From assembly GCA_964551595.1 (NCBI GenBank), contig CAZKCU010000002.1, positions 3,081 to 67,080 on the forward strand: 64,000 nucleotides of DNA. The letters run 5' to 3'. The stretch is from an uncultured Candidatus Saccharibacteria bacterium (GTDB lineage: Bacteria > Patescibacteriota > Minisyncoccia > Minisyncoccales > CAZKCU01). The notes below the pieces were generated by a model that saw only the letters and a list, made by a program, of their open reading frames with translations, was not told the DNA's origin and did not search any database. Made by a program: the position numbers and the translations under genes. Of the stretch, positions 1-64,000 are shown piece by piece (within the stretch, counting starts at the first letter, position 1; each line of letters begins with the position of its first letter).

Positions 1-1
1 A

Positions 2-1060
2 TTTCCAATTTTTAAAACTAAAATCGAGGGCGTAAATCAAAAGTTTCAGCTCGCCGATCCTCAGGAGCGGCAGAGATATTTTGAGCTGAAAGCAGGACTG
101 GAGATTGAAAAGCTAAAGGAGTATCTCAAAGATAACACATTTATTGCTTATCTTTTGGGCAAGAAGAATTCGGGTAAAGGTACTTATTCAAAAATGTTTG
201 GAGAAGCTGTCGGGAAAGAAAAAGTTGGCCATTTTTCCATTGGCGATATAGTTAGAGACGTTGATAAAGAAATCAGAGACAAAAAAAAGAAAAAAGATTT
301 AATTACTTTTTTGGAAAAAAACTATCGGGGCTGGCTTTCTCTTAAAGAAATAAGCCAGACCTTAGAAAAGAGAAGCACCAAAACTCTTTTGCCAACCGAT
401 TTAATTTTGGCCCTTGTAAAACGAGAAATTGCCAAAAGAGAGAAAAAAGCCATTTTTATTGACGGCTTTCCCAGAGATTTGGGACAAATTTTTTATTCTT
501 TATTTTTTAGAGATTTAATTGGTTATCGTGACGACCCTGATATTTTTGTTTTGATTGATGTTCCTGAAGCAGTAATTGATGAAAGAATCAAGTGGAGAAG
601 AGTTTGTCCCCTTTGCCAGACCTCAAGGAATTTAAAACTACTCCCGACCTCAAAGATTGGATATGATAAAGCAAAAAAAGAATTTTATTTAATTTGTGAT
701 AACCCCGACTGCCGAGGAGTTAAGATGGCTTCAAAAGAAGGAGATGAATTTGGCATAGCGCCAATAAGAGAAAGATTAAAAAAAGACTCTGAGTTAATTC
801 AGCGGGCTCTTTCTCTTTACGGTATTCCTAAAGTTTTTCTCCGCAATTCTGTTCCAGTAGTAAAAGCAAAAGAATTCGTCGATGATTATGAGATTACCCC
901 CGAATATCATTATGAATGGGATGAGAAAGAAGAAAAAGTAAAAATAGAAGAGTTATCCTGGATTATGAAAGATGATGAGGGTAATGCGTCTTATAGTTTA
1001 TTAGCCCCGCCAGTGGTGGTCTCTTTAATTTCCCAGATAGTTGAAGTATTGAATCTTTAG
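2..1060 (+). CDS. adenylate-kinase-family protein, atypical paralog (5' end outside window)
   Basis: The frame is open from base 2, with no stop upstream of the TTG at 155, so the gene is 5'-truncated by the window. It has a P-loop GKKNSGKGT, an FIDGFPRD motif and a Cys4 lid (CPLCQ...CDNPDC) as in Zn-lid adenylate kinases. A canonical adk sits separately at 18535. Confidence 0.6.
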   Translation, partial: FPIFKTKIEGVNQKFQLADPQERQRYFELKAGLEIEKLKEYLKDNTFIAYLLGKKNSGKGTYSKMFGEAVGKEKVGHFSIGDIVRDVDKEIRDKKKKKDLITFLEKNYRGWLSLKEISQTLEKRSTKTLLPTDLILALVKREIAKREKKAIFIDGFPRDLGQIFYSLFFRDLIGYRDDPDIFVLIDVPEAVIDERIKWRRVCPLCQTSRNLKLLPTSKIGYDKAKKEFYLICDNPDCRGVKMASKEGDEFGIAPIRERLKKDSELIQRALSLYGIPKVFLRNSVPVVKAKEFVDDYEITPEYHYEWDEKEEKVKIEELSWIMKDDEGNASYSLLAPPVVVSLISQIVEVLNL

Positions 1061-1064
1061 GGGC

Positions 1065-1094
1065 TTGACTTGGTTCTGTTCCAAGCGCTATAAT
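1065..1094 (+). promoter_or_regulatory. sigma70-type promoter TTGACT-18nt-TATAAT
   Basis: TTGACT at 1065-1070 and TATAAT at 1089-1094. It points into a region with no credible ORF. Confidence 0.6.
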
Positions 1095-1100
1095 AAAAAT

Positions 1101-1272
1101 AGCCCTGCCAAAACTTCTAGTTATATCTGGTACAAACATTTTTTTTGGGAGTCTGATATGATTATGGCCTCTGGGCTATATCTTGGACACCCACCTGGAT
1201 TTTTTTCCGGATACGATTCTCTAGAAGTGGAAACAGGGCTCCAAAAATCTCGGAAATATCCGAGTTTTTTTG
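1101..1272 (+). ncRNA. candidate small ncRNA with 6S-RNA-like rod/bubble architecture
   Basis: Bounded by the promoter at 1065-1094 and an intrinsic terminator at 1249-1271. Closing helices are 1101-1107/1234-1240 and 1113-1120/1221-1228. A U-rich bubble of about 16x16 nt (1131-1146 vs 1191-1206) is followed by an apical stem at 1147-1192. Confidence 0.5.
1249..1272. terminator. intrinsic terminator hairpin, possibly bidirectional
   Basis: CTCGGA-AATA-TCCGAG followed by T7 on the + strand. An A-run precedes it, so the reverse strand reads hairpin plus ATTTTT just downstream of tRNA-Pro. Confidence 0.65.
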
Positions 1273-1277
1273 TTTTC

Positions 1278-1352
1278 TGGTCGGGGCGCTGAGAATCGAA
1301 CTCAGATCACAAGACCCCCAGCCTTGCATACTAACCGTTGTACTACGCCCCG
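1278..1352 (-). tRNA. tRNA-Pro (anticodon GGG), CCA encoded
   Basis: Hand-folded cloverleaf. Acceptor stem CGGGGCG/CGCCCCG gives C1:G72 and A73, the bacterial Pro identity elements. Anticodon loop is CUGGGGG and the T-arm is GAGTTCGATTCTC. Confidence 0.9.
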
Positions 1353-1354
1353 AT

Positions 1355-1576
1355 TTACTTCCTTTTTCCCATTGCTTTAATGCATTTGGTGCAGGCTAAA
1401 ATTCTTTTCCCAGCAAATTTTTTATAAGATTCTTTTTTTATACCAACAGGAATCTTGACCCATTGTAAATTTGGGTATTTTCTTTTTTTGATGGTTGGAT
1501 TATATTTCCCTCGAAGTTTTTTTAACTTCCAGACCATCCCTGATTTTTTACCGCAAATTAGACATTGTTTTGCCAT
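1355..1576 (-). CDS. rpmB: 50S ribosomal protein L28
   Basis: The 73-aa basic protein MAKQCLICGKK...PNLQW matches the L28 pattern. Confidence 0.85.
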   Translation of the reverse strand: MAKQCLICGKKSGMVWKLKKLRGKYNPTIKKRKYPNLQWVKIPVGIKKESYKKFAGKRILACTKCIKAMGKRK

Positions 1577-1593
1577 GAATTTATTTAATCTTC

Positions 1594-1751
1594 GGGCAGC
1601 TTCCCTCGGGTGACACGCAGTCAGCTTTAGAGATAATGTAAAAGTTATTTCCCAGCTGCTGCTATTTCTCGCCGAGCCATCACTATCTTAGAAGAAAATT
1701 CAAAGAAGATACTACGGCTCGGCTCCGAAGTGTCACCCTCGGCAACTGCCC
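1594..1751. repeat. palindromic GC-rich intergenic element, family C copy 1
   Basis: Outer arms GGGCAGCTTCCCTCGGGTGACAC and GTGTCACCCTCGGCAACTGCCC. Inner stem is GCCGAGCC/GGCTCGGC. It shares TTCTCGCCGAGCC...GGCTCGGCTnCGAAGTG with 3428-3591. Confidence 0.7.
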
Positions 1752-1763
1752 TCAGATTATTTT

Positions 1764-2447
1764 ATGCCATACGTTTTCATTTTAAACTTTTTATTAATTT
1801 TTGCAAGGCATTTATTAATATGTTATAAAAAAAACATGGCTTCAACTACTATCTTTTTCTTAATCGTTTTACTTTTTTCGATTGTTATTCATGAGGTTTC
1901 TCACGGAAGCATGGCTAATTTGTTGGGCGATCCTACGGCAAAATACGCCGGTCGTCTTACTCTAAATCCAATCAAACATTTAGATTTAGTTGGGTCTATT
2001 TTTGTGCCGTTGTTTTTGCTCATCCTAAGAAGCCCCATTTTATTTGGCTGGGCAAAACCAGTACCAATTAATCCTTATAATTTTAGAAACCCAAAATGGG
2101 ATGGAGCCAAGGTAGCCATAGCTGGCCCCGGAGCAAATATTCTGATAGCTTTAATTTTCGGACTGGTTATTAGATTTTTCCCTTTACCTGCTTCAATTTT
2201 AACCATTTTTAGCATTATTGTTATTTTAAATCTCATCCTAGCCATTTTCAATTTAGTTCCCATTCCGCCTTTAGATGGTTCCCATATTCTCTTTACTTTT
2301 TTGCCAGAAAAATTTGCCAACATAAAATTATTTTTACATCAATTTGGAATTTTTATTTTAATCTTCTTTATATTTTTTGCTCTGCGTTGGGTATTTTCAG
2401 GAGTGATGATACTTTATTATTTAATTACCGGCCAGCCCTTTATTTAG
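1764..2447 (+). CDS. M50-family (site-2 protease-like) membrane zinc metalloprotease
   Basis: HEVSHG zinc motif, multiple TM segments and NLVPIPPLDGSH. An internal ATG at 1836 (MASTTIFF...) is an equally plausible start. Confidence 0.8.
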   Translation: MPYVFILNFLLIFARHLLICYKKNMASTTIFFLIVLLFSIVIHEVSHGSMANLLGDPTAKYAGRLTLNPIKHLDLVGSIFVPLFLLILRSPILFGWAKPVPINPYNFRNPKWDGAKVAIAGPGANILIALIFGLVIRFFPLPASILTIFSIIVILNLILAIFNLVPIPPLDGSHILFTFLPEKFANIKLFLHQFGIFILIFFIFFALRWVFSGVMILYYLITGQPFI

Positions 2448-2476
2448 TTGACATTTTTAGATTTATTTTATAATAT
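2448..2476 (+). promoter_or_regulatory. sigma70-type promoter TTGACA-17nt-TAATAT upstream of rpsL
   Basis: TTGACA at 2448-2453 and TAATAT at 2471-2476. The leader has a TAAGCGC-AAA-GCGCTTA hairpin at 2483-2499. Confidence 0.6.
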
Positions 2477-2523
2477 AAAACGTAAGCGCAAAGCGCTTAA
2501 CTTTTAATTTAAGCGAAACAAAT

Positions 2524-2934
2524 ATGCCTACTATTCGCCAACTAATTAAAAAAAGAAGAAAAAAAATCATTAAACGTCACAAGATGCCAGCTTTGACATT
2601 TAGTTTTAACGTTTTAAAGAATCGACCCCAAAAACATCCCTCTCCATTTAAAAGAGGAGTTTGTCTTAAGGTTTTTACAGTAACTCCTAAAAAACCAAAC
2701 TCGGCCTTAAGAAAAGTAGCAAGGGTCAAACTTACTAATGGGATGGAAGTTACTGCCTATATCCCCGGGGAAGGTCATAATTTACAGGAACACTCAATAG
2801 TTTTAATTAAAGGAGGAAGGGTAAGAGATTTGCCCGGGGTAAGATACCATATTGTTCGTGGTGTTCTTGACACAGAGGGAGTAGAAGGAAGGAAACAGGA
2901 GAGAAGTAAGTACGGAACAAAGCGGGGAAAATAA
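2524..2934 (+). CDS. rpsL: 30S ribosomal protein S12
   Basis: [19 protein letters not shown]...[17 protein letters not shown]; str-operon position. Confidence 0.97.
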
Positions 2935-2957
2935 TTAAGAGGAGTTTTAAAAATTCA

Positions 2958-3425
2958 ATGAGAGGAAAAAAGAAAATAAAACAAGAAATTTCGCCTGACC
3001 CCGTTTACAATAACGTTATCGTTGCCAAATTTATAAATCAGGTGATGAGATGCGGCAAAAAAACTATAGCCAGAAAAATTGTCTATGGAGCATTTGACAT
3101 TATTAAAACTAAGACCAAAAAGGAGCCTTTAGAAGTTTTTGATTTTGCCTTTAAAAATGCCTCGCCTTTACTTGAAGTAAAATCAAAAAGAGTCGGCGGA
3201 GCAACCTATCAGGTTCCCCGAGAAGTAAAAGGGGAGAGAAGGTTAACTTTGGCTATGCGCTGGATAATTCAGGCGGCGAAATCAAGAAAGGGAAAGCCAA
3301 TGAGAGAAAAATTGGCTGAAGAATTAATTGCAGCCGCAAATAATACTGGAGCGGCAGTTAAGAAAAAAGAAAATACCCACCGTATGGCTGAGGCTAACAG
3401 GGCTTTTGCTCATTTTTCCTGGTGA
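2958..3425 (+). CDS. rpsG: 30S ribosomal protein S7
   Basis: S7-like sequence ([14 protein letters not shown]...[14 protein letters not shown]). SD AAGAGGAG lies upstream. Confidence 0.97.
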
Positions 3426-3427
3426 AT

Positions 3428-3591
3428 CACTCGGCAAGTCTGCTTCGGGAAGCCCGCCGTCGGCCTTTAGTAGTAATACAAAATTTGTTTCGGCCGCGGC
3501 TTTTCTCGCCGAGCCTTAAAATCTTTAACTAAAAGGCAAATTAATTCTCTGGCTCGGCTGCGAAGTGCTTTCCTTAGTAGTCTTGCCTCGC
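3428..3591. repeat. palindromic GC-rich intergenic element, family C copy 2
   Basis: CTCGGCAAG...CTTGCCTCGC termini. The inner TTCTCGCCGAGCC / GGCTCGGCTGCGAAGTG stem is shared with 1594-1751. It widens the normally short rpsG-fusA gap to 212 nt. Confidence 0.7.
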
Positions 3592-3637
3592 TTTAAAGAA
3601 TTTATTATTCGTATAAATTCGTAATTCGTAGGAAGTT

Positions 3638-5761
3638 ATGCCACGAAAATACCCAATCGAGAAAACTAGAGATATCGGAATCATTGCTCATATTGATGCC
3701 GGGAAAACAACCGTGACAGAACGGGTGCTTTTTTATACCGGAATTTCCCATAAAATTGGAGAAGTTCACGATGGCCAGGCTATTATGGATTGGATGGAGC
3801 AAGAAAGAGAAAGAGGAATTACTATTACCTCTGCTGCCACCACCTGTTTTTGGAATCCACAAGATTCGGACGTCACCCTTCCACCAACCCCAAAAAAAGG
3901 AAATGAATATCGAATCAATATCATTGATACTCCGGGCCATATTGATTTTACCGCCGAAGTTCAAAGGTCTCTAAGGGTTTTAGATGGAGCAGTTGTGGTT
4001 TTTGATGGAGTAGCTGGAGTAGAACCTCAGTCAGAAACTGTTTGGCGTCAGGCTGACAACTTTAAAATTCCCAGGATCTGTTTTATAAACAAAATAGACA
4101 GGATTGGTGCCTCTTTTGAAAAAAGCTTTGAATCTATTCTGGAAAAATTATCTCCAAATGCTCTAGCTCTTCAGCTACCAATTGGCCAAGAAAATAAATT
4201 TGAAGGGGTGATTGATCTTTTAAATCTGAAAGCTCTAAAATTTGAAGGTGATTTTGGTCAAATGGTAAAAAAAGAAGATATTCCCGAAAGTTTATTACAA
4301 ATAGCTAAGGAATGGCGGACAAAATTAGTTGAGAAAATTGTTGCTGAAGACGAAAGACTTTTGGAGAAATTTTTAGCCAAAAAAGAAGTTTCTATTGATG
4401 AGCTAAGAAAAGTTTTAAGAAAAGCTGTTTTAGACTACAAACTCGTTCCAGTTTTTTGCGGAGCAGCTCTCAGAAACATAGGAATCCAGCCTCTCTTAGA
4501 TGGAATTTGTTATTATCTTCCCAGTCCTTTAAATCTTCCACCGGTTAAGGGAACTGATCCTAAAACTGGAAAAGAAATTGAAAGAAAACCGGAGGATTCA
4601 GAAAAATTTTCTGCATTAGTCTTTAAAATTGCGGATGACCCTTATGTTGGAACCCTAACCCATTTTCGAGTTTATTCTGGTTTCTTGACAAGAGGCTCTT
4701 ATTTATTAAACTCAACAACAGGAGAGAAAGAAAGGATTGGCCGGATTTTAAGAATGCATGCTTCGGAAAGAGAAGAGGTAAAAGAAATTTTCACCGGGGA
4801 TATTGCTGCCACTGTAGGGCTGAAAAAAACGTCCACCGGACATACCCTTTGTGATAGTAATAATCCCATTGTTCTTGAAAAAATTAGCTTTCCCGAACCG
4901 GTTATCTCCATACGCATTGAGCCAAAAACCCGGGCTGATCAGGAAAAGATGAGTTTGGCTCTAAGAAGATTGTCGGAAGAAGACCCAACTTTTAAAACCA
5001 AAAGTGATTTAGAAACTGGAGAGACAATTATTTCTGGAATGGGAGAATTACACCTTGAGATTATTGTTGAGCGTATGAAAAGAGAATTTAAAGTAGAAGG
5101 CCTGGTGGGAAAACCTCAGGTAGCTTATAAGGAGACTATCAAACAGACAGCTGAAGCTGAAGGAAAATATATTAGACAATCGGGAGGACGAGGTCAATAT
5201 GGTCATGTTTGGCTAAAGGTTGGACCTAAAAATAGGGGAGAGGGATTCGAATTTATTGATGAAATTAAAGGCGGAATTATTCCCAAAGAATTTATTCCGG
5301 CAGTGGAAAAAGGAGTAAAGGAAGCTATAGGGAAAGGAATTCTGGCTGGATACCCGATGGTTGATATGGAAGTTAGACTATATGACGGTTCTTTTCATGA
5401 GGTAGATTCTTCAGAGGTCGCTTTTAAAATTGCAGGTTCCATAGCTCTTCAAGAAGCTTCAAAGAGAGCAAAACCAGTGATCCTCGAGCCAATTATGCGG
5501 CTTGAGGTTATTGTTCCTGGGGAATTTTTTGGTGATGCTATTGGAGATTTATCAGCCAGAAGAGGAAAAATTGAAGAGACTAAAGATAGATTAAATCTAA
5601 AAGTTATTGATGCTATTGTTCCTTTAGCTGAAATGTTTGGCTATGCCACTGCCCTACGTTCCTTGACTGAAGGCAGAGGAACCTTTACAATGGAATTTAA
5701 TTACTACGATGAAGTACCGGCAAATATTGCTCAGGAAATTATCGAAGGGCGAAGAAGATAA
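3638..5761 (+). CDS. fusA: elongation factor G
   Basis: GTPase motifs [14 protein letters not shown] and NKIDR, with full EF-G domain order. Confidence 0.98.
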
Positions 5762-5777
5762 TTTTTATCCACACCCA

Positions 5778-5806
5778 TTGACTTTATTTTAAAAATTTAA
5801 TAAAAT
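5778..5806 (+). promoter_or_regulatory. sigma70-type promoter TTGACT-17nt-TAAAAT upstream of tuf
   Basis: TTGACT at 5778-5783 and TAAAAT at 5801-5806. Confidence 0.5.
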
Positions 5807-5819
5807 AATAATATAATAT

Positions 5820-5908
5820 CCTACGAATTACGAATATCTACAAATCTACGAATAAAATGCATTTTTTAAAAAAATTCGTATATTCGTATTAATTAGTAAT
5901 TCGTAGGG
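5820..5908. repeat. AT-rich imperfect palindrome built from TACGAAT/ATTCGTA heptamers
   Basis: Left arm CCTACGAATTACGAATATCTACAAATCTACGAAT. Right arm ATTCGTATATTCGTATTAATTAGTAATTCGTAGG. Confidence 0.75.
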
Positions 5909-5918
5909 AAATAAAATT

Positions 5919-7118
5919 ATGGTAGCAAAAGAAAAATTTGAGAGGGTAAAACCCCATCTCAATATTGGAACCATTGGCCATGTTGACCATGGTAAAACCA
6001 CCCTAACAGCAGCCATTCTTAAAATTTTGGATATGAAAGGGTTCGGGACCTCAAAGAAAACGGTGGAAGAAATTGATTCAGCTCCCGAAGAAAGGGCCCG
6101 GGGTTTGACCATTTCTGTTTCCCATCTTGAGTATGAAACAGAAAAGAGGCACTATGCTCACATTGATTGCCCTGGTCACGCCGACTATATCAAAAACATG
6201 ATTACCGGAGCTGCTCAAATGGATGGAGCAATCTTAGTGGTTTCTGCTCCTGATGGTCCCATGCCTCAGACCAGAGAGCACGTTTTATTAGCACGGCAGG
6301 TAGGATTACCTTCACTCGTTGTCTTTTTGAACAAAGTTGATATGGTGGATGATCCAGAAATTATTGATTTAGTTGAGTCTGAAGTAAGGGAACTCTTGAA
6401 AAAATATGGTTATTCAGGAGATAAAATTCCGATAATTCGGGGGTCTGCTCTAAAAGCTCTGGAGGCAAAATCTCCGGATGACGAGGCAGCTCGACCTATT
6501 CTGGATTTGGTCAAAGCCATAGACGAACATATACCTGAACCAGTTCGAGAGGTTGATAAACCTTTCTTAATGGCCATTGAAGATGTTTTCTCAATTGCCG
6601 GACGTGGTACGGTGCCTACTGGAAGAATTGAAAGAGGAGTAATCCACCCAGCCGAAGAGGTTGAGTTAGTTGGTCTCCGGCCTACTGTTAAAACTGTGGC
6701 AGTGAGTATTGAAATGTTTAATAAAATGCTTGATGAGGGAAGGGCAGGAGATAATGTTGGAGTTCTGCTTAGAGGTCTTAAAAAAGAAGAAGTAGAAAGA
6801 GGTCAGGTTCTGGCAAAACCAGGAACTATTACTCCTCATACTGAATTTGAGGCCGAAGTTTATATCTTGACCAAAGAGGAAGGTGGTCGGCATACTCCTT
6901 TCTTCTCTGGTTATAAACCTCAGTTTTATATACGAACTACCGATGTGACTGGAGATGTAACCTTACCAGAAGGAACAGAGATGATTATGCCTGGTGATAC
7001 GGCTAATTTAAAAGCTAAATTAATTGCCCCAGTTGCTCTTGAGGAAAAACAGAGGTTCGCCATCCGCGAAGGAGGAAAGACAGTGGGAGCAGGAGTAGTA
7101 ACCAAAATATTGAAATAG
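5919..7118 (+). CDS. tuf: elongation factor Tu
   Basis: [22 protein letters not shown]; full-length EF-Tu. Confidence 0.98.
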
Positions 7119-7204
7119 TTTAAATCGTTAAGAGGTGACGGTAACGAAGCCCGTATCGTAACCCCTAATCGCTAAACATAACCGACGTTTAATGTTCTTT
7201 TAAG

Positions 7205-7546
7205 ATGGCTAAGAAAAAAGCAGTAGCAACCGAAGAAGAAGTAAAATCCAGGCTTCGGATTAAACTCCGTGCCTATGACCACAAAGTTATTGATAATAGT
7301 ACTCGACAGATTGTTGAGATAGCTTTGCGCTATGGGGTTGAAATTTTAGGGCCGGTTCCCCTTCCAACCGAAACTCATAAATATACAGTGAATAGGTCCT
7401 CTTTTGTTCATAAAGATTCGAGAGAACAATTCGAAATGAGAGTTCACAAAAGATTGGTTGATATTTTAAATCCTACCCCCAAAGTTATTGATGCTTTAAT
7501 GAGCCTGACTCTACCAGCGGGAGTTGATATCGAAATAAAAATGTAG
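7205..7546 (+). CDS. rpsJ: 30S ribosomal protein S10
   Basis: [15 protein letters not shown]...[30 protein letters not shown]. Confidence 0.97.
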
Positions 7547-7609
7547 TATAATTAAAATGTTGAAATTATTAAGTTTTTAGAATTTAAGTTATATAAATAG
7601 TCACGGAAG

Positions 7610-7632
7610 AAAACCGGGCTATGCCCGGTTTT
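7610..7632 (+). terminator. terminator-like hairpin between rpsJ and rplC (possible attenuator)
   Basis: AAAACCGGGC-TAT-GCCCGGTTTT, a 10-bp stem ending in a U tract, 11 nt before the rplC ATG. Confidence 0.45.
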
Positions 7633-7643
7633 CAATTACCAAA

Positions 7644-8294
7644 ATGGCAAAGTTTATTTTAGGATTAAAATTAGGAATGAGTCAAATCTTTGATGAGAAA
7701 GGTAATGTTATCCCAGTAACAGTTATTAAAGCAGGCCCTTGTTATGTTACCCAAATAAAGACAAAGGAAAAAGATGGATATTCAGCTGTTCAGATTGGTT
7801 TTGGTGAAGCAAAAAAAATAACCAAAGCTTTAGCTGGCCATTTTAAAAAAGCAAAAGTTGGGAAATTGATGTTTTTGAGAGAATTTCGAAACGAAACACC
7901 TAAAATTGATGATAAAGAGCTAAAAATAAAGGACAAGATTGATATTTCAATTTTTAAAGAAGGGGATAGGGTTAAAGTTTCTGGAATCTCAAAAGGCAAG
8001 GGTTTCCAGGGGGCAGTTAAAAGATGGGGGTTTTCAGGAATGGGGGCTAGCCATGGAGTAAAGCATGAGCACCGGACCTTGGGTTCGGTCGGAAGCAGCT
8101 TTCCGGAAAGAGTAATCAAGGGCAAGAAGATGCCTGGTCGGATGGGAAGCGAAAGAGTAACAGTTAAAAATTTAAAAATAGTTAAAATTGACAAAGAAAA
8201 TAATATACTTGTAATAAAGGGAACGGTGCCAGGAGTAAAAGGAACGCTCTTAGAGATTCGCTCACTTACCTTATATGAAAACCGTAGTTTATAA
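7644..8294 (+). CDS. rplC: 50S ribosomal protein L3
   Basis: L3-like sequence (GKGFQGAVKRWGF...HG..H..RTLGS.G); S10-operon order. Confidence 0.97.
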   Translation: MAKFILGLKLGMSQIFDEKGNVIPVTVIKAGPCYVTQIKTKEKDGYSAVQIGFGEAKKITKALAGHFKKAKVGKLMFLREFRNETPKIDDKELKIKDKIDISIFKEGDRVKVSGISKGKGFQGAVKRWGFSGMGASHGVKHEHRTLGSVGSSFPERVIKGKKMPGRMGSERVTVKNLKIVKIDKENNILVIKGTVPGVKGTLLEIRSLTLYENRSL

Positions 8295-8904
8295 CCAAGA
8301 GGGAAAAAAAATCAGCCAGACTTTATTACCTAAAGAAATTTTTGATGTGAAAATGAATTCTGATTTGGTTCATCAGGTAGCTGTTTCTCAAATGGCAAAT
8401 CGGAGACAAGTTTCAGCCCATATCAAGACTAGAGCTGAAGTCAGGGGAGGGGGCAGAAAACCCTGGCGGCAAAAAGGAACTGGAAGGGCAAGAGCAGGTT
8501 CAATTCGTTCCCCAATTTGGAGAGGCGGAGGAGTAACCTTTGGGCCTACAACTGAGAAGGTTTTCAAGAAAAGAATTCCTAAAAAAATGAGAAGGAAAGC
8601 TTTATTTATGGTTTTATCGGCTAAAGCAAAAGAGAACTTACTTTTAGTTTTAAATAATTTAAAGATTGAAAAACCTAAAACAAAATTAATGAGAGAGATA
8701 TTAGATAAATTATTCTTGAAAAAAGGTTCGGGTTTAATCGCTTTAGCCCAGAAAGATGAGAATATAATTAAAGCAGCCAGAAATATTCCAAAAACTGAGA
8801 CAATACAAGCTAAAGATTTAAATGTTTTAGATTTGCTTAGTTCTAAATATTTAGTGATGCCAAAAGAAGTAATAAAAGTAATAAAAGAAACGTTTATAAA
8901 ATAA
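8275..8904 (+). CDS. rplD: 50S ribosomal protein L4
   Basis: L4-like sequence (RGGGRKPWRQKGTGRARAGSIRSP.WRGGG). Confidence 0.97.
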   Translation: MKTVVYNQEGKKISQTLLPKEIFDVKMNSDLVHQVAVSQMANRRQVSAHIKTRAEVRGGGRKPWRQKGTGRARAGSIRSPIWRGGGVTFGPTTEKVFKKRIPKKMRRKALFMVLSAKAKENLLLVLNNLKIEKPKTKLMREILDKLFLKKGSGLIALAQKDENIIKAARNIPKTETIQAKDLNVLDLLSSKYLVMPKEVIKVIKETFIK

Positions 8905-8914
8905 GTGAAAAAAT

Positions 8915-9337
8915 ATGTCAGCATTCAATGTTTTCAAAAGAAAAAAACCAGAGAAGAAAAAGATAGAAAAAAAGGAGGTTAAAAAGACCCCCGAAGTTAA
9001 AGGGAGGCCGTCTGAAAAAATGCAAAAAGCTGAATTACCAGTAAAAAAAGGCTTTAATGTTGCCTATCGCACTTTAAAAACGCCCCACATTACAGAAAAA
9101 GCGGGAGATTTGGCTAAAAAAAATCAATATGTTTTTAAAATTTGGCCAGGGGCAAATAAAACTGAAATAAAAAAAGCGATTCAAGATATTTATGGAGTAG
9201 ATGTTTTAGATATAAGAATTATTAAGATTTCGAGAAAACCCAGAAGATTGGGAAGGCAAAGAGGTTGGAGAGAAGGATATAAAAAGGCTATTATAAAAAT
9301 AAAAGAGGGGCAAAAGATGGAAATATTGCCAAGGTAA
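8915..9337 (+). CDS. rplW: 50S ribosomal protein L23 with Lys-rich N-terminal extension
   Basis: The C-terminal ~95 aa are L23-like (LKTPHITEKA...YVFKI...ANKTEIKKAIQDIYGV). About 45 aa of basic extension precede them. Confidence 0.93.
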   Translation: MSAFNVFKRKKPEKKKIEKKEVKKTPEVKGRPSEKMQKAELPVKKGFNVAYRTLKTPHITEKAGDLAKKNQYVFKIWPGANKTEIKKAIQDIYGVDVLDIRIIKISRKPRRLGRQRGWREGYKKAIIKIKEGQKMEILPR

Positions 9338-9349
9338 AAACTAATTTCT

Positions 9350-10135
9350 ATGAAATCTCCAAAATTACTAACAAAAAAAGAACCGGAAAAAAAGCTGCTA
9401 AAGTTTATAAAGAAGAAAGCAGGAAGGGCTCGTTCGGGCCGGATAACTGTTCGTCATCGGGGGAAAGGAGCAAAAAGACTTTATAGAATCATTGATTTCG
9501 GACAGGAAAAACTCGGTCTCCAGGCTAAAGTTGTTGCTTTAGAATACGACCCTTACAGAACCAGTTTCATTGCTCTTTTGGGATACCAGGATGGAGAAAA
9601 AAGATACATTTTAGCCCCCCAAAATTTAAAGATTGGGGATAAAATTATTATTTCAGAAAAAGCTGAAATCCGGCCGGGGAATCGAAGGAAACTAAAAAAT
9701 ATTCCAGTAGGAACTCAGCTCTATAATATTGAGATTGAGCCTGGCAAAGGAGGGAGATTGGTCAGGGGAGCAGGAACTGCTGCAAGAATCCTGGCTCAGG
9801 AAGGAAAGTTCGTCCATTTGGAAATGCCTTCTTCAGAAATTAGGCGGATTTCTCAAGAATGTTTTGCCTCAATTGGGATGGTTTCCCGACCCGAGCATAA
9901 ATTTACTACTCTTTCAAAGGCAGGCAGAGCTCGTCATATGAGACGGAGGCCAACTGTTCGAGGAACAGCTATGGTTCCTGCTGACCATCCTCATGGAGGA
10001 GGTGAAGGTAGAGCCCCAATTGGATTAAAACACCCAAAGACTCCCTGGGGAAAACCAGCTCTAGGAAAAAAAACAAGAAAAAAAAAGTGGACGGATAAAT
10101 ACATTATTCAAAGAAGACGTAAGAAAAAGAAATAA
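9350..10135 (+). CDS. rplB: 50S ribosomal protein L2
   Basis: [16 protein letters not shown]...[11 protein letters not shown]. Confidence 0.97.
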
Positions 10136-10137
10136 CT

Positions 10138-10458
10138 ATGGCAAGGTCACTCAAAAAAGGTCCATATGTGTCAGAAAAACTTTTAGAAAAGATTAAGAAA
10201 TTAAAACCAGGCACAAAGGAAATTATAAAAACTTGGTGCCGGGCTTGTGTCATTACTCCAGAAATGATTGGTTTAACTTTTGGCGTCCATAATGGAAAAG
10301 AACACATCCCTGTTTATGTGACTGAAGATATGGTTGGTCACCGACTTGGGGAATTTGCTCTGACGACTAAATTTTCAAGGCATGGCGGAAGAATGCAGAG
10401 GGAATTAGAGCAAAAAACAACTGAAAAGGAAGTAGAGAAACTTAAAGAATCTGAGTAA
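10138..10458 (+). CDS. rpsS: 30S ribosomal protein S19
   Basis: SLKKGPYV...[27 protein letters not shown]. Confidence 0.97.
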
Positions 10459-10514
10459 AGGAAACAGCTATCATAATTCTTATTATTAATGCTAAACACA
10501 ATCTTTTTAATAAT

Positions 10515-11012
10515 ATGTCAGTAATTGCTAAATTAAAATATTTACGGATTGCCCCTAGAAAAGTTCGCTTAGTCGCTAATCTCATTCTAGGAAAATCAAC
10601 TAAGGAAGCTCAGAGTATTTTAGATTTTACTGTAAAAAAAGCGGCTCAGCCCCTTTTAAAACTCTTAAAATCTGCCCTTTCTAACGCTAAACATAATTTC
10701 CAGTTATTAGATGAATCAAATCTTTATATCTCTAAAATTATAGTTGAGGAGGGGCCAAAATTAAAAAGATGGAGGGCTCGGGCCCGGGGAACAGTTGCCT
10801 CAATTCAAAAAAAGACTTCTCATATAACAATAATTCTTGATGAAATTTCAAAAAAACCCAAAAAAGTAAAAAAGGTTAGAAGGGTTGAAAAAGCTAAAAA
10901 AGTGAAAAGAATTCCCCGGCTGAAAAAACCAAAACTAAAAGCTGAGATGGAAATATCCAAACCAAAAATTGAAAGGGGAGTAAAAAGAATATTTAGACGC
11001 AAGGCTTTCTGA
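10515..11012 (+). CDS. rplV: 50S ribosomal protein L22 with Lys-rich C-terminal extension
   Basis: L22-like core (LRIAPRKVRLVANLI.GKS..EA..IL.F) followed by a KKPKKVKKVRR tail. Confidence 0.95.
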   Translation: MSVIAKLKYLRIAPRKVRLVANLILGKSTKEAQSILDFTVKKAAQPLLKLLKSALSNAKHNFQLLDESNLYISKIIVEEGPKLKRWRARARGTVASIQKKTSHITIILDEISKKPKKVKKVRRVEKAKKVKRIPRLKKPKLKAEMEISKPKIERGVKRIFRRKAF

Positions 11013-11015
11013 AAC

Positions 11016-11654
11016 ATGACTCATAAGGTTCACCCAAAAGCATTTAGAATAAAAGAAGCAACTGACTGGGATTCTCGTGGATTTTATAAAAAAAACCTTC
11101 CAGAATACCTGAAAGAAGATTTTGAAATTAGAAAATTTCTAAGAAAAAAATTAAAGAATATGGGGGTTGAAAAAATTGAAATTGAAAGGTTTCCAAAGAA
11201 ATTAAATATTATTATTTCGAGTGTTAGGCCGGGTCTTATCATTGGCAGAGGAGGAGGGGGAGTTGAAGCATTAAAAAAAGAATTAGAAAAAGTTTTGACT
11301 ACGTCCTCTTCGGAATTGAGAATTGAGATTAGAGAAATTAAAAATCCTTGGCTTTCCGCTGTCTTGGCTGCAGAGTGGATGGCTCAACAAATCGAGAAAA
11401 GAGTTCACTACCGAAGAGTATTAAAACAGGCTTTAGATAAAATTACAGCTAATAAGGCTGCCCAGGGAGCGAGAGTAGAGGTTGCTGGTAGATTAAACGG
11501 AGTAATGATTTCCCGGACTGAATGGTTAAAGAAAGGTCGTCTTCCTCGCCAAACTCTGAGAGCTGTGATAGATTATGGGAAAGCAAGAGCTTATTGCTCC
11601 TATGGAGTGGTGGGGGTTAAGGTCTGGATATATAAAGGAGAGAAGTTTGAATAA
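11016..11654 (+). CDS. rpsC: 30S ribosomal protein S3
   Basis: HKVHPKAFRI...KH-domain GRGGGGVEALKKEL. Confidence 0.97.
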   Translation: MTHKVHPKAFRIKEATDWDSRGFYKKNLPEYLKEDFEIRKFLRKKLKNMGVEKIEIERFPKKLNIIISSVRPGLIIGRGGGGVEALKKELEKVLTTSSSELRIEIREIKNPWLSAVLAAEWMAQQIEKRVHYRRVLKQALDKITANKAAQGARVEVAGRLNGVMISRTEWLKKGRLPRQTLRAVIDYGKARAYCSYGVVGVKVWIYKGEKFE

Positions 11655-11660
11655 AGAAGG

Positions 11661-11829
11661 ACATCCCAAATTGGAGAGGGGTCGGGAGAACCCTTCGGTT
11701 CTCCCGTATAGGAAAATATTAAAAACAGAGGGTTTTTAAAGAGCGAGCCCGAACCGAGCACATAATACTTTATGTTCTTGGGCCAGCCGTAAGGCTGGAT
11801 GAGGGCGAGCGACTAACTTGGTATTACCA
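11661..11829 (+). repeat. family A structured element, copy 1 (rpsC|rplP gap)
   Basis: 5' module GGAGAGGGGTCGGGAGAACCCTTCGGTTCTCCCGTATAGGAAAATATTAAAAAC. GNRA hairpin CCAGCC-GTAA-GGCTGG at 11783-11798. 3' module GAGGGCGAGCGACTAACTTGGTATTACCA-ATG. Confidence 0.85.
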
Positions 11830-12240
11830 ATGGCTATATTAATTCCACGAAAAGTTAAACATCGAAAATGGCAAAAAGGAAGAAGTAAAGGGAGAGAGAC
11901 TCGGGGGACTGAGCTGGTTTTTGGCAGTTATGGTTTAAAAAGTCTGCAAGAAGGGTGGATTAGTTCTCGCCAAATAGAAGCAGCTAGAAGAACTATCATT
12001 AGATATCTAAAAAAGGGAGGAAAACTCTGGATTAGAATTTTTCCTCAAAAACCAATAACTAGGAAAGGAACAGAAATTCCCATGGGGGGAGGAAAAGGGA
12101 GTGTAGATCATTATGTTTTTCCAATAAAGCCTGGTCGAATTATTTTTGAATTAGAAGGAATAAAAATAACCGAAGCTCAGGAATCTTTAGGGAAAGCAGC
12201 TGACAAATTATCGGTTAAAACAAGATTTATTAAAAGATAA
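11830..12240 (+). CDS. rplP: 50S ribosomal protein L16
   Basis: [18 protein letters not shown]. The start is moved from the TTG at 11818 to the ATG at 11830, because the TTG lies inside the repeat. Confidence 0.95.
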
Positions 12241-12260
12241 ATCATTAATTTTTGTGAAAA

Positions 12261-12360
12261 TAGGAACCTTTCGCTTCGCGAAAGAACCTTGATTTCATAA
12301 TTTTCGCTTCGTTTCCTTAATTGCGAAGCAATTACAGTAGAGCTAAGCGAGCGGTTCCTA
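12261..12360. repeat. palindromic element bounded by TAGGAACC/GGTTCCTA carrying the core box in reverse orientation
   Basis: TTTCGC-TTC-GCGAAA and TAATTGC-GAA-GCAATTA hairpins. The reverse complement of 12315-12360 matches the core box AACCnGTCGCT..CTGTAATTGCTTCGCAATTAAG seen in family A. Confidence 0.75.
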
Positions 12361-12367
12361 AATTTTT

Positions 12368-12544
12368 ATGAAAATAACAGAATTGAGTCAAAAGTCAAAA
12401 AATGAATTGCAGACTTTACTATCTGAAAAAAGAGAGAGATTGCGACAATTAAGATTTAACATATCTTCAGGCAAAGTTAAGAATGTCAGAGAAATTAGAA
12501 TAATAAAGAAAGATATCTCCAGAATATTAACAATATTAAAATAG
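12368..12544 (+). CDS. rpmC: 50S ribosomal protein L29 (58 aa; below ORF-track cutoff)
   Basis: Hand translation gives MKITELSQKSKNELQTLLSEKRERLRQLRFNISSGKVKNVREIRIIKKDISRILTILK. It sits in the expected slot between rplP and rpsQ. Confidence 0.9.
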   Translation: MKITELSQKSKNELQTLLSEKRERLRQLRFNISSGKVKNVREIRIIKKDISRILTILK

Positions 12545-12545
12545 A

Positions 12546-12682
12546 ACATCCCACATCGGAGAGGGGTCGGGAGAACCCTTCGGTTCTCCCGTATAGGAAA
12601 ATATTAAAAACCGAGGGTTTTTAAGAAGCGGTGTTAGTCGAGCGAAGCGAGACGTGCCGCGACCTAACTCGGTATTATCACT
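12546..12682 (+). repeat. family A structured element, copy 2 (short form; rpmC|rpsQ gap)
   Basis: Same 5' module as copy 1. A divergent middle section is followed by the 3' end CTAACTCGGTATTATCACT-ATG. Confidence 0.85.
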
Positions 12683-12916
12683 ATGGTAAAAAGAAAATTA
12701 CAAGGCACAATCATTTCAACTAAAATGAAAAAGACGGTAGTAGTTAAAACAGAGCGAATAAAAGAACACCCGAGATACAAAAAGAGATACAAAGTTCACA
12801 AAAAATATAAAGCCCATGATGAAAGCGAAAAGTGCAAAGTAGGAGATAAGGTTATTATTGAAGAATGTAGGCCAATATCAAAAGATAAGAGATGGAGAGT
12901 AATAAAGAAAGCTTGA
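12683..12916 (+). CDS. rpsQ: 30S ribosomal protein S17
   Basis: KLQGTIISTKMKKTVVVKTERIKEHPRYKK...HDE...GD.V.I.ECRPISK.K.W. Confidence 0.96.
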   Translation: MVKRKLQGTIISTKMKKTVVVKTERIKEHPRYKKRYKVHKKYKAHDESEKCKVGDKVIIEECRPISKDKRWRVIKKA

Positions 12917-13130
12917 ACCACATCGGAGAGGGGTCGGGAGAACCCTTCGGTTCTCCCGTATAGGAAAATATTAAAAACCGAGGGTTTTACAAACCAGTCG
13001 TCGCTCCGCGCCTCCTTGTAATTGCTTCGCAATTAAGAAAGAGCGAGCCCGAAGCGAGGCTGAGATTGTCGAAGCCGAGCGCCAGCCGTAAGGCTGGATG
13101 AGGGCGAGCGACTAACTTGGTATTACCACT
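12917..13130 (+). repeat. family A structured element, copy 3 (long form; rpsQ|rplN gap)
   Basis: Contains the 5' module, the core box (12992-13038), the CCAGCC-GTAA-GGCTGG hairpin (13082-13097) and the 3' module ending ...GGTATTACCACT-ATG. Confidence 0.9.
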
Positions 13131-13502
13131 ATGATACAGCCCCGAACAATGTTAAAAGTTGTCGACAATACCGGAGCTAGAGTCATCCAGTGTTTTCGAG
13201 TTTTGGGTGGTAGCCGCCGGCGTTATGCTCGAATTGGAGATATTATAGTTGCCACCGTAAAAGAAGCTGAACCAAGGAGGATTGTTAAAAAACACGATGT
13301 AGTTAGGGCAGTAATTATTCGGCAAAAAAAAGCCTACAGGAGAAATGATGGTTCTTATATTAGATTTGATGAGCCAGCCGCCGTAATTCTTGAAGGGAAA
13401 ACAAAAGATCCAAAAGGAGGAAGAATTTCCGGACCCGTACCAAAGGAATTAAAAGAAAAGGGATTTGAAAAGATTGCCGCCTTGGCCGAAGAACTAGTAT
13501 AA
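13131..13502 (+). CDS. rplN: 50S ribosomal protein L14
   Basis: [24 protein letters not shown]. Confidence 0.97.
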
Positions 13503-13645
13503 CGCTCGGCAACAAGTTTTAAAGTACCGATAGTTCAAATCCCAGCGAGATTTGACTATCTACATTCTCGTCCCGTCGCTCCGACTTCGTCGGAGACCGT
13601 GTCGACGGGACTGCGAAAGTTACTTTAAAACTTGTTGCCTCGCTT
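13503..13645. repeat. family B palindromic element, copy 1
   Basis: About 20-bp outer stem GGCAACAAGTTTTAAAGTAC/GTTACTTTAAAACTTGTTGCC. Inner hairpins are GATAGTTCAAATC..GATTTGACTATC, GTCCCGTCG..CGACGGGAC and CTCCGAC-TTC-GTCGGAG. It appears near-identical by eye, with scattered substitutions, to 21777-21920. Confidence 0.85.
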
Positions 13646-13707
13646 AAAAATTATTTGTAATTCCGAGCAAAGCGAGGAATCAAGGTTCTGGCGAAGTCAG
13701 GTTCTTA

Positions 13708-13734
13708 TATTCGTAAATATTCGTAATTCGTAGG
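13708..13734 (+). repeat. ATTCGTA heptamer repeat immediately upstream of rplX start
   Basis: TATTCGTAAATATTCGTAATTCGTAGG-ATA-ATG. The same ATTCGTAATTCGTAGG box precedes fusA (3610-3632) and tuf (5893-5908). Confidence 0.7.
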
Positions 13735-13737
13735 ATA

Positions 13738-14043
13738 ATGAAAATAAAAAAAGGCGACCAGGTTCTTATAATTTCCGGTAAAGACAAAGGTAGAAAAAGT
13801 AAGGTTTTAGAGGTTCTTCCTAAAGAGCAGAGAGTTGTAATAGAAGGCGTTAACATAAGAAAAAAACATGTCAGACCGAAAAAGACGGGGGAAAAGGGTC
13901 AAATTATAGAAACACCCGGTTCCGTCCATATTTCTAATCTAAAGCTTATTTGTTTGAAATGCGGAAAAGCAACGAGGGTGGAATATAAAATTGTAGAAAA
14001 GAAAAAATATCGAATTTGTAAAAAATGTGGGCAAGAAATATGA
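13738..14043 (+). CDS. rplX: 50S ribosomal protein L24 with C-terminal Cys4 zinc ribbon
   Basis: KOW motif IKKGDQVLIISGKDKG; C-terminal CLKCG...CKKCG. Confidence 0.95.
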   Translation: MKIKKGDQVLIISGKDKGRKSKVLEVLPKEQRVVIEGVNIRKKHVRPKKTGEKGQIIETPGSVHISNLKLICLKCGKATRVEYKIVEKKKYRICKKCGQEI

Positions 14044-14600
14044 TTACCAAATTACCAGAAAAATATAAAAAAGAGGTTATACCTCAGATGAAAGAAAAAT
14101 TCGGGTATACTAACAAGATGGCTGTTCCAAAGATTGAAAAAGTTGTAGTCAATACTGGCTTTGGTAGATTGATTGCCGATAAAACTTCAGAAGAACAGAA
14201 GAAAATTTTTGAAGCTGTTTTAGAAGATTTTAGCTTAATTACCGGGCAAAGACCTGTTTTAACGAGAGCAAAAAAGTCAATTTCTGGCTTTAAAATTCGT
14301 CAGGGCCTTCCAATTGGGGCTCGGGTTACATTGAGGGGAAAAAGAATGTTTGATTTTTTAGAAAGATTAATTAATATTGCTCTTCCCAGATCTCGTGATT
14401 TTCAGGGGATTGACTCAAAATCATTTGATAAAAAGGGAAATTTAACTATTGCTATTCGAGAGCACATTACCTTTCCCGAAATTTTAATAGAAAAGGCAAA
14501 AAATATTTTTGGCCTTGAAATTACCGTGGTAACTACGGCAAAAAAAAGAGAAGAAGGGATAGAATTATTAAAGTTACTCGGCTTTCCAATTAAGGCTTAA
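14040..14600 (+). CDS. rplE: 50S ribosomal protein L5
   Basis: L5-like sequence ([12 protein letters not shown]...[23 protein letters not shown]). The start is set at an ATGA overlap with the rplX stop instead of the upstream ATG at 14025. Confidence 0.95.
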
Positions 14601-14604
14601 AAGT

Positions 14605-14790
14605 ATGGCGACGAAAGCTAAAATAGTAAAATCTAAAAAGAAACCTAAATTTAGTTCGAGAATAGTTCGGCGTTGCTTTAGATGTGGGAGAAAAAGAGGA
14701 TATATGAGAAAATTTGGATTATGCCGGATATGTTTTAGAGAGATGGCAAACCAAGGGCTGATACCTGGAGTAAAGAAATCGTCATGGTAA
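14605..14790 (+). CDS. rpsN: 30S ribosomal protein S14 type Z (zinc-binding, 61 aa)
   Basis: [23 protein letters not shown]. Confidence 0.96.
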
Positions 14791-14805
14791 AAATCCAAAA
14801 TAAAT

Positions 14806-15222
14806 ATGACTGATCCTATCACTGATATGCTCAACCGAATAAGAAATGCTCAAGCTGTTTTGAAAGAAACGGTTGATATTCCTTTTTCTAATTTAAAATA
14901 TGAAATTTCTATAATTTTAGAAAAGGAAAATTTTATTGAGAAGGTCGAAAAAAAAGGAAGGAAAACTAAAAAATTCATTAAAATTAGCTTAAAATACTTG
15001 CCTTCTTCCCGAGTTTTGCAAGATAAAACAAAAGTGGCAGCAATTTCTGGTTTAAAAAGAATTTCCAAACCAGGCCAAAGGATTTACCTTTCAGCTAAAA
15101 AAATGCGGAGAGTAAGAGGGGGTTATGGAATAGCAATAATCTCAACACCAAAAGGATTGATGACTGATAAAAAAGCGAGGAGGCAGAAATTGGGAGGGGA
15201 AGTTTTATGTGAAGTCTGGTAA
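14806..15222 (+). CDS. rpsH: 30S ribosomal protein S8
   Basis: MTDPITDMLNRIRNA...GGEVLCEVW. Confidence 0.97.
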   Translation: MTDPITDMLNRIRNAQAVLKETVDIPFSNLKYEISIILEKENFIEKVEKKGRKTKKFIKISLKYLPSSRVLQDKTKVAAISGLKRISKPGQRIYLSAKKMRRVRGGYGIAIISTPKGLMTDKKARRQKLGGEVLCEVW

Positions 15223-15227
15223 ATATT

Positions 15228-15773
15228 ATGTCTAGAATAGGCAAAAAACCAATTTTAATACCAGAACGTGTAGAAATTAAAATAGAGAACCAGAAAGTTA
15301 AAATTTTAGGTCCCAGAGGGGAACTCGAGAGAGAAATTCGCCCGGAGATTAGAGTTGAGTTAAAAGAAGGCAAGATTTTTGTTTTACCAAAAATCGAGAC
15401 TAAAAAAACCAAGGCTTTTTGGGGTTTGACTCGGGCCCTCCTCGCCAACGCAATAGAAGGAGTAACCTGTGGTTTCGAGAAGAAATTACAGATAGAAGGA
15501 CTTGGTTTTAGAGCAAGTTTGGAGGGAGATAATTTAGTATTGCAAGTTGGGTTTACCCACCCCGTTAAATTAAAAACGCCGGAAGGTATAAAATTTTCAG
15601 TCGAAAAAAATATTATTACTGTTTCTGGAATTAATAAAGAATTAGTGGGCCAAGTTGCTGCCAAAATAAGAAAAGTAAAACCTCCTGAACCCTACAAAGG
15701 AAAAGGAATTAGATATTTAGGAGAAGTAATTAGGAAGAAGGTAGGAAAGAAAGTAGCAATTGCTACCGAGTAA
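15228..15773 (+). CDS. rplF: 50S ribosomal protein L6
   Basis: MSRIGKKPI.IP..V...GFTHPV....EG. Confidence 0.97.
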   Translation: MSRIGKKPILIPERVEIKIENQKVKILGPRGELEREIRPEIRVELKEGKIFVLPKIETKKTKAFWGLTRALLANAIEGVTCGFEKKLQIEGLGFRASLEGDNLVLQVGFTHPVKLKTPEGIKFSVEKNIITVSGINKELVGQVAAKIRKVKPPEPYKGKGIRYLGEVIRKKVGKKVAIATE

Positions 15774-15789
15774 CAGCTTGGCTTATTAA

Positions 15790-15850
15790 TAGGAACCATT
15801 CGCTTCGCTCACTGTAATTTATTTCGTAATTAATGCTTCGCAAATTAAAG
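15790..15850 (+). repeat. degenerate core-box copy in the rplF|rplR gap
   Basis: TAGGAACCATTCGCTTCGCTCACTGTAATTTATTTCGTAATTAATGCTTCGCAAATTAAAG, to be compared with the reverse complement of 12315-12360. Confidence 0.6.
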
Positions 15851-16270
15851 ATGTTAAAAAAACAACAAAAACGCTATAGACGTCATAAAAGAGTAAGGGC
15901 CAAAATTTTTGGCAGGGTTTCTCGACCACGACTTTGCGTTTTCAGGTCTCCAAAACATATTTACGCTCAGTTAATTGATGATGAAAAGGGAATAACCTTG
16001 GTGTCAGCTTGTGACTTGGAATTAATCCCTCAACCCAAGACTAAAAGAGAAACGAAGGAAAGAGCCGGAATCAGGCGCGAAAAAAACAAAAAAGAGACAA
16101 AAATTTTAAAAGGAAAGATTGCTTTAGCTTCCGAGGTAGGAAAGTTAATTGCTAAAAAAGCCCTGAAAAAGAAAATTGAAAAAGTGGTTTTTGACAGGGG
16201 AGGATATACTTTTCATGGAAGAGTTAAGGCTCTATCAGAAGGTGCAAAGAAAGGAGGTCTGAAGTTTTAG
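15851..16270 (+). CDS. rplR: 50S ribosomal protein L18
   Basis: [20 protein letters not shown]...[17 protein letters not shown]. The start is trimmed from 15833, where the upstream ATG lies inside the repeat. Confidence 0.9.
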
Positions 16271-16296
16271 ATTTATTTTTAATCTTAAATCTATTC

Positions 16297-16770
16297 ATGG
16301 CAAAAGAAAAACTCATAGAAAAAGAAAGACCAAAGGAGGAGTTTGAATCCAAACTGCTTGATTTGGCTCGGGTAGTTCGGGTGGCGGCCGGCGGCCGGCG
16401 TTTTCGCTTTCGCGCGGTAATGGTGATTGGAAATAAAGAAGGGAAGGTTGGAGTGGGGGTAGCTAAGGGAGCAGACGTTGCTCAGGGAGTTGAGAAAGCG
16501 ACAAGAATGGCTAAGAAAAATTTAATAGAGGTTCCCATTATAAATGGTTCTATTCCTCATCAGGTGGAAGCAAAATTTGGACCAGCTAAAGTTTTACTCA
16601 AACCCCAAAGAAAAGGAAGAGGATTAGTGGCCGGGGGAACAGTTAGGGTTATTTGCAATTTAGCCGGAATAAAAAACATTTCTTCAAAAATCTTGGGAAG
16701 AACAAGTAACAAATTAAACAATGCCAGAGCAACCATCAAGGCTCTACAAGAATTAAAAATAAAAACGTAA
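16297..16770 (+). CDS. rpsE: 30S ribosomal protein S5
   Basis: VVRVAAGGRRFRFRAVMVIGNKEGKVGVGVAKG. Confidence 0.97.
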   Translation: MAKEKLIEKERPKEEFESKLLDLARVVRVAAGGRRFRFRAVMVIGNKEGKVGVGVAKGADVAQGVEKATRMAKKNLIEVPIINGSIPHQVEAKFGPAKVLLKPQRKGRGLVAGGTVRVICNLAGIKNISSKILGRTSNKLNNARATIKALQELKIKT

Positions 16771-16777
16771 AACCACT

Positions 16778-17209
16778 ATGCAGTTACACGAATTACGTCC
16801 AAAATATAAATTAAAACGACGAAAAAGAGTTGGTCGTGGAGGCAAAAGGGGGACCTATTCTGGCCGGGGCCAAAAAGGCCAAAAATCTCGGGCAGGCAGA
16901 AGGTTAAAACCGGTAATTCGCGAGCTTATAAAAAGATACCCAAAGTTAAGAGGATATAAGTTTAGGCCCTTAAAATTAAAGCCAGCCATAATTAATCTGG
17001 AAACTCTTGAAAAAAAATTTAAAGGAGGTGAAACTGTTAATCCTCAAATCTTGATTAAACAACAGCTAATCCGTAGAATAAAAGGAAAGATTCCAAAGGT
17101 TAAGATTTTGGCAAAGGGAGAACTAACTAAAAAACTGATTATTGAAGGTTGTGAGGTATCAAAAGGAGCAAAAGAGAAAATAGAGAAAGCCAGCGGCACC
17201 ATAAAATAA
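16778..17209 (+). CDS. rplO: 50S ribosomal protein L15
   Basis: VGRGGKRGTYSGRGQKGQKSRAG. It follows rpsE after 7 nt, so there is no room for rpmD. Confidence 0.96.
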   Translation: MQLHELRPKYKLKRRKRVGRGGKRGTYSGRGQKGQKSRAGRRLKPVIRELIKRYPKLRGYKFRPLKLKPAIINLETLEKKFKGGETVNPQILIKQQLIRRIKGKIPKVKILAKGELTKKLIIEGCEVSKGAKEKIEKASGTIK

Positions 17210-17210
17210 T

Positions 17211-18491
17211 ATGCGGTGGTTAAATAAAATTACCCAAATATTTAAAATCCATGATTTAAGAAACAAGATATTATTTGTTTTAGGAATTTTTTTGATTTTT
17301 AGAATAATGGCTAATATTCCTATGCCTGGAATTGATGCTCAAAAAATGCGGGAATTTTTTGAGGGATTTCAGATTTTCGGTCTTTTAAATATTTTTACTG
17401 GCGGCGCTTTAGACAGACTTTCCATTATTATGCTTGGCTTGGGTCCTTATATTACGGCAGTTATCGTTATTCAGCTTCTAACCATGATATTTCCCAAACT
17501 TGAGAGACTCTACAAAGAAGAAGGAGAGCAAGGCCGCCAAAAATTTAATCAATATGGAAGATTGCTAACTGTTCCATTTGCCATGCTTCAGAGTTACGCG
17601 ATGTTAATTTTATTCCAGAGACAAAATGTTATAGGTAGCCTTTCTCCTATTTTACTTTTAACTTCAATTTTAACAGTTACCGCTGGAGCCGTATTTTTAA
17701 TGTGGCTTGGGGAGCTAATTACTGAAAAAGGGATTGGTAATGGAATTTCGCTCTTAATTTTTGCTGGAATTGTTTCTGCCGTTCCAAATAATATTCGGCA
17801 GCTAGCTTTAACCTGGGATCCGGCTAAAATCCCAGCTTATTTACTCTTTTTTAGTATGTCTTTGATTATTATTGCCGGAGTAGTTTTAATTAATGAGGGT
17901 AGGCGAAATATTCCAGTTTCTTATGCCAAGCGAGTCAGGGGAATGAAAATGTATGGCGGTGTCTCTACTTATTTACCTTTAAATGTTAATCCAGCCGGAG
18001 TAATCCCTATAATTTTTGCCTTATCGCTTTTACTCTTCCCCGGGATGATAGCTAATTTTTTGGCCGGAACAGAAGGAGCAGTTGGAAAGATAGCTCAGGG
18101 AATAGGAGAATTCTTCCAAAATGTCTGGGTTCATGGAATTTTGTATTTTCTCTTAGTTTGTCTCTTTACCTATTTTTATACCGCCGTAACTTTTGACCCC
18201 AAGGCTATTGCTTCTAATTTGAAAAAAATGGGTGGATTTATTCCTGGTATCAGGCCCGGAGACTCAACTGCCAACTTTTTATATTATATTTTAAACCGAA
18301 TTTTACTTATCGGAGCCTTATTTTTAGGGACGATTGCTGTCCTTCCATCAATTATTGGAGGCATAACCGGAGTGATGGTTTTTCAATTTTTAATTGGAGG
18401 AACTTCTCTGCTTATTGTAGTAAGCGTAGTTCTTGAGACCCTTCGTCAAATCAATGCCCAGCTTCAGATGAGAGAATATGAGACGTTTTGA
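17211..18491 (+). CDS. secY: preprotein translocase subunit SecY
   Basis: Ten-TM profile, with GIGNGISLLIFAGI and conserved operon position. Confidence 0.97.
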   Translation: MRWLNKITQIFKIHDLRNKILFVLGIFLIFRIMANIPMPGIDAQKMREFFEGFQIFGLLNIFTGGALDRLSIIMLGLGPYITAVIVIQLLTMIFPKLERLYKEEGEQGRQKFNQYGRLLTVPFAMLQSYAMLILFQRQNVIGSLSPILLLTSILTVTAGAVFLMWLGELITEKGIGNGISLLIFAGIVSAVPNNIRQLALTWDPAKIPAYLLFFSMSLIIIAGVVLINEGRRNIPVSYAKRVRGMKMYGGVSTYLPLNVNPAGVIPIIFALSLLLFPGMIANFLAGTEGAVGKIAQGIGEFFQNVWVHGILYFLLVCLFTYFYTAVTFDPKAIASNLKKMGGFIPGIRPGDSTANFLYYILNRILLIGALFLGTIAVLPSIIGGITGVMVFQFLIGGTSLLIVVSVVLETLRQINAQLQMREYETF

Positions 18492-18526
18492 CCCTACGAA
18501 TTACGAATTATTACGAATATACGAAT
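18492..18526 (-). repeat. TACGAAT heptamer repeat (reverse orientation of ATTCGTA box) upstream of adk
   Basis: CCCTACGAATTACGAATTATTACGAATATACGAAT. Confidence 0.7.
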
Positions 18527-18534
18527 AAAAATTT

Positions 18535-19200
18535 ATGAAAAAACCTTTAGTAATAATTATTCTGGGGCCGCCGGGTTCTGGTAAAGGAACCCAGGCCAAA
18601 CAGCTTGTTAAAAAATTTGGGTTCGAATATTTCGGGTCAGGTGATGCTCTCAGAAATAGACAAAAAGCAGCTGATTTTACTGGAGGCAAACTCATAAAAG
18701 TTATGAATCGCGGGGAGTTAGCTCCTTCTTTTGTGATTTCTAAGCTCTGGATAGATAAATTAGAAAAATTTGGACGGAGGGCAAAAACCAACGGTTTTGT
18801 TTTTGATGGTAGTCCAAGAAAAATCATTGAGGCTAAATTTTTTGATGAAGCCTTGATTTGGTACGAATTGCAAAAAAAAGTAAAAGTTATCTTCATTAAT
18901 ATTTCAAGAAAAGAATCACTCCGTCGTTTAATAAAAAGAAGAATCTGTAAAAAATGTGGCAGACAAATTCCTTGGATTGGGAAATGTAAGTCACTTAAAA
19001 AATGCGACAAATGCGGAACAAGACTTATAGTTAGAGCTGATGATAAACCAAAAGCCATAAAAAAGCGCCTGGAAGAATTTAAAAAAGAAGTGATACCAGT
19101 AATAAATTATTACAGAAAACAAGAAAAGTTAATTGAAATAAATGGAGAGCAAAGTATTAAGAATGTTTTTCAAGATATTTTAAAAAAGATTAGTCGATGA
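18535..19200 (+). CDS. adk: adenylate kinase (Zn-lid type)
   Basis: ILGPPGSGKGTQA, VFDGSPR, lid CKKCG...CDKCG. Confidence 0.96.
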   Translation: MKKPLVIIILGPPGSGKGTQAKQLVKKFGFEYFGSGDALRNRQKAADFTGGKLIKVMNRGELAPSFVISKLWIDKLEKFGRRAKTNGFVFDGSPRKIIEAKFFDEALIWYELQKKVKVIFINISRKESLRRLIKRRICKKCGRQIPWIGKCKSLKKCDKCGTRLIVRADDKPKAIKKRLEEFKKEVIPVINYYRKQEKLIEINGEQSIKNVFQDILKKISR

Positions 19201-19964
19201 TTTCAATCAAAACTCCAGAAGAAATTACCATAATGGCTGAGGGTGGTAAAATCCTGGCAAAAATTATGGCTGAGATAGGAAGAAAAGTTAAGGCGGGAAT
19301 TAAAACTCGCGAATTAGACAGGCTTGCTGAAAGCCTGATTTTAAAATCTGGAGGAAAGTGTTCGTTTAAAGGACATGAGGGATATCCTTTTTGTCTTTGT
19401 ACTTCAATAAATGAAGAGATAGTTCATGCTTTGCCTTCTGACAGAATCTTGAAAGGAGAAGATATAATTTCCCTTGACCTGGGAATTCTTTACAAGGGCT
19501 TTCATACTGATATGGCAGTTACCCTCCCAGTTACGCGACCCAGCCGCGTAGAGAAAATTGATCCAGAAACTCAAAGATTAATTCGGGTAACAAAAAAATC
19601 CTTGAAAAGAGGAATTAAAAAAGTTCACCCGGGAAATACTTTTGGAGATATTGGAAATACCATTCAAAGATATGTTGAGGGCCAGGGATTTAATGTTGTT
19701 AGAGACCTTTGCGGTCATGGGATTGGTAGAGAATTACATGAAGACCCCCAAATTTTAAATTATGGGAAAAGACATACCGGTCCAGAAATTAAAGAAGGAA
19801 TGGTTTTTTGTATTGAACCAATGGTAACAATGGGGGATTGGAGAATAAAAAAAACCAAAGATGGTTTTGGTTACCAGACAGAGGACGGGTCTCTGTCAGC
19901 TCACTTTGAGCATATGATGGCGGTAACCCAAAATGGATGTCAGATATTGACAAATTTAAAGTAA
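19197..19964 (+). CDS. map: type I methionine aminopeptidase
   Basis: GHGIGRELHE, FCIEPM, SAHFEHMMAVT; ATGA overlap with adk. Confidence 0.96.
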   Translation: MISIKTPEEITIMAEGGKILAKIMAEIGRKVKAGIKTRELDRLAESLILKSGGKCSFKGHEGYPFCLCTSINEEIVHALPSDRILKGEDIISLDLGILYKGFHTDMAVTLPVTRPSRVEKIDPETQRLIRVTKKSLKRGIKKVHPGNTFGDIGNTIQRYVEGQGFNVVRDLCGHGIGRELHEDPQILNYGKRHTGPEIKEGMVFCIEPMVTMGDWRIKKTKDGFGYQTEDGSLSAHFEHMMAVTQNGCQILTNLK

Positions 19965-19989
19965 TACTAATTTATGTTAAAATAATCTA

Positions 19990-20739
19990 ATGTCAGAAAT
20001 TTATTTATCCGTCATCATTCCTGCCTATAATGAGGAAAAACGGTTGCCGAAAACTTTGCGGGAAATCGACAAATATTTAAGGATAAAAACTTACCCTTCG
20101 ACAGGCTCAGGGCAAGCTAGTTACGAAATTATTGTTGTTTCTGATGGGTCAAAAGATAGAACAGTTGAAGTTGTCAAGAATTTAATGACCGAAATTAAAA
20201 ATCTAAAAATCCTTGATTTTAAAGAAAATCAGGGTAAAGGTTTTGGTGTCCGCCAGGGAATGCTAAAAGCCAAAGGCGAATATCGATTATTCATGGATTC
20301 TGACAATTCAACTTCGATTGACCAAGTTGAAAAAATGTGGCCAGAATTCAAGAAGGGCTATGATATTGTTATTGGTTCAAGAGATGTTAAGGGAGCGGTT
20401 TTAGATCCGTCCCAATCCTGGCTTCATGGATTTTTGGCTGACATTTTTAAGTTATTACGAAAAATAATTGCTGGCCTTTGGGAACTTGAAGATACTCAAT
20501 GTGGTTTTAAATGCTTTACTAAAAAAGCAGCTGAAAGCATTTTTCCCAAGTGTAAAATTAATCGTTTTGCTTTCGACCCAGAATTTTTAATTATTGCTAA
20601 AAAAATGGGATATAAAATCAAAGAAATCCCGGTTTATTGGAAAAATGATCCCGAAAGCAAAGTGAAGTTCAAAGGCATGGTGAAAATGGGCATTGATTTG
20701 TTGAAAATAAGGTGGAATTTAATAACAAAAAAAATATGA
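19990..20739 (+). CDS. family 2 glycosyltransferase (polyprenol-phosphate hexosyltransferase-like)
   Basis: LSVIIPAYNEE...YEIIVVSDGSKD...FMDSDNS GT-A signature. Confidence 0.85.
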   Translation: MSEIYLSVIIPAYNEEKRLPKTLREIDKYLRIKTYPSTGSGQASYEIIVVSDGSKDRTVEVVKNLMTEIKNLKILDFKENQGKGFGVRQGMLKAKGEYRLFMDSDNSTSIDQVEKMWPEFKKGYDIVIGSRDVKGAVLDPSQSWLHGFLADIFKLLRKIIAGLWELEDTQCGFKCFTKKAAESIFPKCKINRFAFDPEFLIIAKKMGYKIKEIPVYWKNDPESKVKFKGMVKMGIDLLKIRWNLITKKI

Positions 20740-21773
20740 ATGAGAAATTTAATCAGAAGAAATTTCCTTCCGAATTACGGTTTGATTTAACTTCAAGAGA
20801 TTGGGTTGTTATTGCTACAGGTCGAGCAAAAAGGCCGGAAACTTTCAAGAGAGAAAAGCGGAAAAAAGAGGAAGTTCCTAAAACTCTATGTCCTTTTTGT
20901 CAAATTTCTACTCAAGAAACCCCTACTTTAATTTTTTCCCATGGAAAAAAAATACCTCCAGACATGGGAATTCCTAAAGATTGGACTACTATTTCTATTC
21001 CTAATAAATTTCCAGCTTTTCTCCCTTTTAAAAAATTAAATCCAAGAGTTGAAGGAAAATTTTATAAAACAATAAATGCGGTAGGTTTCCATGAAGTAGT
21101 AGTTACCAGAGACCATAAAAAATCAATGGGCCAATTTTCAATCAGCCAGATTAAAGAAGTAATTGATGTTTACCAGGAAAGATATTTAGAATTAATGAAA
21201 GAAAAATTTGTTGATTATGTTTCTATTTTTCATAACCATGGAGCTGAAGCCGGAGCTTCAATAGCTCATCCTCACTCCCAAATTATAACTACTCCTTTAA
21301 TTGATGTTGACCTTAAAAAAGCTCTCTCCAATTCAAGAAAATATTACAGAGCCCATCGAAAATGTATTTATTGTCAGATGAATAATTGGGAAAAGAAAAA
21401 TAAAAAAAGAGTAGTTTTTGAAAATAAAGATTTTTTGGTAATTTGTCCTTTTGCTTCAAAAGCTGCCTTTGAGCTTATTATCTCTCCCAAAAAACATTTA
21501 GCTTATTTTGAGAAAATAACCGAAAAAGAAAAAAAGTTTTTATCTGAAGCTTTCCAGATAGCCTTAAATAAACTTTACAAAGCCTTAAATAACCCAGCTT
21601 ATAATTTCTATTTGCATACTTCCCCTTGCGATGAGAAAAAATATCCCTTTTACCACTGGCACTGGACAATATTACCAAAAACCGCCACCTGGGCTGGTTT
21701 TGAAATCGGCACCAGAATGGAAATTTCTACCATTGAACCTGAAAAAGCAGCTGAATATTTAAGAAAACAATAG
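20736..21773 (+). CDS. galT: galactose-1-phosphate uridylyltransferase-like (GalT/HIT superfamily)
   Basis: CPFCQ zinc site and the HPHSQI histidine triad. The start is set at an ATGA overlap with the upstream stop. Confidence 0.8.
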   Translation: MNEKFNQKKFPSELRFDLTSRDWVVIATGRAKRPETFKREKRKKEEVPKTLCPFCQISTQETPTLIFSHGKKIPPDMGIPKDWTTISIPNKFPAFLPFKKLNPRVEGKFYKTINAVGFHEVVVTRDHKKSMGQFSISQIKEVIDVYQERYLELMKEKFVDYVSIFHNHGAEAGASIAHPHSQIITTPLIDVDLKKALSNSRKYYRAHRKCIYCQMNNWEKKNKKRVVFENKDFLVICPFASKAAFELIISPKKHLAYFEKITEKEKKFLSEAFQIALNKLYKALNNPAYNFYLHTSPCDEKKYPFYHWHWTILPKTATWAGFEIGTRMEISTIEPEKAAEYLRKQ

Positions 21774-21776
21774 TGA

Positions 21777-21920
21777 CGCTCGGCAACGAAGTTTCAAAGT
21801 ACTGATAGTTCAAATCCCAGCGAGATTTGACTATCTACATTCTCGTCCCGTCGCTCCGACTTCGTCGGAGACCGTGCCGACGGGACTGCGAAAGTTACTT
21901 TAAAACTTATTGCCTCGCTT
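21777..21920. repeat. family B palindromic element, copy 2
   Basis: Near-identical by eye to 13503-13645, with the same inner hairpins and a slightly decayed outer stem. Confidence 0.85.
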
Positions 21921-21939
21921 TATTAATTTTTTAAACACC

Positions 21940-22773
21940 ATGAAATCTATCATCATAGGAAATTGGAAGTGCAATCCCACAACTTTACAGGAAGCAAAGC
22001 TTATTTTTAATTCAGTAAAAAAAGGAATAAAAAATATCAAAAATGTGGAAGTAATAATCTGTCCGCCTTTTGTTTATTTGTCGGTATTAAGAGATGCTTC
22101 TACCTTCGCTCGCCAAAAGGCGAGCTTCGGCGCCATCAGTTTTGGCTCGCAAAATTGTTTTTGGGAAGAGAAGGGAGCTTTTACAGGTGAGATTTCTCCT
22201 CGAATGCTTAAAGATATAGGGGTGAAGTATGTTATTTTAGGGCATTCTGAAAGGCGGCTTCACCTTGGTGAAACCGACGAGATGATAAATAAAAAAATAA
22301 AGTTAGTTTTGAAAGCAAAATTAAACCCTATTTTATGTATCGGAGAAACTGGAGAGGAGAGAAGTCAAGGAAGAACCCAGGAGGTTTTAAAAAATCAATT
22401 AATATCTGCTCTTTCGAACATTTCTAAATCTATAATTCAAAAGCAATCCTCCGGGGAGTCCCTCACTTCGTTCGGTTCAGCAAAATTCTCAATTGCCTAT
22501 GAACCAATTTGGGCAATTGGGACAGGAAAAGCTTGTGAAACTAACGAAGCTCAAACTATGGGTTTATTCATTAGAAAAATTATAGCCCAGCTTTATGGAG
22601 GTTTTATTTCTAAAAAGGTTCAGATACTATACGGAGGAAGCATAAACTCCAAAAATGCGCTGAGTTATATTAAAGAAGCAAGAATGCAAGGGCTTTTAGT
22701 GGGGGGTGCTTCTTTAGACCACCAAGAATTTATCAAATTGGTTGAAAATGTCAGCAAGGGTCGGAGAAGATAA
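21940..22773 (+). CDS. tpiA: triosephosphate isomerase
   Basis: GNWKCN, GAFTGEISP, GHSERR, AYEPIWAIGTG. The start is trimmed to the ATG at 21940, because the TTG at 21910 lies inside repeat B2. Confidence 0.95.
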   Translation: MKSIIIGNWKCNPTTLQEAKLIFNSVKKGIKNIKNVEVIICPPFVYLSVLRDASTFARQKASFGAISFGSQNCFWEEKGAFTGEISPRMLKDIGVKYVILGHSERRLHLGETDEMINKKIKLVLKAKLNPILCIGETGEERSQGRTQEVLKNQLISALSNISKSIIQKQSSGESLTSFGSAKFSIAYEPIWAIGTGKACETNEAQTMGLFIRKIIAQLYGGFISKKVQILYGGSINSKNALSYIKEARMQGLLVGGASLDHQEFIKLVENVSKGRRR

Positions 22774-22808
22774 ATCTTCTTCTTCTCCCTTCGCTGTAGC
22801 TTGGGAGG

Positions 22809-22837
22809 TTGATTTTCTTTTTTATTTTTGTTATTCT
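22809..22837 (+). promoter_or_regulatory. possible promoter TTGATT-17nt-TATTCT
   Basis: Hexamer spacing only; the -10 box is weak. Confidence 0.3.
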
Positions 22838-22857
22838 AATTAGGTGATACCACTACT

Positions 22858-23379
22858 ATGGAAAATTTTTCTAAAGGCCATTTTTATAATCCAACCCGAG
22901 GAAATTTAACATTGCCAGAGGTAATTGAAGAGATATTAAATTATATTACCGAAAAGCCAGAGAAATTTTATGACATTATTGTTGGCTGTGATTCATCTTC
23001 AGACCTTCAACAACCTCATTTCCCCGTGGCAGTAGTTATTTTGAGGACAGGAGAGGGAGGGAGATTTTTTCTTAAAAAAATAAGTTATCCGTTTTCTTCA
23101 AAAAAGAAATTTTATAGCTGGAAAGAAAGAGTCCTGGAAGAAGTTTTGCTATCTTGCCAGCTGGCCTTATTTTTGAAGGAAAATTTAGAAAAACAAATCA
23201 AAAAGTTAGTTCCTCCACCTAATTATCAGTTTCGATATATCCATGCTGATATTGGAGAAAATGGGCAGACAAAAGATATGATAAAAGAAGTGATTGGTCT
23301 TATTCAGGGAAATGGGTTTGAGCCCAAAATAAAACCAGAATCTTTTGCTGCCTCAACAGTGGCAGATAGATATACCTAA
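22858..23379 (+). CDS. YkuK/DUF458-like RNase H-fold protein
   Basis: FYNPTRGNLTLPEVIEEI...IIVGCDSS resembles the B. subtilis YkuK family N-terminus, as far as I recall that family. Confidence 0.6.
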   Translation: MENFSKGHFYNPTRGNLTLPEVIEEILNYITEKPEKFYDIIVGCDSSSDLQQPHFPVAVVILRTGEGGRFFLKKISYPFSSKKKFYSWKERVLEEVLLSCQLALFLKENLEKQIKKLVPPPNYQFRYIHADIGENGQTKDMIKEVIGLIQGNGFEPKIKPESFAASTVADRYT

Positions 23380-23388
23380 AAATAAAAG

Positions 23389-25122
23389 ATGAATTCAAAA
23401 GAGCTTCGTCAGAAATTTTTGGAGTTTTTTGAAAAAAGAGGGCATAAAGTAGTGCCCTCAAGTTCGTTATTATCAACTGACCCCAGTGTTTTGTTTACTA
23501 GTGCTGGAATGCAGCAATTCAAAGTTTATTATTTAGGCGAGAAATCACCCTATGGGTTGGATGTTGTTTCCTGTCAGAAATGTTTCAGGACCTCTGATAT
23601 TGAGGAGGTAGAAAATGAAAAACATTTAACCTTTTTTGAAATGCTGGGCAATTTTTCTTTTGGGGGATATTTTAAAAAAGAAGCGATAAATTGGGCTTAT
23701 GAGTTTCTTTTTGAAGAATTAAAATTGCCAATAGAAGAAGCTATTTTCACGTTTTTTAAGGGTAACAAAGATGTTCCAGAAGATAAAGAATCGATTAAAA
23801 TTTGGAAAAAATTAGGAGTTCCCGGAAATAAAATAAAAAAATGTGGAAGAGCAGATAATTTTTGGGGGCCGATCGGCCAAGTCGGTCCTTGCGGTCCAAC
23901 AACCGAAATTCATCTTCGAGGCATTGAGATTTGGAATTTGGTTTTTAATGAATATTATCAAGGTAGAAACAGGAAATTAACACCATTAAAACAAAAGGGA
24001 GTAGATACTGGAATGGGTCTGGAAAGGTTAGCTATGGTTGTTCAGGGCAAAAATTCAGTTTATGAAACTGATTTATTCAATTCTATAATAAAAGAAATCG
24101 AAAAGAGAGAAGCTAAACCCTATTCCCTAAACCCTAAACCTTATCGTATTATTACTGACCACATTAAGGGTTCGGTTTTTTTGATAGCAGAGGGAATTTT
24201 TCCTTCTAATGTGGAAGAAGGTTATGTTCTAAGAAGGATTCTACGAAGAGCGATAAGATTTGGCAAACTTTTAGATTTACCCCAGGGTTTTTTAATTCCT
24301 TTGGCTCAAAAAGTTATTGAAATTTATCAAGACATTTATCCCGAAGTAAAATCCCGAGAAGCTGATATCTTAACTGTTATTCAAAAAGAAGGAGAGAAGT
24401 TTGAAAAAACTTTGGGAAAAGGGCTCAAAGAGTTTGGGAAAATTGCAGCCAAAGGCGATATTAAGGGAGATGAAGCCTTCCATCTTTATGATACTTACGG
24501 TTTTCCATTGGAGTTGACCGGAGAGTTGGCTAAAGAAAAGGGACTGAAAATCGATGTTAAAGGATTCGAGGAATCCTTTAGAAAACACCAAGAAATTTCA
24601 AGAGCAGGTGTAGAAAAAAAATTTGGCGGAGTAGGAAAAGAAGTAACTTACGAATCAACTAAACTTCATACAGCTACCCATTTACTTCACTCAGCTTTGA
24701 GAAAGATTTTGGGTCTCCATGTTAAACAAATGGGCTCAGATATTACTCCCCAAAGGCTTAGATTTGATTTCTCTCACTTGCAGAAAATGACACCAGAAGA
24801 AATTAAAAAAGTTGAGGCTTTAGTTAATCAAAAAATTAGAGAAAATTTGGAGGTAAAAAAGGAAGAGATGTCATTGGAAGAAGCTCTAAATTCAGGAGCC
24901 TTATCTTTTTTTAAAGAAAAATACCCGGAAAAAGTAACTGTCTATTCAATAAACAATTTTTCAAAAGAAATTTGTGCCGGTCCCCATGTTAAAAAGACAT
25001 CCGAATTAGGCAGTTTTAAAATTATAAAGGAAGAATCTTCTGGAGCAGGCATAAGAAGAATCCGGGGGATTTGTTCGTCTTTGGCGAAGAAATCTTCAGC
25101 TAAGCGGAACATTTTAAAATAA
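23389..25122 (+). CDS. alaS: alanyl-tRNA synthetase, shortened form (577 aa; no C-Ala domain)
   Basis: SAGMQQFK, FEMLGNFSFGGYFK, GMGLERL. The editing-domain motifs HTATHLLHSAL and CAGPHV are present, and the protein ends shortly after. Confidence 0.9.
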   Translation: MNSKELRQKFLEFFEKRGHKVVPSSSLLSTDPSVLFTSAGMQQFKVYYLGEKSPYGLDVVSCQKCFRTSDIEEVENEKHLTFFEMLGNFSFGGYFKKEAINWAYEFLFEELKLPIEEAIFTFFKGNKDVPEDKESIKIWKKLGVPGNKIKKCGRADNFWGPIGQVGPCGPTTEIHLRGIEIWNLVFNEYYQGRNRKLTPLKQKGVDTGMGLERLAMVVQGKNSVYETDLFNSIIKEIEKREAKPYSLNPKPYRIITDHIKGSVFLIAEGIFPSNVEEGYVLRRILRRAIRFGKLLDLPQGFLIPLAQKVIEIYQDIYPEVKSREADILTVIQKEGEKFEKTLGKGLKEFGKIAAKGDIKGDEAFHLYDTYGFPLELTGELAKEKGLKIDVKGFEESFRKHQEISRAGVEKKFGGVGKEVTYESTKLHTATHLLHSALRKILGLHVKQMGSDITPQRLRFDFSHLQKMTPEEIKKVEALVNQKIRENLEVKKEEMSLEEALNSGALSFFKEKYPEKVTVYSINNFSKEICAGPHVKKTSELGSFKIIKEESSGAGIRRIRGICSSLAKKSSAKRNILK

Positions 25123-25163
25123 TCAATGTTTGTTTTTAGATAAAGAGAATGATAAAATAAGCA

Positions 25164-25207
25164 AACCGGTCGCTTCACTCCCCTGTAATTATTCCATAAT
25201 TAAAGGA
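25164..25207 (+). repeat. degenerate core-box copy upstream of ftsA-like gene
   Basis: AAACCGGTCGCTTCACTCCCCTGTAATTATTCCATAATTAAAGG. Confidence 0.55.
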
Positions 25208-25208
25208 G

Positions 25209-26411
25209 ATGATAAATTTCTCGTTATTCAAAAAAGACAAAAGGAAAATATTTTTAGGATTGGATATCGGCACAGAAGCAGTAAAAGCTATAATTTTTTC
25301 TCTCTCAGAAAAAAAAGATAAAAAGATTACTATTTTGGGAAACTCTCTTTCCTATTTTGACAGCTACGGGGTATTTGACAGTCAGGATTTTGAAGCTGAT
25401 GTTGTTAAAAAAACTATTTCAAAAACGATTAATGAGGCTAAAAGTCAAATTAATCAAAAGCCTAACCGGACATTACTTGAATTGCCAGCTAACATTTTAA
25501 AAGGAAGAATTGTTTTTCAGTCTTTTAAAAGAAAAAATCCTCAATCGATTATTGATAAAAAAGAGAAAGAAGTGATTTATCAGAAGATTTTAAGCAAAGC
25601 TCAAAATGAAATTTCCCAGATTTTTGCTACAGAATCCGGCATTTTGCCAAAAGATATTCACATTATTAACCTAAAAATCTTGGAAATAAAAATTGATGGA
25701 TATGTAGTACCAGCTATTCAAGGGTATAATGGAAAAAATTTAGATTTTAGGATTTTAGCTATTTTTTTACCGAAATATTATCTAGAGAATATCAAAAAAA
25801 TTATTCAGGGTTTAATCTCTGAGGAATTAGAAATTCTTAACCTTGCACAAGCCCTACCTTATTTCTTTAGAAGGAAAGTGGTTGATGGAATTTTTCTTGA
25901 TGTTGGAGGAAATTTGACCCAGATTTTTTTAGTAAACAATGGAAAACTAAATAATGTCGATGAATTCGAAATAGGAGGAAAAACTTTTTCCCAAGCTCTT
26001 TCTCAAAGTTTGGGAATAGGAATTTCAGAGGCAAGAGTTTTAAAAGAAAATTATTCTAAAGGAGAATTATCAGAAGAAGTGAGAGAAAGAGTTAGAGAGA
26101 TTTTTTCTCAATCTTTAGGAGATTGGTTCAAAAATCTAAAACTAAAATTAAAAACCCAAAGGATTTTTGACAGAGAAAGGAAATCCGGAGGTGTACTACT
26201 TCCATCAACTTTTTTTCTTTTCGGGGGAGGAAGTCAACTGCCTGAAATTCAGGAAATTTTAGAAGAGGGGAATTGGGAAAGTTTTTCTTTTTTTACTCCC
26301 CCAAAAGTAAAATTTATTTATCCAAAGGACTTCAGAAATATTGAAGATATGACAAAAAAATTAAATAGCCCTCAAGACGTCCCTGCCTTATTACTTTGTT
26401 ATGCCTGCTAA
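25209..26411 (+). CDS. ftsA: actin-like ATPase, FtsA/PilM family
   Basis: FLGLDIGTEAVKAI, FLDVGGNLTQIF, FGGGSQLPEI; SD AAAGGAG. Confidence 0.75.
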   Translation: MINFSLFKKDKRKIFLGLDIGTEAVKAIIFSLSEKKDKKITILGNSLSYFDSYGVFDSQDFEADVVKKTISKTINEAKSQINQKPNRTLLELPANILKGRIVFQSFKRKNPQSIIDKKEKEVIYQKILSKAQNEISQIFATESGILPKDIHIINLKILEIKIDGYVVPAIQGYNGKNLDFRILAIFLPKYYLENIKKIIQGLISEELEILNLAQALPYFFRRKVVDGIFLDVGGNLTQIFLVNNGKLNNVDEFEIGGKTFSQALSQSLGIGISEARVLKENYSKGELSEEVRERVREIFSQSLGDWFKNLKLKLKTQRIFDRERKSGGVLLPSTFFLFGGGSQLPEIQEILEEGNWESFSFFTPPKVKFIYPKDFRNIEDMTKKLNSPQDVPALLLCYAC

Positions 26412-27750
26412 ATCTAAACCCAAAAAAATTTTTGATATTTTTCCTCCGGAAACTCCGACTACCTTTAGGCCGGACTTTCAGGTTCCAAAATCTTCAGCTC
26501 AGCTAGAGATTTCTTCGCCAAAGGTGAACAAATTACCGACTGGAAAGTATCTGAGAGGGAAGAGGGGTTTAATTTTAGCCCTTGGAGTTTTAGTTTTAAC
26601 CGGGATTTTGGGTTATTTTTTATTACCTCGAGCTCAAATAGAAATTTGGCCGGAAACTCAAACTTTAAATTTTAAAGAAAAAGTAGAGGTTTCTTCAGAA
26701 GTAATTCAGCCTAATTCCGGCTTTTGGCTAAAGAAAGGGGCTATTCCTGGAAAAGTTTTTTATAATCAAAAATCTTCTTCTCAAGAATTTCTTTCATCGG
26801 GTAAGCTAATTAAAAAAGAGAAGGCCAGGGGTATAATTCGAGTTTACAATGCTTATTCTACCTCTTCTCGATCGTTAATACCTTCTCGTTTTATTTCGGC
26901 TGATGGAAAATTATTTTGGTCATTGAAAAAAGAGGTGATTCCCGGGGCAAAATATGAAGAGGGAAAGCTTATTCCAGGTTACGCCGACATTGAGGTTCAG
27001 GCAGCTGAAGCCGGAGAAGATTATAATATTAAACCCTCTACTTTTGCTCTTCCTGCTCTTGCCGGAAGTCCATTATACACTACCATTTATGGAAGATCTT
27101 TCTCTCCTATGACAGGTGGCTTTAAAGGTGAAGTTCCTCAGGTTACTCAGGAAGATTTAGAGAGGGCAGAAAATATTTTAGCCACTAAACTTTTTGAAGA
27201 GGGGAGTAAAGCTTTAAAAAATGAGCTCCAGTCGAATAAAAATTCCTCAGATTTTATCTTGCTTAATGAAGCTCAGAGTCAAGAAATTGTTGAGGGTTTA
27301 TCTTCGAAAAAAACAGGCGAGGAAGCTCAAACATTTAATTTCCAGGTTAAAGTTGATTCAAAGACTTTAGTATTTAAAAAATCTGATTTAGAAGATTTTT
27401 CTAAAGAATTTATTCTTTCTCAAGTACCTCAAAATGATTTAGAGCCAAATATCTTCTGGTTAAATAAAAAAATTCACAATGAAAGTCTAAAAATAGATTT
27501 TAGACCAGAATCAATAGACTTGGAATCAGAGAAGATTGTCTTAAATTTAAACATCACTGCTAAAATTTATTCAGATATTAATGAGGCTATTCTAAAAAAA
27601 GCCCTTTTCGGGAAGCCTTTAGAAGAAACCCAAATTCTTTTGGAAGATCAGCCTCAAGTTACTAAAGTCCAGGTAAAATTTTGGCCATTTTGGGTAAAGA
27701 GAGTTCCCAAAAATATGGAAAGGATTAAAATAAAACTAAATATTGACTAG
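26401..27750 (+). CDS. membrane-anchored hypothetical protein (possibly baseplate-J-like fold)
   Basis: A single N-terminal TM (LILALGVLVLTGILGYFLL). The IEVQAAEAGEDYNI segment is reminiscent of baseplate-J-like proteins. No firm assignment. Confidence 0.5.
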   Translation: MPAKSKPKKIFDIFPPETPTTFRPDFQVPKSSAQLEISSPKVNKLPTGKYLRGKRGLILALGVLVLTGILGYFLLPRAQIEIWPETQTLNFKEKVEVSSEVIQPNSGFWLKKGAIPGKVFYNQKSSSQEFLSSGKLIKKEKARGIIRVYNAYSTSSRSLIPSRFISADGKLFWSLKKEVIPGAKYEEGKLIPGYADIEVQAAEAGEDYNIKPSTFALPALAGSPLYTTIYGRSFSPMTGGFKGEVPQVTQEDLERAENILATKLFEEGSKALKNELQSNKNSSDFILLNEAQSQEIVEGLSSKKTGEEAQTFNFQVKVDSKTLVFKKSDLEDFSKEFILSQVPQNDLEPNIFWLNKKIHNESLKIDFRPESIDLESEKIVLNLNITAKIYSDINEAILKKALFGKPLEETQILLEDQPQVTKVQVKFWPFWVKRVPKNMERIKIKLNID

Positions 27751-27785
27751 TTTAGGAAAATTTGTTATTGTAAACAATTATCGTA

Positions 27786-28022
27786 ATGATAAATTCAAAT
27801 AAAAAATTCTTACGAAAATCTGGTCAGGTGATAGAAGCTCTGCCCAGTATCCATTTCAGGGTAAGGTTAGATGATGGGAAAGAAATAATTGCTCATCTGG
27901 CTGGGAAATTAAGACTTTATCGAATAAAAGTTTTACCTGGTGATAGGGTAACAGTAGAAATGAGCCCTTACGATGAAACGAGGGGAAGGATTGTGTATAG
28001 AGGAAAGTATAGAGGAAAGTAG
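27786..28022 (+). CDS. infA: translation initiation factor IF-1
   Basis: GQVIEALP...FRVRLDDGKEIIAHLAGKLR..RIKVLPGDRV.VEMSPYD..RGRIVYR. Confidence 0.96.
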   Translation: MINSNKKFLRKSGQVIEALPSIHFRVRLDDGKEIIAHLAGKLRLYRIKVLPGDRVTVEMSPYDETRGRIVYRGKYRGK

Positions 28023-28034
28023 ATTGCGTTCTCG

Positions 28035-28069
28035 GCCTGTCTGTCGGTATCAAATACCGACAGACAGGC
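28035..28069. repeat. perfect 16-bp hairpin, family E copy 1 (post-infA)
   Basis: GCCTGTCTGTCGGTAT-CAA-ATACCGACAGACAGGC. A related copy lies at 46326-46348. Confidence 0.8.
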
Positions 28070-28093
28070 AAATAATATATCGTGGAAAATAAA

Positions 28094-28207
28094 ATGAAGG
28101 TTCGCGCATCAATTAAAAAAATTTGTAAAAATTGTAAAATAGTTCGGCGAAAAGGCCGACTCTATGTTATCTGTAAAAATCCCAAACATAAACAACGCCA
28201 AGGATAG
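28094..28207 (+). CDS. rpmJ: 50S ribosomal protein L36 (37 aa; below ORF-track cutoff)
   Basis: Hand translation gives [37 protein letters not shown]. It sits in the expected slot between infA and rpsM. Confidence 0.93.
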
Positions 28208-28218
28208 TTTTTATAAAT

Positions 28219-28424
28219 AACCCATCTCGGAGAGGGGTCGGGGGAACCCTTCGGTTCCCCCGTGTAGGAAAATATTAAAAACAGAAGGTTTTACAAACCA
28301 GTCGTCGCTCCGCGCCTCCTTGTAATTGCTTCGCAATTAAGAAAGAGCGAGCCCGAAGCGAGGCGAAGCCGAGTGCTGGAGTAAAGCTCCAGAGAGGGCG
28401 AGCGACTAAATTTGAACTACCATT
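28219..28424 (+). repeat. family A structured element, copy 4 (rpmJ|rpsM gap)
   Basis: The 5' hairpin carries a compensatory change (GGGGGAACC-CTTC-GGTTCCCCC, 28240-28261). The distal hairpin is CTGGAG-TAAAG-CTCCAG (28376-28392). The 3' end is GAGGGCGAGCGACTAAATTTGAACTACCATT-ATG. Confidence 0.9.
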
Positions 28425-28814
28425 ATGCCGAGAATAGCTGGTGTAAACATACCAGAACAAAAACAAATAGAAATTGCCTTAACCTATATTTTTGGAATAG
28501 GACTGTCTTTGAGTAGAAAAATTTTAACTACAGCCGGTATTGAAAAGCAGAGACTGGCATCTGAGTTAACTCCAGAAGAAATAAACCTGCTTAAAGAAAT
28601 TATTGAAAAAAAATATAAAATTGAGGGGAATCTTAAAAGAGAGATAATGATGAATATTAGAAGATTAAAAAATATATCTTCTTTTCGAGGAATTCGTCAT
28701 ATTAAAGGGTTACCGGTAAGAGGCCAAAGAACCCGAACAAATACTCGGACTGTGCGAGGAAATGTCAGAAAAACAGTAGGATCTGGCAGAAAAGCAGCCC
28801 CAGCCCCGAAGTAA
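28425..28814 (+). CDS. rpsM: 30S ribosomal protein S13
   Basis: [22 protein letters not shown]. Confidence 0.97.
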
Positions 28815-28821
28815 TACCACT

Positions 28822-29274
28822 ATGGGGAAAAAACGCATTATTCAAAAAACTGAAGAGGAGTTGCTTAAAGAAAGAGAAAAAGTAGAAGAGAGCTTAAAAA
28901 AAGAGGTTAAACTCAAACCTTCTCAAAAGATTAGAGAAGGCAGAATTTATATTTTAGCTTCTTATAATAATACCATTATAACTTTAACCGATATTCGGGG
29001 AAATGTTTTGGCCTGGGCCAGTGCAGGCAATATTGGATTTAAAGGAACAAAAAAGGCTACTCCTTTTGCCGCCTCGAGAGTAGCGGAAGTTTTAGCTCAG
29101 GCTGCTAAAAAATTAGGAATTGAGAAGGTAGCCGTTTTAGTAAAGGGAATTGGGTCAGGCCGGGAATCAGCAGTTAGATCTTTGGCTGCCAGAGGTCTTG
29201 ATATCGTTTCAATTAAAGACATCACACCGATTCCCCATAATGGATGTAGGCCGCCAAAAGTTCGCCGAGCTTAA
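28822..29274 (+). CDS. rpsK: 30S ribosomal protein S11
   Basis: [32 protein letters not shown]. Confidence 0.97.
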
Positions 29275-29283
29275 CGTTTATTT

Positions 29284-29916
29284 ATGCAGAATTCTAAATG
29301 TAAAATATGTCGCCGCTTAGGAATGAAGCTCTTTTTGAAGGGTGAACGTTGTTTAACCCAAAAATGTCCAATGGTAAAAAGGTCCTATCCGCCTGGTCAG
29401 AAGAAGAAAAGAAGAATCAGAGCTCCTTCTGAATATGGGAAAGAATTAAGGGAAAAACAAAAATTAAAAAAATGGTATAATTTAGGAGAAAGGCAATTTC
29501 GGAAATACGTGAAAGAAATCTTAGAGTCTCCTCCTGGAGAAAAAAAAGATGTCCTCACTTTATTAATTAAAACTTTAGAAAGTCGTTTAGATAATGTGAT
29601 TTTTCGGTTGGGAATTGCCGCTTCCAGATCTCAGGCAAGACAATTAATCTCCCACGGTCATTTTTTAGTTAACTCAAAAGCAGTTAACAACCCAGGATAT
29701 CTTGTAAAAAAAGGAGACAAAATTAGAATCTTCCCGTCTTCTCGTAAAAAAATTATTTTTCAAAATCTTCCTACTTTATTAAAAAAAAGAGAGCTGCCTT
29801 CTTGGATTTCCTTAGATGTTGAAAAGTTAGAAGGGAAGGTGATAGGTACCCCTTCTTTAGAAGAGGCTGTTCCTCCGGCTGAAGTTTCACTAATATTTGA
29901 GTATTATTCAAGATAA
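29284..29916 (+). CDS. rpsD: 30S ribosomal protein S4 (zinc-ribbon type)
   Basis: CKICRRLG...CLTQKC; LESRLDNVIFRLG.A.SR.QARQLISHGH. Confidence 0.97.
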   Translation: MQNSKCKICRRLGMKLFLKGERCLTQKCPMVKRSYPPGQKKKRRIRAPSEYGKELREKQKLKKWYNLGERQFRKYVKEILESPPGEKKDVLTLLIKTLESRLDNVIFRLGIAASRSQARQLISHGHFLVNSKAVNNPGYLVKKGDKIRIFPSSRKKIIFQNLPTLLKKRELPSWISLDVEKLEGKVIGTPSLEEAVPPAEVSLIFEYYSR

Positions 29917-30018
29917 AATTCTAAAATAACTAATAGCTAATAAGTAATTTCTAATCAAATCCCAATGACCAATTACTAAATTTTAGAAATTAGGTCAATT
30001 AGAAATTAGACATTTACT
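29917..30018. repeat. AT-rich imperfect palindrome built from TTCTAAT/ATTAGAA units
   Basis: Left arm ..CTAATAAGTAATTTCTAAT..; right arm TTTAGAAATTAGGTCAATTAGAAATTAGAC. Confidence 0.6.
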
Positions 30019-30861
30019 ATGATTTCTTTACCATCTCAACCAAAAATTATTGAAAAAAAAGGAAATAGGGCAATTTTTCAGACAGAGGCCCTCTACCCAG
30101 GTTATGGAGTGACCATTGGGAATTCTCTGAGAAGAGTTTTACTCTCTTCTTTAGTGGGAGCAGCGGTTACTCGAGTAAAAATCAAAGGAATTCAGCACGA
30201 ATTCTCAACAATACCAGGAATTTTGGAAGATGTGATTGAAATCATACTAAACTTAAAGCAGTTGAGATTTAAACTTTTTACTTCAGAAATCCAAAAAGCC
30301 AGATTAAAGGTAAAAGGCGAAAAGGAGGTGAAGGCCTCGGATTTTGAATTGCCCTCACAGGTTGAAATAGTAAATAAAACAGCTCATATAGCTACTTTAA
30401 CTGCCAAAAAAGCTGAACTTGAAATGGAAATCCAAATTGAAAAAGGGCTGGGATATCAGCCAAGAGAATCAAGAGAGGAGGAAAAATTAGAAATAGGAGA
30501 AATTTCCCTTGATGCTATTTTTACCCCGGTAAAAAAAGTAAGTTATGAAATTGAAAATATGCGAGTGGGGAAAAGAACAGATTTCGATAGACTAAATTTA
30601 GAAATTGAAACCGATGGTCAGATTACTCCCGAGGAAGCTTTTAGCCAGGCTTCAGAAATTTTGGTAAAACACTTTTCTTTATTTGCTGAAGTATTTAAAA
30701 AGCCAGAAGAGAAAGTGATAGGGGTAGCTCCAGTCAAAAAGAAAAAAACTATAGCTCGACGAAAAATTCCCTCCAAAAAACATATCAAAAAACATATGAA
30801 GGCGGGAAAAAGGAAAAAACCTTCGGTTCAGCGCCGTACCTCTAAAAAAATAATTAAATAA
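30019..30861 (+). CDS. rpoA: RNA polymerase alpha subunit, NTD only with Lys/Arg-rich tail
   Basis: The alpha-NTD is recognisable (GYGVTIGNSLRRVLLSSL.GAAVT.VKI.G..HEF). The last ~55 aa are KKKKTIARRKIPSKKHIKKHMKAGKRKK, with no helix-hairpin-helix CTD. Confidence 0.9.
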   Translation: MISLPSQPKIIEKKGNRAIFQTEALYPGYGVTIGNSLRRVLLSSLVGAAVTRVKIKGIQHEFSTIPGILEDVIEIILNLKQLRFKLFTSEIQKARLKVKGEKEVKASDFELPSQVEIVNKTAHIATLTAKKAELEMEIQIEKGLGYQPRESREEEKLEIGEISLDAIFTPVKKVSYEIENMRVGKRTDFDRLNLEIETDGQITPEEAFSQASEILVKHFSLFAEVFKKPEEKVIGVAPVKKKKTIARRKIPSKKHIKKHMKAGKRKKPSVQRRTSKKIIK

Positions 30862-30863
30862 GC

Positions 30864-31232
30864 ATGCGGAAACGTAAACAAGGACGAAAATTAAGTCGAA
30901 AAAGGGGCCAACGCCAGGCATTATTGAAGGCAGAAATTTCTGCTCTTTTATCGAAAGAAAAAATTAAGACCACTGAGGCTAAAGCAAAAGAAGTACGGCC
31001 CCTTGTAGAGAAATTTATAACTCGGGCCAAAAAGCCCACTGTTTACACACGGGGAGATTTATCTTCGAGGAGGTTATTGGCAAAATTTTTTTCTCCGGAA
31101 ATAGTTACAAAATTATTTAAAGAAATTGGACCAAGATACAAGGAAAGGAAAGGAGGATATACAAGGATTATTAAACTTGGGCCGAGAAAAAGTGATGGAG
31201 CAAAGATGGCAATTATTGAGTTAGTTAAATAA
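30864..31232 (+). CDS. rplQ: 50S ribosomal protein L17
   Basis: MRKRKQGRKLSRKRGQRQALL...GGYTRI.KLG.R.GD.A. Confidence 0.96.
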   Translation: MRKRKQGRKLSRKRGQRQALLKAEISALLSKEKIKTTEAKAKEVRPLVEKFITRAKKPTVYTRGDLSSRRLLAKFFSPEIVTKLFKEIGPRYKERKGGYTRIIKLGPRKSDGAKMAIIELVK

Positions 31233-31346
31233 AATCCAAATGCCAAAGCTCAAATGTCAAATCAAATCCAAAACTCAAATGTCAAATTTTTGGATTTTGG
31301 ATTTTGAGCTTAATTTGAAATTTGGATTTTGAAATTTGGATTTTCT
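31233..31346. repeat. long AT-rich palindrome with 7-nt periodicity (AAATCCA.../...TGGATTT)
   Basis: The left arm holds heptamers AAATCCA AATGCCA AAGCTCA AATGTCA. The right arm holds TTGGATT TTGGATT TTGAGCT.. TTTGGATTTTG. Confidence 0.75.
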
Positions 31347-31694
31347 ATGAGAAGAGAAACCCATACAATTGATGCTACAGGCAGGGTCTTGGGCAGATTA
31401 GCAGCAGAAATCGCAATTTTGTTACGGGGCAAACATAAGCCCGATTTTGTCCCTTATAAAGATATGGGTGACGTTGTTGTTGTTAAAAATATTAATAAAA
31501 TAAAATTTACTGGTAAAAAATTTGAGAAGAAGAAATATTTCCGCCATTCAGGGTATCTCGGCAGTCTAAAAGAAATTCCCCTAAAAACACTTTTTAAGAA
31601 GGATTCTCCTAAAGTTTTGCAGAGAGCAGTTTTTGGGATGCTGCCGAAAAATAAACTAAGAGCAAAAATGATAAAGCGTTTAAAAATAAAGTAA
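31347..31694 (+). CDS. rplM: 50S ribosomal protein L13
   Basis: IDATGRVLGRLAAEIA.LLRGKHKP.F.P. The start is trimmed to the ATG at 31347, because the TTG at 31329 lies in the repeat. Confidence 0.95.
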   Translation: MRRETHTIDATGRVLGRLAAEIAILLRGKHKPDFVPYKDMGDVVVVKNINKIKFTGKKFEKKKYFRHSGYLGSLKEIPLKTLFKKDSPKVLQRAVFGMLPKNKLRAKMIKRLKIK

Positions 31695-31705
31695 CGCGAA
31701 TTAAT

Positions 31706-32230
31706 ATGAAGAAAGTTAAAAAGATAAAAAAAGCAGTTAAAAAAAAGCCTGCCCTTAAAAAAGTTAAGGAAGCAAAAATTGTAAAAAAAGCCAAAAAGCC
31801 AACTCCTAAGAAAAAAATTAGAAAACCAGCGCCGCCGCCAGCTCGCTATTTTGAAGCAGTGGGTAAAAGAAAAACAGCGGTAGCCAGGGTGCGTCTATTT
31901 ACCCGGGGAGAAAAAGTATTTTTAGTTAATGAAAAACCTTTTACTGTTTATTTTCCCACTCTTAATCTTCAACAAATTGCTACAGCCAGCTTAAGAAAGA
32001 TGCGATGTCTTGATAAATTCAGAGTTTTAGTTAAAGTTAGGGGAGGAGGAGTAAATGCTCAGGCCGAAGCTTTAAGGCATGGGATAAGCCGAGCCCTTAC
32101 CCTTTTTAATCCTGATTTTAAAAAAAGATTAAGAAAAGCAGGTTATTTGACTCGTGACGCTAGAAAGAGAGAAAGAAAGAAATTCGGATTAAAACGAGCA
32201 AGGAGAGCCCCCCAGTGGGCAAAACGCTAA
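31706..32230 (+). CDS. rpsI: 30S ribosomal protein S9 with Lys-rich N-terminal extension
   Basis: GKRKTAVARVRL..G.....GGG...QAEA.RHGI.RAL...LTRD.R..ERKK.G..RARR..Q..KR. Confidence 0.96.
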   Translation: MKKVKKIKKAVKKKPALKKVKEAKIVKKAKKPTPKKKIRKPAPPPARYFEAVGKRKTAVARVRLFTRGEKVFLVNEKPFTVYFPTLNLQQIATASLRKMRCLDKFRVLVKVRGGGVNAQAEALRHGISRALTLFNPDFKKRLRKAGYLTRDARKRERKKFGLKRARRAPQWAKR

Positions 32231-32250
32231 AGATTTAATAGAAAAGGAAA

Positions 32251-32279
32251 AGCACCGAAGTCAGTTGACGTTCGGTGCT
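32251..32279. terminator. hairpin between convergent rpsI and small minus-strand ORF
   Basis: AGCACCGAA-(11 nt)-TTCGGTGCT. An A-run lies 5' on the + strand, which becomes a T-run on the - strand. Confidence 0.5.
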
Positions 32280-32369
32280 ATAAAATAGGTGATTAAAATT
32301 TCGATTCTATTTAGATTTAAATATCCAGTAACCACCTAGGGTCGTGAGCATTCCTCCTATGATGCCTAG

Positions 32370-32468
32370 TCATTCATTAGAGTCTGTTATTCTGGCAAGT
32401 AAGGCGCCAAAGATAGTAAGGCCAATGGTAGCAAAAAACAAGCCAAGAAACCCTAAAATATTCTTCAT
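32370..32468 (-). CDS. putative 32-aa hydrophobic peptide
   Basis: Hand translation gives MKNILGFLGLFFATIGLTIFGALLARITDSNE. SD AAAGGAG sits 6 nt upstream of the ATG, and there is a single predicted TM. Confidence 0.4.
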   Translation of the reverse strand: MKNILGFLGLFFATIGLTIFGALLARITDSNE

Positions 32469-32577
32469 TTTGTTCTCCTTTCTGTAAAAATTATAGCATA
32501 GATTAAAACATCTGTCAAATTCCGAACAAAGTTGAGCCCCCAGTAGCAAAAAAGTTAAATTTAAATTATTAACAAAA

Positions 32578-33270
32578 ATGCTAAAAGAACTTATTGATAA
32601 ATTTTATTTGGACAGAAGAAAAGATAAAGAACAGCAGCATTTTTATATCAGCGAGGCGGGGAAATGTCCCCGACAAATTTTTTTTAAATTTAAAAACGCC
32701 CCCCGGAAAGAAATGGAGGCAAATATTTTAAGGTTATTTGACCATGGCGACCATATGCACCAGCTTATTATGAAGCCTCTTTTAAGCACAAGGGAGGTAC
32801 GAGTGATATCAGCTGAAGTGGAAATTCCTCCTCAAGAGCTTGTGAGAGGGAGGGCGGATGCAGTAATTAGTGACGGTAAAGAGCTTTATGTTTTAGATAT
32901 TAAAAGTATGAATAGTATGATTTTTAGAAATTTAACTTCTCCCAAAGAAGAAAACATTAATCAAATTCAGCTCTACCTTCATTATTTTAAAATACCAAAG
33001 GGGATACTTCTTTATGTCGATAAAGATAAATTGAATTTGAAAGAATTCATAATTGATTACAATAAGACATTAGCCGAGAAAATTTTAAGCGATTTAGGTT
33101 ACCTAAAAAAACAAATTGATTCCAATATTATTCCTCCGAGAATCCCTGATTATTCAAATAATTGGCAGTGTTCATACTGCCAATTTAGAGAACTTTGCGA
33201 TATGGGCGAAGCAGGCGAGATGAACTGGGAAGATTTTAAAAAGAAAATCGAAGCCCAAAATACAAAATAA
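32578..33270 (+). CDS. Cas4-like PD-(D/E)XK nuclease with 4-Cys cluster (stand-alone)
   Basis: N-terminal Cys (EAGKCPRQ), the nuclease core GRADAV...LDIKS, and a C-terminal CSYCQFRELC (C-x2-C-x5-C). Confidence 0.7.
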   Translation: MLKELIDKFYLDRRKDKEQQHFYISEAGKCPRQIFFKFKNAPRKEMEANILRLFDHGDHMHQLIMKPLLSTREVRVISAEVEIPPQELVRGRADAVISDGKELYVLDIKSMNSMIFRNLTSPKEENINQIQLYLHYFKIPKGILLYVDKDKLNLKEFIIDYNKTLAEKILSDLGYLKKQIDSNIIPPRIPDYSNNWQCSYCQFRELCDMGEAGEMNWEDFKKKIEAQNTK

Positions 33271-33332
33271 ACGATTATTTTTTATCTCTGATAGGATAAC
33301 AAAATGGGCTAATCTTTTTTTAAAGGATGATT

Positions 33333-34760
33333 CTAAGGTATTAACTTTTCTGAGACGTATAAATTTCCCTCATCCAAGAGATATAATTTCTCATTTTTTT
33401 GATTAAAAAACATTTCTGGATTTTGAAACTCTGTCAAATCCCAGGTCTGGATTCTATCTCGGTCGTCAATTTCGGCGATTTTTATTTTGTTTCCGGTATT
33501 AAAAATTAAATAATGACTTGTTAGCCAAAAAACTTCTCCAATTTTTTCTGAAAAACGAGTTAGAAAAATTTCTTCTCCAGCTTTTTTGGGGGGCTGATCC
33601 AATTTTTCTTCCAGAAATAAAATCCAGATTTCATAGTTGTTAAAATAAACAATTTTTTTGAAATCTGGAGAAAAACTAAAACTATTAGCCGGGGCAGAAA
33701 GCTTTTTAAAATTTCCTAAATCCTGATTAAAGAAATAAAGATTATCATCTTCTTTAAGTAAAATTTTAGGAAAGCTTACCAGGAGTTGATAATTAACTTT
33801 CTCTTTAACCGGGAATGGTAAGAAAGAAAGTTGCTCCTGTTTTTTTCCAGAAAGGTCGGTTCTAAAAAGAAACCCTTCATTTGAAATCAATAACATATTT
33901 CCTTCGGAAATCCCGTAAGTTACTAAATTATCCAAGATAGCTTGAGAGATTTCTTTGGTTTCCCAGTCAGCTTCAAAGAGCTCTGTTTGGGAAATTTTGT
34001 TTTCCTTAATTTTCTTTTCAGATAGCTTAGTAAAAAATATTTTTTGGGGAACTTGAGAATTAAAAGAGATATCCTTAATGTCAGCTCCTAAAAAATCGAG
34101 GGAAATTAAGTCGGGAGGAGTTTTCTCCAGGTCCAAAATAAAATATTTCTCTTTCCCTTCAAAACCGACTTTTAATAAAATCCTTTTAGAATCTGGAGAA
34201 AATTCTAAACTAAGAAAATCAACTTTAATTTTCTTACCTTTGGCGATGTCTTTTTCTCCAATCAAATAACTTTTAACATTGTTTTTTAAATCATAAAGAT
34301 TAATCTGCCAACCGTTTTCTCTGATTTCTTCAAGAATTATTTTTTTCCCATCGGGTGAAAAAAAGAAATCTTTTACTTCTTTGCTTAAAACAGCAAAGCC
34401 GGGGTTTTCAGGGATTAAGACAATATTTTTTGCCTCAGTAACTTGTTTTTCTTTTATTTCTAAAGTTTTTTCCCAACTGATGTATCCTTCCTTCTTTATT
34501 TGGATGTTATAGGTTTTGGGTAAGAGATTTTCAATCAGAGTTGAACCAAAGAGAAAATCAGTTTTCTTTTTTAGTTTGCCGTCAAAATAAATTTGGGTGC
34601 TTTTTGGCAAAACCTTAAAATAAAAAGCCCCAGTTTGGGTAACCTTTTTCTTTTCGAAGTCAAACCTATAACCCTGAGAATAAAAAACAACTGCTGGAGC
34701 AATTAAGAGAAATAAAAAGAGACAAATAAAGAATAAAATAGTTCGAGTTTTCCGAGTCAT
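33333..34760 (-). CDS. membrane-anchored PEGA-domain / beta-propeller-repeat protein
   Basis: The start is trimmed to MTRKTRTILFF (34760) to avoid overlapping murA. It has an N-terminal TM, a PEGA-like YNIQIKKEGYISWEKTLEI segment, and repeated FSPDGKKI/FSPDSKRI/FSPDFKKI TolB-like blades. Confidence 0.7.
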   Translation of the reverse strand: MTRKTRTILFFICLFLFLLIAPAVVFYSQGYRFDFEKKKVTQTGAFYFKVLPKSTQIYFDGKLKKKTDFLFGSTLIENLLPKTYNIQIKKEGYISWEKTLEIKEKQVTEAKNIVLIPENPGFAVLSKEVKDFFFSPDGKKIILEEIRENGWQINLYDLKNNVKSYLIGEKDIAKGKKIKVDFLSLEFSPDSKRILLKVGFEGKEKYFILDLEKTPPDLISLDFLGADIKDISFNSQVPQKIFFTKLSEKKIKENKISQTELFEADWETKEISQAILDNLVTYGISEGNMLLISNEGFLFRTDLSGKKQEQLSFLPFPVKEKVNYQLLVSFPKILLKEDDNLYFFNQDLGNFKKLSAPANSFSFSPDFKKIVYFNNYEIWILFLEEKLDQPPKKAGEEIFLTRFSEKIGEVFWLTSHYLIFNTGNKIKIAEIDDRDRIQTWDLTEFQNPEMFFNQKNEKLYLLDEGNLYVSEKLIP

Positions 34761-34827
34761 AATAAATAATTTTAACCTTTCTAAAAGGATTTGCCAAGTT
34801 TTGAATTTTAATATAAGATAAATTATA

Positions 34828-36093
34828 ATGGCTGAAAAATTTATAATTGAAGGTAAAAAACCTCTTGAAGGAGAGATTGAGGTGAGGGGCTCTAAAAATG
34901 CGGCCGGAGCCCTTTTGGCTGCCACTTTACTTACTGATGAAGAATGCCTAATTGATAATCTTCCTCGAATTTCTGATATTTTTAATCTGCTGGAAATTTT
35001 GAAAGAAATGAGAGCAAATGTAGAGTGGATTAATGAAAGGAAGGTTAGAATTAAAGCCGGAGGGAAAGTTGACCCGGAAAAAATAGATTTTGAGAAGATT
35101 TCTAAAGCTCGAATTTCTGTACTTTTAATTGGCGCTCTTTTGCCAAGATTTAAAGAATTTAAGATTTCCAGACCGGGGGGAGATAGAATTGGATTAAGAC
35201 CAATTAGTACTCATTTACAAGCCCTCAAACAATTAGGAGTTGAAATTAAAGAAACTGGTGATTTTTACTATTTTAAATCAACCGGTCTTCGCGGAAAAGA
35301 AATCGTTTTACCGGAATTTAGCGTTACCGCAACTGAAAATTTAATGATGGCAGCTACCTTATCCGAAGGCGAAACCATAATAAAAGGAGCAGCCTGCGAG
35401 CCTCATGTTCAGGATTTGTCTAAAATGTTAAATAGTATGGGTGGAAATATAAAAGGAATAGGGACTCATACCTTGAGAATCCAAGGAGCGAAAAAACTAA
35501 AAGGGACAGTTCACAAAACTATTCCTGATTACCTTGAAGCCGGCACATTTATTATTATGGGAGCTAGCTGTGGCAAAAAACTTAAAGTAGATAACATAGT
35601 ATCTGGACATTTAGATCTTTTTTTAGCCAAATTGAAAGAAGTAGGAGTTGAATTCAGAAGAATAGATGACTCAATTGAAGTTTTGGGGGGAGGAGATTTA
35701 AAGTCAGCTCGAGTTCAAGCTCTTCCTTATCCTGGTTTCCCAACTGACTTATTGCCGATTATTGTTCCTCTTTTGACCCAGGCAAAAGGCAAAAGTTTAA
35801 TCCATGACCCCTTATATCCGAATAGATTTAGTTATGTGGATGAATTAAGGAAAATGGGGGCTGATATTGAAATAGTTGACCCACATCGAGCTTTTGTTTT
35901 CGGCAAAACTCCTCTGAAAGGATTTAGAATTGAATCATGGGATATAAGAGCTGGAGCGGCTCTGGTTTTAGCTGGGCTTTTAGCTCGAGGCAAGACTATA
36001 ATTGAGAATGTGGAGCAAATTGATAGAGGATATGAGAGAATAGAGGAGAGACTCCAAAAGTTAGGAGCAAACATAAAACGAGTAAGTGTTTAA
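34828..36093 (+). CDS. murA: UDP-N-acetylglucosamine 1-carboxyvinyltransferase
   Basis: G.I.V.GSKNAAGALLAATLL; full-length EPSP-synthase-fold protein of MurA type. Confidence 0.95.
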   Translation: MAEKFIIEGKKPLEGEIEVRGSKNAAGALLAATLLTDEECLIDNLPRISDIFNLLEILKEMRANVEWINERKVRIKAGGKVDPEKIDFEKISKARISVLLIGALLPRFKEFKISRPGGDRIGLRPISTHLQALKQLGVEIKETGDFYYFKSTGLRGKEIVLPEFSVTATENLMMAATLSEGETIIKGAACEPHVQDLSKMLNSMGGNIKGIGTHTLRIQGAKKLKGTVHKTIPDYLEAGTFIIMGASCGKKLKVDNIVSGHLDLFLAKLKEVGVEFRRIDDSIEVLGGGDLKSARVQALPYPGFPTDLLPIIVPLLTQAKGKSLIHDPLYPNRFSYVDELRKMGADIEIVDPHRAFVFGKTPLKGFRIESWDIRAGAALVLAGLLARGKTIIENVEQIDRGYERIEERLQKLGANIKRVSV

Positions 36094-36101
36094 AAATAAA
36101 C

Positions 36102-36310
36102 AACCCAAATCGGAGAGGGGTCGGGAGAACCCTTCGGTTCTCCCGTGTAGGAAAAGATTAAAAACAGAGGGTTTTACAAACCAGTCGTCGCTCCGCGCCT
36201 CCTTGTAATTGCTTCGCAATTAAGAAAGAGCAAGCCCGAAGCGAGGCCAAAGACCGAGCGCTGGAGCGAAAGCTCCAGAGAGGGCGAGCGACTAACTTGG
36301 TATTACCACT
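36102..36310 (+). repeat. family A structured element, copy 5 (murA|mreB gap)
   Basis: Long form with the 5' module, the core box, the CTGGAGC-GAAA-GCTCCAG hairpin (36261-36278) and the 3' module ...GGTATTACCACT-ATG. Confidence 0.9.
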
Positions 36311-37318
36311 ATGTTCGTCACAAAAATCGGCATCGATCTTGGAACCTGTAATTCATTAGTTTTTATCCCTGGTAAAGGGGTGGTTTTAGAAGAACCTTCA
36401 GTGGTAGCGGTGACTCTTTCCGAAAATAAAATTTTAGCAGTGGGAGCTGAAGCTAAAGAGATGACTGGCCGGACTCCTGATACTATCAGAGTTTACCGCC
36501 CCCTAAAAGATGGAGTTATTGCTGAATACCGAATTACTGAGGCCATGTTGAGATATTTTATTACCAAGACAAGTGGTAAGTTCCGGCTTTTCAAGCCTGA
36601 GTTAATAATTGGAGTACCGGCCGGTATTACCTCCACTGAAAGAAGGGCGGTAATTGAAGCTGGTCTTGCTGCTGGAGCTAAGGCTGTCTATGTGGCAAAA
36701 GAGCCAATTTTAGCAGCCATTGGGGCCGGTATTCCTATTAATTCTTGTTCCGGACATATAATTATTGACATTGGCGGTGGGACATCCGAGGTGGCGGTAA
36801 TTTCTCTTGGAGGAATAGTTGCCTCTAATTCAGTAAGGACTGCCGGTGACAAAATGGATTCGGCAATCGCAGATTATATTAAGAAAAAATATAATTTAGC
36901 CATAGGTTCCCAGACTGCCGAGGAAATAAAAATAAAAATCGGCACCGCCTCAACCGAGGAAGAGGAAAGATATTTGGAAATTCGGGGGAGGGATTTAATT
37001 TTAGGGTTACCACGAACGATTAAAATTTCTTCTAATGAGGTCTGCGAAGCAGTTTCTGATGTCTTGACTGAAATTATTCAGGTAGTTAAACAAGTTCTAA
37101 GAGACACTCCGCCTGAGTTATCTGCTGATATTATGGACAAAGGAATGATTCTTTCAGGAGGTGGAGCCTTGCTTAGAAATATTGATGAGATGGTAGCCCA
37201 GGCAACCGGGATACCCTGTTTTATAGCTGAGGAACCTTTGTTATGCGTGGCTAAGGGAACAGGAATCGTCTTGGAAAACTTAGATGTATATAAAAAGAGC
37301 ATAATGTCAAAAAAATAA
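36311..37318 (+). CDS. mreB: rod-shape protein MreB (paralog 1)
   Basis: IGIDLGTCNSLV, EPSVVA, IIDIGGGTSEVAVISLGG. Confidence 0.93.
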   Translation: MFVTKIGIDLGTCNSLVFIPGKGVVLEEPSVVAVTLSENKILAVGAEAKEMTGRTPDTIRVYRPLKDGVIAEYRITEAMLRYFITKTSGKFRLFKPELIIGVPAGITSTERRAVIEAGLAAGAKAVYVAKEPILAAIGAGIPINSCSGHIIIDIGGGTSEVAVISLGGIVASNSVRTAGDKMDSAIADYIKKKYNLAIGSQTAEEIKIKIGTASTEEEERYLEIRGRDLILGLPRTIKISSNEVCEAVSDVLTEIIQVVKQVLRDTPPELSADIMDKGMILSGGGALLRNIDEMVAQATGIPCFIAEEPLLCVAKGTGIVLENLDVYKKSIMSKK

Positions 37319-37320
37319 AC

Positions 37321-37395
37321 GCGATACTAATATGCTAATACATACTAATGATACTAATAAAATTCGTATAATTAGTATCAATTCGTATATTGGCA
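37321..37395. repeat. AT-rich palindrome from ATACTAAT/ATTAGTAT and ATTCGTAT units
   Basis: GATACTAATATGCTAATACATACTAATGATACTAAT...ATTCGTATAATTAGTATCAATTCGTATAT. Confidence 0.65.
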
Positions 37396-37402
37396 TCGAT
37401 TT

Positions 37403-38293
37403 ATGTTGATTGGTCACCAAAAACAATGGCAATTTTTGAGAAAATCCGCAGAAATTGGAAGAACTTCCCATGCTTATTTATTTGTTGGTCAAGCCCAATT
37501 AGGGAAAAAAACTTTAGCTATTGAATTTGTTGAAAGGCTTTTTAATGAGGATATCCAGACAAGACAACATCCTGATTTTATTTTTGTCGAGCCCCAAAAA
37601 GGTGAAATCCAAATTTCTCAGATTAGAGAATTTATCCGGAGGTTGTCTTTCAAGCCCTTAATATCTTCTTTCAAAGCAGCAATTATAGATCAGGCTCATT
37701 GTATGAATCAGGAAGCTCAGAACTGTCTTTTAAAAACCCTTGAGGAACCAAAAGGCAGAGCCATTTTAATTTTAATAACTGAATATCCGGAAATATTGTT
37801 TCCGACCATCCTCTCAAGATGCGAAATCATAAAATTCTATCCGGTGAAGAAAATAGAGATTAAAAAATATTTAGAAAGCCAAGGAATTCCCAAAAAAGAA
37901 ATTGAAGAATTAGTCCGTTCTTCTATGGGGAGGCCGGGAGTAGCCATAGATTTTATTTCTGACTCTCGGAAATTAGAAAATCAAAGAAAAGCAATAAAAG
38001 ATTTAATTAAATTTTCAAATTCAGAATTATCCACTCGTTTTCAATATGCCAAAGATTTGTCTCAAGACCCTCAGAGCTTAAGAAAAATTTTAGATATTTG
38101 GCTGAGATGTTTTAGAAATGTTTTGCTGGCTCAAAGTGCAGGTCAAAAGCCTTCAAACGGCCTTCAATTTAATAATTACTCTTCCTCCAGAATAAGAAAA
38201 ATTCTTAAACTTATTCAAAAAATAAATTTTTTAATTAAAAAGACCAATGTCAATCCAAGACTGGCTTTGGAAATATTAGCGATACAATTATAA
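37403..38293 (+). CDS. holB: DNA polymerase III delta' subunit
   Basis: SHAYLFVGQAQLGKKTLA and SRCEIIKF (sensor-1-like) motifs. Confidence 0.85.
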   Translation: MLIGHQKQWQFLRKSAEIGRTSHAYLFVGQAQLGKKTLAIEFVERLFNEDIQTRQHPDFIFVEPQKGEIQISQIREFIRRLSFKPLISSFKAAIIDQAHCMNQEAQNCLLKTLEEPKGRAILILITEYPEILFPTILSRCEIIKFYPVKKIEIKKYLESQGIPKKEIEELVRSSMGRPGVAIDFISDSRKLENQRKAIKDLIKFSNSELSTRFQYAKDLSQDPQSLRKILDIWLRCFRNVLLAQSAGQKPSNGLQFNNYSSSRIRKILKLIQKINFLIKKTNVNPRLALEILAIQL

Positions 38294-38303
38294 ATTTGAG
38301 AAA

Positions 38304-38864
38304 GTGAACATGCATAAAGAAATTATTAACAAAATCAAACCCGAACTCGACAAAACCATTAATTTTTTAGATAGGGAATTAGCTAAAATTCGAACCGGAC
38401 GGGTTTCAACCTCCTTGGTTGAAGATTTAATGGTTGATTACTACGGAAAAAAAACTCCCTTAAAACAACTATCTTCAGTTTCAACTTCTGGTCCCAGAAC
38501 TCTTTGCATTCAACCCTGGGACCAATCAATTCTTCTAAATATTGAAAAAGCCATCTTGGAATCAAATTTGGGTATAAATCCAATTGTTGAAAAAGATTTA
38601 ATTAGACTTTCTTTTCCTCCTCTAAGCGAAGAATATCGAAAGAATCTTCTCCGGGTTTTAAACGAAAAATTAGAAGCAGCTCGTTTGACTTTCAGGCGCT
38701 GGAGAGAGGAAGCCTGGCGCCAGATTCAAGAGGGGTTTAGGCAGGGAAAAATTCGAGAAGATGATAAATTTCGGGCAAAAGACGAACTTCAAGAATTGAT
38801 TGCTGAGTACAATGAAAAGATTAAAAAGATTGAGGAGAGAAAAAAGAAGGAGATAATGGAGTAA
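38304..38864 (+). CDS. frr: ribosome recycling factor
   Basis: L..IRTGR.S..L.E.L.V.YYG..TPL.Q. The start may be the GTG at 38304 or the ATG at 38310. Confidence 0.93.
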   Translation: MNMHKEIINKIKPELDKTINFLDRELAKIRTGRVSTSLVEDLMVDYYGKKTPLKQLSSVSTSGPRTLCIQPWDQSILLNIEKAILESNLGINPIVEKDLIRLSFPPLSEEYRKNLLRVLNEKLEAARLTFRRWREEAWRQIQEGFRQGKIREDDKFRAKDELQELIAEYNEKIKKIEERKKKEIME

Positions 38865-38868
38865 AAAT

Positions 38869-39984
38869 ATGATTCTCACAATTTTTATTGCTTTTATCAG
38901 TCTAATAGGTTTAATAATTTTACATGAGTTTGGCCATTTTATTTTAGCCAAGCGCTTTGGAGTGAAAGTTGAGGAATTTGGAATTGGCTATCCTCCTAGA
39001 TTATTTGGGAAAAGAATTGGCGAGACGATTTATTCTTTAAATCTTTTACCTTTTGGAGCATTTGTTAAAATTTATGGAGAGGAAGGCGGAATTGAGCACG
39101 AGCGAAGTTTTTCTCAAAAACCAATCTGGCAGAGAGTTTTTATTGTTTTAGGTGGAGTGGTTAGTTTTTGGATAATTTCAGCAATTTTGTTAAGCATCGT
39201 GATGAGTTTGGGAGTGCCGACCGCTATTTCTGATGAAGAAAATGGTGAATTGATAAATCCGAGAGTTCAGATTGCCGCTGTCGCTCCAGGCTCGCCGGCT
39301 GAGAAAGCTAACTTGGAAGTTGGTGATACGATAAAAAAATTAACAATTGACCCCGAAAAGAAATCAGAGATTTCTAACGAGGCAAGCGGCCAGCAATTAA
39401 TAATCAATAAGGTAAAAGAAGTTCAAGAATTTACAAATTTACATAAAGGAGAAGAGATAACTTTAATGATTGAAAGAGGGAAAGAAGTTTTTGATGTTTC
39501 TTTAGTTCCGAGAGTTTCACCGCCAGCCAGAGAGGGGGCAATGGGAGTAGCTTTAGTCCGGACAGCGATTAAAAGTTATCCCTGGTACAAAGCTCCCTTT
39601 CAAGGAATTTTGGCTACTGGGAATTTAACAATAGCAGTAATTCAGGGTTGGGCTCAGGCCTTAGGCAATCTAATAAAGGGATTACCAACCGGAGTTCAAT
39701 TAATGGGGCCGGTAGGAATTTTTTCTTTATTTACCCAGGTTAGTCAATTGGGAGTAATTTATTTTTTACAATTTATTGCCATTATTTCTATTTATTTTGC
39801 TTTGTTCAACATTTTACCAATTCCAGCTTTAGATGGAGGAAAACTTTTATTTTTAGGAATTGAAGCAGTAAGAAGAAAACCAGTTTCTCAAAAAATTGAA
39901 CAAAATATAACTTTTGCTTTCTTTATGATATTGATTGTTCTAATGGTTTTGGTAACAATAAAAGATATCACCAGATTATTTTAA
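38869..39984 (+). CDS. RseP-type M50 site-2 protease with PDZ domain
   Basis: HEFGHF zinc motif, a central PDZ (PGSPAEKANLEVGDTI) and NILPIPALDGG. Confidence 0.9.
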   Translation: MILTIFIAFISLIGLIILHEFGHFILAKRFGVKVEEFGIGYPPRLFGKRIGETIYSLNLLPFGAFVKIYGEEGGIEHERSFSQKPIWQRVFIVLGGVVSFWIISAILLSIVMSLGVPTAISDEENGELINPRVQIAAVAPGSPAEKANLEVGDTIKKLTIDPEKKSEISNEASGQQLIINKVKEVQEFTNLHKGEEITLMIERGKEVFDVSLVPRVSPPAREGAMGVALVRTAIKSYPWYKAPFQGILATGNLTIAVIQGWAQALGNLIKGLPTGVQLMGPVGIFSLFTQVSQLGVIYFLQFIAIISIYFALFNILPIPALDGGKLLFLGIEAVRRKPVSQKIEQNITFAFFMILIVLMVLVTIKDITRLF

Positions 39985-39988
39985 ATAT

Positions 39989-41431
39989 ATGAAAAAAAAG
40001 TTCGAAAAAGAACAACTTATTAAAAAATCAAAAGATTTTTCTCAATGGTATGTTGACGTAATATTAAAAGCGGGATTAGCTGATTATGCTCCAGTCAAAG
40101 GATGCCAAATCTTCAAACCTTATGGTTATGCTATTTGGGAAAATATTCAGAAAGTTTTAGATGAGCAGATTAAGAGAGCCGGGGTTAAAAGTGCCTATTT
40201 TCCTCTTTTTATTCCAGAAAAATTTTTAAAAAGAGAAAGAGCTCATATCAAAGGATTTTCACCAGAATTAGCAATAGTGACAATTGGTGGAGGGAAAAAA
40301 CTGAAAGAAAAACTTGTTCTTAGGCCAACATCGGAGACGATTATATATGAGATGTTTGCTAAATGGATAAAATCTTGGAGAGATTTACCAGTTTTAATAA
40401 ATCAATGGTGTAATGTTATTCGCTGGGAAATGAGAACCCATTTGTTTTTAAGAACAACTGAATTTTTATGGCAAGAAGCTCACACTGTTCATGAAACCCA
40501 TGAAGAATCTCTGACAGAAGTAATGAGGGCTTTAAATAATTATGTTAAACTTTACCAAGATTTTTTTGCGATCAATGGAATTTGGGGTAAAAAGTCCGAA
40601 GCTGAGAAATTTCCCGGAGCAAAAGACACTTATGCTTACGAAATGTTAATGCCCGATGGTAAAGCTCTTCAAGGATGTACTTCTCATGATTTGGGTCAGA
40701 ATTTTGCTAAAGTATTTAATATTAAATTTTTAGGAAGAGATGGAAAAGAAAAAATACCTTGGCAAACCTCTTGGGGTTTATCTACCAGAAGTATTGGAGC
40801 CTTGATTATGGTTCATGGCGATGATTCCGGACTGGTAATTCCTCCAAAATTAGCTCCAATTCAAGTTATTGTCATTCCGATCTTTCAAGGTAAATCAAGT
40901 GATAAAGATTTACAAAAGAGATCAGAAGACCTTAAAGATATCTTAAAAGATTTTAGGGTTGAGACTGATAATAAAAAAGAATATTCAGTAGGGTGGAAAT
41001 TTAATGAGTGGGAATTAAAAGGAGTGCCTTTAAGAATTGAAATTGGGCAGAGAGAAATAAAAGAAGGGAAATTAAAGTTAGTTAGAAGAGATAATGGTAA
41101 AGAATATTATGCTTCTTTTAGTTCTTTGAGCTCTAAAGTAAAAAAGGTTTTAGATTTAATTCAAAAAAGTTTATTTGAAAAAAGCAGCCAATATCTTAAA
41201 AAAAATACAAGACAAACTTTTAATTATAGAGAATTTAAAGATATAATGAGTAGAAACAGAGGTTTTTTGAAAGCTTTTTGGTGCGAAAATTCTAAATGTG
41301 AAGCGAAAATAAAAGAGGAAACCAAAGCAACTATTAGATGTTTACCCCTTGATGCTCCACAAAAACAGGGAAAATGTATTTACTGCGGAAAGAAAGCCAA
41401 GAGACAGTGGATTTTCGCCCAGGCCTATTAA
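39989..41431 (+). CDS. proS: prolyl-tRNA synthetase, archaeal/eukaryote-like type (480 aa)
   Basis: FSQWY.DV...A.L.DY.PVKGC.I..P.GY.IWE, a C-terminal Zn-binding domain ending ...AY, and no bacterial INS domain. Confidence 0.93.
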   Translation: MKKKFEKEQLIKKSKDFSQWYVDVILKAGLADYAPVKGCQIFKPYGYAIWENIQKVLDEQIKRAGVKSAYFPLFIPEKFLKRERAHIKGFSPELAIVTIGGGKKLKEKLVLRPTSETIIYEMFAKWIKSWRDLPVLINQWCNVIRWEMRTHLFLRTTEFLWQEAHTVHETHEESLTEVMRALNNYVKLYQDFFAINGIWGKKSEAEKFPGAKDTYAYEMLMPDGKALQGCTSHDLGQNFAKVFNIKFLGRDGKEKIPWQTSWGLSTRSIGALIMVHGDDSGLVIPPKLAPIQVIVIPIFQGKSSDKDLQKRSEDLKDILKDFRVETDNKKEYSVGWKFNEWELKGVPLRIEIGQREIKEGKLKLVRRDNGKEYYASFSSLSSKVKKVLDLIQKSLFEKSSQYLKKNTRQTFNYREFKDIMSRNRGFLKAFWCENSKCEAKIKEETKATIRCLPLDAPQKQGKCIYCGKKAKRQWIFAQAY

Positions 41432-41451
41432 TAAATTATTAATTAATTACT

Positions 41452-42504
41452 ATGTTAAATAAAATTTGGAGGACATTTTTTCAAGACATTGCCATTGATT
41501 TGGGAACAGCCAATTCTCTTGTTTATGTCAGAGGCCGGGGGATTGTGATTGCAGAACCTTCGGTAGTAGCTATAAACCGAAAAACTGGTCAAATTTTAGC
41601 CATAGGAGAAGAGGCTCGAAAGATGGTTGGTCGAACTCCGGCTCATATTGTAGCTACCCGGCCTTTGGTTTCAGGAGTAATTTCTGATTTTGATGTTACT
41701 GAACAAATGTTGAGATATTTTATTGAAAAAGTTCATAAAAGAAAATTTATCCTCAGTCCCAGGCCTCGAGTAATTATTGGTATTCCTTGCGGGGTAACTG
41801 AGGTGGAAAAAAAGGCAGTTGAAGATGCGGCAAAAAATGCTGGAGCAAGAGAAGTCTATTTAATTGAACAACCGATGGCAGCTGCTATCGGCGCTCGGCT
41901 CCCGGTTCAAGATGCCGGAGGTAATTTTATTGTTGACATTGGAGGAGGAACAACTGAAGTAGCAGTAATTTCTTTAGGGGGAATAGTTATTGCCAAAAGC
42001 CTGAGAACTGCCGGAGATAAACTTAATGAAGACATAATTCAATTTGCTCAAGAAGAATATAAGTTATTAATTGGAGAAAGAACGGCCGAGGAAATTAAAA
42101 TTAACATTGGTTCTGCCTATCCGCTCAAAGAAAAAAAAGAAATGCCTCTTCGGGGAAGAAATTTAGTTACAGGTCTCCCTGAAGAAATTTTAGTCTCTGA
42201 CGAAGATATTAGAAGGGCTTTAAAAAAATCGGTTAGCCAGATTATTGCAGCCATAAAAACTACAGTCGAGGAAACTCCTCCAGAACTTCTTGCTGATGTT
42301 ATGGCAAGCGGTATTTATCTTGCTGGCGGCGGTAGTCTCTTGCGGGGGTTGGATATCCTGGTTGCAAAAGAGACAAAAATTCCTGCCAAAATCGTTGATG
42401 ATCCTCTGACAGCGATGGTTAGGGGAGGAGGGTTGGTTTTAGAGAATCTTGATGAATTACATGAGGTGTTGGTAGAGACAGAGTATTTAGAATCACCAAA
42501 ATAA
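41452..42504 (+). CDS. mreB: rod-shape protein MreB (paralog 2)
   Basis: IAIDLGTANSLVYV, EPSVVAI, IVDIGGGTTEVAVISLGG. Confidence 0.93.
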   Translation: MLNKIWRTFFQDIAIDLGTANSLVYVRGRGIVIAEPSVVAINRKTGQILAIGEEARKMVGRTPAHIVATRPLVSGVISDFDVTEQMLRYFIEKVHKRKFILSPRPRVIIGIPCGVTEVEKKAVEDAAKNAGAREVYLIEQPMAAAIGARLPVQDAGGNFIVDIGGGTTEVAVISLGGIVIAKSLRTAGDKLNEDIIQFAQEEYKLLIGERTAEEIKINIGSAYPLKEKKEMPLRGRNLVTGLPEEILVSDEDIRRALKKSVSQIIAAIKTTVEETPPELLADVMASGIYLAGGGSLLRGLDILVAKETKIPAKIVDDPLTAMVRGGGLVLENLDELHEVLVETEYLESPK

Positions 42505-42514
42505 CCGCGATTCT

Positions 42515-42802
42515 ATGATTTCCAAACAAGAAGTTGAACATATTGCCAAACTTGCCAGAATTGGCATAACCAAAAAGGAAGAAGAAAAGTTTACCAGGGA
42601 GCTTTCTTTGATTTTGAATTATGTGGAAAAATTAAAAGAAGTTGATATTTCAAAAACTCTACCAACCAGCCACTCAATTAAAATCGAAAATGTAATGAGA
42701 AAAGATAAAAGTCCAAAGTCCAAAGTCCAAAGTCCAAAGTTATTGAAGTTAGCGCCCGAGACTAAAAACGGCTATTTAAAAGTAAAATCTATTTTCAAAT
42801 AA
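42515..42802 (+). CDS. gatC: Asp/Glu-tRNA amidotransferase subunit C
   Basis: V.HIAKLARI.....E...F...L..IL.YVE.L.EVD. It contains a 4x GTCCAAA tandem repeat at 42711-42738. Confidence 0.9.
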   Translation: MISKQEVEHIAKLARIGITKKEEEKFTRELSLILNYVEKLKEVDISKTLPTSHSIKIENVMRKDKSPKSKVQSPKLLKLAPETKNGYLKVKSIFK

Positions 42803-42854
42803 AAGTTGGACAAAAGTATACCGTTATGTAGCAGCATACTTTTGCACTAAATCT

Positions 42855-44273
42855 GTGGAATTAAAAAATTTAACAATAAAAGAAATTCATGATAGTTTAT
42901 TGAAAAAAGAGTTTTCAGCCTTTGAACTCTGTAAAATTCATTTAGAGAAAATCAAAAAAGAAGACAAAAAATTCCGAGCTTTTTTAACTATAAGCAAAGA
43001 TTTAGCAATTAATCAGGCAAAGGGAATTGACGAAATGATTTCTCAAGGAAGAGAGACCTCAATTCTGGCCGGTATTCCCCTGGCAGTTAAAGATAATATT
43101 TTAGTTGAAAATATTAAATGCACGGCTGGCTCAAAAATTCTGGAAAATTATATTGCCCCTTATGATGCCACTGTCATAAAAAAACTTAAAGAAATTGGGG
43201 CAGTAATTTTAGGAAAGACAAATATGGATGAATTTGCCATGGGTTCTTCGACTGAAAACTCAGCTTTTGGCTCTACCCGTAATCCCCATGATTTGACCCG
43301 GGTCCCTGGAGGCTCTTCTGGGGGATCGGCAGCTGCTGTCTGTGCCAATCTTTGTTGCTATGCTTTAGGTTCTGATACAGGAGGATCTATTCGTTTACCA
43401 GCTTCTTTTTGCGGAGTAGTTGGACTAAAACCAACCTATGGAGCAGTTTCTCGTTATGGCTTGATTTCTATGGCTTCTTCCTTAGACCAGATAGGGACTA
43501 TTACTAAAACAGTCAAAGATGCTAAAATAGTTTTTGATGCAATCTCGGGAAAAGACCCATTAGATTCGACTTCGGTCGAATCTAAAATTGCAGGTTCCAA
43601 ATTCCAAATTCCAAATTTACGCATTGGAATTCCTAAAGAATATTTTATTAAAGGAATGGATGCTGAGGTGGAGAGAATAATAAAAGAGGCAATTAAAAAA
43701 ATTGAAGCTCTGGGAACGAAAATTGAAGAAATAAGCTTACCTCACACCGAATATGCTCTTGCCACTTATTATTTAGTGATGCCTTCTGAAGCCTCGGCTA
43801 ATTTAGCGAGATACGATGGAATAAAATATGGATATTTCCCGGAGGAGACAGATAGTTTATTAGATGTTTATTTAAAATCAAGGGAAAAAGGTTTAGGCCC
43901 AGAGGTGAGACGCCGAATTATGCTCGGAACCTATGCTTTATCTGCAGGTTTCTATGAAGCTTATTATTTAAGAGCTCAAAAAGTTCGGACTAAGATTTTA
44001 GAAGATTTTAATAAGGCTTTTGAGATGGTTGACCTTATTTTGACTCCTACTTCGGCAGCTCCGGCTTTTAAGATTGGAGAAAAAATTACCAATCCCTTGA
44101 CAATGTATCTATCTGATATTTTTACTGTTTCAGTAAATTTAGCCGGATTACCCGCTCTTTCTCTGCCTTGCGGTAAAACTCATGGTCTTCCGGTAGGGCT
44201 CCAAATCATTGGAAAGGCTTTTGAGGAAAACAAAATTTTAGAGTTTGGGGAAGTTTTTGAAAAATTATGTTAG
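42855..44273 (+). CDS. gatA: Asp/Glu-tRNA amidotransferase subunit A
   Basis: Amidase signature GGSSGGSAAAV...GSDTGGSIR; GTG start. Confidence 0.95.
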   Translation: MELKNLTIKEIHDSLLKKEFSAFELCKIHLEKIKKEDKKFRAFLTISKDLAINQAKGIDEMISQGRETSILAGIPLAVKDNILVENIKCTAGSKILENYIAPYDATVIKKLKEIGAVILGKTNMDEFAMGSSTENSAFGSTRNPHDLTRVPGGSSGGSAAAVCANLCCYALGSDTGGSIRLPASFCGVVGLKPTYGAVSRYGLISMASSLDQIGTITKTVKDAKIVFDAISGKDPLDSTSVESKIAGSKFQIPNLRIGIPKEYFIKGMDAEVERIIKEAIKKIEALGTKIEEISLPHTEYALATYYLVMPSEASANLARYDGIKYGYFPEETDSLLDVYLKSREKGLGPEVRRRIMLGTYALSAGFYEAYYLRAQKVRTKILEDFNKAFEMVDLILTPTSAAPAFKIGEKITNPLTMYLSDIFTVSVNLAGLPALSLPCGKTHGLPVGLQIIGKAFEENKILEFGEVFEKLC

Positions 44274-44773
44274 AGAATTTAATTTATTTAAAATTCATTA
44301 CCCCGGGAATTTTGCTCTCCCTAAAAATTCTTTTTATAGTTATTTCTTTGTTTTTACTTGTTATTATTTTTCATTCTCTTAGAAAAAGTAGCTGGCTAAA
44401 ATATAGATTTTTGCAAGATATGGTAGAGATTTTAACTTACCGGCCTTATGGAATAAAAAAAATGGCCAAAATTTGGTCAAAGATTAAGGGAAGATTAGAA
44501 CTTGGCGCTGAATCAGAATATAAGCTGGCAGTGATTGAGGCAGATAGTATGTTGAACGACGTCCTGGAAAGAATGGGTTTTAAGGGAGAGATCCTGGGAG
44601 ATAGGTTAAAGCAGGTGACCACAGATATCCTTCCAAACGTTGAAGAAAGCCGGGAAGCTCATGAGGTTCGCAACAATATTGTCTATGACCCGGATTACAA
44701 GTTAACCTTAGACCAGGCCCAAAAAGTATTGAAAATTTATGAACAGGCCCTTCAGGATTTACAGGTATTTTAG
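44267..44773 (+). CDS. hypothetical membrane-anchored protein
   Basis: N-terminal TM followed by a helical soluble domain; no recognisable motif. Confidence 0.6.
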   Translation: MLENLIYLKFITPGILLSLKILFIVISLFLLVIIFHSLRKSSWLKYRFLQDMVEILTYRPYGIKKMAKIWSKIKGRLELGAESEYKLAVIEADSMLNDVLERMGFKGEILGDRLKQVTTDILPNVEESREAHEVRNNIVYDPDYKLTLDQAQKVLKIYEQALQDLQVF

Positions 44774-44780
44774 GGTTTGA

Positions 44781-44847
44781 CCCCGTAGAGAAATTTTAAA
44801 AAAATAAATTAATTCGAGCGAAGCTCATTCAAAATTCTTCTACGAGG
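44781..44847. mobile_element. 67-bp MITE-like palindromic element, family D copy 1, flanked by TTGA/TTGA
   Basis: Termini CCCCGTAGAGAAATTTT...AAAATTCTTCTACGAGG. TTGA lies at 44777-44780 and at 44848-44851. Confidence 0.6.
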
Positions 44848-44876
44848 TTGATTTTTATTAAAAACTACGATATAAT
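44848..44876 (+). promoter_or_regulatory. sigma70-type promoter TTGATT-17nt-TATAAT for the tRNA cluster
   Basis: The -10 box ends 5 nt before the first tRNA nucleotide. Confidence 0.6.
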
Positions 44877-44881
44877 AACGC

Positions 44882-44952
44882 CGCGGGGTGGAGAAGTAGT
44901 ATCTTGCGAGGCCCATAACCTCGAGACGCTGGTGCAATTCCAGTCCCCGCAA
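44882..44952 (+). tRNA. initiator-like tRNA-Met (CAU) with non-canonical D/T loops
   Basis: C1-A72 mismatch (CGCGGGG...CCCCGCA-A), as in bacterial tRNA-fMet. The anticodon loop is CCCAUAA, the D-loop AGUAGUA has no GG, and the T-loop is UGCAAUU rather than UUCNANN. No CCA is encoded. Confidence 0.7.
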
Positions 44953-44960
44953 CTAGTTTA

Positions 44961-45032
44961 GCCGGTGTAGCTTAATGGTTAAAGTGGGGCTCTCATAAGG
45001 CCTAGATGAAGGTTCGATTCCTTCCATCGGCA
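44961..45032 (+). tRNA. tRNA with CAU anticodon (elongator Met or Ile2)
   Basis: Canonical cloverleaf with acceptor GCCGGTG/CATCGGC, D-loop AATGGTTA and T-arm GAAGGTTCGATTCCTTC. Confidence 0.85.
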
Positions 45033-45035
45033 CAT

Positions 45036-45112
45036 GGGGATGTAGCTCAATTGGCTAGAGCACATGCTTGTCGAGCATGGGGTTGTGGGTTCGAGTCCCA
45101 TCGTCCCCGCCA
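45036..45112 (+). tRNA. tRNA-Asp (GUC), CCA encoded
   Basis: Acceptor GGGGATG/CGTCCCC, anticodon loop TTGTCGA, G73 and T-arm GTGGGTTCGAGTCCCAT. Confidence 0.92.
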
Positions 45113-45133
45113 GTTGGAAAAAGTCAACAATTT

Positions 45134-45198
45134 CGCCTCGCCGCTTCGCGGCTCGGCGGTCAAATTTTTTGGAAGCCGTAAAACCGGCGTTTTTTTTA
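45134..45198 (+). terminator. two hairpins with T-runs after the tRNA cluster
   Basis: CGCCTCGCCGC-TTC-GCGGCTCGGCGG followed by AAATTTTTT, then GCCG-TAAAAC-CGGC followed by G-T8. Confidence 0.5.
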
Positions 45199-45259
45199 TT
45201 CTTCAAATTGAGTTCAAATTTTGACCATATTTTAGTAGTAGTTATCCACATATTTTTAC

Positions 45260-45288
45260 TTGAAATCTGTTCAAAATTAAGGTAAAAT
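45260..45288 (+). promoter_or_regulatory. promoter TTGAAA-17nt-TAAAAT placed 6 nt before the pheS ATG (leaderless-type layout)
   Basis: Hexamers at 45260-45265 and 45283-45288, with the ATG at 45295. Confidence 0.45.
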
Positions 45289-45294
45289 GAAACA

Positions 45295-46323
45295 ATGAAG
45301 ATGCTAAAAATTAACCTTAAATTACTCAAAAATCAAATCAAAAAAGCCATTGATTCGGCAAAGGATTTAAAAGAGTTGAATGATATTTTTAAAAGATATT
45401 TAGGGAAGAGGGGAGAGCTTACCCAGATTTTGCGTTCTTTAGAAAAGTTGCCAAAGGCAAAAAGGGTTAAAATTGGCAAAGAGGCAAATGAACTTAAAAA
45501 TTTTCTGAGAATTAAATGCGACCAAAAAGTACAAGAGATTAAAGAAAAAATTAAAAAAGAGACTGCTAAAATCGAATGGATTGATATAACTCGGCCGGGA
45601 AAAAAGCCAGTTCTTGGGCATTTACATCCTCTATCGCAAGTTAAAAGTAAAACCGAGGAAATTTTTCAATTAATGGGTTTTTCAGTGGTTGAAGGTCCGG
45701 AGATTGAAACTGAATGGTACAATTTCGACGCCCTAAATATTCCCAAAGACCATCCAGCTAGAGACCTTTGGGACACTTTTTATCTTAAAAACGGTCTGCT
45801 TTTAAGAACTCATACTTCACCAGTTCAAATTCGTTATATGAAAAAAAATAACCCTCCCTTACGTATTATTGTTCCTGGTCGAGTTTTCCGCCATGAAGCC
45901 ACTGACGCCAGCCACGAAATTAACTTTTATCAAATTGAGGGATTAATGGTTGATAAAAAAGTCACAGTAGCCAATTTTAAAGCAATTATCCAGGAATTTT
46001 TTCAGAAATTTTTTGAAAAACCGATTAAAATTCGCTTAAGACCAGGTTTCTTCCCTTTTACTGAACCTTCATTTGAAGTTGATATGACCTGCCTAAATTG
46101 TAAGGGAAAGGGTTGTTCTGCCTGCCAAAGAACCGGCTGGATGGAGATGATGGGAGCTGGGATGGTTCACCCTAATGTTTTTAAAGCAGCCGGGCTTAAC
46201 CCAAAAAACTGGCAGGGATTTGCCTTTGGAATAGGTTTAGATAGATTAGCTATGATGAAATACAAAATCAACGATATTAGATTGTTCTATTCTGGAGACC
46301 TCCGCTTTCTCCACCAATTTTAA
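45295..46323 (+). CDS. pheS: phenylalanyl-tRNA synthetase alpha subunit
   Basis: HPARD.WDTFY, RTHTSPVQIR, GFAFG.GLDRLAM. Confidence 0.96.
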   Translation: MKMLKINLKLLKNQIKKAIDSAKDLKELNDIFKRYLGKRGELTQILRSLEKLPKAKRVKIGKEANELKNFLRIKCDQKVQEIKEKIKKETAKIEWIDITRPGKKPVLGHLHPLSQVKSKTEEIFQLMGFSVVEGPEIETEWYNFDALNIPKDHPARDLWDTFYLKNGLLLRTHTSPVQIRYMKKNNPPLRIIVPGRVFRHEATDASHEINFYQIEGLMVDKKVTVANFKAIIQEFFQKFFEKPIKIRLRPGFFPFTEPSFEVDMTCLNCKGKGCSACQRTGWMEMMGAGMVHPNVFKAAGLNPKNWQGFAFGIGLDRLAMMKYKINDIRLFYSGDLRFLHQF

Positions 46324-46325
46324 GC

Positions 46326-46348
46326 CTGTCGGTATCAAATACCGACAG
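46326..46348. repeat. hairpin, family E copy 2 (post-pheS)
   Basis: CTGTCGGTAT-CAA-ATACCGACAG, the same core as 28035-28069. Confidence 0.75.
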
Positions 46349-46355
46349 ACAAAAT

Positions 46356-48407
46356 ATGATATTTTCATACGATTGGCTACAATCATTTTTTAAAAAAAGA
46401 TTACCTAAACCAGAAAAATTGGCTGAGCTTTTGACTATGCATTTTTTTGAAGTAGAAAGTCTAGAAAAAAAAGGTAAAGATTGGGTTTTCGATATCGATG
46501 TCTTGCCAAATAGGGCTTCTGATTGCTTTTCTCACTTAGGAATAGTAAGGGAAATAGCAGCCATCATAAACGCTAATTGTCGACATCCGATGTCCATTAT
46601 TGAAGAAGACCAGAAAATAAAAGCTAAAGACTTTGTTTCGGTCGAGGTCAAAGATAAACCAGCTTGTCCTCGATATACCGCCAGAGTGGTCACTGATGTT
46701 AAAGTTGGTTCTTCGCCAAAATGGGTAAAGGCGAGATTGAAAATTTGCGGTTTGCGGCCAATTAACAATATTGTTGATATAGCAAACTATGTAATGTTGG
46801 AAACTGGTCAACCTTTGCACGCCTTCGACCTTGATAAGGTCTCAGGCGCAAAAATCCCAAATCCCAAATTAAAAACAATAATTGTGAGGCGAGCCAAAAA
46901 AGGAGAAAAAATTTTGACCCTTGACGATGAAAAATATGATTTAGATGAGAATGTTTTAGTAATTGCTGATTCAGAAAGTCCTTTGTGCGTTGCTGGAATA
47001 AAGGGGGGCAAAAAAGCCGAAATTGATTCAAAAACTAAAAATATAATTATTGAAGCTGCTAATTTTAATCCTCAGCTTACTCGGAAAGCTTCTCGAAGAT
47101 TAAAATTAAAAACCGATGCCTCCTGGAGATTTGAAAATGGCATAGACCCTAATTTATGTGAGTTTGGTCAGAAAAGAGTTTGCAGTTTGATTCAGGAAAT
47201 TGCCGGTGGCAGGATAGCCCAGGGTTTAATTGATTTTTACCCCAAAAAAGTTTCCCCAAAAAGAATTAAATTGGATTTGGATTATGTTGAGAGATTATTG
47301 GGAGTAAAAATTCCCCAAAACGAAATAAAAAACATTTTACAAAGATTAGGTTTGAAAATTGAAAAGTGTAAATTGAAAATTCTAAATGTGGTTGTGCCCA
47401 CATTTAGGCGCGATATTTCAATTCCGGAAGATTTAATTGAGGAGATCGGCAGGATTTATGGATATCAAAAAATTCCTTCCATTTTCCCAATAGCAGCTTT
47501 AATTCCGCCAAAAAGAAATCTTGATATTTTTTGGGAAAATATGGCAAAAGATATTTTAAAGCAAGCTGGATTTACTGAAGTTTATAATTATTCTTTCATT
47601 GGTGAAAAGGAGGCAAAGATTTTTCGAGCCAAAAATCTAATTGAAGTAGAAAACCCGGTAAGTATAGAACAAAAATATCTGAGAGCGAGTTTGATTCCGA
47701 ATTTATTAAAAAATATCAGAAATAATATAAAACAGTTGCCAGAGATTAAGATTTTCGAATTAGGGAAAGTGTTTAAGAGAACTAAAGATTTAAAAGAAAA
47801 AAGGATGCTTGGAGGAGCAATTATCGGCGATGCCTTTTTTGAAGCAAAAGGAGTCATCGATTTGTTGCTCAATAAATTTGGGATTTCAAATATTTGGTAC
47901 GATTCCCATCAACCAACTCCAGAGGAAAGTAAATTATCAATTTGGCAGCTACAAAAATGTGCTGAAATTAAAGTCAACCATACGGAAATCGGATTTTTAG
48001 GAGAGATTTTGCCAAAAATTTTAGATGATTTTAAAATAACCAGCAAAGTAGTCCTTTTTGACCTAGATTTTGAGAAATTACAAAAATTAACCTCTGAAGA
48101 ACAGGAATATCAGCCAATTTCTTCTTATCCAGCAGCAGTCAGAGACATAGCTATCTTAGTTCCTCGAATGGTTAGAGTAGAGGAAGTTTTGAATATGATT
48201 GAGGTTACTGGCAGCTCTCTAATTAGAGATGTTGACCTTTTTGATATTTATGAAGGAGAGGAGTTGCCCGAAGGAAAAAAGAATTTAGCCTTCCATATAG
48301 TTTATCAGTCAGAGACGAGAACTTTATCTTCAAAAGAAATTAATAAAATCCACCAGAAAATAATTAAGACCTTGGAAGAAAATCCAGGGTGGGAAGTAAG
48401 AAAATAA
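46356..48407 (+). CDS. pheT: phenylalanyl-tRNA synthetase beta subunit (short form, no N-terminal tRNA-binding OB domain evident)
   Basis: MIFSYDWL...B3/4 HAFDLDK, B5 and anticodon-binding-like C-terminus. Confidence 0.93.
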   Translation: MIFSYDWLQSFFKKRLPKPEKLAELLTMHFFEVESLEKKGKDWVFDIDVLPNRASDCFSHLGIVREIAAIINANCRHPMSIIEEDQKIKAKDFVSVEVKDKPACPRYTARVVTDVKVGSSPKWVKARLKICGLRPINNIVDIANYVMLETGQPLHAFDLDKVSGAKIPNPKLKTIIVRRAKKGEKILTLDDEKYDLDENVLVIADSESPLCVAGIKGGKKAEIDSKTKNIIIEAANFNPQLTRKASRRLKLKTDASWRFENGIDPNLCEFGQKRVCSLIQEIAGGRIAQGLIDFYPKKVSPKRIKLDLDYVERLLGVKIPQNEIKNILQRLGLKIEKCKLKILNVVVPTFRRDISIPEDLIEEIGRIYGYQKIPSIFPIAALIPPKRNLDIFWENMAKDILKQAGFTEVYNYSFIGEKEAKIFRAKNLIEVENPVSIEQKYLRASLIPNLLKNIRNNIKQLPEIKIFELGKVFKRTKDLKEKRMLGGAIIGDAFFEAKGVIDLLLNKFGISNIWYDSHQPTPEESKLSIWQLQKCAEIKVNHTEIGFLGEILPKILDDFKITSKVVLFDLDFEKLQKLTSEEQEYQPISSYPAAVRDIAILVPRMVRVEEVLNMIEVTGSSLIRDVDLFDIYEGEELPEGKKNLAFHIVYQSETRTLSSKEINKIHQKIIKTLEENPGWEVRK

Positions 48408-48410
48408 AAT

Positions 48411-50429
48411 ATGCCAAGAAAATCCAAAAAAATAAAAAAGCCAACCATAATCAGAAAGAAAACCAGAAAAAAGGCAACTTCGGATTATACAGCTAAAGAT
48501 ATTTATGTTCTCAAAGGTCTTGAGCCAATCCGCAAGAGGCCGGGAATGTACATAGGGTCTACTGGTCCCGATGGTCTTCATCATTTAATATATGAAACCT
48601 GTGACAACGCATTAGATGAATTTATGGCCGGATACGGAAATCAGATGGAAGTTATACTTTTACCGAATAATCAAGTTAAAACTGTAGATAATGGGCGTGG
48701 TATCCCGGTAGAAAAACATCCCCAGACAAAAAAATCAGCCTTAGAGACAGTAATGACTACCTTGCATGCCGGAGCAAAATTTGGAGGTAAAGCTTACAGG
48801 GTAGCCGGAGGGCTTCATGGAGTTGGAGTTTCGGTAGTTTGTGCTTTATCTAAATGGATGAAGGTTGAGGTTTGTCGGGGGGGATTAAAATATTCTCAAG
48901 AATATTCAAGAGGAAAAACGAAGACTAAAGTTAAAAAAATCGGCAAGTGCCGGGAGACAGGAACCACGGTTATTTTTGAGCCAGATCTAGAAATTTTTAA
49001 GGAAATAAATTTCGACCTCAAAAAAATTTTAAACCATCTTCGCCAGCAAGCCTATCTAACCAAAGGAATAAAAATAACTGTTTCAGATGAAAGAACAAAA
49101 CAAAAGCAAAGTTATGCTTTTTATTTTGAAGGAGGCTTAGCTGCCTATATTAGGTACCTGGTTGGAGGGGCGGTTCCCCGTCACTCAAATATTTTCTGTT
49201 GTTCGGGCCTAAAAAATGGAATAATTGTGGAAGCTGCTTTTCAATACACCCAAGAGTATGAATGTTATGAAGAAAGCTTTGCCAACAACATCTGGACCCA
49301 GGAAGGCGGCACTCATTTAACAGCTTTCCGGACTGCCTTGACCCGAACTTTTAATGATTATGCCAGAAGATTGGGCTTACTTAAGGAAACCGATGAAAAC
49401 TTATCAGGCAAGGATATAAGAGAAGGTTTTACCGGAGTGGTTTCAGTTAAAATAAAAGAGCCCCAATTTGAAGGGCAGACCAAGGCGAAATTGGGAAACC
49501 CTGAAGCTAAGGTGGTGGTTGAGGGAGTAGTTTCTGAAAGTTTGACTGATTTTCTGGAAAGGAATCCTGCAGACGCCAGAGCTATCATTGAAAATTGTCT
49601 CTTAGCTCAAAAAGCTAGAGCGGCAGCTAAAGCTGCTCGAGAAACAGTTTTAAGAAAAGGAATTTTGGAAGGTTTAGCCCTACCGGGGAAATTAGCTGAT
49701 TGCGCCTCAAAAAAACCTGAAGAGTCAGAACTTTACATAGTGGAAGGCGAGTCAGCCGGCGGAAGTGGAAAACAAGGCCGAGATAGAAAGTTTCAGGCTA
49801 TTTTACCTCTCCGGGGTAAAATATTGAATGTAGAAAGAGCTCGCTTAGACAAAATTTTAGCCTCAAAAGAAATAAAATCTCTAATAATTGCTTTGGGAAC
49901 AGCCATTGCCGAAGATTTTAATTTAGAGAAACTAAGATATCATAGGGTAATCTTGATGGCCGATAGCGATGTTGATGGTCAACATATTCGGACTCTGCTT
50001 TTAACTCTTTTTTACCGTTATTTTAAACCAATTATTGAAAAAGGTTATCTTTACATCGCTCAACCCCCGCTCTATAAAATTCAGGCTGGGAAAAAGATTG
50101 AATATGCCTATACTGAAGCTGATAAAGCTGAAATTCTTTCAGAATTTCGCAAAGGCAAAAAGCAAAAGAAAAAGGGCAAAAAAGAAGAGACAAAAGAAGA
50201 AAAATTCACTGGTATAACTATTCAGCGCTACAAGGGTTTGGGAGAAATGAACCCTTCTCAACTCTGGGAGACAACCATGAACCCAGAAAACCGAATCTTA
50301 TTAAAAATCAATATTGAAAACGCCAAACAGGCAGATCGAATTTTTGATACTCTGATGGGAAAAGAGGTATTACCGAGAAAGAAATTCATCCAGACCTATG
50401 CGAAAAAGGTTAAGAATTTAGATATCTAA
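48411..50429 (+). CDS. gyrB: DNA gyrase subunit B
   Basis: GLEPIRKRPGMYIGS, GGLHGVG, EGESAGGS, PLRGKILNVE. A basic N-terminal extension precedes the core. Confidence 0.96.
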   Translation: MPRKSKKIKKPTIIRKKTRKKATSDYTAKDIYVLKGLEPIRKRPGMYIGSTGPDGLHHLIYETCDNALDEFMAGYGNQMEVILLPNNQVKTVDNGRGIPVEKHPQTKKSALETVMTTLHAGAKFGGKAYRVAGGLHGVGVSVVCALSKWMKVEVCRGGLKYSQEYSRGKTKTKVKKIGKCRETGTTVIFEPDLEIFKEINFDLKKILNHLRQQAYLTKGIKITVSDERTKQKQSYAFYFEGGLAAYIRYLVGGAVPRHSNIFCCSGLKNGIIVEAAFQYTQEYECYEESFANNIWTQEGGTHLTAFRTALTRTFNDYARRLGLLKETDENLSGKDIREGFTGVVSVKIKEPQFEGQTKAKLGNPEAKVVVEGVVSESLTDFLERNPADARAIIENCLLAQKARAAAKAARETVLRKGILEGLALPGKLADCASKKPEESELYIVEGESAGGSGKQGRDRKFQAILPLRGKILNVERARLDKILASKEIKSLIIALGTAIAEDFNLEKLRYHRVILMADSDVDGQHIRTLLLTLFYRYFKPIIEKGYLYIAQPPLYKIQAGKKIEYAYTEADKAEILSEFRKGKKQKKKGKKEETKEEKFTGITIQRYKGLGEMNPSQLWETTMNPENRILLKINIENAKQADRIFDTLMGKEVLPRKKFIQTYAKKVKNLDI

Positions 50430-50467
50430 AAATCTTGACCTCCGCACATAATAAGTTATGTGCGGGG

Positions 50468-50496
50468 TTGACATATAAATTCTCTTTGGCTATCAT
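50468..50496 (+). promoter_or_regulatory. sigma70-type promoter TTGACA-17nt-TATCAT upstream of secE
   Basis: Hexamers at 50468-50473 and 50491-50496. A hairpin ATGGCC-GGGGA-GGCCAT plus T5 follows at 50505-50525, at the predicted 5' end of the transcript. Confidence 0.55.
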
Positions 50497-50549
50497 AAAA
50501 CTTGATGGCCGGGGAGGCCATTTTTAAAACTTCGAAAAGTTTTATAACT

Positions 50550-50750
50550 ATGAATATTCGCCAGTTTCCTAAAAAAATCTTAACGTTTCTAAAAGAAGTC
50601 CGCCTGGAGATGAAAAAGATTAATTGGCCAACAAGGCAAGAGACTTTAAGATATACTCTGATTGTCATTGGGGTTTCAATAGCCGTCGCTATATTTCTGG
50701 GAGGAATAGATTTTATATTCACAACCTTATTAAATAAATTTATATTGTAA
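50550..50750 (+). CDS. secE: preprotein translocase subunit SecE
   Basis: FLKEVRLEMKKINWPTRQETL followed by a single TM. The start is trimmed to the ATG at 50550. Confidence 0.9.
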   Translation: MNIRQFPKKILTFLKEVRLEMKKINWPTRQETLRYTLIVIGVSIAVAIFLGGIDFIFTTLLNKFIL

Positions 50751-50753
50751 AGT

Positions 50754-51299
50754 ATGCCAAAACAGCGTTTACCACAACAAAAAAATTGGTATGTTATTCA
50801 CACTTATTCTGGATATGAGGACGCAGTTACCAAAAATTTAAAACAAAGAATTGAATCTTTAGGCATGGAAGATAAAATTTTTAATGTCCTGGTACCAAAA
50901 GAAAAAAAGATTAAAATTAAAAATGGGAAAAGAAAAGTAGTTGAAGAAAAAATTTACCCGGGTTATGTTTTAGTTGAGATGATTGTTACTGATGATTCTT
51001 GGTATGTGGTTAGAAATACTCCTAATGTAACCGGTTTTGTGGGAGCAGGAACTATTCCTGTTCCAGTTTCCGAAAAAGAAATAGATATTTTAAAAAAGAG
51101 AATGGGAGTAGAAACTCCTCAATATAAAATTGATGTTAAAATTGGGGATCCAGTAAAGATTATTGACGGACCATTTAGAGACTTTGATGGAAAAATTTCA
51201 GAAATTGATGCAGAAAGAGGGAAAGTAAAAGTTTTAGTCAATATGTTTGGCCGCGATACACCGGTGGAATTGGATTCATTACAAATTAAGAAAATGTAA
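50754..51299 (+). CDS. nusG: transcription termination/antitermination factor NusG
   Basis: [11 protein letters not shown]; KOW domain [18 protein letters not shown]. Confidence 0.96.
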
Positions 51300-51306
51300 A
51301 ATATTT

Positions 51307-51729
51307 ATGAAAAAAATTAAAGCAGTAATTAAGCTTCAAGCCCCAGCTGCAAAAGCAACACCAGCACCGCCAGTTGGTCCAACTTTAGCTCAGTATGGTT
51401 TAAATATTGCTGAGTTTTGCCAAAAATTTAATGAAGCAACAAAAAACCAAGAAGGTTTTACTATTCCGGTAGAAATTACAGTTTATGAAGACCGGACTTA
51501 TGATTTTAAATTAAAATCTCCACCAGCTTCTGAATTTTTAAAAAAAGCTGCCGGGATTGAGAAAGGCTCTGGCGAACCTAATAAAACAAAAGTCGGAAGG
51601 ATTACCAGAGAGCAATTGAAAAAAGTAGCTTTGCAAAAAATGGCCGATTTAAATACCGATAATATTGAAAAGGCAATAAAGATAATCGAAGCGACTGCCA
51701 AAAACATGGGAATTGAAATCAGCGACTAA
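51307..51729 (+). CDS. rplK: 50S ribosomal protein L11
   Basis: [28 protein letters not shown]. The start is trimmed to the ATG at 51307. Confidence 0.96.
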
Positions 51730-51744
51730 CTTAACATTATCACT

Positions 51745-52323
51745 ATGATTTTGTCTGATAGAGAAATTAAAAAATATTTAAAAACAGGTCAGATTAAAAT
51801 AACTCCAAAACCAAATTTAAAAGAGCAATTAGGCCCTTGTTCCTTAGATTTGCGATTAGGAAATGTTTTTAAAATATTTAAACGCACTAAATTCCCGTAC
51901 ATTGACCTTAAACAGGAACTACCTATTGATGAAATAATGGAGGAAATTAAAATTAAAAAGCCCGACTCTTTGATTATGCAGCCTGGAGACTTTATTTTGG
52001 CTGTAACTAAAGAAGAAATTATATTGCCTTCGGATTTGATGGCGCGACTTGATGGCAGGTCTTCTTTAGGAAGACTTGGAATAGTTGTTCATTCAACTGC
52101 TGCCAGATTTGATCCTGGTTGGAGAGGAAAAGCAGTAATGGAGCTTGGTAATTTGGGGACTCTTCCAATAGCTATTTATCCTGGGATGAGGGTTTGTGCT
52201 CTAACTTTTGAAACTCTCTCTAGCCCTTCTGAAGTTCCATATTTAAAACAGAAAGACCATAAATACGCAAAACAAAAATTTCCCTTAGCGAGTAAAATAA
52301 ACCAGGAACCTAAGAGTCGATGA
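51745..52323 (+). CDS. dcd: dCTP deaminase
   Basis: MILSDREI...PCSLDLRLG...LDGRSSLGRLGI.VH.TA...DPGW.G. Confidence 0.9.
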   Translation: MILSDREIKKYLKTGQIKITPKPNLKEQLGPCSLDLRLGNVFKIFKRTKFPYIDLKQELPIDEIMEEIKIKKPDSLIMQPGDFILAVTKEEIILPSDLMARLDGRSSLGRLGIVVHSTAARFDPGWRGKAVMELGNLGTLPIAIYPGMRVCALTFETLSSPSEVPYLKQKDHKYAKQKFPLASKINQEPKSR

Positions 52324-53933
52324 AACCACTTTTAACTTCTAACTTAAAAGTAAAATTTTTAGGAATTATTCCTATCTTGAAAAAGCAGATAGGACTTTTA
52401 AATCCTCAACAAATTGTGGCCCTCTCCAGCCTGACAACGTTTAAAGGAAGCTCAATCAAAAAACTTTTAAAAGGAATTAAGAAAAAAGGTCAAAATTTAG
52501 ATGAGAGAGTGAAATTAATTTTACAAAAATCTTCTTTAAGGGGGCATGCTTCCTTATCTACTACTCCTAGTCTTTGTTTAACATTTGAGGGAAGTAAATT
52601 CTTAGATTCAGCTTTAACCGGGATTGTTTTTTCTTCGTCTTTAATGGCTTCTGGCCGTCGGACTGATACTGCCATTAAAGATATTGTTTATCCAGATGAA
52701 ATCTTTATCAATAAAAAAGCAAGGAAGATTTACAATAAAGTTTCAGAAAAAATTATTGAAACGTTTAATTATTTTATATTTCAGGGGGTTAGTAAAGACG
52801 AAGCGAGTAAAATTTTACAATATGGAATTCACGGTACAGGTCTTATTCAACTGCCGGTAGAATCAATTATTGCTATAAAGAAAGAATATGAAGTCGAAAA
52901 AGATTGGATGCCGACAGAGATTGGAATACTTTTAAGAAAAATAGAGAAAGAGGCTAAGAAATTAGGGATTGACAGGCTTTATGCTACCCGCCAGGTTGCT
53001 CCGAGAAATGCATATCCTTATCCTAATATTTTTAAAAATCCGAAAAAATCAAATATTGTTCGTGAAATAAGAAAAAAACAAAGATTATTTAAAGGAATAA
53101 AATTAATCTCAATGGACACTTTAATTGGGCCAGCTTTGAAGAAAAAACTTGCCAACTTAGAAAAAAAGAGCCGGAAAACATTTAGTTCTTTAAAACAAAT
53201 TAAAAAAAATTGGATGGAACTTCTTGATTTGCGTCAGGAAATTCTCAGAGACTTCAATTTAGCTTTAAGATTTAAAGTATTGTCTTCTATTCCTTGGCGA
53301 GTCTGGGGAGAAAAAAAACGACATAGAACTGTACCTCAGACTATAGAGTCAATATATTATTGCATTGAAAGAGCAATAAAGAAATTTAACAATTTTAAAG
53401 AGCAAATTGAGAAAACAAAAATTAATAAAAAATTAATAAGAGAAATAGAAGAAGTTTTTTCCATTCCTCCCTCAATCAAAAAAAATCCTGAATTTTTGTC
53501 AGAATATCTTTTAACTGCCTTAAAATCTTTTGAAGGTTATCAAAATTTACTTAAATTAAAAATTAAACCCAGAGAAGCTATTTTTTTAATTCCTCGGGCA
53601 GTAAAAATTGATATTCTGCAGGATTATGATTTCTACAACCTTTTAACCGGATATTATCCAATTAGATTATGCCCAACTGCTGAAGAGGAAATGAGAAGAA
53701 ATACTTTAAAAGAAGTTTTGGAAATTAAAAAGGCCTTAAAAGAAAAAGGATATGGCTGGCTGAATAGATTTATTGGTCCTAAATGTAAAATTATGGGTTT
53801 TTGTCCGGAAGAGAAAAGTTGCGGTATGATTTTGAGTTCAGTTAAAAATTACAATGAAAAATTTCACCAGGAGATGAAAGATGAGTTAAAAAGGAGATTT
53901 AAAAAAAATTTAAAAAATTTAGGTAGGCGATGA
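52320..53933 (+). CDS. tandem ThyX-like (flavin-dependent thymidylate synthase-like) protein
   Basis: The first half, RGHASL..LCLTFEG..FLDSALTGIVFSSSLMASGRR, aligns by eye to the ThyX core HGHETPFEH..FTF....RHRIASYNELSGRY but lacks RHR. The second half, LRFKVLSSIPWRVWGEKKRHRT, keeps RHR. There is an ATGA overlap with dcd. Confidence 0.55.
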   Translation: MKPLLTSNLKVKFLGIIPILKKQIGLLNPQQIVALSSLTTFKGSSIKKLLKGIKKKGQNLDERVKLILQKSSLRGHASLSTTPSLCLTFEGSKFLDSALTGIVFSSSLMASGRRTDTAIKDIVYPDEIFINKKARKIYNKVSEKIIETFNYFIFQGVSKDEASKILQYGIHGTGLIQLPVESIIAIKKEYEVEKDWMPTEIGILLRKIEKEAKKLGIDRLYATRQVAPRNAYPYPNIFKNPKKSNIVREIRKKQRLFKGIKLISMDTLIGPALKKKLANLEKKSRKTFSSLKQIKKNWMELLDLRQEILRDFNLALRFKVLSSIPWRVWGEKKRHRTVPQTIESIYYCIERAIKKFNNFKEQIEKTKINKKLIREIEEVFSIPPSIKKNPEFLSEYLLTALKSFEGYQNLLKLKIKPREAIFLIPRAVKIDILQDYDFYNLLTGYYPIRLCPTAEEEMRRNTLKEVLEIKKALKEKGYGWLNRFIGPKCKIMGFCPEEKSCGMILSSVKNYNEKFHQEMKDELKRRFKKNLKNLGRR

Positions 53934-53975
53934 AGCTGTCGCTTCATCTTCACTCAGCCCTAAAGGGCTTCGTAA

Positions 53976-54515
53976 ATGATTTTTGGGATAAAAAAACTTT
54001 TAGGATTAGTTAAAACAAAAAAATTAGTAGAAAATCTTTCAGAAAGAGAATTAAAGAATCCTGAAGGAGCTGGTTTTGATTTAAGAATAGGGGAGTTATA
54101 TACTTTAAAGGGAAGAGGATTTTTAGGAATTAAAGAAAGAAAAACGCCAGAAATAAAATTAGTTTCTAAATATTATAAAAAGAATCCAAAAAAAGTAATT
54201 CTTCAACCCAAAACCTATTACTTGATGAAAACTATCGAAAAATTAAATATGCCGAATAATCTTTTAGCTCTTTTTACTCCTCGTTCCACTCTTTATCGTT
54301 CAGGGGTTTATATTTTTGGCGGTCAAACTGCCCCTGGTTACAAGGGTGAATTAACCACTGGGATTTATAATTTTAGAGCAGAGCCATTTGAATTAGAAAT
54401 GGGTTCCAGAATTTTACACCTGATGTTTTTTGAAATTAGAGGAGGAACAAATCTCTATCGTGGCCAATGGCAAGGTGGTAGAATTACCACCAGGAAAAAA
54501 GAAAAGCAAATTTAA
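53976..54515 (+). CDS. dCTP deaminase/dUTPase-family protein (second paralog; dUTPase-like candidate)
   Basis: GAGFDLRIGE...TPRSTLYRSGV....G...PGYKGEL; same fold family as dcd. Confidence 0.7.
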   Translation: MIFGIKKLLGLVKTKKLVENLSERELKNPEGAGFDLRIGELYTLKGRGFLGIKERKTPEIKLVSKYYKKNPKKVILQPKTYYLMKTIEKLNMPNNLLALFTPRSTLYRSGVYIFGGQTAPGYKGELTTGIYNFRAEPFELEMGSRILHLMFFEIRGGTNLYRGQWQGGRITTRKKEKQI

Positions 54516-54516
54516 A

Positions 54517-55128
54517 ATGCTTCAAAATCCCTATCCAGGAAAATTCATAGTTATTGAAGGAATTGACGGTGCGGGGTCTGAAACCCAAAGTACCTTATTA
54601 TTTAACTTTTTTAAAAAAGAAAAAATTTCGGTTGAAAGATTAACCTATCCCGATTATGAAGAACCGATAGGAAGATTAATCCACGAATTTTTGCACAAAA
54701 AATATGAATTTTCGCCTGCGACTCAATTTCTGCTTTATCTCACGGACTTTTTAAAAGATAAGGAGAAAATTAAAAAATGGCTTAAAGAAGGAAAAATCGT
54801 AATTTCTGATAGATATTTCCCTTCAACCTTAGCTTATCAATGTTTAAGAAGGTTTCCGCCAGAAAAGGCTTTAAAGATTGCTAAACTTTTGGAACTTCCA
54901 AAGCCTGATTTAATAATTTATTTAAAGGTTTCACCAGAAGTCTCAATGAGTAGAAAATATGAAGAAAAGAAAAATCTTGATAGAAACGAAGCAGATAAAA
55001 AATTTTTGGAAAAAGTAAGGGACTCTTATAAAAAACTAATCAAAGGCAGGATTTTCTCAAAGTGGGTAGTAATTAATGGAGAAAGGCCAATTCCGATAGT
55101 TTTTAAAGAAATTAAAAAAAATCTATGA
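54517..55128 (+). CDS. tmk: thymidylate kinase
   Basis: GKFIVIEGIDGAGSETQS P-loop and DRY motif (SDRYFPST). The start is trimmed to the ATG at 54517, just after the upstream stop. Confidence 0.9.
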   Translation: MLQNPYPGKFIVIEGIDGAGSETQSTLLFNFFKKEKISVERLTYPDYEEPIGRLIHEFLHKKYEFSPATQFLLYLTDFLKDKEKIKKWLKEGKIVISDRYFPSTLAYQCLRRFPPEKALKIAKLLELPKPDLIIYLKVSPEVSMSRKYEEKKNLDRNEADKKFLEKVRDSYKKLIKGRIFSKWVVINGERPIPIVFKEIKKNL

Positions 55129-55781
55129 AAAACATCGCTAAAATTATCGACCACACAAATATAAAACACACTGCGACTGTTAAAGACATCAAAAAAACTT
55201 GTCAGGAAGCCAAAAAATACGGTTTTCGGGGAGTTTGTGTTAATCCAGAATGGGTAAAATTAGTTAAAAAAGAGCTAAAAGGAACTAACATTAAAGTTGT
55301 TTGCTTAATAGATCCGCCAATAGGAGGCAGTTCCCACCAAAAGAGGATGGAGCAATGCCTGAAAGCAAAACAAGATGGAGCTGATAATTTGGATGTAGTA
55401 ATGAAAATTAATGTGGCAAAACAAGGAAAGTGGGATGAGGTTTTAAAAGATTTAAAACAAATCTGCGAAATTGCACCAACCAAAGTAATTATTGGTTCGG
55501 GTTACTTGACTGATGAAGAAATAAAAAAAGCCTCAGAAATTGTCAAGAAAGCTGGTGCTATTTGTGTTAAAACATCAACTGAAAAAGGGCCCTTAGAACA
55601 CCGAGAATTAAAGGAAAAATTCTATCATTTAAAATTGATGAAAAAAGCAGCTCCAGGACTTTTAATTAAAGCTGCTGGAAAAATTAGAAATTTATCAGAT
55701 GCCAAAGAAGCTATCAAAGCCGGCGCAGATATTATTGGAACAAGTTCGGGAGTAGAAATAATAAACGAAACTAAAAATTGA
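55125..55781 (+). CDS. deoC: deoxyribose-phosphate aldolase
   Basis: IDHTNIK, GVCVNP, and the Schiff-base lysine context VKTSTE. There is an ATGA overlap with tmk. Confidence 0.88.
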   Translation: MKNIAKIIDHTNIKHTATVKDIKKTCQEAKKYGFRGVCVNPEWVKLVKKELKGTNIKVVCLIDPPIGGSSHQKRMEQCLKAKQDGADNLDVVMKINVAKQGKWDEVLKDLKQICEIAPTKVIIGSGYLTDEEIKKASEIVKKAGAICVKTSTEKGPLEHRELKEKFYHLKLMKKAAPGLLIKAAGKIRNLSDAKEAIKAGADIIGTSSGVEIINETKN

Positions 55782-55825
55782 CAGAGGACGGGCCTCTGTC
55801 AAACTTACAGAGGACGGGTCTCTGT
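55780..55825. repeat. two tandem short hairpins, family F
   Basis: GACAGAGG-ACGGG-CCTCTGTC at 55780-55800 and ACAGAG-GACGGGT-CTCTGT at 55807-55825. The second is 19/19 identical to a segment inside map (19878-19896). Confidence 0.8.
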
Positions 55826-55833
55826 TGATTAAT

Positions 55834-57276
55834 ATGTATACACCTATTGTTGGTCTCGAAGTGCATGTGGAATTGGATACTAAAACAAAAATGTTTTGTG
55901 ATTGTTTGAATGATCCTAATGAGCGTCATCCGAATGTTAACATTTGCCCAGTATGTACTGCACAACCTGGGACCTTACCAGTAATAAACAGGGAAGCTGT
56001 TAAAAAAGTAATAAAAACGGGTCTGGCCTTAAACTGCCGAATTCCAGAATATTCTAAATTCGATAGAAAAAATTATTTTTATCCTGATTTGCCAAAAGGC
56101 TATCAAATTTCACAGCTTTATATGCCATTCTGCAAGGCAGGTTTCTTAGAAATTGATAATAAAAAAATTAGAATTCGTGAGGTTCATTTAGAAGAAGATA
56201 CGGGAAGACTAATTCATCCAGAAGGCAAAGATTATTCATTAGTTGACTTTAATCGAGCCGGAATTCCTTTAATGGAGTTAATTACTGAGCCAGATTTAAA
56301 ATCGGCTAAGGAGGCTCGAAGATTTGCTGAAGAATTACAACTAATTTTACGCTATCTTAATGTTTCTAATGCAGATATGGAAAAAGGACAACTCAGGGTA
56401 GAGGTAAACATATCTTTATCAAAAACAAAGAAATTGGGGACAAAAGTAGAAATTAAAAATTTAAATTCTTTTCGGGCAGTAGAGAAAGGGATTGATTGTG
56501 AAATTAAAAGACAAACAGAAATTTTAAAATCTGGCAAAAAAGTGACACAAGAAACGCGAGGCTGGTCAAAAATGAAAGGGATGACGATTGGTCAGAGAGA
56601 AAAAGAAGAAGCTCAAGACTACAGATATTTTCCTGAGCCGGATTTACCTCCCTTACATATTAAAGAAGAGTTTATCAATGAAATTAAAGCCGAAATTCCA
56701 GAGCTTCCTCAACAAAAAAGAGAGAGATTTAAAAGAGAATATGAATTGGATAAAAAAAATACTGAAATTTTTGTTCAAAATAAAGATTTTGGAGAGTATT
56801 TTGAAAAAGTGGTTAGTGAATTTAGCCCAAGGCTTTCTCGGGAAAAACTTCCAGGATTAATAAAATTGGCCACAAATTATTTGATTACTGATTTACAGGG
56901 TTTATTAAAAGGAGCTTTAATAACTGGCGAGGATTTTTTAATAACTCCGGAAAATTTTGCAGAATTTATTACCCTAATTTATAGCGGTGCAATTTCAAGT
57001 AAAATTGCCAAACAAGTTCTTGCTGAAATGTTTTCTACCGGTGCTGACCCTTCTCATATTATTGAAGAAAAAGGATTATCGCAAATAACTGATGAAGTTG
57101 AGATCGGAAAAATTATCAAAGAAGTCATTTCTAAAAATCCCAAGGCAGTTCAAGATTTTAAAAAAGGAAAAAAAACAGCTGTCCAATTTTTAATCGGTCA
57201 AATAATGACTCAGACAAAAGGAAAAGCCAATCCCCAAATAGCTAGAAACATTTTGAATAAACACTTGACCCCGTAG
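55834..57276 (+). CDS. gatB: Asp/Glu-tRNA amidotransferase subunit B
   Basis: GLEVHVEL.T.TKMFC, NR.G.PL.E.ITEPD. The start is trimmed to the ATG at 55834. Confidence 0.95.
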   Translation: MYTPIVGLEVHVELDTKTKMFCDCLNDPNERHPNVNICPVCTAQPGTLPVINREAVKKVIKTGLALNCRIPEYSKFDRKNYFYPDLPKGYQISQLYMPFCKAGFLEIDNKKIRIREVHLEEDTGRLIHPEGKDYSLVDFNRAGIPLMELITEPDLKSAKEARRFAEELQLILRYLNVSNADMEKGQLRVEVNISLSKTKKLGTKVEIKNLNSFRAVEKGIDCEIKRQTEILKSGKKVTQETRGWSKMKGMTIGQREKEEAQDYRYFPEPDLPPLHIKEEFINEIKAEIPELPQQKRERFKREYELDKKNTEIFVQNKDFGEYFEKVVSEFSPRLSREKLPGLIKLATNYLITDLQGLLKGALITGEDFLITPENFAEFITLIYSGAISSKIAKQVLAEMFSTGADPSHIIEEKGLSQITDEVEIGKIIKEVISKNPKAVQDFKKGKKTAVQFLIGQIMTQTKGKANPQIARNILNKHLTP

Positions 57277-57335
57277 AAGAATTTCGAATAGACTTCGTCT
57301 AACTCAATATTATTGTTCGAAATTTCTCTACGGGG
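57269..57335. mobile_element. 67-bp MITE-like palindromic element, family D copy 2, flanked by TTGA/TTGA
   Basis: CCCCGTAGAAGAATTTCGAA...TTCGAAATTTCTCTACGGGG. TTGA lies at 57265-57268 and 57336-57339. The left end supplies the last codons and the stop of gatB. Confidence 0.6.
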
Positions 57336-57364
57336 TTGACAAAGATAAAATAAAGGAGTATAAT
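57336..57364 (+). promoter_or_regulatory. perfect-consensus promoter TTGACA-17nt-TATAAT
   Basis: Hexamers at 57336-57341 and 57359-57364. The leader carries the direct repeat GCATATCAA twice (57391-57399 and 57404-57412) and SD AAAGGTGG. Confidence 0.7.
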
Positions 57365-57431
57365 TATTTTAAATACTGTACATTAAGATAGCATATCAAT
57401 ATTGCATATCAACATAGAAAGGTGGTAACAA

Positions 57432-57716
57432 ATGTTTTACTTTTATGGTAAGTGGAACTCTGCCATAGACGAGAGAGGGCGATTTTTTATCCCTTCTGTT
57501 TTTAAAAAAGATTTGAAGGAGTGTATTATTACGGATAATAGTGGCAATATCCGAATTTACCGCAAGAAAGGAAAATTGCCATTTCCTGAGATTTATCGAA
57601 AAATACCAGACAGACAGGGAAGAATCTTAATTCCCCTCCAATTAAGAAAAGGATGGTCTGGAACTGTTGTTACATTAGTTGGAAAAGGGGAATATCTTGA
57701 GATTATAAAGATGTAA
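57432..57716 (+). CDS. mraZ: short MraZ-like (SpoVT/AbrB-fold) protein
   Basis: Two DxxGR motifs (DERGRFFIP and DRQGRILIP) in 94 aa. Confidence 0.6.
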   Translation: MFYFYGKWNSAIDERGRFFIPSVFKKDLKECIITDNSGNIRIYRKKGKLPFPEIYRKIPDRQGRILIPLQLRKGWSGTVVTLVGKGEYLEIIKM

Positions 57717-57901
57717 GAGAATGAAAAAAAGAAGAAAATTGTTGCTATTTAGTATAATTACAGAAGATTGATAAACCCCTCAATTTTGCTTCTATGAGGT
57801 AAGATTGGGGGGCAAGGTTGGAAAGGATTATTGATAATCCTTCCCAACCAAATCGGGGAGAAGCTATTTTTATCGCTTCTTTATTTAGAGCTTCCCCCGA
57901 T

Positions 57902-59839
57902 TTATTTTAGGAATTTTTCAACTAATTTTTCTGCCTCTTTATAATTTTTTACCCAATGAATCTTTTTATTCCGTTTGAACCAGGTCATTTGGCGCTTGGC
58001 ATAATTTTGAAGTTCTATTAAGGAATTTTCAATCATTTCTTTGTCAGTAATTTTATTTTGCAAATATTGGGCTGCTATTCGATAATGTATTCCAAATTCT
58101 TCAATTCTCTGCCAAGAAATGCCAAGTTTCCTCAATTTTAGAATTTCTTTTAAAAATCCCTGTTTTAACCATTTAAAAAATCTTTTTTCTATTAATTTTT
58201 TAAGTTCTTCTTTATCCTTTTTTATTCCAATCATTAAAACAGGGTAGGGAAGTGATTTTTTCTTTAAAATAGGTACTGGTCTTTTTGTTTTCAATATAAT
58301 TTCAATTGCCCGAATTAATCTTCTGGGATTTTTCTTCTCAATTGTCCTTGCTCTTTTGGGATCAAGTTTTTTTAATTGGACGAAAAGTTCTTTTGCTGAT
58401 TTTTTTGCCAAATTTTTCCTTAATTTCCAATCAGGAGGAACTTCCGGAATTAAAATGCCATCGAGCACAGCTTGAATATAAAATCCTGTTCCACCGCATA
58501 AAAAAGGCACCTTCTCCTTTTTAAAAATTTTACTTATTGCCTCAAGTGTCAATTTCCGATATTGAGTCACGGTAAATCTTCTCTTTGGACTGACTACATC
58601 CAGGAGATGATGGGTGATACTCAGCATCTCTTTTTTAGTTACCTTTCCGGTCCCAATATTCATTCCTTTATAAATCTGACGGGAGTCAGCCGAAATAATC
58701 TCGCCGCTGAATTTTTTAGCAAGTTTTATTGCCAGCTCTGATTTACCCGAAGCTGTTGGTCCTAAAATAACAATTAATTTTTTATCCCTTAATTGCGAAG
58801 CACTTATAGGGAGGAAAGCGACTGGTTCCTTTTTTTCAATGATTTCTCTTAAAATTTTTTCTCTCCTCTTTTTTTCTAGTAAAGGAACATTATCTTCTAA
58901 TTGAGAAGCAGCTGTTCCTTCCCGAGGAGAATATTTAGCAATATAGGCCCAGTCAAATTTAATTTCTTTGAATAATTTAACTGTATTTTGAAATTGTTTT
59001 TTCGTTTCTCCAGGAAAACCAACGATGACATCGGTTGATAATTTAATTTCCGGTATTTTTTTTCTAATTTTTCTTACCAAATTTTTATATTCTTTTAGGG
59101 TATAATTTCGGTTCATTTTCTTTAAAATTTTGTCGTTGCCAGATTGGACAGGTAAATTAAAATATTTTCCGAATTTTTCGCAACTAGATAGGACCTGAAT
59201 TAATTCATCTGAAAAATTACTGGGATGAGGAGAGGTAAAAAGAATTTTAAAATCTCCAGGAATATCATTTACCATTTTCAAAAGTTTTGCAAAATTAATT
59301 AAGGAATCTGAAGGGGAGTGGTAGTCATTTACATTTTGGCCCAAAAGCCAAATTTCTTTAAATCCTTTCTTTGCCAAATCTTTAACTTCCTTTAAAACTT
59401 CTTGATGATTACGACAAACCAAAGGACCACGCGTGTAAGGAACAACGCAATAAGAACAGAAATTATTACAGCCATTAGAAATTGGCACAAAAGCTAAAGA
59501 TTTACTTTTGCATTTTGGGGGAATATCAAAATAATTTCTAAAGGACCAAATTGAGTCAAAAATTTTTCTAAATTCCTTTCTATCTTTTTTTAAAATACAG
59601 CCCGTCAGAATAGTTTTAAGTCTTGAATTTTTTTCTTTTAGTTTTTTGAATTTTGGCAAAAGACCATAAACTCTGTCTACCGCCGATTGCCTGACTGAAC
59701 ACATATTAACCACAATTAAATCAGCTTCAGAAATATCAGAAGCTGATTTGTATCCTGTATTCTCTAAAACTGTGGCAATTCTTTCCGAATCTGATTTATT
59801 CATTTGGCATCCGAAAGTAATGATATAATATCTTGGCAT
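57902..59839 (-). CDS. fusion protein: MiaB-like radical-SAM methylthiotransferase (no TRAM domain) + MiaA tRNA dimethylallyltransferase
   Basis: The N-terminal part has YIITFGCQMN and the radical-SAM motif CNNFCSYCVVP. The C-terminal part has ILGPTASGKS...ADSRQIYKGMNIGTGK. The start is trimmed to MPRYY (59839). Confidence 0.85.
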   Translation of the reverse strand: MPRYYIITFGCQMNKSDSERIATVLENTGYKSASDISEADLIVVNMCSVRQSAVDRVYGLLPKFKKLKEKNSRLKTILTGCILKKDRKEFRKIFDSIWSFRNYFDIPPKCKSKSLAFVPISNGCNNFCSYCVVPYTRGPLVCRNHQEVLKEVKDLAKKGFKEIWLLGQNVNDYHSPSDSLINFAKLLKMVNDIPGDFKILFTSPHPSNFSDELIQVLSSCEKFGKYFNLPVQSGNDKILKKMNRNYTLKEYKNLVRKIRKKIPEIKLSTDVIVGFPGETKKQFQNTVKLFKEIKFDWAYIAKYSPREGTAASQLEDNVPLLEKKRREKILREIIEKKEPVAFLPISASQLRDKKLIVILGPTASGKSELAIKLAKKFSGEIISADSRQIYKGMNIGTGKVTKKEMLSITHHLLDVVSPKRRFTVTQYRKLTLEAISKIFKKEKVPFLCGGTGFYIQAVLDGILIPEVPPDWKLRKNLAKKSAKELFVQLKKLDPKRARTIEKKNPRRLIRAIEIILKTKRPVPILKKKSLPYPVLMIGIKKDKEELKKLIEKRFFKWLKQGFLKEILKLRKLGISWQRIEEFGIHYRIAAQYLQNKITDKEMIENSLIELQNYAKRQMTWFKRNKKIHWVKNYKEAEKLVEKFLK

Positions 59840-59846
59840 ATTCAGT

Positions 59847-59875
59847 ATTTTACAATAGAAAAACGGCCTTTTCAA
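59847..59875 (-). promoter_or_regulatory. promoter TTGAAA-17nt-TAAAAT placed 7 nt before the miaB-miaA ATG (leaderless-type layout)
   Basis: The minus strand reads TTGAAA aggccgtttttctattg TAAAAT actgaat ATG. The -35 box sits in the loop of the upstream terminator hairpin. Confidence 0.45.
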
Positions 59876-59886
59876 GGCCGTTTTTC
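59858..59886 (-). terminator. intrinsic terminator after the 538-aa membrane protein gene
   Basis: ACGGCCTT-GAA-AAGGCCGT with a T5 run on the minus strand and A5 on the other side. Confidence 0.6.
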
Positions 59887-60007
59887 TTAAAATCTTATCT
59901 TTTAAGGTTATTCTAAAACACATTTTCCTTTCTTGTATACTGATACATTTTGCTTCGATTGTATTTATAACTGTTTGCGAATTTGCCTACTATTCACAGT
60001 AATATAA

Positions 60008-61624
60008 TTAGTGAATTTCTTCTTTCTTTTCTTTCAAAAAATATCTCCATTGTTCTAAAAATTCCACAAAGACTAAAAAGGGCATATCAATTAAGGCATT
60101 GAAGAAAGCGGCAAAGGCATTATATTTTTTCCACTTGTTAGATAACCACCGTCCTAAAGAAGCCATAGGCAAAGATAAAATATCAAACACAAACCCTAAA
60201 AATCCACCTTTCTTCTCTTCTATCGTAAGTTCCTCACCTCTTTTTCTAATTGCTAATCCTGCAAAACTAATCAGCGCTACAAATATAATATTAATGATAA
60301 CAGAAGTCGGGGGAAATTTTGCAACTTTAAAAATTCCAACTATTACCCCTAGTGAAATACAAGCGCCCAAAAGATAGATGAGGCTAACAATAGATCTTAT
60401 TATAACTCCTCTTTTTTTAGGAATTTTTATTTCGTAAGTATCAATTTTGCCATAAACAATTTTCATTGTTTCCATGATTACTAAATTTAAATTATTTTTT
60501 GAGGGAGGATTAATCGTGGCTACTAAAAGAAACATTAAAAAAGTAGGGCCAAGAATATCTACTAATATCGTAATGGGCATAAAACGGCCGGTAATCAGTC
60601 TAGCTAGAGGTATTTCTAGGATAAATAAAGAAAGACTATTAGCCAACAGGATAGAAAGAGTAGAATAAATAGCCGCCCGAAAAAGGCGTGTTTTTAGAGT
60701 AGAAAATCTCTTTTTATAAGCTTTTTTGATAAGGCCCTCAAAAATTTCCGGTTCAGAGATTTTTTTTAAAATTTCTGCAGGGTTTTCTTCAGATAACACA
60801 TCGCCCAAAAGTAAGTACGGAGTGTCGTATTTTTCGCAAATAGTATAAAATTTTTTGCCAAGAGGATGAGATAAATCTTTTTCAGTATCGTTCCATATTG
60901 TATATATATTTTTAGCTATTTCAGAAAGCCATTCTCCGGTTTTGTTATTCCACTGTGAGAATTTATATTTCAAAAGATTGTAACTTATAATCGGACGGTC
61001 TAGTTTGAAAAGAGCTTGTTGAACTGCAATATAAATTTGAATATTTTTTTCCTCCTCTTTTATTTTTTTAAAAACAAAGACTCCTTCGTTTAAAGTAATT
61101 CGCTCTTTCATCAATTCAAACATATAATCCATTAAGGCTTTTTCCTTGATAAAGGGAGCGAGAGCATCTTCTACTTCGCAGGCAGCAATTTCTAAAATCC
61201 AGTTATAAAATTGTAGTTTCTCACGTCCTGATCTTGCCGGCGGGCTGTTTTTGAGAATAAAAACATATTTATTAATTACTCTTTGGACATCGGCTATTTT
61301 TGATTCCTCAATTTTATCATTTGGAAAATGTCCTCCCCTGATTAATTCCAAAACTAAGGGCTCTGCAATTTCTTTACTTTTAGAAAGATTATTTACTTCC
61401 CAATCTAAAAATCTTCTTTTTAACTTTCTGATGATGGCGGCTCTTCGCATCAAATGTTCTTCCTTCCAGTCAACGATTGTTCTTATTTTTTCATAAAAAG
61501 CAGCTACCCTTGAGGCAACTTCATCTACGTGAATAGTTGACACCCCTTCTTTTGGTTGGAGCGACTGATACCATCCTTGATAATGGGAAATTAATTTTTG
61601 AGTAGGTTGAGATAATTGTGACAT
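60008..61624 (-). CDS. conserved hypothetical multi-pass membrane protein
   Basis: A soluble N-terminal ~300 aa (VDEVASRVAAFYEKIRTIVDWKEEHLMRRAAI) is followed by about 6 TM segments; no firm family assignment. Confidence 0.6.
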   Translation of the reverse strand: MSQLSQPTQKLISHYQGWYQSLQPKEGVSTIHVDEVASRVAAFYEKIRTIVDWKEEHLMRRAAIIRKLKRRFLDWEVNNLSKSKEIAEPLVLELIRGGHFPNDKIEESKIADVQRVINKYVFILKNSPPARSGREKLQFYNWILEIAACEVEDALAPFIKEKALMDYMFELMKERITLNEGVFVFKKIKEEEKNIQIYIAVQQALFKLDRPIISYNLLKYKFSQWNNKTGEWLSEIAKNIYTIWNDTEKDLSHPLGKKFYTICEKYDTPYLLLGDVLSEENPAEILKKISEPEIFEGLIKKAYKKRFSTLKTRLFRAAIYSTLSILLANSLSLFILEIPLARLITGRFMPITILVDILGPTFLMFLLVATINPPSKNNLNLVIMETMKIVYGKIDTYEIKIPKKRGVIIRSIVSLIYLLGACISLGVIVGIFKVAKFPPTSVIINIIFVALISFAGLAIRKRGEELTIEEKKGGFLGFVFDILSLPMASLGRWLSNKWKKYNAFAAFFNALIDMPFLVFVEFLEQWRYFLKEKKEEIH

Positions 61625-61629
61625 AGTTA

Positions 61630-63345
61630 TTATTTATTAAACTCTATCTCTTTTTCAACTTTTTTAATGAATTTATTCAACTTTATCATTCCGACATCAC
61701 CTTTTTTTCTTTCCCTGACTCTGACAGACTTCTCTTTCGTTTCTTTATCTCCAACCACTAATAAATAAGGAATTTTTTGAATTTCACCATTACGAATTTT
61801 TTTGGAAACGGTTTCATTTTCATCCTTGACCTTCACTCGATAGCCGATGTTAGACATCCGATGTCCAACATCTCGGGCGTATTTTTTATGGCGAGAGCCA
61901 ACTGGAATTATCCAGATTTGGACAGGGGCTAGCCACAAAGGCAGGGCGTCGGAATAATGCTCTAATAAAACACCAATAAATCTTTCAATTGAACCCAAAA
62001 TAGCTCTGTGAATCATTATTGGACGCTGTTTTTTCCCTTTCTGGTCAATGTAAGTCATATCAAAGCGTTCAGGTAAGTTAAAATCAATTTGAATTGTTGT
62101 ACACTGCCAAGGTCTGCCCAGAGAGTCTTTAATTTTAATATCAATTTTCGGACCATAAAATACGCCCCCACCCGGGTCAATTTGGTATTTTAACTTCAAA
62201 TTTTTTAAAACATATTTTAAAGCATTTGTAGCTTCCCCCCAACTCTTTAATGTCCCAGCGTATTTTTCTGGTCGGGTAGAAAGATAAATATCAAACTTCT
62301 TAAAACCAAAAGTTTTGAGGATTTTTAAACCATATTTTAAGAGTTTTGTAGTTTGTTCAGATAACTGATCTGGTGTGCACCAAATATGATTATCATCTTG
62401 GGTAAAACCTCTTACTCTTGTTAAGCCATGTAAAACTCCTGATTTTTCGTAACGATAAACCGTCCCCAATTCAGCATATTTAATTGGTAAATTTTTATAG
62501 CTCCGAATTTCAGATTTATATATTTTTACGTGAAAAGGGCAGTTCATTGGTTTTAACAAATACTCGTCCTGGTCAATTTTAATAGGGGAATACATACTTT
62601 CTCGGTATAAATTCCAATGACCAGAAGTCTGCCATAAGTCTAATTTTCCAATATGAGGACTGACTACCCATTGATATCCCTGAGAAGTTAGTTCTTGATA
62701 TAAATAATCTTCAATTATCTTTCGCAAAATTGCCCCTTTTGGATGCCATAAAGGAAGGCCAGCCCCAACTTCTTCATCAAAAGAAAATAATTCTAATTTC
62801 TGGCCTAAAATTCGATGGTCCCTTTTTTCAGCTGTTTCCTGTCTTTCTAAAAATTCATTGAGTTCTTTTTTAGTTTTGAAAGCTATTCCGTAAATTCGGG
62901 TAAGCATCGGGTTCTTTTCTGAGCCTCGCCAATAGGCACCTGCTATTTTAGTTAATTTGAAAGCCTCCGGGTTAATTTCTTTTGTTGATTTTATATGAGG
63001 ACCTTTACATAAATCTGTAAATTTTCCACTTTCATAAATCGTTACATTTTTTCCCTTAAATTTCTTTATTAGTTCTAATTTGTAGGGTTGATTCTTGAAT
63101 ATCTTTTTAGCTTCTGATTTAGTAATAATTTTCTTTTTAAAGACAATATTCTGTTTAATAATTTCTCTCATTTTATTTTCAATTTTTGGCAAATCTTCAA
63201 GCGTTAAACTTTTTGGCAAATCAAAATCATAGTAAAAACCGTTTTCAATAGCAGGCCCAATACCAAATTTGGTTTTAGGATACAACTCCTGAACCGCGGC
63301 AGCTAAAATATGAGCTAAGGAATGGCGAATAGTTTCTATTTTCAT
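61630..63345 (-). CDS. thrS: threonyl-tRNA synthetase lacking the N-terminal TGS domain
   Basis: It starts at the editing-domain HxxxH (RHSLAHILA), has CKGPH, and carries the class II core with an anticodon-binding domain. Confidence 0.95.
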   Translation of the reverse strand: MKIETIRHSLAHILAAAVQELYPKTKFGIGPAIENGFYYDFDLPKSLTLEDLPKIENKMREIIKQNIVFKKKIITKSEAKKIFKNQPYKLELIKKFKGKNVTIYESGKFTDLCKGPHIKSTKEINPEAFKLTKIAGAYWRGSEKNPMLTRIYGIAFKTKKELNEFLERQETAEKRDHRILGQKLELFSFDEEVGAGLPLWHPKGAILRKIIEDYLYQELTSQGYQWVVSPHIGKLDLWQTSGHWNLYRESMYSPIKIDQDEYLLKPMNCPFHVKIYKSEIRSYKNLPIKYAELGTVYRYEKSGVLHGLTRVRGFTQDDNHIWCTPDQLSEQTTKLLKYGLKILKTFGFKKFDIYLSTRPEKYAGTLKSWGEATNALKYVLKNLKLKYQIDPGGGVFYGPKIDIKIKDSLGRPWQCTTIQIDFNLPERFDMTYIDQKGKKQRPIMIHRAILGSIERFIGVLLEHYSDALPLWLAPVQIWIIPVGSRHKKYARDVGHRMSNIGYRVKVKDENETVSKKIRNGEIQKIPYLLVVGDKETKEKSVRVRERKKGDVGMIKLNKFIKKVEKEIEFNK

Positions 63346-64000
63346 TTTTCTACGATTTCTTCGATGTCATCGCAAATTAATTTTGGGATGCCATCTCGGC
63401 TATTAACCCGACCTGAGACCAAGACGATTTTATTTTCCTGAAAAGCTGCGGGATTTTTTTCAATTATTCCGGGAAAGACAATTACTTCGATTTTATCATC
63501 AAGGTCTTCTAATTTCATAAAAAGCATTGGTTTACCTGTTTTAGTAATAATTCTTTTAATTGAAGAAATGAAACCGCCAACTTTAACTGGACGATTTGCC
63601 AAAATAGTTTTTATTTTGAGAATAGATTGGGCTTTCTTTTCTAAGACTTTTTTGAAATTTTCTAAAGGATGAGAACTGACAAAAAGACCCAATAATTCTT
63701 TTTCCCAGGCTAATTTTTCAGCTTTGCCAGCTTCCTTTACCGGATTAAATCGGAAGTTTGTATTTTGACTTATTCCATCAAAAAGACCTCTTTGGCCATT
63801 AGCTTTGACTCTTTGTGTTTCTCTAGCAGATTCCAGTAATCTTTCTAAATTAAATAAAAGTTGATTTCTTTCGGCTAATTTATCAAAAACTCCGGCCTTA
63901 ATTAAACTCTCTAAAGATTTTTTATTTAAATCTTTAGAATTAACTCGGCTAATAAAATCAGCAACTGATTGATAGGGTCCTTTTTCTTTTCTCTCTTGAA
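63342..64000 (-). CDS. dnaE: DNA polymerase III alpha subunit, C-terminal part (5' end outside window)
   Basis: I translated the frame by hand and it stays open to the window edge (…GPYQSVADFISRVNSKDLNKKSLESLIKAGVFD…SSHPL…OB-fold). The TTG at 63692 in the ORF track is internal. Confidence 0.9.
   Translation of the reverse strand, partial: QERKEKGPYQSVADFISRVNSKDLNKKSLESLIKAGVFDKLAERNQLLFNLERLLESARETQRVKANGQRGLFDGISQNTNFRFNPVKEAGKAEKLAWEKELLGLFVSSHPLENFKKVLEKKAQSILKIKTILANRPVKVGGFISSIKRIITKTGKPMLFMKLEDLDDKIEVIVFPGIIEKNPAAFQENKIVLVSGRVNSRDGIPKLICDDIEEIVEK

Follow-up and report, generated by a model that had tools for sequence, protein, structure and literature searches.

RPEs are palindromic elements of Rickettsia, about 100–150 bp in length (Ogata et al. 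2000, as summarised in PMC10969869). They are non-autonomous palindromic repeats located intergenically and in frame inside unrelated conserved genes, the in-frame location being unusually frequent and the added short peptide being tolerated by the host protein, and their hosts belong to a reduced-genome, host-dependent bacterial group. The repeat analysed here in Patescibacteria, which we call the box, shares all of these properties. Relative to RPEs, the box is set apart by its length of 42 nt (34–48 nt in variants, versus about 100–150 bp), by two short hairpins with a GC-TTC-GC top and exact 42-nt tandem arrays, and by its spread over very distant classes of Patescibacteria, and it is probably unrelated to them in sequence. 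Furthermore, the box joins two genes at miaB-miaA, whereas RPEs interrupt single genes.

A second point of comparison is the REPs, which are palindromes tagged with GTAG/CGTC, some of them intragenic, that are mobilised by RAYT tyrosine transposases (Di Nocera et al. 2013, PMC3733652). Like the box, REPs are stem-loop repeats of 20–40 nt that lie mostly between genes and in some cases inside genes, are met with singly, as dimers, or in arrays, and probably function as single-strand hairpins (PMC3733652). In contrast to REPs, the box has neither GTAG nor CGTC (as the tag is defined in PMC3733652) in its consensus CAAACCAGTCGCTTCGCTCCTTGTAATTGCTTCGCAATTAAG or the complement, it has two different hairpins per unit, and no RAYT gene was found next to the copies or arrays that were inspected. 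Also, the core of the box is common to phylum-level lineages, whereas REP families are species-specific.

Elhai and co-workers reportedly described in 2008 very small dispersed repeats of cyanobacteria, 21–27 nt in length, with nested insertions. These repeats resemble the box in being extremely small hairpin units that insert into one another or into other hairpins and are occasionally found within genes, and differ from it in sequence, in host group, and in lacking its 42-nt architecture of two hairpins. A limited literature collection yielded no paper on fusions of MiaB with MiaA and none on repeats of this kind in the Candidate Phyla Radiation (CPR).

Here we analyse a miaB-miaA fusion in a 64,000-nt stretch of DNA (the window) from an uncultured Candidatus Saccharibacteria bacterium. 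An earlier reading of the letters alone, the sequence-only reading, had drawn attention to this gene and to the linker between its two halves.

Domain structure of the fused gene

The fused ORF encodes 645 aa uninterrupted by a stop or frameshift (Table 1). The start MPRYYIITFGCQMN is the position at which the alignment with 55 fused homologs begins and was preferred; less likely starts are an ATG further upstream, at 59923, and the MNKSD start that some gene callers place downstream. Pfam searches located UPF0004 at residues 3–94, Radical_SAM at 118–289, and IPPT at 388–623, with no match to TRAM (PF01938) at E ≤ 0.01, and the anchors R326 to G360 span 35 residues, versus 86–101 in TRAM-bearing fusions. 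The NCBIfam MiaB equivalog TIGR01574 scored 356.8 bits relative to a cutoff of 355.3, which was barely passed because the C-terminus is absent from the MiaB half; the MiaB subfamily model TIGR00089 scored 382 relative to 251, and the MtaB and RimO models scored under their cutoffs. The MiaA equivalog TIGR00174 scored 247.2 bits (cutoff 148.65) and covered profile positions 1–285 of 288. Pfam, NCBIfam, and the uninterrupted frame therefore confirm the earlier description of the ORF as a MiaB without TRAM followed by a complete MiaA.

Table 1. Positions of the fused gene, its parts, and the copies of the box in the window.
Feature	Coordinates	Strand	Remarks
Fused miaB-miaA ORF	57902..59839	-	645 aa; start MPRYYIITFGCQMN
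MiaB-derived part, residues 1-337	58830..59839	-	UPF0004 and radical-SAM core, without TRAM
Box unit at junction, 42 nt, GGAACCAGTCGCTTTCCTCCCTATAAGTGCTTCGCAATTAAG	58788..58829	-	encodes most of linker E338-D352
MiaA-derived part, last base of codon R351 through K645	57902..58787	-	P-loop and DSRQ conserved
Box copy, L16/L29 spacer (43 nt)	12316..12357	-	in composite of about 97 nt missing from relative L082
Box copy, 48-nt subtype, S17/L14 spacer	12990..13037	+	inside family-A element
Diverged box copy, nested partial duplication in hairpin 2	15793..15843	+	just upstream of ATG 15833
Diverged box copy, 3' end running into AAGGAG and ATG	25162..25201	+	hairpin 2 TAATTAT-TCC-ATAATTA
Box copy, 48-nt subtype, upstream of ORF 28425	28294..28341	+	inside family-A element
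Box copy, 48-nt subtype, upstream of ORF 36311	36177..36224	+	inside family-A element

In the MiaB half, C47, C81, and the CxxxCxxC cysteines C124, C128, and C131 are invariant in the alignment of 56 sequences (A1), and the window protein also has C11, in its N-terminal FGCQMN motif. In the MiaA half, the P-loop (G360–S367) and D385-S386-R387-Q388 are conserved, with G360, G365, K366, and all four residues of the latter motif invariant in the 56 sequences. AlphaFold2 predicted two confident halves (mean pLDDT 82.7; pTM 0.52), and the only low-confidence segments were the Fe-S loop and residues 337–349, the box peptide, for which the pLDDT was below 50. An internal restart giving a separate MiaA was considered and rejected: past the box, no in-frame start codon (ATG, GTG, or TTG) is accompanied by a Shine-Dalgarno sequence, and the former ATG reads AGG.

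The linker is a copy of the box

The sequence-only reading had assigned positions 58786–58829 to the 15 residues at the junction. The 44-mer that it quoted is found there exactly, on the minus strand, and encodes E338–D352, but the repeat unit proper is shorter, at 42 nt; the fusion protein, with a predicted mass of about 74 kDa, contains the peptide EPVAFLPISASQLR. It had also taken the linker for a copy of an intergenic core box, and this proved right. A 27-nt block of the junction matched three family-A copies (at 13011, 28315, and 36198) at 24 of 27 positions, an upstream 9-mer, AACCAGTCG, matched as well, and no such matches are expected in shuffles. The junction copy was alignable end to end with the copy in the L16/L29 spacer, and it was recovered with E = 7.7e-12 by a profile made from 36 unique units, the junction copy itself being among the training units.

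The junction copy is the most diverged one, with 5 differences from the 42-nt consensus, and it differs from the family-A subtype by 6 nt in length. Both of its hairpins are weakened and are the weakest among 22 aligned 42-nt units; the DNA minimum free energy was −3.3 kcal/mol for the sense strand (z = −1.25) and −2.0 kcal/mol for the complement (z = +0.27).

Every sequence used is from a metagenome assembly, and in principle a multi-copy repeat could mis-join contigs assembled from short reads, so that the box-linked fusion would be a chimera, or the similarity to the box a matter of chance. We regard either as extremely improbable. Chance is opposed by the shuffles and the profile E-value given above. 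A chimera is opposed by 7 contigs of independent assemblies that code for the same fused protein, the two that were read having an identical junction together with SNPs of their own (1 and 4 silent SNPs relative to the window gene), and by both junction flanks being colinear with the sister loci at 91% identity. The fused allele is real and not an assembly artefact, and a stop or frameshift between the two genes, which the sequence-only reading had asked to be looked for, is absent from the ORF.

Anatomy, distribution, and recent expansion of the box

The 36 unique units were drawn from 72 box copies, and the boundaries of the unit were the same in all contexts. The order of its parts is (C/G)(A/G)AACC, hairpin 1 (6 bp with loop TTC), TG, hairpin 2 (TAATTGC-TTC-GCAATTA), and AG. 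In hairpin 1, five of the six pairs vary on both sides, and the covariation was 0.199 compared to 0.105 in shuffles (0 of 500 reached it), with lower values in all slid registers. The 21-nt hairpin is near-identical between Parcubacteria and Saccharibacteria; the conservation of hairpin 2 across phyla is in part an ascertainment effect, because the search pattern fixed this hairpin.

In both Parcubacteria and Saccharibacteria the box was found solo, nested, and in tandem arrays, the last having an exact 42-nt period (L056, L057, and L061). Copies occur in both orientations relative to genes, and some are nested in other hairpins. Four of the six reading frames of the box are open, and in-frame copies were found within the Pfam domains of SecA, TsaD, GrpE, UvrD, and archease. 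The GrpE copy is read in the same frame as the miaB-miaA linker and has CAAGAAT repeats on both sides. A copy at DnaA (L072) precedes DnaA_N and was left out of the coding copies, and three core matches without the 5′ half in an unrelated gene (L014, L036, and L047) were judged to be chance. A 19-mer scan of genome contigs gave 13 matches, approximately the chance number, 8 of them in unrelated bacteria.

No transposase or RAYT-like gene was found beside the copies or the tandem arrays; the ten ORFs flanking the arrays are housekeeping genes (trmD, rpiB, ATP synthase, and others) or have no Pfam match. The two ends of the box, (C/G)(A/G)AACC and TTAAG, do not form an inverted repeat, and no clean target-site duplication was seen at the miaB-miaA site. 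Because neither a clean target-site duplication nor a terminal inverted repeat was seen, insertion was deduced by comparison with relatives and not from scars.

Seven copies are present in the window, the junction copy and six others (Table 1), whereas none was found in approximately 110 kb of the loci of relatives. Family-A copies occur both with and without the box, and the copy at 25162–25201 has a compensatory GC-to-AT change in hairpin 2. Across five ribosomal-protein genes, the relative L082 has 91–97% nucleotide identity to the window, and the ribosomal-operon spacers are 48, 30, 11, and 5 nt in L082, compared to 177, 127, 138, and 214 nt of repeat in the window. L082 lacks all four spacer elements, and therefore the expansion is recent. 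The orthologous sites that are polymorphic for presence or absence are these four spacers (relative to L082) and the miaB/miaA junction (relative to L004–L006).

It could be argued that the box is a motif of use to the host, such as a binding site for a protein, a hairpin that serves processing or pausing, or a leader element, and was selected at the junction. The covariation in hairpin 1, the conservation of hairpin 2 across phyla, and the many copies in 5′ leaders, some abutting a Shine-Dalgarno sequence and start codon, are consistent with such a function. We nevertheless consider it very improbable, and a role at the junction, for example in pausing between domains or in mRNA cleavage, is likewise very doubtful: the box is found in either orientation relative to genes, within five unrelated proteins, as tandem arrays, and inside other hairpins, it is missing from the orthologous sites of close relatives, and the junction copy has the weakest hairpins of the aligned units. 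There is also no Rfam match, since a search of the whole window at the gathering threshold returned only tRNAs, and a search of 11500–13300 at a permissive threshold returned only sub-threshold chance matches.

Organisation of miaB and miaA in relatives

More than 100 full-length MiaB-MiaA fusions with other linkers were found in Patescibacteria, their database entries bearing the name MiaA or MiaB. They have the same domain order as the window protein (UPF0004, radical SAM, IPPT), most are without TRAM, and they share the breakpoint after ...REKILxxI. These fusions are older and have unrelated linkers of 19–36 residues or have kept TRAM, whereas the window linker is the repeat; none of the other fused homologs has the box in its linker. 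The linker insert of about 51 nt in the nearest fused relatives (QQYAEKPNDLKPGVSPL) showed no DNA relatedness to the box and no repetition within the loci of these relatives. Hence MiaB-MiaA fusion as such is neither unique to the window nor created by the box. The sequence-only reading had named fused orthologs with linkers unlike the repeat as evidence against its view; such orthologs do exist, and the idea of bridging stands with the box as a lineage-specific insertion.

The comparison with related genomes that the same reading had proposed showed that the nearest relatives have split or overlapping genes without the box. All 18 of the nearest relatives of the window MiaA domain (78–88% identity) are standalone MiaA. 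In a neighbour-joining tree (81 taxa, 100 bootstraps), the window protein is in a 16-member clade with 93% bootstrap support, the other 15 members of which are standalone, and its sister group has 83% support; support is weak at the deeper nodes, and the older record of fusions, fissions, and TRAM losses is hard to disentangle. On this evidence from trees and alignments, the window fusion arose separately, within a clade with split genes. The MiaB half ranks the relatives in the same order, being 90% identical to that of L004 (standalone), 84% to L023, 76% to L020, and 75% to the fused P0002. L020, inside the 93% clade, has a TRAM-bearing MiaB and another gene separating miaB from miaA.

The suggestion that MiaA substitutes for the lost TRAM did not hold as an explanation of the window fusion. 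The sister genomes L004, L006, and L023 have a standalone MiaB without TRAM, and therefore the loss of TRAM is older than the window fusion. As a general property of the MiaB/MiaA pair, MiaA may replace TRAM.

The sisters L004, L005, and L006 have 91.0% nucleotide identity to the window over 1898 nt and the same synteny, and their miaB and miaA genes overlap by 16 or 4 nt (…AAAATGGAC…). Relative to these, the 42-nt unit in the window replaces the AT of the miaA ATG, a net gain of 40 nt, and R351-D352 (AGG GAT) corresponds to M1-D2 (ATG GAC/GAT) of the relatives' MiaA. When the unit was exchanged for AT in silico, the sister-like ends ...EKKWIKN* (L004: ...EKKWTKN*) and MDKKLIVILG were restored. 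The earlier reading had allowed that the repeat either bridged two genes in frame or was inserted into an existing linker. Bridging is the better supported of the two, because miaB and miaA of the nearest relatives are separate or overlap, with no box between them, and because R351-D352 is the former M1-D2. Judging from these alignments, it is likely that the box landed on the stop/start overlap of split genes and thereby produced a secondary, in-frame MiaB-box-MiaA fusion.

It is also conceivable that the fusion took place in two steps, such that a deletion of 1 nt (T) or 2 nt (AT) fused the genes (...EKKDKKLIVILG) and the 42-nt box was then inserted in frame; the box would then mark the fusion junction without having caused the fusion, and the intermediate would be the box-less fused junction GAAAAAAAGGATAAAAAATTA. 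Excision of exactly 42 nt in silico leaves a perfect in-frame fusion (...REIIEKKDKKLIVILG), and a canonical unit is likewise 42 nt long. The remaining coding copies were inserted in frame into ORFs that already existed, the homopolymer A-run at the junction is prone to slippage, and the linker of fused homologs tolerates 19–36 residues of unrelated sequence. However, no box-less fused allele was seen in the clade, the members of the window protein's 90% cluster are all either box-fused or split, the homolog search gave no fused protein whose identity to the window protein lay between 72% and 100%, and two events are needed where one suffices. We consider this sequence of events rather unlikely.

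A box-containing fusion could instead be ancestral, kept in the window and split in the sisters when the box was excised or deleted. MiaB-MiaA fusions are widespread and basal to the clade, the TRAM-less MiaB of the split relatives hints at a fused past, and a deletion of the 40-nt difference would also give the split state. Against this, L021 (of the window's own 4-member clade) and L023/L022 (of the other subclade) have a homologous split junction, ...REIIEN(Q/R)NSLKMN* followed by a spacer and ATGGATAAAAAATTA, which has no box remnant and cannot be convergent. Therefore, the ancestor was split. An ancestral fusion would further require independent loss of the box in many lineages, the box is absent from every other fused homolog, and the repeat expansion in the window lineage is recent, all of which make this history highly improbable.

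Discussion

In the mechanism that we favour, the box landing on the overlap, the box would be a small selfish, mobile-like DNA repeat of Patescibacteria, able to persist in coding sequence as a 14-residue surface insert because it is 14 codons long with four of six frames open. The starting state would be a TRAM-less miaB and a separate, translationally coupled miaA. A unit landing in the overlap of the miaB stop and the miaA start, in place of AT (or T), with a net gain of 40 (or 41) nt, would take the miaB stop out of frame, destroy the miaA start, and join both frames. The box peptide may be no more than a flexible tether, about 15 residues long. The MiaA half is predicted to make i6A37 and the radical-SAM half to convert it to ms2i6A37, presumably as in the older fusions. 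With regard to mobilisation, our leading guess, modelled on REP/RAYT and IS200/IS605, is a single-strand DNA enzyme that recognises the hairpin and acts in trans. That the box caused the fusion in one step, that the protein is enzymatically active, and that the box is mobilised in this way are inferences.

The junction provides a dated, sequence-resolved case in which a selfish micro-repeat would have turned two translationally coupled genes into one bifunctional enzyme, with the "after" state at hand along with the "before" state, which is preserved in sisters with split genes at 91% identity, one of these sharing the sample JGI 3300028837 with the fused lineage. On balance, and with moderate confidence, we regard the box as representing a so far undescribed family of mobile repeats found throughout the Patescibacteria (CPR), codon-compatible double hairpins of 42 nt, that remodels essential proteins in frame, inflates the spacers of compact operons, and can make multidomain proteins in one step at stop/start overlaps. 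The box also brings to light an RPE-like phenomenon in the Candidate Phyla Radiation, a huge group that has hardly been studied and whose tiny genomes are assumed to contain few repeats. If the family is as described, the near-identical 21-nt hairpin in Parcubacteria and Saccharibacteria would imply a conserved trans-acting enzyme or horizontal spread, and an enzyme recognising the conserved hairpin could be searched for. For annotation, such a family would mean 14-residue inserts in essential proteins and inflated "intergenic" leaders, and for protein evolution a natural library of linkers and inserts. The MiaB-MiaA pair would be a testable system for whether covalent tethering matters for consecutive tRNA-modification steps when the MiaB TRAM is absent.

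The fused protein and its linker

The fused miaB-miaA gene is one open reading frame (ORF; see the table of features), in which Pfam found UPF0004 (residues 3-94), Radical_SAM (118-289) and IPPT (388-623) and did not find TRAM, the C-terminal RNA-binding domain of MiaB. By NCBIfam the N-terminal half is MiaB (TIGR01574, 356.8 bits against a cutoff of 355.3), with scores under the cutoffs of the MtaB and RimO models, and the C-terminal half is MiaA (TIGR00174, 247 bits, profile positions 1-285 of 288). The catalytic residues are kept in an alignment with 55 other fusions, and from what is established about the two enzymes the product is expected to make i6A37 and then ms2i6A37, in sequence. AlphaFold2, run on a 56-sequence alignment, predicted both halves confidently (mean pLDDT 82.7). 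Only two segments, the Fe-S Cys loop (124-137) and the box peptide (337-349), have a pLDDT below 50; the pTM of 0.52 indicates no fixed inter-domain orientation. Seven contigs from independent assemblies encode an identical fusion, and in the two that were read the junction is identical, with 1 and 4 silent SNPs relative to the window. Fused and split lineages are both present in one sample.

The sequence-only reading had described a fusion ORF whose linker is a copy of an intergenic box, and this observation stands on the ORF, domain and repeat matches. The box is a 42-nt double-hairpin unit. The 44-mer that it quoted (58786-58829) codes for E338-D352. A 27-nt block of this 44-mer matches three intergenic copies (13011, 28315, 36198) at 24 of 27 positions, and the 9-mer AACCAGTCG upstream of the block also matches; by chance, no such matches are expected. 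Together with a fifth copy and two diverged ones, the 64-kb window holds seven. Among 22 aligned 42-nt units, the one at the junction has decayed furthest, with both hairpins weakened, which fits a copy now evolving as coding sequence.

Features and their positions (in the window unless a contig of a relative or metagenome, L, is named)
Feature	Position	Strand or orientation	Remarks
Fused miaB-miaA ORF	57902-59839	minus	645 aa, uninterrupted
Junction box unit	58788-58829	minus	42 nt, GGAACC...TTAAG
Fifth box copy	12316-12357	opposite	L16/L29 spacer; aligns end to end with junction copy
Two diverged box copies	15793-15843; 25162-25201		profile search
Box in SecA	residues 184-197		in frame; DEAD domain
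Box in TsaD	residues 151-164		in frame
Box in archease	residues 60-73		in frame
Box in GrpE	residues 105-118		in frame; ...KPASPVIASQLS
Box in UvrD/PcrA helicase	residues 98-111		in frame
Family-A elements	11652-11836; 12537-12687; 12904-13135; 28208-28429; 36091-36315		150-230 nt
Box arrays, trmD/rpiB spacer	L054 2779-2904; L061 1264-1410; L057 2992-3075; L056 3470-3595		tandem
Box running into Shine-Dalgarno	25162-25215; L029 near 3169
Split-junction palindrome	L021 825-882; L023 1856-1910; L022 5890-6000		AAATTCATT...AATGAATTT; AT-rich
Partial copy of this palindrome	L004 1816-1848; L006 1867-1899
NUMOD3/DUF559 ORF	L004 13955-15163		402 aa; between gatB and deoC
miaB and miaA of L020	8175-10900 (L020)
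GAGCGACTAACTTGGTATTACCA(ct)ATG module	11807-11829; 13106-13128; 28400-28422; 36286-36308; L001 21344-21366; L006 17973-17995
TATTCGTA...ATTCGTAATTCGTAGG repeat	3606-3633; 5813-5908; 13702-13746; 18492-18526	both	intergenic
143-nt direct repeats	13514-13656; 21789-21931		94% identity; 3' of L14; around 21.8 kb
ACAGAGGACGGGCCTCTGT hairpin repeat	19872-19896; 55775-55799; 55801-55825

Split relatives and polarity

The 90%-identity cluster of the window protein contains the fused sequence and members of 325-355 aa that end exactly at the box start. The sister contigs L004, L005 and L006 have the gene order of the window and 91.0% nucleotide identity over the locus, and carry two genes. Their miaB ends in ...GAA AAA AAA TGG ACA AAA AAT TAA or ...AAA TGA, and their miaA starts at an embedded ATG GAC or ATG AAC, so that the genes overlap by 16 or 4 nt. 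At the junction the flanks are the same and the window has 40 nt more, its AGG GAT (R351-D352) aligning to the sisters' ATG GAC (M1-D2).

The closest relatives as a rule encode MiaA on its own: in a search with the MiaA of a sister, each of the 18 proteins that best match the MiaA domain of the window (78-88% identity) is 295-308 aa long. When 81 MiaA domains were placed in an NJ tree with bootstraps, the window fell in a 16-member clade (93% bootstrap) whose other 15 members are all standalone; this clade is nested in a larger standalone group of about 40, and fused forms are basal in the enclosing clade of 46 (100% support). The MiaB half gives the same ranking (L004 90%, L023 84%, L020 76%, the fused homolog P0002 75%). 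Contig L021, from the window's own four-member clade, and L023 and L022, from the other subclade, have a homologous split junction, ...REIIEN(Q/R)NSLKMN*, a 33- or 89-nt spacer and then ATGGATAAAAAATTA. Because this junction is common to both, miaB and miaA were separate in the clade ancestor, and the fused state of the window is derived.

A different palindrome, flanked by the 8-nt direct repeat ATTGAGAA, lies at the split junction, with a further, nested palindrome in L022. The miaB/miaA junction looks like a hotspot of small hairpin insertions, and one such insertion may have caused the earlier fission. Elsewhere, the homing-endonuclease-like ORF with NUMOD3 and DUF559 matches in L004 is missing from L006 and the window.

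Origin of the fusion

Replacing the 42-nt unit in silico with AT gave a sister-like pair, ...EKKWIKN* and MDKKLIVILG (...EKKWTKN* in L004), and replacing it with T gave the state expected after loss of an L021-type spacer. The simplest account is a single event, in which the box unit would have landed on the overlap of the miaB stop and miaA start with loss of 1-2 nt; its arrival would have removed the miaB stop, destroyed the miaA ATG and joined the frames. Exact removal of 42 nt from the junction also leaves an in-frame fusion (...EKKDKKLIVILG), as it would if a small deletion had fused the genes first and the box had been inserted in frame later. We consider this two-step order less likely than a single event; a box-less fused allele was seen neither in the protein search nor in the 90%-identity cluster. 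The single insertion also agrees with the bolder of two alternatives raised previously, that the repeat bridged two genes rather than entering an existing linker; it is the better one, as the nearest relatives are split and without the box.

Other MiaB-MiaA fusions and the TRAM domain

More than 100 full-length MiaB-MiaA fusions were found in Patescibacteria in a search of 5.8 billion proteins (e.g., Nealsonbacteria and Pacebacteria); most are TRAM-less, and the minority that keep the domain are 700-740 aa long. The linker, which runs from anchor R326 to anchor G360, both invariant, is hypervariable (19-36 residues without TRAM, 86-101 with), and the window's linker sequence occurs in 0 of the 55 other aligned fusions. 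The closest fused relatives (67-72% identity) have about 17 unrelated residues inserted at this position; in their DNA the flanks align with the window, but the inserts do not. This instance and its junction repeat were borne out; it is the scope of the sequence-only reading that needs correction. MiaB-MiaA fusion is a common and old architecture in Patescibacteria and no novelty in itself. In the window it was re-created recently and independently, and a copy of a micro-repeat lies at the junction.

In the sequence-only reading, MiaA possibly substitutes for the lost TRAM. TRAM-less MiaB stands alone in L004, L006 and L023, and the loss is therefore older than, and independent of, the window's fusion. 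Hypothetically, TRAM-less MiaB may owe its tRNA binding to MiaA, either in cis or in trans. TRAM is kept in L020 (CP179888.1), a complete genome of 639,534 bp (0.64 Mb) from the same clade, in which an unrelated, opposite-strand gene of 138 aa separates the TRAM-bearing MiaB gene from miaA; this arrangement indicates that the group has seen more than one change in TRAM loss and in the adjacency of the two genes.

The box and neighboring repeats

Genomes and metagenomes were scanned with box patterns in which hairpin 2 was fixed. The box was found with unrelated flanks in other Parcubacteria/Paceibacterota and two Saccharibacteria genomes, and in 55 metagenome stretches; the 72 copies, window included, reduce to 36 unique units, 22 of them exactly 42 nt. 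Its layout is (C/G)(A/G)AACC, hairpin 1, TG, hairpin 2 (TAATTGC-TTC-GCAATTA) and AG. Hairpin 1 covaries: its stems include AGTCGC/GCTCCT, GGCAAC/GTTGCC, GATAAC/GTTATC, GGC/GCC and GC/GC, both sides change in 5 of 6 pairs, and the covariation score is 0.199 versus 0.105 in shuffles (0 of 500 reach 0.199) and is lower in all slid registers. Hairpin 2 of one diverged window copy has a compensatory GC to AT change. No Rfam family matched the box, no GTAG/CGTC tag or terminal inverted repeat is present, no flanking transposase was found, and no description was found in the searchable literature.

Box copies frequently sit inside a loop that belongs to a different hairpin (L017, L059, L068, L071), and the box forms head-to-tail arrays with an exact 42-nt period (L056, L057, L061). 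At the trmD/rpiB spacer, copy number varies among related contigs (2-3 or more units), like a variable-number tandem repeat. At two sites the 3' end (TTAAG) runs straight into an AAGGAG Shine-Dalgarno and start codon; box insertions may contribute to ribosome-binding sites or sit tightly against them.

The S3/L16/L29/S17/L14 spacers of the window are 177, 127, 138 and 214 nt, with box and family-A repeats (larger intergenic elements, some with the box and some without), and those of the close relative L082 are 48, 30, 11 and 5 nt, with the five genes 91-97% identical. Box and family-A activity is recent. The family-A elements, GC-rich and structured with the hairpin GGGAGAACC-CTTC-GGTTCTCCC, fill S10/spc ribosomal-protein operon spacers, are missing from the same spacers of L082, and also precede two other ORFs; metagenome contigs L031, L034, L043, L060 and L069 have similar elements that hold the box in the same internal position. 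The conserved 3' module GAGCGACTAACTTGGTATTACCA(ct)ATG directly adjoins start codons, where a Shine-Dalgarno at normal spacing is not obvious, and in relatives it also lies 5' of nusG and of one more gene; it may be a translation-initiation leader motif. Among the other repeats, the 143-nt pair contains long GC-rich inverted repeats, and two of the three ACAGAGGACGGGCCTCTGT copies are in tandem directly 5' of gatB.

Box copies inside coding sequence

The box unit is open in four of six frames, and the box lies in frame within real domains of five further genes; the GrpE copy and the window's EPVAFLPISASQLR share one reading frame of the unit. In having in-frame copies within genes, the box is like the Rickettsia palindromic elements (RPEs), for which in-frame intragenic palindromes are described (PMC10969869), and some REPs, for which intragenic copies are described (PMC3733652). 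Across Patescibacteria the box is a widespread element, RPE-like and codon-compatible.
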